Origin: Thermodesulfobacteriota bacterium
Lineage (GTDB): Bacteria > Desulfobacterota > GWC2-55-46 > S146-70 > JAUXIU01
Assembly: GCA_046753505.1 (NCBI GenBank)
Contig: JBHHTR010000002.1
Coordinates: forward strand, 1-44,220
DNA: 44,220 nt
Direction: 5' to 3'
The notes beneath the pieces were generated by a model that was not told the origin of the DNA, ran no database searches, and saw nothing but the letters and a program-made list of their open reading frames with translations. A program made the position numbers and the translations under genes. Positions 1 through 44,220 of the stretch are shown here, in pieces. How positions within the stretch are numbered: position 1 is the first letter of the stretch; every line of letters begins with the position of its first letter.

Positions 1-1
1 C

Positions 2-54
2 CTCTATAGGGGACTTACACCCCATTAGTTCACGCCCATGCCGGGCGTACACAA
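2..54. repeat. Left copy of the window-terminal inverted repeat (53 bp, exact reverse complement of 44168..44220)
   Basis: Hand alignment: 2..54 (ctctataggggacttacaccccattagttcacgcccatgccgggcgtacacaa) equals the reverse complement of 44168..44220, and identity stops at position 55. It contains two short hairpins (GGGG-N7-CCCC and ACGCCC-N5-GGGCGT). Confidence 0.9.
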
Positions 55-178
55 GCCAATTCAGCGTACCTGCTACCCGCCGGTCACTCGACAGTCTGTG
101 GCTTCGGGAAGTTTTGAGGTTCGCAAAGGCAGAGGCTTCGATCCGCAGGCCGCTGATCGCATCGTTCGCTTTTCAAAA

Positions 179-207
179 TTGACTCCTTAACGTCATATCG
201 CTATAAT
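179..207 (+). promoter_or_regulatory. Sigma-70-type promoter of the toxin-antitoxin operon (TTGACT-17 nt-TATAAT)
   Basis: TTGACT at 179-184, a 17-nt spacer, then TATAAT at 202-207. AAGGAGG at 222-228 lies 7 nt upstream of the ATG at 236. Confidence 0.6.
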
Positions 208-235
208 GTTACAAGTACATTAAGGAGGTAGTGTT

Positions 236-469
236 ATGACAACACAGACTAAACGAGCTACTATTTATTTTGACCCCGTCTTGCATAAAGCATTGCAGCT
301 CAAAGCCGTTGAAACTTCTCAATCTATAACAGAATTAGTGAACCGAGCTGTCAGGGAATCCCTCGCAGAAGATGCTGAAGATATGGAAGCTTTTGATGCG
401 AGAATGCATGAGCCTTTAATCAGTTACGGTGAAATGGTTAAAAGGTTAAAAAAAGATGGCCGCATATAA
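236..469 (+). CDS. Type II antitoxin, ribbon-helix-helix (CopG/RelB-like)
   Basis: 77 aa. The N-terminal segment KRATIYFDPVLHKALQLKAVE is typical of RHH antitoxins, and the tail is acidic. It has a strong SD and overlaps the downstream toxin gene by 14 nt. Confidence 0.75.
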   Translation: MTTQTKRATIYFDPVLHKALQLKAVETSQSITELVNRAVRESLAEDAEDMEAFDARMHEPLISYGEMVKRLKKDGRI

Positions 470-713
470 AATATTTTTCAGAAAATCTGTTCAGAAAGAC
501 TTCAGCGCCATCCCTAAAAAAGATTTAAAAAGAATCATTAACCGCATTGGTGGCCTCGGAGAAAATCCACGTCCTGTTGGCTGTGAAAAACTGACGGGAC
601 AGGAAAGATATCGTCTTCGTCAAGGACGCTACAGAATAGTATATTCAATACAAGACGATGAGCTCACTGTCTGGATCGTAAAAGTAGGGCACCGTAAAGA
701 TATTTATCGCTGA
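456..713 (+). CDS. Type II toxin, RelE/ParE superfamily
   Basis: 85 aa. The pattern KIFFRKSVQKDFSAIPKKDLKRI...ENPRP.G.EKL...YRLRQGRYRIVYSI.D..L.V.IVKVGHRKDIY is characteristic of RelE/ParE-type plasmid-stabilisation toxins. It overlaps the antitoxin gene. Confidence 0.85.
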   Translation: MAAYKIFFRKSVQKDFSAIPKKDLKRIINRIGGLGENPRPVGCEKLTGQERYRLRQGRYRIVYSIQDDELTVWIVKVGHRKDIYR

Positions 714-953
714 AGCGTATAAACGGTTTGAGAAGGAGTACAAGAAACTGCCCCCTCACCCCGATAGTTCTTTGTAACAAAAAAATGAATAATTTCCAAA
801 GAAAAGGCGCGGTCGAGAAAGAGGGACTACAGTAACCGCTGATGGCAAAGACGTTCTTCGTTTCCTTGATTTATGAATGACGGCTACAGCCTTCCAATAC
901 AATGCTCGCATGTGTCGTAAGGGGATAGTACGGGAATTCCCAAGTCCCCTTTA

Positions 954-1056
954 TTAACCCGCATTATTCATGAATTGCCGTGATGATCGCGCAGAGGTTG
1001 GATTTACCAGGGGACTTTTCGAGGGCGCGAGCATATTTGTGAATAATGCGGGTTAA
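954..1056. repeat. MITE-like element, family 2, short copy (about 95-bp core flanked by TTAA on both sides)
   Basis: 954-970 (ttaacccgcattattca) is a perfect 17-bp inverted repeat of 1040-1056 (tgaataatgcgggttaa). The interior gcgcagaggttggatttaccagg and ttttcgagggcg match the copies at 22355.. and 32773... Confidence 0.75.
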
Positions 1057-1284
1057 GGACGCTGATTTACACGTAGAAAGACATAGGGTCTTGCAATATC
1101 ACCGTGATCTTTTCTATCCTTCTTCAGCACTTCTTCGTGAAGCTGGTTAAAATGAGAACGCTCCTGATCTTGACTGCTATGGCAGGAAAATTTACCAAGG
1201 CATGAAGAGAAGCAGTAGATCAAGTTATGGGGCATTCATACCTAAAACAATGTCGCCATCACTGAGGATGCAAGTCCATTATTG

Positions 1285-3231
1285 CTAGAAGTACAACACT
1301 GTCCTCAGAGCCATGGGGAAGAGGAGTGTTGCCATGCCGACACAGGAGTAGCCTACTATGCTCACGATCATCGGGACCATGACTGTGATCACTCCCCTCT
1401 CTCTGGCAAAGAGTCTTTGAGATACCCTGTACGATAAGGTGAGTGAAACTATAAGGCCGATGAGTATTACGGCAAACTGAAAGTCACGGATGGAGGCACC
1501 GCCTAGAATTGCACCAACCTGCCACTCTCCCGTTCCAAAGAGGTTCCAACCCCAGCCGAATGGGTCGGAGAGGACAGGGAGTATCTTGAGCCCCTCCATG
1601 TTGAGGTGTGCGATATTGTGAGCGAGGTGGTAGAAGATGGCTACGGGTAGGAGCGCATAGGCATAGTTGATAAAAATTGCCCTCACGGAGATATCATGTA
1701 TTCCCGAAAGGAGTCGCGCAAGCCAGGCGGTGATGTAATGAATGGCTACGGGGACGACAACGAAGCCGATCAGGAGGGTCGTAAAGGTGACGAGGTAGAG
1801 GGTGTAGTTGCTCTTCATTGTTGCTACGGCCCATCCAAACCAGATGGGGAGCATGGTGAAGCCGTGGTAGATAGTCAGGCCGAGGAGGGTCAGCGCGAGG
1901 AGGGCCTCGTCATACCTCCCCTTGAAACCACGGGAGAGATCGGTAAAGAAAGGTCTCACGTTGACGGTCATGTTGTCGGAGGGACAGCTCTTGAGACACT
2001 CGGTACAAAGGATACAGTTGATATTTTTCTTCATGCCGCCAGGGTATTCGTAGATCGGACAGGGGTAGCCATTTTCATTTCCAAGGATACAGTCCTTCGT
2101 CCTGCACGCATCACAGACAGCCTTTTCCTTTGACCGGATCTCCAGAGGGGCGAGGTTTGCATAGGTGCCTATGATGCCCCCTACAAAGCAGACATAGCGG
2201 CAGAAGGACTTTCTGGCAAAAATCATGGCGATGACAAGGCTGAATAGAATAATGGCAATGGAAAAGAGCGCGGTAAGACGTGGATTGTAGGTAATGAAGA
2301 TACCGAGTTCAAGCCAGGTGACTGCGATAAAAAAGAGTGTCATGAGGTGTCGGCTCCGTAGTGGGCGGGGCCACTTGTAGCCGAGAGAGATACCGCCCTT
2401 CCTCTTCCCCCTCCTCTTCCAAAGTGAGAGCCGCTCTATCCAGTCTGAGATGGCCGACCAGGGGCAGATGAGGCACCAGCTTGCGCCAAAAAAGAGGATG
2501 ATGAATATGATGAGAGACCACCATATTGTCCAGGTGGCTACGGTAGCAAGATTACTGCCGGGGTGCTGTTTACCCACGAGTCCGGCAATAATAATCGTAA
2601 TAAATATTACCACCACCGGGAGTTGGAGGGCAAACTGGAAGGGGCGGGCCATTACAATCCTCTTAATTAATTTTATATTCAGAAGATTGAATCGTGGGTA
2701 ATCACGCTTCGGTGATACTACCTTTTTCCTGCGTAGCATGAGGAGGGTAACGAGTACAGCGCCGATGAGGATGACGCCCATCCAGAGTGGGGAGGCGGGG
2801 GAGAGGCCGCCCATCACCTCCCCACCCATGCTGTGGTCGTGCATATGAGCCATTCCCGTCGCGGTGGTGTGATCGTTGTGGGAGGCAGCGCCGTGACTAT
2901 TATGCCCCATTCCCTCCATTGAAGCGTGATCGTGTGACAGCATCGCACCATCGTCATGATGGTGTTGTGGCGGCTCTTCACCGCTCTCTTCAGAGGCCAT
3001 TCCGTGATCGTGGTGTGACGTCATCTCTTGAGGATAGCCCATCTCCTCCATTGCGCCGTGATCGTGTGCCATATCATTCTGACCATCCACCATCTCACCT
3101 TTGGCGCTGTGGTCGTATTGTGCGACGCCACCTCCCTGACCATGGGCTGAGTGCTCCTCCATACTGTGTTCATGAGGCGCCATATCCATCGCCCCTTCTC
3201 CATCTCCCTTTTCTGCCATTTCCATATTCAT
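1285..3231 (-). CDS. Membrane polyferredoxin (NapH/MauN/CcoG-like 4Fe-4S protein) with a His/Met/Asp-rich N-terminal extension of about 150 aa
   Basis: 648 aa with multiple TM segments. Cys motifs: CLICPWSA, CRYVCFVGG, CDACRTKDCILGNENGYPCP and CILCTECLKSCP. The N-terminus has repeated M-x-HDH-x-M/EEMG-type motifs. Confidence 0.75.
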   Translation of the reverse strand: MNMEMAEKGDGEGAMDMAPHEHSMEEHSAHGQGGGVAQYDHSAKGEMVDGQNDMAHDHGAMEEMGYPQEMTSHHDHGMASEESGEEPPQHHHDDGAMLSHDHASMEGMGHNSHGAASHNDHTTATGMAHMHDHSMGGEVMGGLSPASPLWMGVILIGAVLVTLLMLRRKKVVSPKRDYPRFNLLNIKLIKRIVMARPFQFALQLPVVVIFITIIIAGLVGKQHPGSNLATVATWTIWWSLIIFIILFFGASWCLICPWSAISDWIERLSLWKRRGKRKGGISLGYKWPRPLRSRHLMTLFFIAVTWLELGIFITYNPRLTALFSIAIILFSLVIAMIFARKSFCRYVCFVGGIIGTYANLAPLEIRSKEKAVCDACRTKDCILGNENGYPCPIYEYPGGMKKNINCILCTECLKSCPSDNMTVNVRPFFTDLSRGFKGRYDEALLALTLLGLTIYHGFTMLPIWFGWAVATMKSNYTLYLVTFTTLLIGFVVVPVAIHYITAWLARLLSGIHDISVRAIFINYAYALLPVAIFYHLAHNIAHLNMEGLKILPVLSDPFGWGWNLFGTGEWQVGAILGGASIRDFQFAVILIGLIVSLTLSYRVSQRLFARERGVITVMVPMIVSIVGYSCVGMATLLFPMALRTVLYF

Positions 3232-3406
3232 ATATTTTATCCCTGCCTCGATGAACCGTTTTGCGTGAGTCTACCAGTTCTTCTTAGAGAAAACCCTGTG
3301 TCGCACCTCCCTGTTCAGACGGAGAGACGCTCAGGCGCTCCGACACTACATTCCGCCGTGTCTGCGTGTAGACGACTGTACTATAATTGCTAACAATGGG
3401 GCGAAG

Positions 3407-3796
3407 TCAGGAACGCGGGGGCGCTCGTGTATGGCGCAGGGTGTGGAGGGCAGGGGTAATGGAGGGAACCTCCGTGAGGGGTGGAAGAGGAAGTGAGACA
3501 AGAGCTGGAGTCACGGTATGAGGGGCGCTCCTGATAATAGTTGAGTTGAGAAGGTCGGCGTACTTGCAGATACAGGTGTGGCTTGCCTCATCGTGGCGGT
3601 GCCCACCGTCGTGTTGATGGCTGGTGTTGCTATCCATTGCTTCGTGGGAGTAGTGCGCGTGAGAGGGCTCACTCTCTGGAAGATGGTTTTGACTGGCGAA
3701 GCAGGAGGAGGCGTAGAGTGTAAATGAGAAGAAGGAGAGGCAGAGCAGCGCAACAACAAGGCGCTGGCGTGTTCGCGATTTTCCCGGTAGTTTCAT
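3407..3796 (-). CDS. Small secreted His-rich protein, function unknown (possible metal-binding)
   Basis: 129 aa with an N-terminal signal-like segment (RLVVALLCLSFFSFTLYASS). This is followed by SHAHYSHEAMDSNTSHQHDGGHRHDEASHTCIC. It is co-oriented with and adjacent to the polyferredoxin gene. Confidence 0.5.
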   Translation of the reverse strand: MKLPGKSRTRQRLVVALLCLSFFSFTLYASSCFASQNHLPESEPSHAHYSHEAMDSNTSHQHDGGHRHDEASHTCICKYADLLNSTIIRSAPHTVTPALVSLPLPPLTEVPSITPALHTLRHTRAPPRS

Positions 3797-3920
3797 AGGC
3801 TACAGTATAGAATAGTGCAGATTAAAGGGGTGTTAATGAGTCCGACTGGCTGAGAGGAGGGTGTGAGTCTGCAATAGTGTCACAGACTCACACAAGTAGC
3901 GGTTGCCTTTTTATGGGCCT

Positions 3921-4811
3921 CTATTTTTCTACCTTGGCGCACCTGAATCCAACGTCATTCAGCATGACCTTAGGCTGGACAAAGTTGCGGAATGATGGAC
4001 GGTAGTAAAAGTCAAAGCTGTAGTGGCCGATACCACCCCAACTTCCTCCCCTGACAACCTTGTTGGTCTCGCCAAAGGCCTCATCGAGGTACTGGTTACC
4101 GGGGTATCCAGAGTACCAATCATCTACCCACTCGGAGACGTTACCGATAACATCAAGTAGACCGTAGGGACTCACATCTTCGGCAAACTGCCCCACCGGC
4201 GTTGGCTGCCCCTGTAGTCCAAGGGAGTTGGCCTTCTTCTGATCGAACTTCTCTCCCCACGGATACTGCTTACCATCTGTGCCGCGCACCGCCTTCTCCC
4301 ACTCCGCCTCGGTTGGGAGTCTCCCCCCACGCCACTTGCAGTAGGCGTCGGCGTCAAACCAGGAGACCATGACGACAGGCTGTTTGGCCGGAAGAGGGGT
4401 GTAATCTCCGTTTGCCCAGTATGCAGGCGGTTTGTGGCCCGTTGCATCGGTGAACTCCTTGTATTTCTCGTTAGCGACCTCATACTTGTCAATATAGTAG
4501 TCGTCAAGATGAACCTTGCGCTCAGGGTGCTCATTCATATAGGGGATCTTGGTCATGCCGAAGCGCTGCTGGAGCCCCTCTTTATCCACATCGTCGCTAC
4601 CCATAATAAACTCACCGGCAGGGATCAGAACCATCCCCGCTGGAATCGCCGTTTCTGGCTGTTCTACAGCTTTAGCGGGCTCTTTCTTCTCCTCATTTCC
4701 ACCCTTTTGACAGCCTGTGATGGGAATGACGAGAAGGAGTAAGGTGATGGTCATAAGCGCGCTCCAGTGTCTCATTAATCTACCTCTCAAGTTACTTTGC
4801 ATCCTGTACAC
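3921..4811 (-). CDS. FGE-sulfatase (SUMF1/EgtB/PvdO) domain lipoprotein
   Basis: 296 aa with a lipobox-like LLLVIPITGC. Family hallmarks: MVLIPAGEFIMGSDD, HPERKVHLDDYYIDKYEV, PVVMVSWFDADAYCKWRGGRLPTEAEWEKA, RGGSW and GFRC. Confidence 0.85.
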   Translation of the reverse strand: MYRMQSNLRGRLMRHWSALMTITLLLLVIPITGCQKGGNEEKKEPAKAVEQPETAIPAGMVLIPAGEFIMGSDDVDKEGLQQRFGMTKIPYMNEHPERKVHLDDYYIDKYEVANEKYKEFTDATGHKPPAYWANGDYTPLPAKQPVVMVSWFDADAYCKWRGGRLPTEAEWEKAVRGTDGKQYPWGEKFDQKKANSLGLQGQPTPVGQFAEDVSPYGLLDVIGNVSEWVDDWYSGYPGNQYLDEAFGETNKVVRGGSWGGIGHYSFDFYYRPSFRNFVQPKVMLNDVGFRCAKVEK

Positions 4812-6009
4812 ACCTCATACCGAAGTTATTGTTTCGCGTATAAGGATTGAAGAATATCCTGTTATAGGTGGGAGCGCTTATGCCGCACTTGTAGTATGTA
4901 CAATCATACCACGAACCTCCCCGTACAACCCTGTACCGCTCACCCTCATTCGGGTCGGGGTGGTCGTTGCCCGGGTACGCCAGATACCAATCGGCGGTCC
5001 ACTCAAAGACATTGCCAGCCAGATCATGCACTCCATAAGGGCTCTTTCCACCCTCAAAACTACCGACACGCATGGTGTCCTCCATACCATACTGAGGGGT
5101 ATTTGCCACCTTATCTATAAATTTGTTGCCCCAGGGAAATACCCTGCCGTCTGTTCCCCTGGCCGCCTTCTCCCACTCCGCCTCTGTAGGCAGCCTCTTC
5201 CCTCGGGACTTGCAGAAGGCGTCAGCGTCAAACCAGGTCACATAGGTAACGGGGTGGTCATACTTTTTCGATGGGATCTTCCCATTATTGGCTCTCCAGT
5301 GATCGGGCATGGCGTGACCGGTTGTAACGACAAACTCCATATAATCCCTGTTGGTCACTTCATACTTATCGATGAAGTAGTCGGGGAGAGTTCTCTTATG
5401 TTCCGGTCCAGATTTTGGCCACCAGTCGTTGGTTCCCATGATAAACTCACCGGCTGGAATTAGAACCATGCCGGGGGGGGGTGTAAGGTTCTTCTTTGCA
5501 GTCGAAGGGGCTGGAGAAGGGACTGGTTTGTCCAGTTGTGCTATATCGTCACGTATGTGCTGCCGGTAGCTTGCCGTTGCCTCATCAATGGGCACCTTGT
5601 ACCGTTCATCAATGTCGAGGAACCTCTCGCCATAATCGGCGCTGTGACACTGGAGGCACTCGGCATCGGTAGTGTAGTCGATGGCGGGACGCATCTCACT
5701 GGTATGGCAGGTAGAGCATCTCGGCTCACCGGAGTCCATATACTCATCGGGGACGCCGTACCTTTTGAGGAGGGTCTTGACAAAGGGGGCCAGCTTACCC
5801 CCCGCTCCGGATGGGCCAAGCTGACTGTGGCTCTCCATGCCCTCTCCACCGCTTGCCAGTTCACTCTGAGCGGTGGCTCCCATTGCTACATTGCCCCATA
5901 GGGCGCCGATTATCAACAGCCCCGAAAAGGCACAAAGAGCTTTTTTTGTCAGCGCCGGGCGCCTAGTGCTTGTGTCCGCCGTTGTGGTCATGGCCTCCAT
6001 GTTTTTCAT
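4792..6009 (-). CDS. Fusion of an N-terminal c-type haem module (two CXXCH motifs) and an FGE-sulfatase domain
   Basis: CSTCH and CLQCH motifs are followed by MVLIPAGEFIMGTND...RLPTEAEWEKAARG...RGGSW...FGMRC, making it a paralogue of the downstream gene. The start is placed at the ATG at 6009 because AAGGGAG lies just upstream; the ORF track extends to 6075. It overlaps both neighbouring genes. Confidence 0.8.
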   Translation of the reverse strand: MKNMEAMTTTADTSTRRPALTKKALCAFSGLLIIGALWGNVAMGATAQSELASGGEGMESHSQLGPSGAGGKLAPFVKTLLKRYGVPDEYMDSGEPRCSTCHTSEMRPAIDYTTDAECLQCHSADYGERFLDIDERYKVPIDEATASYRQHIRDDIAQLDKPVPSPAPSTAKKNLTPPPGMVLIPAGEFIMGTNDWWPKSGPEHKRTLPDYFIDKYEVTNRDYMEFVVTTGHAMPDHWRANNGKIPSKKYDHPVTYVTWFDADAFCKSRGKRLPTEAEWEKAARGTDGRVFPWGNKFIDKVANTPQYGMEDTMRVGSFEGGKSPYGVHDLAGNVFEWTADWYLAYPGNDHPDPNEGERYRVVRGGSWYDCTYYKCGISAPTYNRIFFNPYTRNNNFGMRCVQDAK

Positions 6010-6580
6010 CTGCTCCCTTTTTTTCTTCCTCTCTCTTGCTCTTTTTCGCCAGTTGTTTGACATAGGCAAGCACATTGAGTCGCTCTTCTATGGAGAGGTT
6101 CGGACCCCATGCCGGCATGTTGAGCTGGTAGTTGCTTTTTACACCGTAGGTGATGATATCGAATATTTGCTGATCCTTCATCGTCAGGATACCCTCTTTC
6201 CTTAAAAAGCTCTTCGGTTTTACCCGCAAGCCGATGACGGTTATCCCGTCTCCAAGCCCCTTCCTGCCGTGGCAGTAGATACACGACTTCTTGTAGAGCT
6301 TCTCTCCCTCTACGGGGTCGCCCTTTCTATCGCCGATCTGGAATTTTCCTTCAGCGCCGGGCTGGAGAACGGGCACCCTCTTTTTATGTTTTGAATGATC
6401 GTGTGTGCCGACATTTTTTTTGACTCTTACTGCCGGCATATCGTCAGCCAGGAGGGGCCTCTTGATGACCTCTATCTCATCTTCACCCCATACAGGTGAG
6501 GTTGAAAATGTGCAGATAAGCGCCAAGAGGGCGATGAAGAGTGAAGTATGTCTGAACGATGAGTGGCAGAGAATATTCAT
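5963..6580 (-). CDS. Monohaem class I c-type cytochrome with a His-rich C-terminal tail
   Basis: 205 aa with a signal peptide, the CIYCHGRKG haem motif and a distal NMPAW Met candidate. The C-terminus is EKHGGHDHNGGHKH. Confidence 0.8.
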   Translation of the reverse strand: MNILCHSSFRHTSLFIALLALICTFSTSPVWGEDEIEVIKRPLLADDMPAVRVKKNVGTHDHSKHKKRVPVLQPGAEGKFQIGDRKGDPVEGEKLYKKSCIYCHGRKGLGDGITVIGLRVKPKSFLRKEGILTMKDQQIFDIITYGVKSNYQLNMPAWGPNLSIEERLNVLAYVKQLAKKSKREEEKKGADEKHGGHDHNGGHKH

Positions 6581-6587
6581 AGCGAAT

Positions 6588-6617
6588 ATTGTAGAGGGTA
6601 ACCGTTTGATTTGTCAA
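6588..6617 (-). promoter_or_regulatory. Sigma-70-type promoter (TTGACA-18 nt-TACAAT) whose -10 box ends 7 nt before the cytochrome c ATG
   Basis: On the minus strand, TTGACA is at 6617-6612, the spacer is 18 nt and TACAAT is at 6593-6588. The ATG is at 6580-6578. There is no SD in between. Confidence 0.4.
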
Positions 6618-6743
6618 GGAGGAATGCTTTTCGGACTGTTTTTTAGGCACAGTGTTAATGGAAGTTAACCTTCTTTTTACCAGATATTAAGCTGGAGAAC
6701 ATCTTTTGTGCGGAGTAAATGAGGTTGGAGCGCCTTGCCATAG

Positions 6744-7454
6744 CTATCTTTTTCTCCTCTCTTTAGCCCTTTTTGTCAGCCTCTCTCTGGCGTTTTCCAC
6801 ACGTCTGTTCAGATTAAAGACCTCGCCAAGCGGCTTTGCCAGCCTCTTGCGATTGTCTGGGTGGGAGTACCTGACATAGAGCATGCCAAGGAGGGCCGCC
6901 AGGCTGCCACCTATGAGGTCATTGATGATGTCCCACATCGTATTGTCGAGACCACGCTGTGTGTTCAGGTCGAGAAGTTTATCTACGGTAAACTCCCCTA
7001 TCTCCCACAGGCCTCCGACGGCGAGGGTAAAGACGACGGTAAAGAGGCCGATGAAGGGGAGTGTCAACTTCAGCTTCCCTGTACTGTGAAATGTATAGAC
7101 GATGATGAAGGCGAGGAGAGAGATTACGGCGCTGCCGTAAACGTGAAGTATCTTGTCCCAGAGCCAGAACCTCTCGTAGAAGTGCATCTGTTCTCCGAAG
7201 ACGATATGGGCAAAGATGGAGAGGGTTATGAGGAAGTCGAGTTCAAAGGGAAGTGTCACACGGTAGTTGCGCTGAATGATGCTTGGTGTAAGGGAAAGGG
7301 CGATGGCGACTGTGGCGGCTATTGCATAGAGGTAGTCGCCATCGTAGAGTGAGTAGGGAAGAGAGCCTATGAGGATAAGCTTCATGAACCACGAGAGAAC
7401 CGTGGTTACTGTTACTGTCCGCCACCCTTTATCCACCATAGGAGCGCAGGTCAA
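6744..7454 (-). CDS. Integral membrane protein of unknown function
   Basis: 236 aa with about 6 hydrophobic segments, a WEIGEF motif and a basic C-terminal tail. The start is uncertain; an internal MKLILIG is an alternative. Confidence 0.55.
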   Translation of the reverse strand: MTCAPMVDKGWRTVTVTTVLSWFMKLILIGSLPYSLYDGDYLYAIAATVAIALSLTPSIIQRNYRVTLPFELDFLITLSIFAHIVFGEQMHFYERFWLWDKILHVYGSAVISLLAFIIVYTFHSTGKLKLTLPFIGLFTVVFTLAVGGLWEIGEFTVDKLLDLNTQRGLDNTMWDIINDLIGGSLAALLGMLYVRYSHPDNRKRLAKPLGEVFNLNRRVENARERLTKRAKERRKR

Positions 7455-7579
7455 AGAAATACATTACTGGAGATATTAATGTGCGATACTGTTCTCATCC
7501 CGTCAACAACATAGGTAGTGGCCCCATCGTACAGAGAGGAGACGCGCCACGTTTCACCCCGCCCACGATGACACCGTTG

Positions 7580-8629
7580 TCAGGGCGCCTTTGTAAATAG
7601 ATTGAGTTCGCCCTTATCCGCCTCATGAGGCCCATCTTCACCCTCTACATCTTGAGAGAGAGGCGATGCCCCGCTTCCCGGCCCCTTGTAGATATACCGC
7701 TCGTAGAGGCGGTGGTAGCTCGTCCAGTTTAACCCGTTATCCCCCTCCTTCGCGATAAAGGTCTGCATCGCCTGTATCTTTGAGTCGAGGTCGTCACAGT
7801 AGTAGAGGATGACCGCCTCGACACACTTTGGCCTCTTGGGAGAGCCGTATTCGAGGTAGCCGTGGTGGCTCAGCAGCATGTGCTTGATGAGGGTAGCCAG
7901 CTCCTTCGGGAAACCGGCGATCTTCTCGATGATCCTGTCTACCATGCCAATCCCGATGGTTATGTGGCCGACGAGCCGCCCCTCATCTGTATAGTCAAAG
8001 CTGCGCTCGTAGGAGAGTTCATATATCTTGCCGATATCGTGGAGGATGGCGCCGGTAACTACGAGGTCGCGGTTGACATCCCGGTAGTTGCTGATAACAC
8101 GGTCGGCCAGAGTGCAGAGGGAGAGAACGTGCTCCAGGAGCCCGCTGAGATAGGCGTGATGCATGGCTTTGGCGGCCGGCGCAATCTTGAAGCGCCTCTT
8201 CACATCGTCATCTGCAAAGAGCAGTTGCAACAGTTGCTGGAGGTGGCGGTCGCCCATTCCACCAATAATCTCCTCCAGCTCCGCAAACATCTCGTCACGG
8301 TCTCTCGGCGCGGCGGGGAGAAAGTCGGCAATATCGACACCACTCTCATCGACCCTCTTTATATCCCCCACATTTATCTGGATAATCGACTGATAGGAGA
8401 CGGCGTACCCTCTTATCTTGACGAAGTCGTTCTTTTCAAACCTCTCGGCAAGGCTCTCCACATTGTCCCACACCCTCCCCTCGACCGTCCCGCTCTTGTC
8501 CATCAGCCTCAGGTTGAGGTACGCCTTACCTGCCCTGCTCTTCCCCGTCTCCTTTTTCGTGACGAGGAATATATCCTCTACCTTCTCCTTCTCTTTTACA
8601 TCAGATAAAAATACCTTCTTCACCATCAT
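7580..8629 (-). CDS. OB-fold + HD-domain phosphohydrolase (YhaM-like 3'-5' exoribonuclease family)
   Basis: The N-terminal OB-fold pattern is LVTKKETGKSRAGKAYLNLRLMDKSGTVEGRVWD. HD-domain motifs are HHAYLSGLLEH and HDIGK. The ATG at 8629 overlaps the upstream gene's TGA (ATGA), and GGAGAGGAG lies just upstream. Confidence 0.8.
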   Translation of the reverse strand: MMVKKVFLSDVKEKEKVEDIFLVTKKETGKSRAGKAYLNLRLMDKSGTVEGRVWDNVESLAERFEKNDFVKIRGYAVSYQSIIQINVGDIKRVDESGVDIADFLPAAPRDRDEMFAELEEIIGGMGDRHLQQLLQLLFADDDVKRRFKIAPAAKAMHHAYLSGLLEHVLSLCTLADRVISNYRDVNRDLVVTGAILHDIGKIYELSYERSFDYTDEGRLVGHITIGIGMVDRIIEKIAGFPKELATLIKHMLLSHHGYLEYGSPKRPKCVEAVILYYCDDLDSKIQAMQTFIAKEGDNGLNWTSYHRLYERYIYKGPGSGASPLSQDVEGEDGPHEADKGELNLFTKAP

Positions 8630-9573
8630 CTCCTCTCCAGAAACCACTTTACATACCGCTCAACCCCATCCTCAATTGCAAACTTCGGGTCGTAGTCGAG
8701 GAGCCTCTTCGCCTTGCTGATATCGGCATAGGTGATGATAACATCGCCCGGTGACGGGGGGTGATATGCTATCTTCGCCTTCATCTTCAGATTCTCCTCA
8801 ATGAGAGAGATGAGGTATTTAAGCTCGATAACCCGCGACTCGCCGAGGTTTATAATTTCGTAGGGGAGAGGGCGATCAATTGCCGCGAGGACACCCTGTA
8901 GGATATCTCCGATATAGGTAAAGTCGCGCCGGGCGCTTCCGTCGCCGAAGACGTTGATCTCACGCCCCTCCGAAATACGCCTCGTAAAGTTGCCCACCGC
9001 CATCTCCGGCCTTCCCCGCTCTCCATAGACGGTAAAGAAACGGAGGCAGGTCGTCGGGATATTATAGAGGTGGGCGTATGAGAAGAGCATCAACTCGTTC
9101 GCCCTTTTTGTCGCGGCGTATGGTGATATGGGGAAATTGATAGGGTCATCTTCCGAGAACGGCACCTTGCTGTTGAGGCCGTAGACCGATGAGGAGGCGG
9201 CAAAGACAAAGTTCTTCACCCCCCGCTCCTTCACCTCTTCCAGAATGTTCAATGTCCCGACACAGTTGACCTCCTCGTAGAGGAGGGGATCGTCCAGAGA
9301 GGGTCTGACCCCAGCCCTGGCCGCAATGTGACAGACACACTCGATAGAGTTCTCCGCGAAGATACGCTTTACGAGGCCCCTCTCTCTGATGTCTCCTTCA
9401 TAGAGGCGGAAAGCCTTGTTGGCTAATGCCCCTTCGAGGTTCTCCCGTTTGATGGCAGGGTCGTAGAAGTCGTTAAAGTTGTCAATGACAACAACGCTGT
9501 CGCCCCGATCGAGGAGTCTGTCCACAAGGTTAGAGCCAATAAACCCAGCGCCGCCTGTTACAAGAATATTCAT
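8626..9573 (-). CDS. NAD-dependent nucleotide-sugar epimerase/dehydratase (SDR family, UDP-glucuronate 4-epimerase-like)
   Basis: 315 aa with the Rossmann motif MNILVTGGAGFIGSNL and a YAATK catalytic motif. The layout is that of an extended SDR. Confidence 0.85.
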   Translation of the reverse strand: MNILVTGGAGFIGSNLVDRLLDRGDSVVVIDNFNDFYDPAIKRENLEGALANKAFRLYEGDIRERGLVKRIFAENSIECVCHIAARAGVRPSLDDPLLYEEVNCVGTLNILEEVKERGVKNFVFAASSSVYGLNSKVPFSEDDPINFPISPYAATKRANELMLFSYAHLYNIPTTCLRFFTVYGERGRPEMAVGNFTRRISEGREINVFGDGSARRDFTYIGDILQGVLAAIDRPLPYEIINLGESRVIELKYLISLIEENLKMKAKIAYHPPSPGDVIITYADISKAKRLLDYDPKFAIEDGVERYVKWFLERR

Positions 9574-9584
9574 ATGGGTGGAAG

Positions 9585-9612
9585 ATTATCACGTTTGAAG
9601 CGTAGCGGTCAA
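9585..9612 (-). promoter_or_regulatory. Sigma-70-type promoter (TTGACC-16 nt-GATAAT) whose -10 box ends 11 nt before the epimerase ATG
   Basis: On the minus strand, TTGACC is at 9612-9607, the spacer is 16 nt and GATAAT is at 9590-9585. The ATG is at 9573. No SD is visible in the 11-nt gap. Confidence 0.4.
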
Positions 9613-9795
9613 GAAACTCTAACCCCATCTCGCCACCTGCTTCTTAACGCCTTTGGGAAGCTCGACCATACCCCACAGCTACCTCGAACATGCCGCACAT
9701 AGAATGTGGAGAGGATTGTCTGGAGCATGGATTGGTCGGGGGTCAACAGGAAGGTGGCCCGAATTGGGCCGCTGGTCTGCATAAAGGGGGGACGG

Positions 9796-9969
9796 CTAAA
9801 AATCTTCAGCAAAGTAGAGTGTATCGTCTTTTCTCTTTCTCAGCTTGAGGGGGCACTCACAATAGATACACATTATCTGCTGGCCCACTACCTCCTCCCC
9901 TGAGAGCGGTATCTCCACGTCACAGAGGGGGCAGGGGAGGTACACACTGGCATTGATTTGATAGGCCAT
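9796..9969 (-). CDS. Small zinc-ribbon protein (57 aa, LysW-like CxxC...CxxC); below the ORF-track length cutoff
   Basis: Manual translation: MAYQINASVYLPCPLCDVEIPLSGEEVVGQQIMCIYCECPLKLRKRKDDTLYFAEDF. AAGGAGA lies about 14 nt upstream of the ATG. Confidence 0.45.
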   Translation of the reverse strand: MAYQINASVYLPCPLCDVEIPLSGEEVVGQQIMCIYCECPLKLRKRKDDTLYFAEDF

Positions 9970-10413
9970 CCTCTTCCGTCTCCTTTACTCTACTACCTCT
10001 CAAATATCACCCCTTCCCCGCTTTTGTCAACTTTTTCTCACCAGGGATGGAGGGATATCCCATTCTATTTTAAACCGAGTGATATCATTAACATTTCATA
10101 ATCTGTCTAAGATCAAGGGATTGTCAGGCGAATAGCCAGTGTGGTTTTGCCCTGAACCTTCGAAAAACCTGCGCCATATTTGTCTCACCGTTCAACCTTC
10201 ACGGCGTCGTAAAAAGTCCGATCTACGTCATCGTAGCATTTTTTCTGGCTTGTTCAACTCTAATACGGTACTCTTTATCATGGCGTATCTGCTTTTTTTG
10301 AGTGGCGTATCATCCACAACTTTTGAGTATATCTCAATCCGTGGTGATCTGTCCCTCAAGAGTATTTAGGAGATGAGGGCATTAATTTTTTCACGACAGG
10401 GAGAGTGGCGCAA

Positions 10414-10737
10414 ATGACGATTGACATTGACAGATTGACGGAGAGTGAGCTAATCGACTTGAATCATCGAATCGTTGAGAGGTTGCGGTTCCTCTCCTCG
10501 ATGCACGCCCATGCTGAAATGATGGAGTTTTCCATTGGTGAGAGGGTAGCCTTCAATCCTGCTGGCCGCGAAGAGCAGAGGGGCGTTCTCGTCAAGTACA
10601 ATAAGAAGACGGTAACCGTTGTCACTGAGGCGGGGCAGCGGTGGAATGTTTCACCCCACCTGTTGCAGAAATTGAAAAATACAAAGCCAGAATCGGGCAA
10701 AAGAGACAATGTGATTGATATTAGGGAACGTAGTTAG
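10414..10737 (+). CDS. Hypothetical protein (about 107 aa)
   Basis: An ORF with GGGAGAG about 10 nt upstream of the ATG at 10414; the track starts at the GTG at 10405. I recognise no family. Confidence 0.4.
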   Translation: MTIDIDRLTESELIDLNHRIVERLRFLSSMHAHAEMMEFSIGERVAFNPAGREEQRGVLVKYNKKTVTVVTEAGQRWNVSPHLLQKLKNTKPESGKRDNVIDIRERS

Positions 10738-10886
10738 CCCGACATGGCCAATTTGTCTGCCCTCTTCTGAAACTCTACCGCCTTCCGGTCGCACCTACAA
10801 CCCTTTGCCGCCTGGCAATCCTCAGCCCTTTCCTAAGCCTATTCAGGTGTCTGGCAGGCGCAGTCCCGCCATAACGGACGAAGCCT

Positions 10887-11933
10887 CTACTGAGCGGAAA
10901 GCTTCCCTTCCCTGAGGAGCCGTCCCTTTAGCTGTCCACACGCCGCCCGTATCTCATCGCCCCTGCTCTCCCTCAAGAATGTGGTGTAGCCGTTATCGAT
11001 GAGTATCTTCTGGAACCGGAGGATTGTCCCCCTCTCCGGTCGGGTGAAGGGGATGTCTGGAAAGGGGTTGAAGGGGATGAGGTTGATCTTGCACGGTATT
11101 TTCCTGATGAGGGCGGCAACTTTTCTGGCGTCATCCTCTCCGTCATTTACCCCCTTGATGAGGATGTACTCAAAGGTGACGACCCTCTTTTTGCCGCTCC
11201 CGTAACGGCGGCAAGCCTCCATGAGTTTCTTCAGGGGGTACTTCCGGTTGATCGGCATGAGGCGGTTCCTGACCTCGTCGGTCGCCCCATTGAGGGATAC
11301 GGCCAGCATGACCTTTGTCTCTCTCCCCAGCCGCTCTATCATTGGGGCAATACCTGCTGTCGATACGGTGATCCTCCTAGGAGCAAAGGCGAGGCCGCTC
11401 TGGTCGGTTGCAATATCAAGAAAACGCTTGACCTCTTCGTAGTTGAGGAGTGGCTCCCCCATCCCCATGAGGACAAGATTGGTAATCGGTTGGTCATCAG
11501 AGAGGAGTTGTTGGGCAGCATGCACCTGGTTGATCATCTCCGAGAGCTTCAGGTTCCTGACGAAGCCTCCCCTCCCTGTCACACAGAAGGCGCACTCGAG
11601 GGGACATCCCGCCTGGGTCGAGATGCAGAGGGTCAACCGCCTCTCCTCTGGGATAATCACCGATTCTATACAGTTGCCGTCATCGAGTTCGAGAAGGAGC
11701 TTTCTCGTACCGTCACCGGACTCCACCGTTTCCGTGACATGGGGGGCGCTTATGGTAAAACGCCCCTTCATCTCCTCCCTGAACCCCTTCGACACATCGG
11801 TCATCTCATCGAATGAGACGGCCCCCCGCCTGTAGATCCACCGATAAAGCTGATGAGCCCTGTACGGTTTTTCATCGATGGTGGCCATCAGTTCGTCGAG
11901 TCCCTCTAGTCCCAGTTCTTTTAGCTCTTCCAT
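10887..11933 (-). CDS. rlmN: Radical SAM 23S rRNA/tRNA adenine-C2 methyltransferase RlmN
   Basis: 348 aa with YRAHQLYRWIY at the N-terminus, the radical SAM cluster motif CPLECAFC and MGMGEPLLN. The overall RlmN/Cfr architecture is present. Confidence 0.9.
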   Translation of the reverse strand: MEELKELGLEGLDELMATIDEKPYRAHQLYRWIYRRGAVSFDEMTDVSKGFREEMKGRFTISAPHVTETVESGDGTRKLLLELDDGNCIESVIIPEERRLTLCISTQAGCPLECAFCVTGRGGFVRNLKLSEMINQVHAAQQLLSDDQPITNLVLMGMGEPLLNYEEVKRFLDIATDQSGLAFAPRRITVSTAGIAPMIERLGRETKVMLAVSLNGATDEVRNRLMPINRKYPLKKLMEACRRYGSGKKRVVTFEYILIKGVNDGEDDARKVAALIRKIPCKINLIPFNPFPDIPFTRPERGTILRFQKILIDNGYTTFLRESRGDEIRAACGQLKGRLLREGKLSAQ

Positions 11934-12049
11934 GGAGATAAGGTATCACACCGCCCTTGCAGGCACAACATGGGAGGGTGGCGGGGGCAGTAACCGGTAT
12001 TCCCGTGGAATATGGCTCAAGCGCTACGGAACGACACAAAATACCTTTA

Positions 12050-12157
12050 TCTCACACAGAGTCACAAAGGACACAAAGTTTCTAATGCCACAACGCATAT
12101 TTCTTTCTCATCCAGTTCACTTCTGCTTTCTCTGCGTCTTGGCGGCTTTGTGTGAAA
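12050..12157. repeat. Cargo-less inverted-repeat module, family 1 (arm X at 12050-12078, arm Y' at 12130-12157)
   Basis: The left arm is tctcacacagagtcacaaaggacacaaag and the right arm is ctctgcgtcttggcggctttgtgtgaaa. They are partly complementary. The arms resemble those flanking the GxxExxY gene at 16240/16657. Confidence 0.65.
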
Positions 12158-12310
12158 TTACGGTTCTTGCCGCAGCGCATGGAAAGATGTCATAAACCGT
12201 AGTCGAACCCTTCAGGGTTCGCATTTTCTACGATGCTAAAGCCCTCAACTACATTGAGGGGCGTAGTAACATCTGTAGCCCTCTTCATGAAACAACACGG
12301 AAAATAGCTG

Positions 12311-12416
12311 CCTCACACAGAGCCGCCAAGGGCGCCAGGTTAGAGAGGAGAGAATAGAGATCCCCGATATATTCAATCCTGCTTCTCTTTGCACCTTTGT
12401 GAGCTTTGTGTGAGAT
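12311..12416. repeat. Cargo-less inverted-repeat module, family 1, inverted relative to 12050..12157 (arm Y at 12311-12339, arm X' at 12385-12416)
   Basis: The left arm cctcacacagagccgccaagggcgccagg resembles the reverse complement of 12130-12157. The reverse complement of the right arm (atctcacacaaagctcacaaaggtgcaaagag) resembles 12049-12078. Confidence 0.65.
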
Positions 12417-12717
12417 ATTGTTTTTACAGCAAGAAGAGCATAGAAAGAGGTGGATTGCCTACTGTCAAGTACGAGGCAGGTCCGGTCAAGGCCGGAGCTA
12501 TAATATCAACTATTTCATTGCCGGCTTAATATGCAACAGGTAATGTCTGATTTAGGAGGTGGGGCGGGGGAGGGAGCCCATCCTCCCCCCGCCCACACGC
12601 TGGTGGATTAGGAGGGTAATCCAGGAACCAGCGGTAGTATGGTTCCCATTATACAGGTTGAAGATTAAAGGGAGATTAAAGCATACTTTATTCTTGATGA
12701 ACGGCTTTGCTCCACCT

Positions 12718-15700
12718 TTACCGACTCGTCTGGACAGGAGTCCGGGTTGGAAGATCGCGGTGGCTTGGGTTGCGCTGTGCGGTACGGTCCGCAGCAATCG
12801 TCTTCCGCCTGTTTGTCTCGACGAGGTCCTCCCGGTAGCGGGTGAGGAAGTAGTGGATCGTTTCAACCCTGATCTTGATGGAGCCTGACGGCTTGTTCTC
12901 GTCGATATCCTTGAAGCAGAAGTAGGGAGTTCCCGACCGCTCTACAATCTCCTGAACGGTGGTGTAGATGGGGGCGTCGTGGCCGCACTTGAAGCTCGAC
13001 AGTTCGAGTGCAACGAGGTTTGGATGGCGGGCGGCGTACTTGGCGGCCCATATCTTCATGTTGCTGTTCTCTGAGAAGGAGTTCTTCCAGACGTCGGAGA
13101 TATCCATACCGCTCTCTATCCTGCCCGCCCTCACCTCTCTGCCGAAAAGCTGGTTGATGATGTCGGGGTCGGTGGGGAGGCTCTCATGGGTGAGGATGGG
13201 ATAGCCGTACTTTTGCAACTCTGTGAGTATTCCGTGATTGACGCCGGGGTCGTTGTGGTACGGTCTGCCCAGAATGACGATGCCGATACGCTCCTCGGCG
13301 GCGAGGCGGTCGATGATCTCTCGCCCCCTCTTCCGCGAGGCCGCGCCGTATGCGTTGAGCGCCCTGTACCCCTCTGCAACTGCCCTCTGGTTCTCCTTCT
13401 GTGAGAGACCGAGGATATCCTTGAACTCGTTAAACATCTGCCGTTCCATCAGCGCCCGTTCGCTCAGATTGACATAACTATTGAGGAAGGTAATCCCCTC
13501 CTCCTTGAAGAGGTCCCCCTCCTTTATGAAGGCGGCCTTTGTCGCCTCCGGGGTCGCGGCAACGGTGGGGCAACTTCTGGAGTTCATGGTATTCTCCAGG
13601 GTCGATGGGATACAGTCGATCATGGGGAAGAAGATGTAGTCGAGTTTCCGCTTCGGGTGTATCTTGTAGAGTAGGTTGTGAACATGTGGTATCCCAAGCT
13701 TTGAGGGGAAACAGGGATCGATTGCCCCACGCTTCGCGCCCTCTTTATAGAGCTTTTCCGATGTATATTCGGAGAAGATGATCTTCTTCGGATCAATGCC
13801 GAGGGACTCGAAGTATGCCCTGAACCACGGCGCCAAGGAGTACATGTTGAGAACCCGGGGGATGCCGATGGTCACATCTCCGCGCTGCTCCATCATCTTG
13901 ATACGCCGCTTTTGACCCTTTGTCAGGGCGTAGCGGGGAAGGGGCTCGGCGACGATATCTGGCTTCTGCGTCTTGAAGACCTCAGCAGAGGCAACTTCGG
14001 AAAGGTTGGGGTTCTCCTTCATGACCGCATCGACGCCCTTCTTGATATGACGCATCGCATCGGCGCTCTCGACTGTCCCCTTTTCACATGCGGCAATAAT
14101 GAGCCTCTTCGCATCGGGTTCGAGGGGTACCTTCGATGCAAATGAGGGCCTCTGCTTTTCCTCCTCTAGTTCTCCCTGACCGCTCTTGATGTCGATGAAG
14201 GTTCTCTGGCAGTTGTTTGTGCAGAAGTAGCAGCGGGTATCCTCGTTTCGGGTAGAGTGGTAGCTGATGGCGGCAACGGCGTCGAAACCGATAAAGCTCG
14301 TCCGACGGCCGTTCTCGTAGAGGCGAATTGCCTCGAGGGCCGTCCCGATGGCCCCGCACTCGCCGGTGTATCGGTGGACCCGGATGTTCGGCTCCCTATC
14401 CTTCCCCTCGAAACGGGACTCGATGTAATCGACCTGGGCCTTCACGGCGGCCAGGTTGTGCTGGGTTCCCCCCTGGAGGACGAAGTTTGTTCCCAGTGTT
14501 GCCAGGTTGGGGATCTGCGCCACGTAGAGCCAGATATTTTTCGGGAGGATGTTGGCAAGACCGGCCATGATCTCCTCCGGTTTCCACCCCTGGCGCTGGA
14601 AATTGACGATATCGGACTGGAGGAAGACGGCGCATCCGTAGCCGAATTGGGGGAAGGAGTCGGCCTTGAAGGCAAGGTCGGAAAACTCTTCCACCGCGTA
14701 ACCGAAGGTCTCCGCCGTTGACTGGAGGAAGTAGCCGTTTCCGGCGGAACACTGGGTGTTAAGCTTGAAGTCAACGACCCGTCCGTTCCGAAGTAGGATC
14801 AGCTTGATGTCCTGCCCCCCAACGTCGCAGATAAGATCGACATCCTTGTAGTAGTGGAGGGCCGACTGGGTGTGGGCGACGGTCTCCACGAGGGCCACAT
14901 CGCCTGAGAGGATATCCTTCAGGATATCCTTGGCGTATCCCGTGGTTCCGACTCCCATAATCTTCAGCGTCGCCCCCTGTGACTCTATCTGGCGGCGCAG
15001 GTCGGCGCAGATATCTACAGTGTCCTCGATAGGGTCACCCTTGGAGAGCTGGTACGACTTGCAGATGACCTCGCCCTCCTTATCCATGAGGACCGCCTTG
15101 GTAGAGGTGGAGCCGCCGTCTATGCCGAGCCACGCCTCAACCACCTCCCCCGCCTTAACGCTGGCCGGTTCGAACTTCTCTATCGTGAAACGTCTCTTGA
15201 AGGCCTCCAACTCCTCCGGCGAACTACTGAGACCGGCTCCGCACCCCAAATTCTTCCTGTGTTTTCCACGTTCGTGTGTGATGTAATTTTCCAGACCGAG
15301 CCACCCGGCGTAGAGGCCGACATTCTCCTCCTCTCTACCGTACTCAACTGCGCCAATGGCGGCAAAGTATTCGGCGTTGTCCGGGACAACAACGAGACTC
15401 TCAGGGAGAACACCTCCCGGGATAGAGACCTTTCGCTCCTCCCACATCTTCGGGATGTGGACCTTCCAGCACTCCTGCATCCCCTTGATGTAGGTATTGG
15501 GACCGCCCAAAAGGAGGACGTGGGGGAGGAGGGTATTGCCTCTGGTGAGGACCGATATGTTCTGCTGTATGATCGCTTCGAAAAGAGAAGCCATCAACTC
15601 TGCTCGCGGCACCCCGAGTTTCTGGAGACCGTTGATATCTGTCTCGGCAAAGACGCCGCACTTGGCGGCGACGGGGTGGAGCTTGTGGCCGAGATATCCC

Positions 15701-16182
15701 ATCCCGGCGAGTTGCTCAGGGGGGATGTTGAGCTTTGCGTTAATCTTGTCGATGACCGCCCCCGTCCCTCCGGCACACTTGTCGTTCATGGTGGGGATCT
15801 TCCGCTTCCGTTTTGTCTCGGTATCCTCCTGGAAGACGATTATCTTTGCGTCCTGACCGCCAAGTTCGATGACCGAACCGCACTCGGGGTAGAGCTTCTC
15901 CACCGCCAGGGAGACGGCGTTGACCTCCTGAACAAAGCGCGCCCCGATCTGGGGCGCAACCCCTCCGCCGCCGGAGCCGGTGATGTAGGCGTAACAGTCG
16001 TCCTGTTTTATATCCAGCTCCCTCTCGATCCTCTGTAGAAATTCGAGGGCCTTCTCCTGCTGCTTGCTCTCGTGACGCTGGTAGTCCTGCCAGAGGATCG
16101 TATCCGACTCACCGTCCACGACTACCGCCTTGACGGTGGTAGAACCGACATCCATGCCTATGTAGTATCTTCGTTTATCCAT
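12718..16182 (-). CDS. Fusion protein: two BcrAD/BadFG (HgdC-like) activase ATPase domains plus a C-terminal dehydratase-activase-related domain
   Basis: 1154 aa with two ASKHA-type phosphate-1 motifs (GMDVGSTTVKAVV and GIDGGSTSTKAVL). The domain order matches CoA-substrate-specific enzyme activase fusion proteins. Confidence 0.8.
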   Translation of the reverse strand: MDKRRYYIGMDVGSTTVKAVVVDGESDTILWQDYQRHESKQQEKALEFLQRIERELDIKQDDCYAYITGSGGGGVAPQIGARFVQEVNAVSLAVEKLYPECGSVIELGGQDAKIIVFQEDTETKRKRKIPTMNDKCAGGTGAVIDKINAKLNIPPEQLAGMGYLGHKLHPVAAKCGVFAETDINGLQKLGVPRAELMASLFEAIIQQNISVLTRGNTLLPHVLLLGGPNTYIKGMQECWKVHIPKMWEERKVSIPGGVLPESLVVVPDNAEYFAAIGAVEYGREEENVGLYAGWLGLENYITHERGKHRKNLGCGAGLSSSPEELEAFKRRFTIEKFEPASVKAGEVVEAWLGIDGGSTSTKAVLMDKEGEVICKSYQLSKGDPIEDTVDICADLRRQIESQGATLKIMGVGTTGYAKDILKDILSGDVALVETVAHTQSALHYYKDVDLICDVGGQDIKLILLRNGRVVDFKLNTQCSAGNGYFLQSTAETFGYAVEEFSDLAFKADSFPQFGYGCAVFLQSDIVNFQRQGWKPEEIMAGLANILPKNIWLYVAQIPNLATLGTNFVLQGGTQHNLAAVKAQVDYIESRFEGKDREPNIRVHRYTGECGAIGTALEAIRLYENGRRTSFIGFDAVAAISYHSTRNEDTRCYFCTNNCQRTFIDIKSGQGELEEEKQRPSFASKVPLEPDAKRLIIAACEKGTVESADAMRHIKKGVDAVMKENPNLSEVASAEVFKTQKPDIVAEPLPRYALTKGQKRRIKMMEQRGDVTIGIPRVLNMYSLAPWFRAYFESLGIDPKKIIFSEYTSEKLYKEGAKRGAIDPCFPSKLGIPHVHNLLYKIHPKRKLDYIFFPMIDCIPSTLENTMNSRSCPTVAATPEATKAAFIKEGDLFKEEGITFLNSYVNLSERALMERQMFNEFKDILGLSQKENQRAVAEGYRALNAYGAASRKRGREIIDRLAAEERIGIVILGRPYHNDPGVNHGILTELQKYGYPILTHESLPTDPDIINQLFGREVRAGRIESGMDISDVWKNSFSENSNMKIWAAKYAARHPNLVALELSSFKCGHDAPIYTTVQEIVERSGTPYFCFKDIDENKPSGSIKIRVETIHYFLTRYREDLVETNRRKTIAADRTAQRNPSHRDLPTRTPVQTSR

Positions 16183-16239
16183 AATCTTATTTGACGTAAG
16201 CTTTCACCGTAGTTGATTTTTCATAAAGTCTTCAGTCTA

Positions 16240-16685
16240 TTCTCACACAAAGGCACTAAGGCACAAAGAATTACTCTACTTCTCCATTTAGGATTCGTGA
16301 GATACCGTTCTTCATTAACTCTTCTCCAAAGTTCAGCAGGTATCCAAGCTTCATTCCGGTTAGTCGTAAATAAGTCAACACCTGCTTCTTGTGAGCTTTG
16401 GTGGCACGTTCGACTGATTTCAGTTCCAGTATAACCTTGTTTTCCACGATGATATCCGCGCGAAACCCTTCATTGAGTTTAACGCCGTGGAACTCAATAG
16501 CAACAGGAACCTGGCATTCGACACTCAAACCCCTTTCTCTAAGCTGATGCGCCAAGATTACTTCGTAAACCGATTCGAGCAGGCCAGGCCCAAGCTCCAT
16601 GTGCATATGCACCGCACAGTCAACCACAACCTTGCCTATGTCGTTCTCTGTCACCCCTTTGTGCCTCTGTGCCTTTGTGTGAGAA
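16240..16685. mobile_element. Inverted-repeat-bounded cassette carrying the GxxExxY gene (candidate mobile or processed cassette)
   Basis: The 29-nt arms 16240-16268 (ttctcacacaaaggcactaaggcacaaag) and 16657-16685 (ctttgtgcctctgtgcctttgtgtgagaa) are complementary at 27/29 positions. The gene fills the interior to within 2 nt of each arm. The same arm family recurs at 12050-12416. Confidence 0.5.
16271..16654 (-). CDS. GxxExxY family protein (PD-(D/E)XK nuclease-like)
   Basis: 127 aa. LGPGLLESVYE carries the GxxExxY motif, and ADIIVENKVILELK is a PD-(D/E)XK-like D...ExK core. The start codon is GTG. Confidence 0.85.
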   Translation of the reverse strand: MTENDIGKVVVDCAVHMHMELGPGLLESVYEVILAHQLRERGLSVECQVPVAIEFHGVKLNEGFRADIIVENKVILELKSVERATKAHKKQVLTYLRLTGMKLGYLLNFGEELMKNGISRILNGEVE

Positions 16686-16766
16686 TCATAGACAACTTCA
16701 ATGGCTACAAATTGACTAATTCAATTTAACTTTGCACTCGCTACTGTTTTGACAGTTGTCTTTGTC

Positions 16767-18554
16767 TCAACTGGCCATCATCTCTGATTTAGCTCTCCGT
16801 CCTTTGAGATTATCAGCTCTTTTCCTCTTCATATGTGACTTCCGTATCTCCACCCTCTTGACCTCGGCTACATGTTTTACGAAGCGGGCGGCCCTTCCCG
16901 TAACCCCCTTGTAGTGGGGCAGGTGGTAGAGGGGGCGCTTCATGTCGGGATGGCTCTCCACGTACGCTTTCAACTCTTCGAGGGTGAATCCGCTCTTCTC
17001 AAGGACCTCTTTGAACTCCTTCCGGGCCTTTGTTTTTGCCTCACCGAGGGCCATCTGCACCCTGGAGTGGGCGTTAATCTCACCCTCACCCGATGTCTCG
17101 ATGGGTAGGAATATCATCTTCTTGTAGTGAGAGACTACAGCCGCCTGGACGCCATCGGACTGGGTGCTTGGCAGACAGCCGAAGGGTTTCAGGGATAGGA
17201 CCATGTGGGCCAACTCCTTCTCGGTGTAGTAGATATTCTTCGCCACCTCCAGATGCCCCTCGCCGCCGTCGCTCCTGCTGTGGTAGAAACGGTGGGCGAG
17301 ACGCTCCAACTCCGCCTGGTCTATCAGGTCGTGGGCGGTGCCGCCGAGGGCCTTGATATAACGCCGGTACTCACGGCTGAATATCTTTTCGGTAAGACCG
17401 AGCATGAGCTCCTTCTTCTTGAATCTCTTGAAGTGGCCCAGACGTTTTTTTATTTCCCATTTCTCCGGGGCGGTTGCGCCATCCTTACAGAGTCCCCTGC
17501 GGTCGTGGGCGCTCTGCTTTGCCTTGTGAAGGAGGTAGCTGATCCAGTTGGAGATGGGAGAGATGTCGGCCTCCGCCCCCTCCTTTTCGAGGAAGGCAAA
17601 CATGTTGAAATTGCCGTCACCCTCGGTCGTCTGAGCCCAGAACTCGCCTGTTATCTTGACGACCGGTTTTACCCTGAAGGGGTCGATCTCAATGGTATTG
17701 AGCCGCTCCGCCACATGGCGCAGCCCTGCGGTGTAGTCGTCTCCGTAGAGTTGTGAGATAAATTTCCCGACATAATTGCCGGCCCCATCCATGCCGACAG
17801 TGTTGAGACGTTGCCTTGCCTTTTCAGAAAACTCGAATGGACGCTTCTCTTTTATCGTCTTGTATAGGATTTGCATCGCCTCATCGAGAACTTTGTCCGT
17901 CTCTCCCTTATTCACCTCATAGGGGCGAATCTGATAGGCGAGGCCGTTGATAAGGTCGGCCATCATGAGTGAGTTGATGAAGCCGAGGAAGAAATCCATG
18001 TTAAGCTCCAGTCCGGCCTCGTCGCCCGATTGCTCCATCCCGGCCGCCTGCTGGAAGAGGATGACCCGGAAGCCGCTAAAACCGGCGTTGTCGAGGGCGA
18101 GCCGGTACTCCGCCTCGTACATACCGAAACGGCACGGGCCGCACGACCCGGCAGTGAAGAAGATATAGTTGTCGATAATCTCCTTTTTTGTGAGCCCCTC
18201 CTGCTCCAGTTTCTTGAGGTGCTGAACGAGGTTGCCTACCGTAAAGTAGGTGGGGTTGCACTGGCCGTTGTTGCCGTACTCCTTGCCCATCTGAAAGGAC
18301 TCTACCGTCGGAACGGGGAGGTTCTCTGCCCTGTAGCCGAGGCTTTCCAGGGTGCCCTTGCTCAGCAGTTCATGCTTCCACGGCAGCCCCCCGAAGAGGA
18401 TAGTCGTATGGTCACGCTGCTCCTTTGTAAAGAAGGCCTCCTGTGGACGGGTGAAGTGTGATGGCTCCTGTTCACCCTCCTCGTGGAGGTTGGTAGGCTC
18501 CTCGTTCATCGTATCTATATTGTGGTTCCTACTGGCACGCTCTGTCTGTTCCAT
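16767..18554 (-). CDS. 2-hydroxyacyl-CoA dehydratase / benzoyl-CoA reductase subunit-like protein (partner of the activase fusion)
   Basis: 595 aa. FFTAGSCGPCRFGMYEAEY and SLKPFGCLPS Cys motifs are typical of HgdB/BcrC-like and activase-related proteins. It is co-oriented with 12718..16182. Confidence 0.65.
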   Translation of the reverse strand: MEQTERASRNHNIDTMNEEPTNLHEEGEQEPSHFTRPQEAFFTKEQRDHTTILFGGLPWKHELLSKGTLESLGYRAENLPVPTVESFQMGKEYGNNGQCNPTYFTVGNLVQHLKKLEQEGLTKKEIIDNYIFFTAGSCGPCRFGMYEAEYRLALDNAGFSGFRVILFQQAAGMEQSGDEAGLELNMDFFLGFINSLMMADLINGLAYQIRPYEVNKGETDKVLDEAMQILYKTIKEKRPFEFSEKARQRLNTVGMDGAGNYVGKFISQLYGDDYTAGLRHVAERLNTIEIDPFRVKPVVKITGEFWAQTTEGDGNFNMFAFLEKEGAEADISPISNWISYLLHKAKQSAHDRRGLCKDGATAPEKWEIKKRLGHFKRFKKKELMLGLTEKIFSREYRRYIKALGGTAHDLIDQAELERLAHRFYHSRSDGGEGHLEVAKNIYYTEKELAHMVLSLKPFGCLPSTQSDGVQAAVVSHYKKMIFLPIETSGEGEINAHSRVQMALGEAKTKARKEFKEVLEKSGFTLEELKAYVESHPDMKRPLYHLPHYKGVTGRAARFVKHVAEVKRVEIRKSHMKRKRADNLKGRRAKSEMMAS

Positions 18555-18617
18555 CTCTTACTCTCTCTTTCTTTAGATGTCTACGTTGTTTAGATAGTTA
18601 TTGTTGCATGTGATGTG

Positions 18618-19538
18618 TTATTCGTTATTACTGATTTTTGCACCTTTAGATTGATTATGGTAACTACATAGCAACTCTCCATTATCTAAGATTGTTCTAC
18701 CGCCTTTAGCATGCGGGATAACATGGTCGGCTTGATAATTAGACCAGCTTACCTTCGCTTCATTTTCTGATTTCTCTTCTTTTAAACACTGTTGGCAAAA
18801 TCCTTTTCCTTTTCGGTAAATAATAATTCTCTCCAGCTCTGTGAATGCTCTTTTTGCATCCTTCTCAATGAGTTCAATATGATGTTCTTTCAGGTACTCG
18901 AAAAAGACTTGGCGCAATATTCTATCTCTTGTCTCTAAATCCTTTTCCCCTTGCTGTCTCCTATTGCTAAATGTCAGTAAATCGGTATCAGTAGATTCAT
19001 CATAAGTTTTCCAGCGATTATGGTAATAGTAGATAAATTCACGAACAGTCGTCCTGATTTTTTCATCAAGCACATAGTATTTACGCAAATGCCTAATGAG
19101 CAAATAAATTGATATAATAAGATACTCTACTGACAACTCCTTAATTCCTGACTTGGAATCTAACATTGGATCGTCTTTGAATATCTCATAGAATACTTTT
19201 AAGGTCTGCCGTGTAGCACTCGCTTCTGGTTTATTTTCAAAATCAAGATTACCAATGCCATCGTCTTGTTTGGCGTTATTAATGAATTCTTCAATCTTTT
19301 TGTCACTTAAATCAGCATAGCCACCACCTTGCTCAATCATGAGGAAACGAGCCATAAATTGAAGGTGCTTCATGCGTATGTTGTCTACATTCAATAGCGT
19401 GAAAAATGGTTCCTTGTCCGGGTTGTTATCTATAGGCTCATAATTTTCATAATTAAAAGTTTGATCATCGGCATACTTGACGATGAAATTTCTTGTAAGG
19501 CTTGATAGTTGTGCATGAGCCACCTCCATGTAATTCAA
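18618..19538 (-). CDS. C-terminal part of a GmrSD-like DUF262-HNH protein (HNH nuclease end); it follows an in-frame TAA, so this is either a split gene or a pseudogene fragment
   Basis: The C-terminal HNH motif is DHVIPHAKGGRTILDNGELLCSYHNQSKG. It is in the same frame as and contiguous with 19539..20024. The only starts are a TTG at 19538 or an ATG at 19529. The region is AT-rich. Confidence 0.6.
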   Translation of the reverse strand: MNYMEVAHAQLSSLTRNFIVKYADDQTFNYENYEPIDNNPDKEPFFTLLNVDNIRMKHLQFMARFLMIEQGGGYADLSDKKIEEFINNAKQDDGIGNLDFENKPEASATRQTLKVFYEIFKDDPMLDSKSGIKELSVEYLIISIYLLIRHLRKYYVLDEKIRTTVREFIYYYHNRWKTYDESTDTDLLTFSNRRQQGEKDLETRDRILRQVFFEYLKEHHIELIEKDAKRAFTELERIIIYRKGKGFCQQCLKEEKSENEAKVSWSNYQADHVIPHAKGGRTILDNGELLCSYHNQSKGAKISNNE

Positions 19539-20024
19539 TTATTCTCCCTGTTGCAACCTCCAAAATATCTCAGTGGCGATAATTTGATGATTTACATCGT
19601 GTGGCTTGTCAATATTTTTTATTACATCCGCTTGGTATTTGAGAGATTTATCAATAAATTTCCTAATGTCTGTGTCTAGGTCATTGTAATACAAACCAGG
19701 TAAGCTTTTATCCACATCAGAAAGAGTTTTTGGTAATGGATATTGATTACTAAAAAATTCTTGGACGGTCGTTATTCGTTGTTGCCCATCAATGATTTCA
19801 TTTACCGTTTGATACTCTGAGAGCCGAACTTCACGTATAACGAGTTTAGGAATGTAGAAACGTCGAAAAAGGCTGTCCATAAGGGACTGTTTCTTGACTT
19901 TCGACCATACTGATTTGCGTTGATAAGGCGGGCGGGTTACATAATCTTCCTTGTAGTCGAAGAAATCCTTAATACTAATATCTGTAGAAACAACTGTATA
20001 TTCTGACTTCGGATTAAATGGCAT
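19539..20024 (-). CDS. N-terminal DUF262 (ParB/Srx-like) domain of a GmrSD-like protein, ended by an in-frame TAA at 19541-19539
   Basis: PPYQRKSVW and IDGQQR motifs are present. The ORF stops inside the segment IFWRLQQGE*LNYMEVAHA, where intact family members continue. Confidence 0.7.
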   Translation of the reverse strand: MPFNPKSEYTVVSTDISIKDFFDYKEDYVTRPPYQRKSVWSKVKKQSLMDSLFRRFYIPKLVIREVRLSEYQTVNEIIDGQQRITTVQEFFSNQYPLPKTLSDVDKSLPGLYYNDLDTDIRKFIDKSLKYQADVIKNIDKPHDVNHQIIATEIFWRLQQGE

Positions 20025-20235
20025 ATTAATGTATTCCCATTACATTGTACTTTTACACATATTATATTTAGCTTGGTATCGCAACAACTATGCCACATTG
20101 CGTCCAACAGTGGCAAGAGGATAAATACCCTATTATCAAGAGGTTGCCCCTTCTTGGCGAGACGACGGCGCTTTTTGGAAACCGAAGATGCTTATCTTAT
20201 CAGATACAGCGTATCTTATGCAATACTGTTTGGAC

Positions 20236-22308
20236 CTAGATTTCAAGTTGGCGGATCAGACGTGAGAGGTAGGTGCGCTGGAGGCCCAGCAGCTCTGCCG
20301 CCTGCGTCCGGTTCCCATTTGTCCGTGCCAGAGCCTCCTCGATAACACGCCGTTTGTGTCCCTCTACCGTCTCGTGGAAGGGGATGATCCTGCCACCCTC
20401 CGCAGGTGGTGCTGGCGTTCCGATGTCATGGATGATGATGTCGTTTCTCGTGATCCGGTTATCGCTGTCGAGAACTACGGCGCTCTCAATGACATTTTTC
20501 AGCTCCCTGATGTTGCCGGGCCAGGTGTGGTTTTCGAGGAGTACTACCGCCTCACGGGTGAGGGTCGGTTTCTCTTTTTTGCACTTTTTACTGAAGAGGG
20601 CGAGGAAGTGGTCAACGAGGAGTAGTATGTCTTCACGCCGTTCACGAAGGGGGGGGATTTGAAGGGAGATGACATGGAGGCGGTAGTAGAGGTCGCTCCT
20701 GAAGCTGCCAGTGTCAACGAGTTCTTTGAGATCCCGGTTGGTAGCGGAGATGATGCGCACGTCAATGGGGATCGACTCCCGTCCTCCGACACGACGAATC
20801 TCCTCCTCCTCCAGGACGCGGAGGAGCTTTACCTGCATGGCGAGCGATATCTCCCCCACCTCGTCGAGGAGGAGGGTGCCGCCGTGAGCGGTCTCGAAGA
20901 TCCCCTTCTTCATTGCATGGGCACCGGTAAAGGCCCCCTTCTCGTACCCGAAGAGTTCCGCTTCTAGGAGGCTCTCCGTCAGGACGGCGCAGTTTATGGC
21001 GAAGAATCTCTCGTTCCGACGGGGAGAGAGTTGGTGGATAGCCCTTGCCAGAAGCTCCTTACCCGTACCGGTCTCTCCAACGGCAAGGACGGTTGATTCG
21101 GCCCTGGCAACGAGCTTGACTTGCTCGAAGAGGCGCTGCATCGCCGGCCCTTTCCCGATCATCCCCAGAAAGTCGCTCTCCTGCCGGATGGTGGAGCGCA
21201 GCTTTTCGTTTGTCCTCGCCAGCGCCTCGTTCTCTATCGTGGAGCGGAGCACCCTTGTCTGTGTCTCCCTGAGCCCCCGGATGTAGTAGAAGAGGAGGGG
21301 CACGATATCGGCCTTGGCCTTGGCGATAAAGGGAAGCTCCATTGGCGCCTTTCGCTGTCTCCACCGGTAACGATAGCGTGAATAGGGGGCATTATAGAAC
21401 CTGCCCTGCTGAAAGGTGTAGGTTAAGGGGCCGCTCTTTAATGTTCCGCCCCTGACAATCTCATAGACTCCATCTTCGTCACCCAGCTCCTGCGCCGATG
21501 CCTGGGCCGTCTTTTTTTGAGGGGCGATGATCGATGCTGTGCCGTCAATGGGGGCAACTACCAGCTCCTCGTTGTCCACAAGGGTATCGTGGGGAATGGT
21601 GATCTCCTCGCTCTCCAGGAAGGCTCGCCGCGCCGTCACTGCCACATCCCCGGTGGCCGACTCGACGATGGAGACACTCTCTCCACTCTGTTCAAGGCGG
21701 TAGTTTCCAAACTCTCTAACGATGGTTTCGAGTTCCAGCTGTGACACCTCCTCGCCACAGGCGGTATCATCAACGTAGTCGAAGAGCCTGGCAAAGCCCT
21801 CGTAGTTTCCCCTTATGAGATTGACGCTCCCTATAAGCGGCTTCACATCGAGGCCGAAGCGGGAGAGGATGATGAGTTCAGAGTGGCCCGCCTTGGCAGG
21901 TTTAACGGATTGCAGTTTCAGGTAGTTGGTGTAGCCGCCGGCCCACAGGTTTGAGTAGAGGAGTATCTGCTCCACATTGTTGAGGAGCTTCATGATGAGT
22001 TCCAGAATGGAGGGGGCCTGTCGCGGCCTGAAGTAGCTCCTTCCCGCGAGATAGGTGACCTCCTTGCTCCCCGTCGCCTCCTCGGCGGCCTGGATGAGGC
22101 GGACGAGGGCGTGATGGGGCACCCAGTTATTGTAGTCCTTCAGAAAGCCCTTGGGATCGTCTGCTCTGTTGGGTGAATCGCTGCCGTGGAGGATCGCCTG
22201 ATAGTCGATGGCGCTATCTTCACCGCTTTCCTCAAGGTGAAGGATTATCATCCTGGTGAGGAAGCAGCTGACCCACGGCGTTTCATGTTCCATTGTTACG
22301 ATGTCCAT
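20236..22308 (-). CDS. Sigma-54-dependent transcriptional activator (bEBP) with an uncharacterised N-terminal sensor region of about 370 aa
   Basis: AAA+ motifs are GETGTGKELLARAIH, GAFTGA and LLLDEVGE. The C-terminus has a Fis-type HTH (RTQAAELLGLQRTYLSRLIRQL). Confidence 0.9.
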   Translation of the reverse strand: MDIVTMEHETPWVSCFLTRMIILHLEESGEDSAIDYQAILHGSDSPNRADDPKGFLKDYNNWVPHHALVRLIQAAEEATGSKEVTYLAGRSYFRPRQAPSILELIMKLLNNVEQILLYSNLWAGGYTNYLKLQSVKPAKAGHSELIILSRFGLDVKPLIGSVNLIRGNYEGFARLFDYVDDTACGEEVSQLELETIVREFGNYRLEQSGESVSIVESATGDVAVTARRAFLESEEITIPHDTLVDNEELVVAPIDGTASIIAPQKKTAQASAQELGDEDGVYEIVRGGTLKSGPLTYTFQQGRFYNAPYSRYRYRWRQRKAPMELPFIAKAKADIVPLLFYYIRGLRETQTRVLRSTIENEALARTNEKLRSTIRQESDFLGMIGKGPAMQRLFEQVKLVARAESTVLAVGETGTGKELLARAIHQLSPRRNERFFAINCAVLTESLLEAELFGYEKGAFTGAHAMKKGIFETAHGGTLLLDEVGEISLAMQVKLLRVLEEEEIRRVGGRESIPIDVRIISATNRDLKELVDTGSFRSDLYYRLHVISLQIPPLRERREDILLLVDHFLALFSKKCKKEKPTLTREAVVLLENHTWPGNIRELKNVIESAVVLDSDNRITRNDIIIHDIGTPAPPAEGGRIIPFHETVEGHKRRVIEEALARTNGNRTQAAELLGLQRTYLSRLIRQLEI

Positions 22309-22354
22309 TTGGCAAGAGGGGAGAGGTTCACAAGATTATTGCTCTCTACTGTAT

Positions 22355-22604
22355 CCCGCTTTATTCACAAATATGCGCGCGCCATCGCTAAACTACAGGG
22401 ATCGGTTGGTGGGGATCGGACAGCGAGATTTTCCGACACCCGACCCCAGAGAGCCACTGATACGGCACGCCCTCGAAAAATAGCTGGCACATCCAATCTC
22501 TGCGCCTGCCTGTGCGTGGCCGCACCTGTCTGTGTGCGACCCACAGGCAGGCGTAGATAGGCGATCCTCGTTACAATTTATGGGCAATGCATGAATAATA
22601 CAAG
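22355..22604. repeat. MITE-like element, family 2, longest copy, inverted relative to 32773..32951
   Basis: Its reverse complement aligns with copy 32773..32951 through gcgcagagattggat..ccagc and ggcgtgccgta.cagtgg.tctctgg...tcggaaaatc.cgct.tccgatcc...ctgtagt. It carries an extra nested hairpin at 22503-22553 and a 12-nt internal duplication. Confidence 0.7.
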
Positions 22605-22773
22605 TTATGAAAGTATCGCAAGTATCTCAATATTGTCAATGGAAAGCTCAAAGGCTCTCTATAATGTGGGATAAGACTTGACTTTTACCATGATACTGAA
22701 ATAATGGCGACTGGCGCTCTGCCGCAAATAACGTACTGGACTTAATCGAACTATATCAATTGATGGAGGGATT

Positions 22774-23199
22774 ATGAGAAGGCCCCTGTTTGCAATTTCA
22801 TTCCTGTGTATGTGGGTTCTCCTGACCGGAATGAGTCAGCCTCCCCAGGGCAGGATACCGACGCCGGAGATCGATTTTGCCGCTACCTTTATCGATGATC
22901 AGGATATTTCGACCAAGTGCCGTGAGGTAAGCTGGGAGGGGAAGACCTTTTTGACCGGCATGCGGGGGAAGGGGAGTGTTGCGATACCCTTTGAAAAGGT
23001 AAAACGGGTGCTCTTCATAGGAGATGTGCGGGAGGGGAGGAGAGACGCCCAGGTGACATTGCGGGATGGTGAGGTTGTGGCGGTTACCTTTGATAGCGAG
23101 TCCAGAGTCTACGGCATGACCAGTTACGGCAGTTATCAGATTACCGTGAAAAATCTGAAGGAGATCCTCTTCGAAGCAGCTGCGCCTCCACAGGAGTAG
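22774..23199 (+). CDS. Hypothetical exported protein (141 aa)
   Basis: It has an N-terminal hydrophobic signal-like segment and GGAGGG 5 nt upstream of the ATG. I recognise no family. Confidence 0.5.
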   Translation: MRRPLFAISFLCMWVLLTGMSQPPQGRIPTPEIDFAATFIDDQDISTKCREVSWEGKTFLTGMRGKGSVAIPFEKVKRVLFIGDVREGRRDAQVTLRDGEVVAVTFDSESRVYGMTSYGSYQITVKNLKEILFEAAAPPQE

Positions 23200-23291
23200 T
23201 CAGCACTACAAGAACGGTAGCAATCATCGAGGTTGTGGCGGTGGTCACAATGTACACTCCTTACCCCACCGACGTCCTCACATAGAATCCT

Positions 23292-24881
23292 ATGGATAAC
23301 TCAAAATATAAGGCCCTCTTCATCAAGGAGGCGATTGAGCAGATTGCTTCAACTGAAAGCGGTCTCTTGTTGCTTGAGAGCGGCAACGGCACGTCCAAGA
23401 CTATAGACACCATCTTCAGGGGTTTTCACTCCATCAAGGGGATGTCTGCATCTATGGGGTATGATGACATAATGAAGGTATCCCATGCTCTGGAGGATGT
23501 GCTGGGCGTATACAGAACGGAGAGTCGGCTGCCCGCCGGTGAGACCATCACCCTCTTCCTGAAAGGTGTTGACTTTCTAAAAGACATGGTTCAGGCGATC
23601 TCCGATGAGAGTGAGACCACCTTTGATGCCGAGGGCTTTATTGCTTCATTAAAAGGCGTCGGGACAAATGACACTATTGCTGGCAACGTAGAGAAGGAGG
23701 TAGAGTCGCCGATAGAACCGGAGAGCGCTCACAGCCTCGAACTCCCGAAGAGTATCAGTGTAGAGGGGAGCCTCTTCGATAACCTCCTCGCTGTTGTCGG
23801 CGAACTCCTCTCTATCAGGTCCGGCCTGGCGGAGCATAGCGATGGCGCTTCCGAGATGGCATTAGGAGAAGATATTCACCGCCTCGGAGCGACTCTTGAG
23901 ATGCTCTACACCATGATAATGGAGGCGAGAATGCTCCCTGTTTCAGATTTGACCCACAGTCTGCCGAGGATGGTGAGGGACATGAGCAGAGAGTGTGGCA
24001 AGGAGGTGGAGCTTTCGGTGAGCGGTAAGGAGATCAAGCTGGACAAGCTGATCCTTGAGAAGATGGGAGACCCCCTGATTCACCTCGTGAGAAACGCCAT
24101 CGATCACGGTATAGAGTCTAAGGAGGAGCGGCGCAAGAGTGGAAAACCGCCCAAAGGCCGTCTTTCAATAAGCGTTCGGCGAAGGCAGGAAAATGTTGTT
24201 ATGGAGGTAAGGGATGACGGCCGGGGGATCAACACAGCCGCCCTCCGTGAAAAGGCGTTAAAGATGGGCATCTCTCACGACCGGATAGAGGGGATGAGCA
24301 AAAAACAGCTTCTCCTGATGACCTGCCTCCCCGGTTTGAGCCTCGCCAGAGAGGTCACAGAGATATCCGGACGCGGCGTTGGAATGGACATCGTGAGAGA
24401 GAGGGTTGAATCCATCGGAGGCTCCATGGAGATGGACTCAACGGAGGGGAAGGGAACGGTCGTGCGGGCATACCTCCCCCTCTCTGTCTCTATTATAAAG
24501 GTACTTATGATCCACGCCGGGAAGGAGCTCTTTGCCATCCCCCTTGCCCCCATTATACGCATCGTTGAGGTGGATAGTGGCCGTCTCCACCAGTCAGAGC
24601 CGCCTGTGGTGATGCATAACGGCGACCCCGTTGAGGTGAAATTGCTTGCAGAACTCCTTGGCATGGGTTCATCTAATGGTGGAGGGTTGAGAAGGGTAGT
24701 GGTCGTTGATGTCAAGAGGGAGAGGGTCGGTCTGGAGGTTGATGGTACGGGAGAGGAGATTGAGGCATATATCAAACCTCTCCCCCCTCCCCTTTCGCGG
24801 ATGAGAGGGGTTTCCGGCGTTACCATTCTAGGGAGCGGCAGGCCGGTCTTTATCCTCGATCTCCCCTCCCTGCTTCACTAG
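23292..24881 (+). CDS. cheA: CheA-type histidine kinase (HPt, dimerisation, HATPase and CheW-like domains)
   Basis: The HPt motif is FRGFHSIKGMSASMGY. ATP-binding boxes are HLVRNAIDHG, RDDGRGI and GRGVGMD. The C-terminal segment is CheW-like. Confidence 0.85.
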   Translation: MDNSKYKALFIKEAIEQIASTESGLLLLESGNGTSKTIDTIFRGFHSIKGMSASMGYDDIMKVSHALEDVLGVYRTESRLPAGETITLFLKGVDFLKDMVQAISDESETTFDAEGFIASLKGVGTNDTIAGNVEKEVESPIEPESAHSLELPKSISVEGSLFDNLLAVVGELLSIRSGLAEHSDGASEMALGEDIHRLGATLEMLYTMIMEARMLPVSDLTHSLPRMVRDMSRECGKEVELSVSGKEIKLDKLILEKMGDPLIHLVRNAIDHGIESKEERRKSGKPPKGRLSISVRRRQENVVMEVRDDGRGINTAALREKALKMGISHDRIEGMSKKQLLLMTCLPGLSLAREVTEISGRGVGMDIVRERVESIGGSMEMDSTEGKGTVVRAYLPLSVSIIKVLMIHAGKELFAIPLAPIIRIVEVDSGRLHQSEPPVVMHNGDPVEVKLLAELLGMGSSNGGGLRRVVVVDVKRERVGLEVDGTGEEIEAYIKPLPPPLSRMRGVSGVTILGSGRPVFILDLPSLLH

Positions 24882-24902
24882 GGAGCCTCTGAAAAATCGA
24901 CC

Positions 24903-25652
24903 ATGAACATAGTGAAGCTCAGAGAACTCCTCGACAACCTTGCAAATGGCGGCCTCTCCGTTGACGCCGCCATGGAGCGCTTGAAGTCCCTCCCCTTTGA
25001 GGAGATAGAACACGCTACGCTTGACACTCACCGTTCACTGCGGCAGGGTTTTCCAGAAGTCATCTTTGGTTCCGGCAAGTCGTCAGAGCAGATCATCTCC
25101 ATCGGAAATAGGATGACAGAGGGTGGAGAGAATGTGCTTATCACCAGGGTCGATGAAGAGAAGGCGGAGCGCCTCCTCCGCTCCTTTCCAAAGGCAATTC
25201 ATCATGCGGTGGCGCGGACCGTTTTTATCGAGAACCATGCCGTCGAGAAGAGGGGCCGAGGAACTATCCTAATCGTCTCGGCAGGGACGTCCGATGGATA
25301 TGTGGCGGAGGAGGCGGCAGTTACCGCCGAAGTGATGGGAAACGATATTGACCGCCTCTACGATGTCGGTGTCGCGGGCATCCATCGCCTCCTCTCTCGT
25401 CGAGAGAAACTCATCTCCGCCACTGTGCTCATCGTTGTAGCCGGGATGGAGGGGGCCCTTCCTTCGGTGGTGGGGGGACTCGTTGCCCGTCCCGTTATCG
25501 CCGTTCCGACGAGCGTCGGCTACGGCGCCAATCTGGGGGGATTCACCCCCCTCCTCGCCATGCTCAACTCCTGCGCCGCAGGTGTGACGGTGGTTAATAT
25601 AGACAACGGCTTCGGCGCGGGATGCGCGGCCAGCATCATCAACAGAGAGTAG
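24903..25652 (+). CDS. larB: Nickel-pincer cofactor biosynthesis protein LarB (PurE-like carboxylase/hydrolase)
   Basis: 249 aa. The N-terminal helical part is followed by the PurE-like core ILIVSAGTSDGYVAEEAAVTAEVMG and VVAGMEGALPSVVGG. Confidence 0.8.
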   Translation: MNIVKLRELLDNLANGGLSVDAAMERLKSLPFEEIEHATLDTHRSLRQGFPEVIFGSGKSSEQIISIGNRMTEGGENVLITRVDEEKAERLLRSFPKAIHHAVARTVFIENHAVEKRGRGTILIVSAGTSDGYVAEEAAVTAEVMGNDIDRLYDVGVAGIHRLLSRREKLISATVLIVVAGMEGALPSVVGGLVARPVIAVPTSVGYGANLGGFTPLLAMLNSCAAGVTVVNIDNGFGAGCAASIINRE

Positions 25653-25704
25653 CTTTGCTATTCAGACCTACCGCGACACAAGGATGTGTTCCAAGAGATA
25701 GAAG

Positions 25705-26871
25705 ATGAAGAGAGCTTACATCGACTGCATGGCCGGGATCAGCGGCGACATGGTGCTTGGCGCGCTTATCGATCTTGGTGTCGGTATCGGAAAGCTACGG
25801 AGTGAGCTGCGCAAGCTGCCCATCGACGGATACACCATCTCGGCAAAAGAGGAGAGCCGTCACTCCATAACCGGGACGCGTGTCACCGTCAAGGTAAAGG
25901 GGCAACAGCCGTCAAGAAGTTTTCGGGCTATAAGGGCAGTCATAGAGGAGAGTTCCCTTTCCGATGGGGTACGGGAGCGGAGCTGCGCTACCTTCAGGAA
26001 CCTGGCCATCGCCGAGGCGAAGATTCACGGCTGCGCTGTTGACGATGTGCACTTTCATGAAGTTGGCGCAGTCGACTCTATCATCGATATCGTAGGGGCG
26101 GCCATCGGGATGGAGGCGCTGGATATCGGAGAGGTGACGGCCTCGCCCGTTCCTTCGGGGTCGGGATGGGTCAATACCATGCACGGACAGATGCCCGTTC
26201 CCGCTCCGGCCACGCTGGAGCTCCTCATAGGGATCCCCGTTACGCCGTCGCCCGTCGAGAGAGAGGTGACAACGCCAACGGGGGCGGCCATTCTCAAGAG
26301 TGTCGCAGGAGGGTTCGGAACAATGCCGGAGATGGTGGTAGAGGCCACCGGCTATGGCGTCGGAGGATACACCTTTGAGGAGATCCCCAACCTCCTGCGC
26401 ATTACCGTAGGCGCGAGTGGCGAACCGTCGGGGGAGCTGGTGGTAGTGGAGACCACAATCGATGACATGAACCCCCAGATCTACGGCCACCTCTCGGAAC
26501 AGCTCTTGGAGGAGGGGGCGCTGGACGTCTTTCTCACACCCGTCTACATGAAGAAGGGGAGACCGGCAACGCTCCTTACGGTACTCTGCAAAAAAGTGGA
26601 GAGAGGGCGGCTGACGGATATGATATTCAGAGAGACCACAACCTTGGGCGTCAGGTTCTACGGCGTGGAGAGGGAGTGTCTCACCCGGCAGGAGGAGGCA
26701 GTCAAGACCCCTTACGGCACGGTTCGGATAAAGAGCGCGTCTAGGGGCAGAGAGGTGCTCACCGTTCAACCCGAGTATGACGACTGCAAACGCATCGCCG
26801 AGACGCAGAAGGTGCCGCTCCGGCTGGTCATGGAGGCAGCAAAGGAGGCGTACCGTTCAAGGAAAAGGTAG
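25705..26871 (+). CDS. larC: Nickel-pincer cofactor biosynthesis protein LarC (DUF111 nickel insertion protein)
   Basis: 388 aa with MKRAYIDCMAGISGDMVLGALIDLGV, FHEVGAVDSIIDIVG and TTPTGAAIL. These are typical of the LarC/TIGR00299 family. Confidence 0.85.
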   Translation: MKRAYIDCMAGISGDMVLGALIDLGVGIGKLRSELRKLPIDGYTISAKEESRHSITGTRVTVKVKGQQPSRSFRAIRAVIEESSLSDGVRERSCATFRNLAIAEAKIHGCAVDDVHFHEVGAVDSIIDIVGAAIGMEALDIGEVTASPVPSGSGWVNTMHGQMPVPAPATLELLIGIPVTPSPVEREVTTPTGAAILKSVAGGFGTMPEMVVEATGYGVGGYTFEEIPNLLRITVGASGEPSGELVVVETTIDDMNPQIYGHLSEQLLEEGALDVFLTPVYMKKGRPATLLTVLCKKVERGRLTDMIFRETTTLGVRFYGVERECLTRQEEAVKTPYGTVRIKSASRGREVLTVQPEYDDCKRIAETQKVPLRLVMEAAKEAYRSRKR

Positions 26872-26929
26872 TCTCTTCCACCTCGCTTCCTAGTGGCCTC
26901 ACAACTTTTTACTAAGGCGTCAACTATCT

Positions 26930-28141
26930 ATGAGTAAAAGGTTTCGTCAACGTTACCTTAAAACGCTACTGCTGCTCCTCTTCTTCTCCCTCTCTATTAC
27001 ACCGGGAGCCGGGGCCAGTGAGTTGTCGGGCTATCTGTCGGGAGAGAGTCGTCTCTTTGCCAATCCACCCCTCTTCACCGGACAGGATAGGCATGACGCG
27101 TCGGCGGCCTTCCAGCCGGAGTTCTACCACGAGTGGGAGGGGGGACACTCCTTTACCGCCGTACCCTTTGTCCGTCTTGATAGCGCAGATTCGGAACGCA
27201 CTCACTTCGATATACGGGAGTTCTTTGGACTCTGGCTCTTTGAGAGGTTCGAGGTCGGTGTTGGAATACGGAAAATCTTCTGGGGGGTAACGGAGTCACA
27301 GCACCTTGTCGATATCATCAACCAGACCGACCTTGTCGAGTCGATTGACGGTGAGGAGAAGCTGGGCCAGCCTATGGTAAACCTCTCAATACCACACGAA
27401 TGGGGCGCCCTTGATCTCTTCATCCTCCCCTGGTTCCGTGAGCGGACATTTCCGGGCCGTGAAGGACGGCTCAGGTCGAGTCTTGTAGTGGATACCGATC
27501 AGACAACCTATGAGAATGGCGCGGAGGAAAACCACATCGATTTTGCCGTCCGCTACAGCCATACCATCGGCGACTGGGATATCGGCCTCTCCCACTTCAG
27601 GGGGACGGGACGAGACCCATCCCTGTTGCCGGGCACCGACAGTGGAGGAAACCCCGTCCTTCTCCCACGATACGAACAGATCAACCAGACCGGTATCGAC
27701 GCTCAGCTCATCACCGGCGAGTGGCTCTGGAAGATGGAGGCCATCTACCGGAGCGGTCAGGGCAACTCCTTCGCGGCCCTTACGGGTGGCTTCGAGTACA
27801 CCCTCGTCGGCATCGCCGGGAGCAGGATGGATCTTGGCATTATAAGCGAGTGGCTCTACGACGACCGGGGTGACGGAGCGCCGACGCCCTTTGAAAACGA
27901 TATCATGGCGGGGATGCGCCTGGCTGTCAACGATGCAGAGGGTACCGAGGCCCTTCTGGGGATGATACAGGATATCGGGAGCAGCGCACGTTTCCTGAGC
28001 CTCGAATCGAGCCGCCGCTTCGGCGACCACCTGAAGACGAGCCTCGAAATACGGCTCTTCCTCGCCCAGCCGCCGGACGACCTCCTGTACGACTTGAGGG
28101 ACGATGACCTCATGCGGATTGAGGTCGCCTACTACTTTTAA
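26930..28141 (+). CDS. Putative outer-membrane beta-barrel protein
   Basis: 403 aa with a signal peptide (LLLLLFFSLSITPGAGA). It has alternating amphipathic segments and a C-terminal ...IEVAYYF aromatic end. Confidence 0.55.
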   Translation: MSKRFRQRYLKTLLLLLFFSLSITPGAGASELSGYLSGESRLFANPPLFTGQDRHDASAAFQPEFYHEWEGGHSFTAVPFVRLDSADSERTHFDIREFFGLWLFERFEVGVGIRKIFWGVTESQHLVDIINQTDLVESIDGEEKLGQPMVNLSIPHEWGALDLFILPWFRERTFPGREGRLRSSLVVDTDQTTYENGAEENHIDFAVRYSHTIGDWDIGLSHFRGTGRDPSLLPGTDSGGNPVLLPRYEQINQTGIDAQLITGEWLWKMEAIYRSGQGNSFAALTGGFEYTLVGIAGSRMDLGIISEWLYDDRGDGAPTPFENDIMAGMRLAVNDAEGTEALLGMIQDIGSSARFLSLESSRRFGDHLKTSLEIRLFLAQPPDDLLYDLRDDDLMRIEVAYYF

Positions 28142-28159
28142 GGGGGCACAAGATAGAGC

Positions 28160-28813
28160 GTGAAGGGGAGAGAGTTCTTCAGCAAAGCCTACTCGAATGG
28201 GTATACCCCTTGGTCGGAGATGAAAAGGGTCGATGAGGTCGAGGGGGAGTTCATCGATTATATCAGGCGTATCAGGGAAACAGTCATTACGGGGAATGCC
28301 CTCGACATCGGGTGTGGCGAGGGGAGGATCAGCCGCCTTTTGGCGAGGAAGGGATTTGATGTTCTCGGCGTCGATTATGTAAAGGCGCCCCTTGTGAAGG
28401 CCGTCGAGAGCTTCCGGGGGAAGAGTGATCGCTCCCGTGGCGCCTGCGCCTTCATCCTCGGCGATGTGCTCCAGTGGCCCTTCCTGGCGGGCTCCTTCGA
28501 CATTGCCGTCGATAACGGCTGTTTACACCACATCATCAAACGTGACTGGAGGCGGTATATCGCGGGGCTCCTGCGGGTCACGAAACCGGACAGCTTCCTT
28601 ATCCTCACCGTTTTCAGCGACAGAGATGGCCACGCAAAGGGGAGAAAGGGAAACTGGATATATCACAGGGGGCACTACGACCACTTCTTTACCACCAGTG
28701 AAGTGCGGGAGATATTCGGAAGGTGGTTTACATTTGTCTCCATAACTCAATCAACTGACGGAGAACTTGCCTTCCACCACCTCCTTCTCAGGCGGCGGCA
28801 CATAGCAGCGTGA
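28160..28813 (+). CDS. Class I SAM-dependent methyltransferase
   Basis: Motif I is ALDIGCGEGRISRLLARKGFDVLGVD, with a post-I acidic residue and motif II FDIAVDNGCLHH. The start codon is GTG. Confidence 0.8.
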   Translation: MKGREFFSKAYSNGYTPWSEMKRVDEVEGEFIDYIRRIRETVITGNALDIGCGEGRISRLLARKGFDVLGVDYVKAPLVKAVESFRGKSDRSRGACAFILGDVLQWPFLAGSFDIAVDNGCLHHIIKRDWRRYIAGLLRVTKPDSFLILTVFSDRDGHAKGRKGNWIYHRGHYDHFFTTSEVREIFGRWFTFVSITQSTDGELAFHHLLLRRRHIAA

Positions 28814-28878
28814 ATAAAAGCGATCATGGAATAGCAGCGGTGGCCACTGACGTGGTAAAGAGATATTTTATCTTGACG

Positions 28879-28906
28879 GTTACAGGCAAATCCTGTAGCT
28901 TTTTTC
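28879..28906 (+). terminator. Possible intrinsic terminator after the methyltransferase gene
   Basis: A hairpin tacagg-caaat-cctgta (28881-28897) is followed by c-ttttttc. Confidence 0.45.
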
Positions 28907-28979
28907 TATGATGATGTTACCCCGGAGCAACACTGATCACTGCATAAAATTTATTCTAATAAGAGTTGGAGGGCGCTGA

Positions 28980-29321
28980 ATGGAGGGCAAGGCTTCGATA
29001 CTCGATGAACTCTATCGTATCCTCATCGCACGGAAGGGGGCCTCTCCCGATACCTCTTATGTCGCCTCCCTCTACGCCAAGGGAGTTGAGGGGATAATAG
29101 AGAAGGTCAGGGAGGAGTCAGAGGAGTTCATTGAGGCTTCGAGAGATGGAACAGATAAGGAGATCGTACACGAACTGGCCGACCTCCTCTTCCACTCAAT
29201 GATCGTCCTCGGCCTGAAGGATATCCCGATAGAGGAGCTTTTTGGCGAACTGACGAGGCGCTTCGGCACATCGGGGATCGAGGAGAAGAGGGGACGCCAA
29301 AAAAAGGAGGATAGCCAATGA
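28980..29321 (+). CDS. hisE: Phosphoribosyl-ATP pyrophosphohydrolase HisE
   Basis: 113 aa with LDELYRILIARKGASPDTSYVASLYAKG...EESEEFIEA...ELADLLFH, the canonical HisE/MazG-like fold signature. Confidence 0.85.
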   Translation: MEGKASILDELYRILIARKGASPDTSYVASLYAKGVEGIIEKVREESEEFIEASRDGTDKEIVHELADLLFHSMIVLGLKDIPIEELFGELTRRFGTSGIEEKRGRQKKEDSQ

Positions 29322-29656
29322 GCGACTGCCTGTTCTGTAAGATTATCGCCAGAGAGATCCCGTCAACCATCGTCTCCGAGTCGGAGCGCCTCATCACCAT
29401 AGAGGATATCAATCCCCAGGCTCCGACGCACCTTCTGGTCATTCCAAAGGAGCACTTCACCACACTCCTCGACTGTAAGGATGAGGGAATCCTCGGCGCA
29501 ATGCTCGGCACGGCCAACAGGCTCGCCGAAGAGAGAGGCTTTGGCGAGAGTGGTTTCAGGACGGTTATCAACACCAATGAAGATGGTGGACAGGTCGTCC
29601 GTCACCTCCACATGCACATCCTTGCGGGGAGAGCCCTCTCAGGCGGGATGGGATGA
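29318..29656 (+). CDS. HIT-family nucleotide hydrolase (HinT-like)
   Basis: 112 aa with CLFCKIIAREIPS, and the histidine triad HLHMHIL. Its ATGA overlaps the hisE stop. Confidence 0.9.
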   Translation: MSDCLFCKIIAREIPSTIVSESERLITIEDINPQAPTHLLVIPKEHFTTLLDCKDEGILGAMLGTANRLAEERGFGESGFRTVINTNEDGGQVVRHLHMHILAGRALSGGMG

Positions 29657-30394
29657 CCGCCGCTGCCGGAGGGCCTCAAAGAGAACCACGGCCCCCGCTA
29701 CGGAGGCATTGAGTGATGAGATGCTCCCGCCCATCGGGATGGAGAGCAGCTCATCGCACCGCTCCCGGACGAGTCTCCTTATGCCGCCGCCCTCACTGCC
29801 GATGACGATGGCAAGATCGCCCCTCAGGTCGGCGCTGTAGATATCATTGGTGGCGTCCCCCTCAACACCCACTACCCAGATGTTCTCTTCCTTGATTTTT
29901 TTGATAGTTGCAGCGATATTTGTTACCTGCGCAACACGAGTCGTCTCTGCGGCCCCAGCGGATGCCTTGACTGCTACAGGTGTAACCTCAGCCGCCCTCC
30001 TCTTCGGTATGATGATGCCGTCAACACCAGCCCCGTTGCCGCTCCTGATAAGGGCGCCCAGATTCTGCGGGTCCTGTATGCCGTCCAAGATAAGGATGAG
30101 CCTCTTCCCATCTTGCTCTTTGGAGCCACCGGCGGCGAGGGTCTGCTCCAGAGAGGAGTATTTAAAGTCTGCTATTCTGGCCGCTACCCCCTGATGCTTC
30201 TCCGTGCCGGCTAGCCTCTCCACCTCCCGTCGATGGAGGTGCTCCCAGGGGATGCTGGCCCTGTCAAGCGCCTCCACCACCTCTCCGACGACCCAGCTGC
30301 GCCTCCCTTCGGCGATAAAAACCAGTTCAATCGAATCGGAAGCGGCCCGTATCGCCTCAAGGACGGGGTTAATCCCGTAGATGATACGGCTCAC
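29639..30394 (-). CDS. rlmB: TrmH/SpoU-family 23S rRNA 2'-O-methyltransferase (RlmB-like)
   Basis: 251 aa. An N-terminal substrate-binding segment (IYGINPVLEAI) is followed by SpoU motifs LDGIQDPQNLGALIRS, GSEGGGIR and PMGGSISSLNASVA. Its GTGA overlaps the pyrF stop. Confidence 0.8.
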   Translation of the reverse strand: MSRIIYGINPVLEAIRAASDSIELVFIAEGRRSWVVGEVVEALDRASIPWEHLHRREVERLAGTEKHQGVAARIADFKYSSLEQTLAAGGSKEQDGKRLILILDGIQDPQNLGALIRSGNGAGVDGIIIPKRRAAEVTPVAVKASAGAAETTRVAQVTNIAATIKKIKEENIWVVGVEGDATNDIYSADLRGDLAIVIGSEGGGIRRLVRERCDELLSIPMGGSISSLNASVAGAVVLFEALRQRRSSHPA

Positions 30395-31128
30395 ACCGCT
30401 CCCTCCATTTCGGCAAGGATAGCCTCAGCCGCCCTGACAGGCTCCTCTGATAGACGTATGGGCCTGCCGACAACGATATAATCACTCCCCGCCCCTATTG
30501 CCTCTGCCGGCGTCATGGCTCTCCTCTGATCATCGGCGCTTGAGCCGGACGGTCTGATACCGGGGGTTAGGATGACAAATGCATCTCCCAGCCGCTCCCT
30601 GATAGGTTGTACCTCCTGCGGCGATGCGACAACCCCATCCATACCGGCCCTCTTTGCAAGGGCGGCCAGCTCCACGACACGCTCTCCGGTGGGACCGGCA
30701 ATCCCAACCTCTTCAAGCTCCGTCTCTGCCAGACTTGTGAGGAGGGTAACAGCGAGGAGGAGAGGCCTCTCCCTCCCCTCTGCCGCGCACCCATCATGGA
30801 CGACCGTGACCGCTCGCTCCATCATCCTTAGCCCGCCAGTTGCATGAAGGTTGACAATCTCGACACCGAGACGGGCCGCATTCATAGCCGCCATCGCCGT
30901 GGTGTTGGGGATATCGTGAAACTTGAGGTCGAGAAATGTCTTCCCCCCCTCCTCCTGGACGGCGCATACCGCATCGGGGCCAAAGGCGGTAAAGAGCTCC
31001 TTTCCCACCTTGAACATACCCACATGGTTTTTGAGAAGCCTCACCCACCTCCTCGCCTCCTCAATGGTCGATACGTCGAGGGCAAAGATAAGCCGTTCTC
31101 GCGGGGTCAGTTTATTGTTCATATTCAT
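30391..31128 (-). CDS. pyrF: Orotidine 5'-phosphate decarboxylase
   Basis: 245 aa with LIFALDV, FKVGKELF, FLDLKFHDIPNT and IVVGRPI motifs. Confidence 0.9.
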   Translation of the reverse strand: MNMNNKLTPRERLIFALDVSTIEEARRWVRLLKNHVGMFKVGKELFTAFGPDAVCAVQEEGGKTFLDLKFHDIPNTTAMAAMNAARLGVEIVNLHATGGLRMMERAVTVVHDGCAAEGRERPLLLAVTLLTSLAETELEEVGIAGPTGERVVELAALAKRAGMDGVVASPQEVQPIRERLGDAFVILTPGIRPSGSSADDQRRAMTPAEAIGAGSDYIVVGRPIRLSEEPVRAAEAILAEMEGAV

Positions 31129-31211
31129 CTGCCTCTCTGCCTCTGTGAATGGCGCCGGTTAGCATAGGGTGGGGATATTGGATAAATATATCACAATCAT
31201 GGCAACCCAAT

Positions 31212-31245
31212 AAAAAAAGGGGTACGACTCATGCCGTAACCCCTT
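31212..31245 (-). terminator. Intrinsic terminator on the minus strand, downstream of tRNA-Pro and about 85 nt upstream of the pyrF start
   Basis: The minus strand reads AAGGGGTTACGGCATGAGTCGTACCCCTTTTTTTA. This is a GC-rich 7-bp stem with one bulge, followed by T7. Confidence 0.7.
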
Positions 31246-31415
31246 GATTTCACAGGCCAGACGAGAGGATTTGCCTGCTACGGTTTTGACTTCCTGTCAA
31301 AACCTGCGTAGGCTCACCTCAGCCGCCTGTCGCACCCTTCCATGGCTGCTTTTCCTCACCAGTTCGGCAGCGGTCTCACTTCAAATCCTCCGCCAATAGC
31401 TACTCGTAAAATATG

Positions 31416-31492
<77 letters not shown>

Positions 31493-31536
31493 ATTTCGTT
31501 AATGACAAGAGTGGTGAATGTTCTCCAAGTGGAGCA

Positions 31537-32193
31537 TCACCCTCGAACCTCCTCTTTCATACTCTTTATTGTGTCACTATAGTTATCGCTTCCAAAGACG
31601 GCAGAGCCAGCTACAAAGACGTCCGCTCCGGCCCTTGACGCCTCGCCTATGTTGGCTATTTTGATACCGCCATCGATCTCCAGCTCAGCTTTGCAGCCAC
31701 TGGCGTCGAGGCGCTCTCTTATCTCCCGGACCTTCTTAAGGGAGGAGGGAATAAACTGCTGACCGCCGAAACCGGGATTCACACTCATGACAAGGACAAG
31801 GTCGAGCTCCTCAAGGATATGGTCAAGAACCGTTACTGATGTCGATGGGTTCAACGACACACCAGCCCTGACGCCAAGCTCCTTTATCTGCTGGACTGTC
31901 CGGTGAAGATGGGGGCACGCCTCGGCATGAACCGTCATTATATCGCTCCCTGCGGCTGCAAAGTGAGGGATAGCACGCTCTGGGGATTCGATCATGAGAT
32001 GGACATCAAGGGGAAGTGTGGTAATCCGCCGCACCGCCTCGACAACGAAGGGGCCGATTGTGATATTCGGCACAAAGTGGCCGTCCATAACGTCAATATG
32101 GATATAGTCGGCACTCCCCTCCTCGACGGCCTTTATCTCGTCTCCGAGTCTGGCAAAGTCAGCGGAGAGGATGGAGGGGGCAATCTTCTTCAT
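31537..32193 (-). CDS. rpe: Ribulose-phosphate 3-epimerase
   Basis: 218 aa with APSILSADFARLG, HIDVMDGHFVPN, MSVNPGFGGQ and DGGI motifs. Confidence 0.92.
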   Translation of the reverse strand: MKKIAPSILSADFARLGDEIKAVEEGSADYIHIDVMDGHFVPNITIGPFVVEAVRRITTLPLDVHLMIESPERAIPHFAAAGSDIMTVHAEACPHLHRTVQQIKELGVRAGVSLNPSTSVTVLDHILEELDLVLVMSVNPGFGGQQFIPSSLKKVREIRERLDASGCKAELEIDGGIKIANIGEASRAGADVFVAGSAVFGSDNYSDTIKSMKEEVRG

Positions 32194-32297
32194 ACTCTAC
32201 CGTCAGCCTGCTCTACTTCAAATGCCTGGAGCGCCTCGCTGCTGCGCTTTAAGGGGTATGCCCTCTCAATCTTTCCAAATCCAGCCATCGTACCCGA

Positions 32298-32627
32298 TCA
32301 CTCAAAGGCCTTGTCTATGAGCCCCTGTATCTGGCTCTTCGGCACGGCGCCCACCACCTGATCCACTACTTCGCCGTCCTTAATGAGAATCAACGTAGGT
32401 ATGCCGCGCACACCGTATTTACCCGGCGTTGCAGGGTTTTCGTCAACATTCATCTTGGCTACCTTTATCTTGCCGGCGTAAGTCTCGGCCATCTCCTCTA
32501 CGATGGGCGCGAGAGCCCTGCACGGCGCACACCATGTGGCCCAGAAGTCGATGAGAGTCGGCACTTTTGACTGCATGATCTCCAGGTCAAAGTTTGCGTC
32601 GGTAACGTGAATAACCTTTTCTGCCAT
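32298..32627 (-). CDS. trxA: Thioredoxin
   Basis: The WCAPC active site sits in DFWATWCAPCRALAP, and the protein is of thioredoxin length. The start is set at MAEKVIHV because AAAGGAGA lies upstream; the track extends to 32648. Confidence 0.92.
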   Translation of the reverse strand: MAEKVIHVTDANFDLEIMQSKVPTLIDFWATWCAPCRALAPIVEEMAETYAGKIKVAKMNVDENPATPGKYGVRGIPTLILIKDGEVVDQVVGAVPKSQIQGLIDKAFE

Positions 32628-32772
32628 AAACTTTCTCCTTTCACCCAACGCCCTCTCTTAGAGAGGACTCCATTTTAGTAATACTTATGTGGCAGATATT
32701 AATGCAGGGGGGTATAAATGTCAACCTTTTTGGCCCATATTGAAAAGATGGTGTAGTACAATCACCCCCTAA

Positions 32773-32951
32773 CCCCCTTTATTCATTAATTGCCCCTGAA
32801 GTGTAAATATGCTCGCGCAGAGATTGGATTTACCAGCTATTATTAGCAGGCGTGCCGTACCAGTGGGTCTCTGGAGTTGGGGGTCGGAAAATCCCGCTCT
32901 CCGATCCCTGTAGTCAAGCGCAGGCGTAAGTACATTTGTGAAGAATGGGGG
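32773..32951. repeat. MITE-like element, family 2, 179-bp copy flanked by CTAA direct repeats
   Basis: The ends ccccctttattcattaat and atttgtgaagaatggggg are imperfect inverted repeats (14/18). CTAA occurs at 32769-32772 and again at 32952-32955. The core is shared with 22355..22604 and 954..1056. Confidence 0.75.
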
Positions 32952-33025
32952 CTAACAATCTTGATACTATCACTTTAGGACAGGCTTTACACTAAAGCCG
33001 TTAAGCTGGTATAACCTCTTTTAGA

Positions 33026-36000
33026 ATGGATAACAATATACTCCAGATGGCTGAAGAGAGAGGGATCGCAACCCTGTCTGCCCTCGGATTTGAGGATGGA
33101 AGGCGGGCCTTCCAAAATCTCACCGCCCTTGGCGCCTCCCCTCTGAGGGCCGGTCTCCCCCTCTTTGTAAAGCTCGCTCTAAATTCCCCTTCCCCAGACG
33201 ACGCGCTCAATAACCTGGAGAGGATTGCATCGACCCTTTCGCCTGACTCTGCCTCATCAATCGTAGACCATGAGGAAAGTCTCATCCAGCTCATCACCCT
33301 CTGCGGCTCTTCACAGATGTTGACAACCATCATCGCCAGAGAGCCTGCATTCCTCAACGAGCTCCTTGTCAACAGGCAGATTGAGGTAGAGAAGGGGGTT
33401 GTAATTTTCACGGAGGAGCTCGGTAGCTGGATAGGGGAGTGTAGAGAGAAGGTGGAGGCAGCCCGCCTGCTGAGACGGTATCGGCATCAGGAGTATCTCC
33501 GCATAGGGGCCAGAGACCTTCTCGACCTCGCGCCGCTCAAGGAGACGACGGCTGAACTCTCCGGCCTCGCATCGGCCTCACTGGAGGTGGCCACCAACTT
33601 CTGTCTCAGAGAACTGAAGGAAAAACACGGCGCCCCCCTTCAGGAGGACGACAGCGGCAGCACGTCAGAGGCTCAATTTGTTGTTATGGGAATGGGGAAG
33701 CTGGGAGGTGGAGAGCTCAACTTTAACTCTGATATCGATATCATCTACCTCTACTCATCCGACCGGGGAGCAACATCAGGCTCCGATGGTCATGGCGTCC
33801 GCTCTATTGATCTCCACACCTTCTTTGTCCGCCTCTCCGAAATGGTGACTAAAATGGTGGGCGCGATCACAGAGGACGGTTGTGTCTTCAGGGTCGATCT
33901 CGACCTGCGACCGGAAGGGACAAGGGGACCCATTACTAACTCTCTCAGGAGCGCCGAGATATATTACGAATCGTGGGGCCAGAGCTGGGAGAGGGCGGCC
34001 ATGATCAAGGCCCGCCCGGTAGCGGGGAGTACCGCCCTGGGAGAGAAGTTCCTTGCGATGATCGAGCCCTTTGTCTACCGGAGACATCTCGACTTTACCG
34101 CCATCGAAGAGATAAGGGCGATGAAGGAGAGGATCGACCTCAGCCTTCTGCGTAAGGGGAGGGAGTGGGCCAATGTCAAGCTGGGGAGGGGGGGCATACG
34201 GGAGATCGAGTTTTTCATCCAGGCCCTCCAACTTATCCACGGAGGGAAGGATCGCCTGATCCGCCTGAAGAGCTCTCTCGATACGATCAGGACCCTTGCA
34301 GAGAGGGAGTATATCGAGGGCAAGGATGCAGTGACCCTTACCGAGTCGTACATATTCCTGAGAAACCTTGAGCACAGGATTCAGATTGTTGAGGGGAGGC
34401 AGAGCCACACCATTCCAGAGGAAGGGAGAGAGGTTCAACGCCTAGCAAAGATGATGGGCTTTCTTGACAAGGCCGAGCGGAAGGCCGATGAAGCGCTTAT
34501 GAAGCAGTATGGTAAGGTTACCGGTCAGGTTCATGAGACCTTTGAGAATCTCTTCTACCAATCCTCTCGAACCATTACCGATGAGATCCCCGACGACACT
34601 TGCCTCCTCTTCTCTCCCGATATGGAAGAGGTGGAGGGGATTGAGCGCCTCGGCGCCCTCGGCTTCCAAGAGCCGGGCCGTGGTTGGGAGGGGGTGAAGC
34701 TTCTCAGAGACGCACCCCCCTTTGCCCACCTCTCACCGCGGGCTCACCTCCTTCTCGGCACGATAGGCCCCTTCCTTCTCTATCGGGCCGAAAAATCTCC
34801 CGACCCCGACCGAGCGCTGGATCATATCGGAGAGTTTCTCGCCGCCATCGGCGGGCGGGACGGCTTCTATTCACTCCTCGCCGAGAACAGGGCAGTTATG
34901 CTCCTCCTCGTCAAGATATTCAGTACAAGCCTCTTCCTCTCCCGAGCCTTCATAGAACACCCGGAGAATATCGAGATACTCTTTTCACGTGAACTCAACA
35001 GGCCGGAGAAGAGTTTTAGTGAGCTCTACCAGGAGCTCGATTCCGCCATACGGGATTGTAGGGATTTCGAGGAGTCTCTTGATGTAATCAGGCGCTTTTG
35101 CACAGGAGAGGTTATACGCATAGGGATTAATGATCTCTCCGGGACAATCGACCCCGTAACGGTATCGGAGCAGCTCTCCACCCTTGCCGATGTCGCTCTG
35201 AAAAAGGCATACGAGCTGGCATGGAAGACCGTAACGGAGAGGTTCGGTAGGCCGACGGCCCCCCGCTTTACCATCATTGCACTTGGGAAGCTCGGGGGCC
35301 ATGAACTAAGGTACTCATCCGATCTCGATATCATCTTTATCAATGATTCGGCGGGTGAAGAGACTGACGGCCCACGGGTGGTATCGTCTCGCGAGTTTTT
35401 CGCCAAGGTGGCCCAACAGATAATTACCATCCTCTCTACTCCAACCAGAGAGGGGATAGCCTTCAAGGTCGATACCCGGCTCAGACCATCAGGAAACGCC
35501 GGCCCTCTCGTAACGACCAGTATGGCCCTTCTACGCTACCACCGTGAAGTTGCGGAGGTGTGGGAGAGACAGCCCATGACCAAGGCCCGCTTTGTCTGCG
35601 GCAGTGAGGAGCTGGGAATGGAAACACTGGAGGAGCTTCACCATATCGTCTTCTCCCGTGGTGCGGATAGCAAAGATATTGCTGAACTCTATCGTATAAG
35701 GGAACGGATGGAGAGAGAGATAGCAAGAGAGACGCCCGACAGGCTCAACATCAAGACAGGCTACGGCGGAATGGTCGATATCGAGTTCCTTGTCCAGACC
35801 CTGCAACTCCAGCAAGGGGGCGACACACCCTCTTTAATAACACCAAATACACTGGAGGGCATCGAAAAGATCCGGGAGGGCGGGGCGCTGGCAGCAGAGA
35901 TTTGCACTACTCTAAGCGAGAACTACACCTTCTACATGCTCATGGAAAACAGGCTTAGAATACTCCACAATAACGCTGAGGGAGAATTGAGAAGAGGGAG

Positions 36001-36136
36001 TCGAACGCTCCATACCCTTGCGCGGGCACTCGGCTATGTGGGAGAGAAGCCATCGGAGAGGCTTCTGGAAGAGTATACGAAGAGAACGAGAACGGTACGG
36101 GATATATATATGCAATTCATGGAGGGCAATCAGTAG
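33026..36136 (+). CDS. glnE: Bifunctional glutamine synthetase adenylyltransferase/adenylyl-removing enzyme
   Basis: 1036 aa with two nucleotidyltransferase modules (GMGKLGGGELNFNSDIDIIYLY and ALGKLGGHELRYSSDLDIIFI). Each is followed by a GlnE helical domain. Confidence 0.92.
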   Translation: MDNNILQMAEERGIATLSALGFEDGRRAFQNLTALGASPLRAGLPLFVKLALNSPSPDDALNNLERIASTLSPDSASSIVDHEESLIQLITLCGSSQMLTTIIAREPAFLNELLVNRQIEVEKGVVIFTEELGSWIGECREKVEAARLLRRYRHQEYLRIGARDLLDLAPLKETTAELSGLASASLEVATNFCLRELKEKHGAPLQEDDSGSTSEAQFVVMGMGKLGGGELNFNSDIDIIYLYSSDRGATSGSDGHGVRSIDLHTFFVRLSEMVTKMVGAITEDGCVFRVDLDLRPEGTRGPITNSLRSAEIYYESWGQSWERAAMIKARPVAGSTALGEKFLAMIEPFVYRRHLDFTAIEEIRAMKERIDLSLLRKGREWANVKLGRGGIREIEFFIQALQLIHGGKDRLIRLKSSLDTIRTLAEREYIEGKDAVTLTESYIFLRNLEHRIQIVEGRQSHTIPEEGREVQRLAKMMGFLDKAERKADEALMKQYGKVTGQVHETFENLFYQSSRTITDEIPDDTCLLFSPDMEEVEGIERLGALGFQEPGRGWEGVKLLRDAPPFAHLSPRAHLLLGTIGPFLLYRAEKSPDPDRALDHIGEFLAAIGGRDGFYSLLAENRAVMLLLVKIFSTSLFLSRAFIEHPENIEILFSRELNRPEKSFSELYQELDSAIRDCRDFEESLDVIRRFCTGEVIRIGINDLSGTIDPVTVSEQLSTLADVALKKAYELAWKTVTERFGRPTAPRFTIIALGKLGGHELRYSSDLDIIFINDSAGEETDGPRVVSSREFFAKVAQQIITILSTPTREGIAFKVDTRLRPSGNAGPLVTTSMALLRYHREVAEVWERQPMTKARFVCGSEELGMETLEELHHIVFSRGADSKDIAELYRIRERMEREIARETPDRLNIKTGYGGMVDIEFLVQTLQLQQGGDTPSLITPNTLEGIEKIREGGALAAEICTTLSENYTFYMLMENRLRILHNNAEGELRRGSRTLHTLARALGYVGEKPSERLLEEYTKRTRTVRDIYMQFMEGNQ

Positions 36137-36534
36137 GATATCCACAGCCTGGAATCTTCTCAACATATTATTAAACGCCTTCCCACCGGCTGAGCCGAAA
36201 CGACAGCCGTGAGCCGGATAGAGGGAGCTATAAGTGGACGATAAACTCTATACTATTGATTAATAAATGAGCACAAACATATAGATATCTACTTTCATAC
36301 AATGCTGATATTGCTGACCTTTTATTCACTTGCGGTCAGAGTGTTTTTAATTTATCGACCACCCTCTTTTTCATAAAAAAGGGTAAAATAACACTTGAAA
36401 TCTACCACCCCCTCTGATACATTGACGGTCACCCGGGGTTGAATTATATCAACACCTGTTGATAACCTCGTGGATATCTTCCGCCCATTTTTGCGGCAAA
36501 TGTTACCCACTATCTAACAATAAAATGTGCTGCT
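36137..36534. other. Probable oriC / dnaA upstream control region (DnaA-box-like 9-mers plus an AT-rich stretch)
   Basis: Box-like sites: aTATCCACA at 36138-36146; TGTTGATAA at 36457-36465 (reverse complement TTATCAACA); CGTGGATAT at 36469-36477; and weaker ones at 36322-36330 and 36352-36360. An AT-rich block lies at about 36241-36300. The region is immediately 5' of dnaA. Confidence 0.5.
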
Positions 36535-37875
36535 ATGAACGCTGAAACTGTATGGAACAGCTGTATTGAGGATCTTGGGAAACAGATGAGTTCCCAACTG
36601 TTCTCTACCTGGTTCAGACCTATCACCTTTATTGCTGGAAACGAAACATCTATAGAGCTGGAAGTACCAAACAGGTTCTTTCTGGAGTGGATACAGGAAC
36701 ACTACCTCTCTCTCATTACAGGAGCCATACAGAACAGGGCTAACCGACCCTACTCCCTCAACTGGAGGGTAAGCAGCGGGAGGAGCACAATTACCGTAAA
36801 AGCGGAAGCCCCTGTAAAAAAAGCAAAAGCGAAAACTACTGTTCCCAAAAACGGCCTTAACCCTAAATATACCTTTGACAATTTTGTTATCGGCAAGGGG
36901 AACGAGTTTGCCCATGCTGCCTGTTCCGCCGTTGCAAATCACCTCTCCAGTAAATATAATCCACTCTTCATCTACGGTGGTGTCGGCCTTGGCAAGACCC
37001 ACCTTTTACAGGCAATAGGGCAGAGGGCTCTTCAAAAACTAAATACCGCCACCGTATGCTACTACACCTCTGAGGGGTTCATGAACGAATTTATCAACTT
37101 TGTGAGCCGTGACAAGATGTCGGATTTCAGAAAGAAATTCAGGAATGCCGACCTCCTTCTCATTGATGATATACAGTTCTGGGGCGGCAAAGAGAGGACA
37201 CAGGAAGAGTTTTTCCACACCTTTAACACGCTCTATGAGTCGCATAAACAGATTGTGGTGACAAGTGACCGTTTTCCAAAGGAGATTGACGGCATTGAAG
37301 AACGCCTTCGCAGTCGTTTTGAGTGGGGGTTGGTTGCGGATATCCAGCCACCCGACACAGAGACAAAGATGGCAATACTGAATAAAAAGGCCGACATGGA
37401 GAATATTCACCTCCCTGATGATGTTACCCATTTTCTTGCCTCTCTGAACACATCCAATATACGGGCCCTCGAGGGGTATCTTATTAGAGTAGGAGCTGTC
37501 TCCTCACTAACAGGGCAGGAGATAAGCGTTACAATGGCGGAAGAGGCGCTCAAGCATATTGCCTCCGACATGATGTCGAATAAACCGCTGACTATCGAAG
37601 ATGTTCAAAAGATGGTAGCCTCGTTCTTTAATATTAAGGTATCGGACCTGAAGTCAAAAAGGAGGCTTAAGGCTATTGCCCTGCCTCGGCAGGTTGCCAT
37701 GTACCTTTCCAGGGAGTACGGCAAGGTTTCATATCCTGAGATTGGAGCATCATTCGGAGGCAAAGATCACTCAACCGTCATACACGCCTATAAAAAGATC
37801 GCAAAGGAGTTAAAAGAAAAACCGGAAACAAAGAGGATAGTTTTCAACCTGAAAAAGCTGTTAAAAATATGTTGA
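36535..37875 (+). CDS. dnaA: Chromosomal replication initiator DnaA
   Basis: 446 aa with the Walker A motif GGVGLGKTHLL, the LLIDDIQF box, sensor motifs and the C-terminal DNA-binding signature RQVAMYLSRE...GGKDHSTVIHA. Confidence 0.95.
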   Translation: MNAETVWNSCIEDLGKQMSSQLFSTWFRPITFIAGNETSIELEVPNRFFLEWIQEHYLSLITGAIQNRANRPYSLNWRVSSGRSTITVKAEAPVKKAKAKTTVPKNGLNPKYTFDNFVIGKGNEFAHAACSAVANHLSSKYNPLFIYGGVGLGKTHLLQAIGQRALQKLNTATVCYYTSEGFMNEFINFVSRDKMSDFRKKFRNADLLLIDDIQFWGGKERTQEEFFHTFNTLYESHKQIVVTSDRFPKEIDGIEERLRSRFEWGLVADIQPPDTETKMAILNKKADMENIHLPDDVTHFLASLNTSNIRALEGYLIRVGAVSSLTGQEISVTMAEEALKHIASDMMSNKPLTIEDVQKMVASFFNIKVSDLKSKRRLKAIALPRQVAMYLSREYGKVSYPEIGASFGGKDHSTVIHAYKKIAKELKEKPETKRIVFNLKKLLKIC

Positions 37876-38081
37876 TTACTATGGACAACTCGTGCACTAC
37901 TATACCGGCGCTATCTTAAATCACAATATGTTCAAAACATCCATTAAGATATACACAGGTTTTGTGCTGTTCTTTTGTCCGGTCTTTCAATGGGTTATAT
38001 CGTTTATTCACTTATCAACAGCCCCTACTACTTTATCCTACTATAATATATAAAGAATAATAAGACATGGAGGAAAAAGAG

Positions 38082-39182
38082 ATGAAGTGTACAGTTGAAA
38101 AAGGAAATTTACTCAAAGTTCTTCAGAGAGTTCAGGGAATTGTAGAGAAGAGAAATACAATGCCCATCCTCTCTAACATTTTTTTGGAGGCAAAAGCAGG
38201 TCGTATTGAGGTATACGCTACTGATCTTGAAATCTTTTTAAAAGAGAGTTGTGATGCCTCTGTGGAAGAGGAGGGGACAATAACAGTAAATGCCCGCAAG
38301 GTCTTTGAGATAATTAAAGAGATGACAGATGACGATGTAAGCATCTCCGTTGGTGAAGGTGGCAGGGTTGATATAAGAGGTGGTAACGCACTCTTTAAGA
38401 TAGTTGGCCTCCCCGTTGACGAATTTCCCTCCTTTCCGGTCATTGATGATGCCTACCTTGCAAGAATATCGCCGGAACAACTTCTGGATATGGTGGAAAA
38501 GACCTACTTTGCGGCATCAACAGACGAAACGAGATACAACATCAATGGAGTTTTTCTTGAAAGAGTGAATGGAACACTGAAGATGACCGCCACTGATGGC
38601 CACAGACTTGCGCTCATCGAGAAGAGCAGTGAGGAGCTTCCAACCCTCTCAGGTGGCGTTATCCTGCCAAGAAAAGGAGTTGTAGAGTTACGAAAGCTCT
38701 TTGAGGAGAGAGAGGGAACCTTCCAACTAGGTTTCACAAAGACCTACTGTATAGTTAAGAGAGACAATGCCCTTCTTGTGGTTAAGCTCATTGATGGAGA
38801 CTTTCCGGATTACCGGCAGGTTCTACCGGTTGGTAACGACAAGATTGTTGTTGCTGACAGGAAGGCCCTCTTCTCATCCCTGAAGAGGGTCTCCATCCTC
38901 TCTGCCGAGAGGGTAAAGGGGGTAAAATTTATGCTATCAACGGAGAAAATAGATCTCTCTTCAAGCTCTCCTGAAATAGGAGAGGCCAATGAGGCCATTA
39001 CTGTTGAATATGAGGGAGAAGAGTTAGAGATTGGTTTCAACGCACGCTATATAATTGATGTCCTTGAAGTTATTGATAGTGAGAAGGTAAGGCTGGAGTT
39101 AAAAGGAGAGCTCGATTCAGGCATTATCACCCCCATAGAGAGCGAGGGGTACACATATGTTATTATGCCTATGCGGATTTAA
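38082..39182 (+). CDS. dnaN: DNA polymerase III beta sliding clamp
   Basis: MKCTVEKGNLLKVLQRVQGIVEKRNTMPILSNIFLEA... has three-domain clamp length and pattern. GGAGG lies 9 nt upstream of the ATG at 38082; the track starts at 38067. Confidence 0.92.
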   Translation: MKCTVEKGNLLKVLQRVQGIVEKRNTMPILSNIFLEAKAGRIEVYATDLEIFLKESCDASVEEEGTITVNARKVFEIIKEMTDDDVSISVGEGGRVDIRGGNALFKIVGLPVDEFPSFPVIDDAYLARISPEQLLDMVEKTYFAASTDETRYNINGVFLERVNGTLKMTATDGHRLALIEKSSEELPTLSGGVILPRKGVVELRKLFEEREGTFQLGFTKTYCIVKRDNALLVVKLIDGDFPDYRQVLPVGNDKIVVADRKALFSSLKRVSILSAERVKGVKFMLSTEKIDLSSSSPEIGEANEAITVEYEGEELEIGFNARYIIDVLEVIDSEKVRLELKGELDSGIITPIESEGYTYVIMPMRI

Positions 39183-41693
<2,511 letters not shown>

Positions 41694-41732
41694 CACGCAA
41701 AAAACCAGACAAACAATGGATGGCCTGATATA

Positions 41733-41805
41733 CCCCGCATTATTCATATCCCGTATTATTCACAAATGTGCTCGAGTCCTACCTTGATATTGAATCCACC
41801 AGGGC
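41733..41805. repeat. Partial or rearranged family-2 MITE-like copy with two tandem end motifs
   Basis: ccccgcattattcat is directly followed by atcccgtattattcacaaatgtgctcgag...ttgaatccaccaggg. This matches both end types and the ttggatttaccagg core of the other copies. No opposite end was found. Confidence 0.55.
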
Positions 41806-41968
41806 ATTAGTTTGAACTTAGACATGACGCCATCAACAATTTGGGGCGCCATAACTTTATAGACATTGATGGGAAAATAGATTAGCATTAAAGACTTGTC
41901 TAATTGTTCCGATATATTCAGGTGCTTGGCAGGTGTTGGTTTCCTTAGTATGAAAGGTTGTTAGAAGA

Positions 41969-42928
41969 ATGAAAAAGAGCAGGTTATTTATTTCAGGGAT
42001 TATTGTGGTGATGCTCATCGGTGTCGGCCTCTTGCTGTTCAGCGGAGGGAGTGGCGCAACCGCCCACGAATCTGCAATGGATGATGTTGTGCTGACGAGG
42101 GTTTCAGCGTCAAAGGCCGCCCATCTTGAGGCGCAGTTTACGCGCTATAATTATGACTGGCCTCCCTCTGCCACCGCCGTAGTGCCCCTTCTGGAGATTG
42201 CCGCATTTCCAGGCGACCTTAATGATCAGGTGGTGAAAGTGAAGAAGTCTCTCTTCTTTCGCGCCATGCTCCCTCTTATTCTTGCCGAGAATCATCGAAT
42301 CGAGATGAAGCACAGATGGCTTGAGGCGCAGTTTGCCGGTGGCGATATCCTTCCAGGGACGACTGAGTGGGGTGCCATCCATCAGGTTGCGTCGTACTAC
42401 CGTGTGAAAGGCAATATCAACGATGCCGGTGTGCGCCGTGAATTGCTCAGCCGTGTTGACTCTCTACCTGTTGCCATGGTTCTCGCCCAGGCGGCTCAGG
42501 AGAGTGGGTGGGGAACCTCACGTTTTGCTCGGGAGGGGAACAGCCTATTCGGTGAGTGGACCTTCAGGAAGGGTGCTGGCATCACACCCAGCGAACGTCT
42601 TGAAGGCAAGAGCCACACTGTCCGGGCCTTCCCGACTCTCCGCGCCTCTGTCCGCTCCTACATGCGCAACATCAATGTCAGCCGTGCCTACAGGGAGCTG
42701 CGGGTCATGCGTGCGGAGATGCGCAGAACGGACGCACCCTTCAACGCCTACACGTTGGCATCAGGGCTCAAGCGCTATTCCGAGCGTGGTGAGATGTATG
42801 TGCGCGATATTCGGACCATCATAAAAGGCAACGGCCTCGACAGCCTCGGTGAGATTCGAATGATCTCAGGGGGCGGCGGTGAGAAGCCATGGATGGCTGT
42901 ACCAGTAGTATCTCCCGGAACTGTTTGA
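41969..42928 (+). CDS. Bax-like membrane-anchored glucosaminidase-domain protein (peptidoglycan hydrolase family)
   Basis: An N-terminal TM anchor is followed by the glucosaminidase signature VAMVLAQAAQESGWGTSRFAREGNSLFG. Confidence 0.75.
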   Translation: MKKSRLFISGIIVVMLIGVGLLLFSGGSGATAHESAMDDVVLTRVSASKAAHLEAQFTRYNYDWPPSATAVVPLLEIAAFPGDLNDQVVKVKKSLFFRAMLPLILAENHRIEMKHRWLEAQFAGGDILPGTTEWGAIHQVASYYRVKGNINDAGVRRELLSRVDSLPVAMVLAQAAQESGWGTSRFAREGNSLFGEWTFRKGAGITPSERLEGKSHTVRAFPTLRASVRSYMRNINVSRAYRELRVMRAEMRRTDAPFNAYTLASGLKRYSERGEMYVRDIRTIIKGNGLDSLGEIRMISGGGGEKPWMAVPVVSPGTV

Positions 42929-43960
42929 CGGCGCGGTGCAGTTGTAACGGCTCCGCCCTTTGCCGAGAGGCGCTGTCGCCTGTACGGTAAATATCTTCTC
43001 GTCCCGATCTACCCATACAATCTCCCCACGACCCTGACCACTCACGTAACAGGTAAGTTGTCTCAGGTTCACATCACCCTCTCCCTTTTCCAGGGTAAGA
43101 TGCAGGAGTGGCCGCGACCTTCCGGTAAGGAGAGGATTCCACGGCTCCTCCGTCACGACGGGGAGGGGGAGGGTTGCCGCCTTCATCGAAAACTTACGCA
43201 GTGCAGCGTAGGCCTCGGCCATTGGAAAGCGGGGCGCGGCGCGGAGGTCGCTGTGAGAACCTACAGGCCCGGAGTGCTGGCCGAATCCCGCATACCCCAG
43301 CTCTTCCACAATCTTTGCCAGTCTCAGATCGTACTCGCCGTATGGGTAGGCAAAGAGCTTGGGGGCCGAACCTAGTTCGGCCTCAAGGCGTCTCTCCGCC
43401 GTGCTTATCTCCCCCTTAATCCGTTCACGCCACGCCTTCCTGCTTTCACCCTTATCAGGCTGAGCGAGGTGACCGTGGCTGGTACCGTGGTTGGCAAAGT
43501 CTGCACCACCCTTCTTCATCTCCCTCATCTGCCCCCATGTCATCATGCTGGGAAAGAGCTGGTCGATGGGATTGGTAGCAACAAAAACCGTAAAGGGAAA
43601 CCCGTGCGCCTTGAGCAGTGGATAGGCGCGAGTGTAGACCGACTTGAAGGCATCATCGATGGTGATGGCAACGGTTCGATCGGGGATCGTCCTCCCTTCA
43701 CGGAGGTGGGTCACTATACGCTTGAGTGGCCAAACCCGATACCCCCCCTCGTCGAGATGGTTGAGATGGGCCTCAAACTGGTTGAGCCGTATATTGGTGG
43801 CGGGGTAACGCTCTTCACCAAAACGGTGATACATGAAGATGACAGCATGAGATGGTACAGCATAGGCTGGAGCCGCTACCGCCGCGCCAACGACAAGAAA
43901 GAGGAGCACCATCGTAGTTAATATCCTCCTGCTAATAATACCGACTTGCGACTGTGTCAT
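42866..43960 (-). CDS. Polysaccharide deacetylase (NodB homology domain, PgaB-like)
   Basis: A signal peptide is followed by IFMYHRFGE, TIDDAFKSVY and FPFTVFV motifs. The start is set at the ATG at 43960 because GAGGGAGAG lies upstream; the track starts at 43990. Confidence 0.8.
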   Translation of the reverse strand: MTQSQVGIISRRILTTMVLLFLVVGAAVAAPAYAVPSHAVIFMYHRFGEERYPATNIRLNQFEAHLNHLDEGGYRVWPLKRIVTHLREGRTIPDRTVAITIDDAFKSVYTRAYPLLKAHGFPFTVFVATNPIDQLFPSMMTWGQMREMKKGGADFANHGTSHGHLAQPDKGESRKAWRERIKGEISTAERRLEAELGSAPKLFAYPYGEYDLRLAKIVEELGYAGFGQHSGPVGSHSDLRAAPRFPMAEAYAALRKFSMKAATLPLPVVTEEPWNPLLTGRSRPLLHLTLEKGEGDVNLRQLTCYVSGQGRGEIVWVDRDEKIFTVQATAPLGKGRSRYNCTAPSNSSGRYYWYSHPWLLTAAP

Positions 43961-44167
43961 CTTCTCTCCCTCGCTTTTTAGAATATACATCCGGCCACGT
44001 ATTCCCTAGCCATATGGTTTCGGAAAGAGTCTTTGGATGGCCGGGTAACGAGCAGGAGCATAGATGCCAGACCATGTAGCACGTAAACAAGCCAGACGAC
44101 AATTCTCACATCATCAACTATTGCAACCTCAAAAAGTCATCGCTGGTCTGCATTCTAATGCATCCGT

Positions 44168-44220
44168 TTGTGTACGCCCGGCATGGGCGTGAACTAATGG
44201 GGTGTAAGTCCCCTATAGAG
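44168..44220. repeat. Right copy of the window-terminal inverted repeat (53 bp)
   Basis: It is the exact reverse complement of 2..54. Confidence 0.9.

Follow-up and report, generated by a model that had tools for sequence, protein, structure and literature searches.

A predicted GxxExxY nuclease gene enclosed by inverted arrays of an 8-nt motif: a cassette inserted into bacterial operons of many phyla

Why should two genes that lie side by side in related genomes be kept apart by several hundred nucleotides, and why should most of the gap be taken up by a small nuclease-type gene closed in by a long inverted repeat? The question is raised by a minus-strand operon of a Thermodesulfobacteriota bacterium, contained in a stretch of 44,220 nt of contig JBHHTR010000002.1 which was analysed as a whole and is called here the window. 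The unit occupying the gap (the window cassette) and its surroundings comprise the following features:

12718..16182, minus strand: downstream host gene, an activase fusion of 1154 aa with two BcrAD_BadFG ATPase domains and DUF2229
16235..16240, no strand assigned: GTCTAT, outer extension of the inverted repeat, partner of 16688-16693
16239..16268, minus strand: 3' arm of the window cassette in transcript sense, the minus strand reading CTTTGTGC-CTTAGTGC-CTTTGTGTGAGAAT
16271..16654, minus strand: GxxExxY gene, GTG start, 127 aa, predicted minimal PD-(D/E)XK nuclease
16657..16686, minus strand: 5' arm of the window cassette in transcript sense, ATTCTCACACAAAG-GCACAGAG-GCACAAAG, a CTC end plus three 8-nt N-CAC-R-R-AG units
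16688..16693, no strand assigned: ATAGAC, outer extension of the inverted repeat, pairing with GTCTAT at 16235-16240 over a 2-nt bulge, as read from the sequence
16767..18554, minus strand: upstream host gene, a conserved activase partner of 595 aa without a Pfam family

The first-pass annotation had described a long inverted repeat around a 127-aa GxxExxY ORF lying 2 nt from each arm, richer in AT than both neighbours and set in a 584-bp gap between co-oriented genes; coordinates, profile matches (see below) and composition bear out each of these statements. The cassette sits in the gap 16183-16766 (584 nt); its two 30-nt arms, 388 nt apart, are complementary at 28 of 30 positions (93%), the 5' arm ending 2 nt before the GTG start codon and the 3' arm starting 2 nt past the TAA. 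The GC content of the cassette, 46.4%, is about 10 points lower than that of the two flanking genes (57.4% and 55.5%). In the minimum-free-energy RNA fold the arm stem closes off the ORF (z -5.3) and is carried on through the outer pairing of 16688-16693 with 16235-16240. The label "dehydratase-like", given earlier to the 595-aa neighbour, is unsupported; indeed, the protein has no Pfam or NCBIfam match, and its homologues are named activators or sugar kinase/HSP70/actin-type nucleotide-binding proteins in the source annotations.

That the inverted repeat is due to chance, or is an ordinary terminator or attenuator hairpin of the host operon, is a reading with practically no probability left: hairpins are frequent between genes, but this one is the top inverted repeat within 1.5 kb across the whole window (ungapped score 24, against 11-16 in 30 window shuffles), is followed by no T-run and is missing from orthologous operons, while matching arms are carried by hundreds of unrelated loci. 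No promoter-like or terminator-like site was detected in the window cassette. An Rfam scan of positions 11900-16800 returned no rRNA, and no bacterial family was matched in the window region or in five module-rich loci, where the matches were sub-threshold look-alikes of miRNA hairpins only.

A comparison with orthologous activase loci, proposed in the first-pass annotation as a search for empty sites, does reveal such sites. The gap between activase and partner gene measures 52, 3 and 79 nt in three orthologous operons without the unit (L102, L103 and L104, respectively) against 584 nt here; because these gaps are so short, the window cassette is an insertion, in sense, between genes adjacent in related genomes. 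In the empty-site alignment the sequence downstream of the cassette matches from TGAAGA through to the activase start, and the empty site of L102, whose partner protein is 82% identical to the 595-aa protein of the window, holds one ATTGAAGA. A candidate direct repeat is present in two copies:

16230..16234, no strand assigned: candidate 5-nt direct repeat CTTCA (TGAAG in sense), weak
16696..16700, no strand assigned: second CTTCA copy, weak candidate

The repeat is kept as a weak candidate because the family-wide test for target-site duplication was negative, flanking direct repeats of at least 5 nt at matched offsets being found in 9 of 33 cassettes, compared to 6.3 ± 2.2 in mismatched controls; the missing duplication signal speaks against transposition with staggered cuts.

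The 127-aa protein is matched over its full length by PF13366 (PDDEXK_3; E 1.3e-39, 135.6 bits, cut-off 22) and by TIGR04256 (GxxExxY; E 4.8e-40, 136.5 bits, cut-off 35). Its motif residues are E27 (in GLLESVY), D67, E77-x-K79 and Q91-x-x-x-Y95; among 40 relatives G24, E27, Y30, D67, E77, K79 and Q91 are invariant and Y95 nearly so. A sequence search returned no solved structure; the best Foldseek matches of the AlphaFold model (pLDDT 86) are Cas4 (4r5q, 4ic1), lambda-exonuclease and Hjc, and PADLOC yielded weak Cas4/PDDEXK matches only. The catalytic residues and the modelled alpha-beta-beta-beta-alpha-beta fold are those of a PD-(D/E)XK core, with nuclease activity as the predicted function. 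Values of dN/dS between 0.03 and 0.3, for orthologous as well as paralogous copies, indicate a functional protein under strong purifying selection. The GxxExxY/PDDEXK_3 family comprises about 18,000 clusters at 50% identity (E ≤ 0.001); its function was given as unknown in a superfamily survey of 2012 (PMC3424549), and full-text literature searches for GxxExxY and PDDEXK_3/PF13366 returned no paper on the family after that survey. The cassette architecture hands this large orphan family a concrete and testable candidate substrate, namely, the CACRRAG arms.

Each arm is composed of a conserved CTC followed by three tandem 8-nt units (N-CAC-R-R-AG), with the consensus CTC-n-CACRRAG-G-CACNRAG-g-CACRRAG and a unit spacing of 8,8 or 8,9; the number of units is nearly always three, that is, ~24-27 bp or roughly two turns of dsRNA. 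A search beyond the locus, carried out with a tandem-unit detector whose background in shuffled sequence is 0-1 arms per 44 kb, shows that the arms are not unique to it, as they flank GxxExxY genes in at least 10 phyla: in a set of 80 such loci an F arm upstream together with an R arm downstream is found in 47, and at least one arm in 67. In the dominant layout (26/80 loci) the two arms of one hairpin enclose the gene; in a second, different layout a full hairpin module is present on each side of the gene. Start and stop codons lie 2-15 nt from the arms in most copies, and the closest relative of the window gene (91% identical in amino acids, 82% in nucleotides) resides in a different operon with its arms likewise 2 nt from ATG and TAA. 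Relatives of 39-53% identity in Bacteroides finegoldii, Bernardetia and Sphingomonas carry the same type of arm-plus-gene unit, the one in Sphingomonas (S. parapaucimobilis) being placed as fabD-[gene]-fabG, and a plasmid collection contains eight distant relatives, three of them annotated. Carriers also include the cultured Pelotalea chapellei DSM 13688 (L040), Cerasicoccus maritimus NBRC 105382 (L077) and Pelovirga terrestris (L074) and, among complete or near-complete sequences, Latescibacteria OX638329.1, Calditrichales OZ254086.1, Opitutales CBDBFA010000003.1 and Kuenenia. The gene and its arms move as one between loci and phyla that are unrelated. In Scalindua arabica three paralogues are 88-90% identical over ~450-480 nt and their similarity stops at the arms; because the similarity ends exactly there and the unit appears at new loci, the arms delimit what moves. 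The earlier proposal of a discrete insertable unit is thus strongly supported, by the empty orthologous operons, the recurring architecture and the arm-to-arm similarity of the paralogues.

Mobility of the cassette looks slow, many insertions being common to different species (L029/L031, L064/L072 and L038/L041). Some old copies have decayed arms around an intact gene, which implies that the gene can be retained without a strict need of intact arms. A co-evolution of arm variant and protein clade was considered and rejected: a copy from Calditrichales (L058) does group with Opitutales copies in both protein clade and CGC arms, but a Scalindua copy (L050) has CGC arms although its nearest proteins have CAC arms, and the CAC/CGC variant, which can switch between closely related proteins, is therefore not strictly coupled to the clade. 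Full-text searches for GxxExxY, PDDEXK_3, the arm sequences, IVS protein and REPIN/RAYT plus Planctomycetes returned no description of arms or cassette, and the family is apparently undescribed. The three-unit arrays, the spread over many phyla and the great excess of gene-less modules, to which we now turn, had all escaped the first reading of the locus.

Two such modules, 4 kb from the window cassette, had been recognized as cargo-less units with related arms at 12050-12416:

12050..12158, no strand assigned: gene-less module 1, F arm TCTCACACAGAG-TCACAAAG-GACACAAAG at 12050-12078, R arm at 12130-12158, 51-nt loop
12311..12417, no strand assigned: gene-less module 2, F arm at 12311-12339 (CGC-type units), R arm at ~12388-12417, hairpin fold

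Both fold as hairpins (z -2.9 to -4.7), module 1 on either strand, and a complementarity of 94% over 18 nt links the F arm of module 2 with the R arm of module 1. Both have the CTCACACARAG end and the 8-nt unit structure in common with the cassette arms, a kinship which lies above chance: the 11-mer CTCACACARAG occurs six times in the window against 1.3 expected, a count reached in 0 of 100 shuffles, and the tandem-unit detector finds exactly six arms, those of the cassette and of the two modules, against 0-1 in shuffled windows. Dispersal of the arm repeat within one genome is thus observed locally, in the window and in individual loci. In a metagenome scan that started from the arms, 74 short modules, 98 solo arms and 14 long modules were found, two of the long ones with a GxxExxY gene, and 5 of 120 arm-containing metagenome loci hold such a gene; the corresponding scan of viral contigs gave 28 short and 10 long modules, none with GxxExxY. 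Gene-less modules outnumber gene-bearing ones by more than 10:1 in these scans. GxxExxY is the only recurrent cargo of the arm modules, no other family recurring between or beside the arms. The long modules without it look like host-gene fragments between solo arms; one module (L045) encloses a truncated GxxExxY N-terminus, an internally deleted copy. The location of short modules with respect to gene orientation was uninformative with crude ORF calls.

Whether the arms act in RNA as well as in DNA may be judged from orientation, pairing strength and covariation. In 42 loci the GxxExxY gene has the orientation of both its neighbours; in 4 it opposes both. Strand asymmetry was assessed by a duplex-energy test in place of wobble-pair counting: in 34 cassettes the arms pair better in the sense RNA (-37.4 kcal/mol) than in the antisense (-34.7 kcal/mol), with 22 loci against 10 (Wilcoxon p = 0.003). 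The wobble count itself (G:U vs A:C) is 26 vs 16 in cassettes (13 vs 5 loci), which is not significant, and is opposite in direction in the short modules (45 vs 70); the sense-strand excess could reflect a transcription-associated C-to-T mutation bias rather than selection. Covariation among 10 cassettes is modest, with 92.6% of cells paired against 89.3 ± 0.9 in shuffled sets and 13 double-sided changes where shuffling gives 6.2. Agreement between the two arms at the fourth position of each 8-nt unit does not exceed chance; the constraint on the motif is therefore at least as strong as that on pairing. The suggestion of an RNA stem analogous to the protein-coding intervening sequences (IVS) of 23S rRNA accordingly stands as plausible, with indirect support from the sense bias, the better sense pairing, the modest covariation and the absence of promoter-like and terminator-like sites from the window cassette; the two differ in the cargo, which is a PD-(D/E)XK and not a four-helix-bundle protein, and in the host site, which is mRNA and not rRNA.

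The explanation that we favour, with a probability of roughly 60%, is that of a promoterless mobile cassette accompanied by gene-less derivatives, in which the nuclease probably acts on the arms and the arms probably form an RNase III-type stem in the transcript. At the DNA level the arms would be both the ends of the mobile unit and the recognition sites of the encoded nuclease, which would cut at them to move or copy the unit or, alternatively, would cut gene-less modules, into which repair would then copy the gene (homing); the gene-less modules would be its non-autonomous kin, standing to it as REPINs stand to RAYT genes and MITEs to insertion sequences. At the RNA level the cassette would be transcribed only within its host operon; its arms would form a 27-30-bp stem closing off the ORF and abutting the start codon, a likely substrate of RNase III, whose cleavage would part the host cistrons cleanly and control whether the nuclease is translated, the same solution as in ORF-bearing 23S rRNA IVS. 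The link between nuclease and arms is one that we infer from association in sequence, and recognition of the arms by the protein is putative. It is tempting to go further, and we do so tentatively, the odds being somewhat against it, by proposing that GxxExxY genes and CACRRAG hairpin modules constitute an undescribed mobile system of many phyla, driven by a PD-(D/E)XK enzyme with neither HUH/DDE transposase nor target-site duplication and behaving in RNA as an "operon intervening sequence"; its means of spread might be cleavage directed by hairpins or cruciforms, or else homing into modules that are empty, and removal or opening of the stem in RNA might allow the unit to live inside essential operons, for example, fabD-fabG.

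The numerical predominance of gene-less modules invites the opposite view, in which the short hairpins are primary (REP-like, dependent on an unlinked enzyme or serving the stability or processing of host mRNA) and GxxExxY is a selfish or defence-type passenger with no role in moving the repeats. The ratio above 10:1, the gene's presence in just 5 of 120 arm-containing metagenome loci, the decay of arms around intact, selected genes and the switching of the CAC/CGC variant between closely related proteins are all in line with it; we nevertheless consider it unlikely, since GxxExxY is the sole recurrent cargo, the vicinity of the arms shows no second recurring gene for a candidate enzyme, start and stop codons lie 2-15 nt from the arms in most copies, and the association holds down to 39% protein identity in distant phyla, a persistence difficult to account for if there were no functional link.

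The unit might instead be purely an RNA device, whose arms are an RNase III-type stem or an autoregulatory site of the nuclease on its own mRNA, insulating the operon and throttling a potentially toxic nuclease; its spread would be left to ordinary recombination or to horizontal transfer, the arms having no mobility chemistry of their own. The orientation bias of 42 vs 4, the absence of a promoter-like site in the window cassette, the stem abutting the start codon, the near-constant three units (two turns of dsRNA) and the stronger sense pairing (p = 0.003) agree with this view, as does a geometry like that of the Coxiella IVS (428-444 nt, 28-bp stem; PMC4990558). Against it, the similarity of paralogues ends exactly at the arms and the unit is found at new loci; the wobble bias of the short modules runs the opposite way; and the CAC..AG motif is conserved between phyla, with the pairing positions inside it free to vary. 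RNase III needs no conserved CAC..AG motif, and we regard a purely RNA-level role as decidedly improbable. A further reading, of integron type, takes the hairpin modules for recombination sites similar to attC and GxxExxY for a gene often carried as a cassette; it draws on the attC-like module size (60-110 nt), on some loci (L064) with a module-gene-module order and near-identical flanking modules, and on a locus (L101) with runs of small co-oriented genes and one module between each; it was rejected and its probability is very small, the arm consensus having no R''/R' core sites (RYYYAAC ... GTTRRRY), the gene-inside-hairpin layout being the dominant one (26/80), the cassettes being single and inside housekeeping operons, and no integrase or transposase family being matched among the 25 larger window ORFs scanned against Pfam.

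Should the nuclease drive the repeats, as the favoured mobile-cassette reading supposes, the system would be a second, mechanistically different pairing of a genome-dispersed palindrome with a resident enzyme, after the REPIN/RAYT type, in phyla without a known one, including anammox Planctomycetota, Verrucomicrobiota, Desulfobacterota and Bacteroidota. Should the stem be processed in RNA, the ORF-bearing rRNA IVS would become one case of a broader habit, in which small cassettes enter any highly transcribed unit and a terminal stem keeps them harmless, and this would bear on the long-standing question of the nature and movement of IVS. Recognizing the arms would also improve annotation: spurious ORFs arise from them (SHKGTKAQR is one such translation), and arrays of regular spacing, L076 for example, could pass for repeats of another class. 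Judging by the many short contigs among the carriers, the arms probably interrupt assemblies as well.

The cassette shares traits with several known systems. Like insertion sequences with their MITEs, it has terminal inverted repeats and gene-less, non-autonomous copies with the same ends; unlike them, it shows no target-site duplication signal and encodes no DDE, HUH, serine or tyrosine transposase, its only ORF being the 127-aa PD-(D/E)XK protein. An integron cassette differs in its GTTRRRY core, which the CTCnCACRRAG-type arm consensus does not contain, and the present unit stands alone in its operon. Correia/nemis elements of Neisseria and ERIC elements of enterobacteria are likewise short, bounded by inverted repeats and located in transcribed intergenic regions, with RNA hairpins that serve as substrates of RNase III or RNase E and change how neighbouring genes are expressed; gene-less copies are abundant in the present family too. 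Correia elements make TA duplications, and the distribution of Correia and ERIC is genus-level, unlike that of the cassette over many phyla; we know of no coding full-length form of either with a PD-(D/E)XK gene. Known homing endonucleases belong to the LAGLIDADG, GIY-YIG, HNH, His-Cys box, PD-(D/E)XK (I-Ssp6803I-like) and EDxHD families; their free-standing or intron-less genes resemble the cassette in that a single small nuclease gene is the whole element, inserted in sense between conserved host genes with a patchy, horizontal distribution; the difference lies in the arm homology, just ~27-35 bp in the cassette, and to our knowledge no homing endonuclease targets a dispersed palindromic repeat.

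REPIN/RAYT systems have in common with the cassette a gene for a small enzyme set between two inverted occurrences of a short repeat, intergenic sites and gene-less inverted doublets with a short spacer that are far commoner than gene-bearing ones; a further likeness is that no target-site duplication is known to us for REPIN/RAYT. The enzymes differ, a PD-(D/E)XK nuclease (PF13366 only) in place of an IS200/IS605-like HUH Y1 transposase, and so do the repeats, arms of three 8-nt units in place of the single GTAG-/CGTC-tagged palindrome of REP; GxxExxY genes are, moreover, strongly sense-oriented in operons, and they often occur in several copies and spread horizontally, in contrast to RAYTs, for which a single copy and vertical inheritance are typical.

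As to the ORF-bearing IVS of 23S rRNA (Leptospira, Coxiella, Brucella and others), the window cassette lies in an mRNA operon between protein-coding genes and not in an rRNA helix, its cargo matches PF13366 only and not the four-helix-bundle S23p/Avd-like family PF05635, and its arms are arrays of a conserved 8-nt motif. No IVS-type gene was found near the arms in ~280 loci, the motif GxxRxxxSxxxNxxE occurring in no plausible protein; one doubtful case (L092, 553-903) may be an IVS-type remnant. In Coxiella the IVS measures 428-444 nt and its 28-bp stem is cut by RNase III; ORF-bearing IVS are transcribed only within the host transcript, and their sporadic distribution is consistent with horizontal transfer (PMC4990558). 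Members of the IVS protein family are also encoded between the genes of operons, for example, between cmr3 and cmr2 (PMC3936711). The overall design is shared: a unit of ~430-450 nt with one ORF of ~120 aa, enclosed by terminal inverted repeats that form a stem of ~28 bp in the IVS and consist, in the window cassette, of 30-nt arms complementary at 93%.

The cassette in the window, a GxxExxY gene between inverted-repeat arms, forms the top-scoring inverted repeat with arms within 1.5 kb in the whole 44 kb; when the arms are limited to a distance of 600 nt, it scores 24, and 30 shuffles of the window reach 11-16. The relevant features are the following:

12050-12158, module 1, gene-less hairpin with arms of the same kind as those of the cassette
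12311-12417, module 2, a second gene-less hairpin with such arms
12718-16182, minus strand, activase fusion (1154 aa; two BcrAD_BadFG domains and DUF2229)
16230-16234 and 16696-16700, CTTCA direct repeat flanking the cassette
16239-16268 and 16657-16686, cassette arms (30-nt inverted repeat, 93% complementary, 388 nt between them)
16271-16654, minus strand, 127-aa ORF with GTG start, occupying the interior between the arms
16767-18554, minus strand, 595-aa protein without family assignment

The ORF is separated from the arms by 2 nt at its start codon and by 2 nt at its stop codon, and belongs, as a full-length match, to PF13366 PDDEXK_3 (E 1.3e-39) and TIGR04256 GxxExxY (E 4.8e-40); the gap of 584 nt holding the cassette is flanked by two minus-strand genes, and the GC content of the cassette is 46.4%, against 57.4% and 55.5% in these two genes. 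The inverted repeat, the gene filling it, its position between co-oriented genes, its AT-richness and the two cargo-less modules with related arms had all been described in the first-pass annotation and are borne out, while no support was found for the label "dehydratase-like" given to the 595-aa neighbour; the observation holds true, and has a wider reach than was apparent at that stage.

That the cassette interrupts an operon is shown by the nearest homologues of the 595-aa protein, mapped onto their own contigs: the distance between the two host genes is 52 nt in L102 (a Thermodesulfobacteriota MAG, homologue at 82% identity), 3 nt in L103 and 79 nt in L104, and downstream of the cassette the window aligns to the spacer of L102, which lacks the insert, over the stretch between TGAAGA and the start codon of the activase gene. 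Normally, therefore, the two host genes are neighbours, and in the window they are separated by the cassette; the empty sites which had been proposed as a check do exist in orthologous loci. The identical protein occurs in five public contigs, in all five with the context of the window.

Other features of the same region deserve mention. On the minus strand at 18618-20024, between a sigma-54 activator gene and the 595-aa gene, lie two genes at 36% GC encoding a GmrSD_N/DUF262 protein (161 aa) and an HNH protein (306 aa), with PADLOC matches to NsnA, PD-T4-2_A and type II REase-like entries; since in L102 the activator directly precedes the 595-aa partner gene, this pair resembles a second insertion, of defence type, at the same locus. 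Just 3' of the activase gene, at 12557-12596, a near-perfect G+C-rich hairpin (GGGGCGGGGGAGGGA / TCCTCCCCCCGCCC), which is not followed by a T-run and was not called by the terminator scan, may be a non-canonical terminator. A terminator-like stem-loop with T-run (CGAACCCTTCAGGGTTCG CATTTTCT) is found on the plus strand at 12204-12221, exactly between the two gene-less modules and antisense to the surrounding genes, and a 22-nt inverted repeat at 954-1056 (TTAACCCGCATTATTCATGAAT / ATTTGTGAATAATGCGGGTTAA; 91% complementary, spacer 59 nt) is unrelated to the CACRRAG arms.

The arms are more than mutually complementary: in each, a terminal CTC precedes three 8-nt units in tandem, N-CAC-R-R-AG, the 5' arm of the cassette reading CTC-a-CACAAAG-g-CACAGAG-g-CACAAAG. 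Among 222 three-unit arms from 80 loci, unit spacing is 8,8 in 113, 8,9 in 75 and 9,9 in 22; arms with more than three units are rare, and the flanking T and C of CTC are 92% conserved though absent from the search pattern. The arms translate to recurring peptides (e.g., SHKGTKAQR and SHKDTKA, in many loci including L163, L026, L035 and L117), and spurious ORFs of 80-160 aa arise from them. In the window, the reverse arm of module 1 (12130-12155) and the forward arm of module 2 (12313-12330), both with CGC-type units, are 94% complementary, a match exceeding that of either arm to its own partner, which suggests an older arrangement or exchange between adjacent modules.

Scanning by protein, with each species represented by one genome, returned 306 relatives, and the best 80 loci were analysed for arms. 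These 80 belong to Planctomycetota (including many anammox genomes of Scalindua, Brocadia and Kuenenia), Verrucomicrobiota, Desulfobacterota, Geobacteraceae, Chloroflexota, Nitrospirota, Hydrogenedentota, Latescibacterota, Calditrichota, Bacteroidota, Bacillota and Gammaproteobacteria. At least one arm is present in 67 of them (against 0-1 arms per 44 kb of shuffled sequence), and a forward arm just upstream together with a reverse arm just downstream of the gene in 47; the arm-gene-arm layout of the window is the commonest (26/80 by strict call), a second layout having one complete short hairpin module on either side of the gene. In the nearest relative (91% aa and 82% nt identity), located between UDP-glucose dehydrogenase and epimerase genes, the arms are also 2 nt from ATG and from TAA; another relative is flanked by DegT and URO-D genes. 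The distant members from annotated replicons, namely those of Bacteroides finegoldii (radA-[gene]-FAD protein, 39% identity), Bernardetia (45%) and Sphingomonas parapaucimobilis (fabD-[gene]-fabG, 53%), are in sense orientation between neighbouring housekeeping genes, and units of CACAGAG or CGCGAAG type are found next to the gene; the Sphingomonas copy (NZ_CP155749.1, 482837-483265), inside a fatty-acid synthesis operon with gaps of 33 nt and 2 nt to fabD/fabG, retains the upstream arm only (CGCGAAG units). The family comprises 18,140 clusters at 50% identity (E ≤ 0.001). Some library proteins of 250-295 aa (P0241, P0243, P0245 and others) carry two GxxExxY-like stretches, perhaps as tandem fusions, or perhaps because neighbouring cassettes were read as a single gene. 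Many contigs with close homologues are very short (0.5-3 kb), which fits with arm repeats breaking assemblies.

The proposed count of filled and empty arm pairs was obtained by arm-first scans. In 120 metagenome stretches (629 kb) these found 74 short gene-less modules (loops <150 nt), 98 solo three-unit arms (roughly half close to the end of a contig) and 14 long modules, two with GxxExxY; 50 IMG/VR stretches yielded 28 short and 10 long modules, none with a GxxExxY gene. Among ORFs that lie between or next to arms in the correct orientation, GxxExxY is the sole recurrent family, the others being antisense or low-complexity artefacts, or host genes between neighbouring modules. A 176-nt module (L045) retains the first 32 codons of a GxxExxY gene, and at least some gene-less modules are thus internal-deletion derivatives.

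Further arrangements were observed. In a Methylacidiphilales MAG (L101, 180-2480), small co-oriented genes (glyoxalase/VOC-like and others) have one near-identical short module per intergenic gap, with a 14-nt A-rich loop, an arrangement integron-like in look; every mismatch in these modules is an A·C on the strand of the genes and a G·U on the other. In a Kuenenia stuttgartiensis MAG (L076, 1160-1660), three near-identical tandem modules with a period of ~130 nt lie directly 3' of a GxxExxY gene; such regular arrays might be mistaken for other repeat classes. In an Opitutales MAG (L092, 553-903), arms of four perfect GCACAAAG units surround a 289-nt interior with a single ORF, beginning VRTYRDLIVWRKG, a start which we take to resemble the N-terminus of four-helix-bundle (23S IVS-type) proteins; this interior is a doubtful candidate for the remnant of a second cargo type.

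Three paralogues in different contexts of one Scalindua arabica genome are 88-90% identical over ~450-480 nt, the similarity starting and stopping at the arms. Protein identities of 60-90% between phyla, and the multiple transfers noted in a 2012 superfamily survey (PMC3424549), point to horizontal spread; many insertions are old, being common to sister species, and arm decay is seen while the gene persists. Flanking direct repeats, searched for systematically, occur in 9 of 33 cassettes against a background of 6.3 ± 2.2, and in view of this lack of excess the CTTCA repeat of the window is just a weak hint. With empty orthologous operons, arm-bounded paralogues and recurrence across phyla, the discrete insertable unit suggested earlier holds, and a discrete mobile cassette family is the reading we favour (probability about 0.85).

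The gene is oriented with both neighbours in 42 loci and against both in 4; the arm-gene-arm layout leaves no space for an internal promoter, and no promoter-like or terminator-like sites were found in the window cassette. The protein is under strong purifying selection (dN/dS 0.03-0.3 in orthologous and paralogous pairs), with catalytic E27, D67, E77-x-K79 and Q91-x-x-x-Y95 invariant or nearly so; its AlphaFold model (pLDDT 86) has a PD-(D/E)XK core with Cas4, lambda-exonuclease and Hjc as top structural matches, no solved structure close by sequence having been found. The cassette is, in sum, an inserted promoterless unit bounded by arms, in a family spanning many phyla, with gene-less modules sharing its ends, a sense orientation and a nuclease under selection.

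Whether the arms act as an RNA stem or as a DNA motif has to be weighed on several observations. The stem enclosing the ORF, as earlier supposed, is recovered in the computed fold of the sense transcript, where the arms are predicted to form the closing stem (z -5.3). Across 34 cassettes the sense transcript gives the more stable arm duplex, compared with antisense (-37.4 vs -34.7 kcal/mol; 22 vs 10 loci; Wilcoxon p = 0.003), which means that sense-strand mismatches are preferentially G:U; an alternative source of this asymmetry is a transcription-linked mutation bias. In ten cassettes of identical unit spacing, 92.6% of cells are standard pairs, against 89.3 ± 0.9 with partners shuffled among cassettes, and double-sided changes number 13 vs 6.2; at the fourth position of each unit the match to the partner is no better than chance, and in the short modules the wobble bias is reversed relative to cassettes. 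The conservation of the CAC..AG core goes far beyond the needs of a stem and, like the last two observations, counts against pairing as the main constraint. In our reading, the arm motif serves for recognition by a protein, for which the encoded nuclease is the most economical choice, and pairing in the sense RNA constrains gene-bearing copies in addition, but more weakly.

At the DNA level, the arms would be both element ends and nuclease sites, a proposal to which we give slightly less than even odds: the nuclease would cut the arms and the unit move, or it would cut empty modules, repair from a filled copy then installing the gene, a route which could propagate both the arm-gene-arm and the module-gene-module layouts. 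Given the lack of target-site duplications, homing or hairpin-directed chemistry fits better than staggered-cut transposition. At the RNA level, and equally tentatively, a host promoter would read through the cassette, and the 27-30-bp stem adjoining the start codon, a likely RNase III substrate, would be cleaved, releasing the host cistrons and opening the start site of the nuclease.

Neither Rfam nor the searchable literature yielded an account of the arms or of their association with the gene; prior informal knowledge, for instance in the free text of the TIGR04256 curators, is possible. Integron cassette identity was rejected for the GxxExxY cassette, the arm consensus lacking an attC core and none of the 25 larger window ORFs scanned against Pfam matching an integrase family. 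Its geometry is that of the ORF-bearing 23S rRNA IVS, exemplified in Coxiella by elements of 428-444 nt that have a stem of 28 bp and a small ORF and are excised by RNase III (PMC4990558), yet two traits that define an IVS are missing: a location in rRNA and an ORF for a four-helix bundle. An enzyme gene between inverted repeats, accompanied by many gene-less doublets, recalls REPIN/RAYT, although the enzyme class differs; the ends and derivatives recall MITEs, but neither a recognised transposase nor a duplication signal is present. The cassette is rated as akin to these known kinds, inverted-repeat-bounded miniature elements and IVS-like cassettes, and there is a reasonable chance that the family represents a new enzyme-repeat system.
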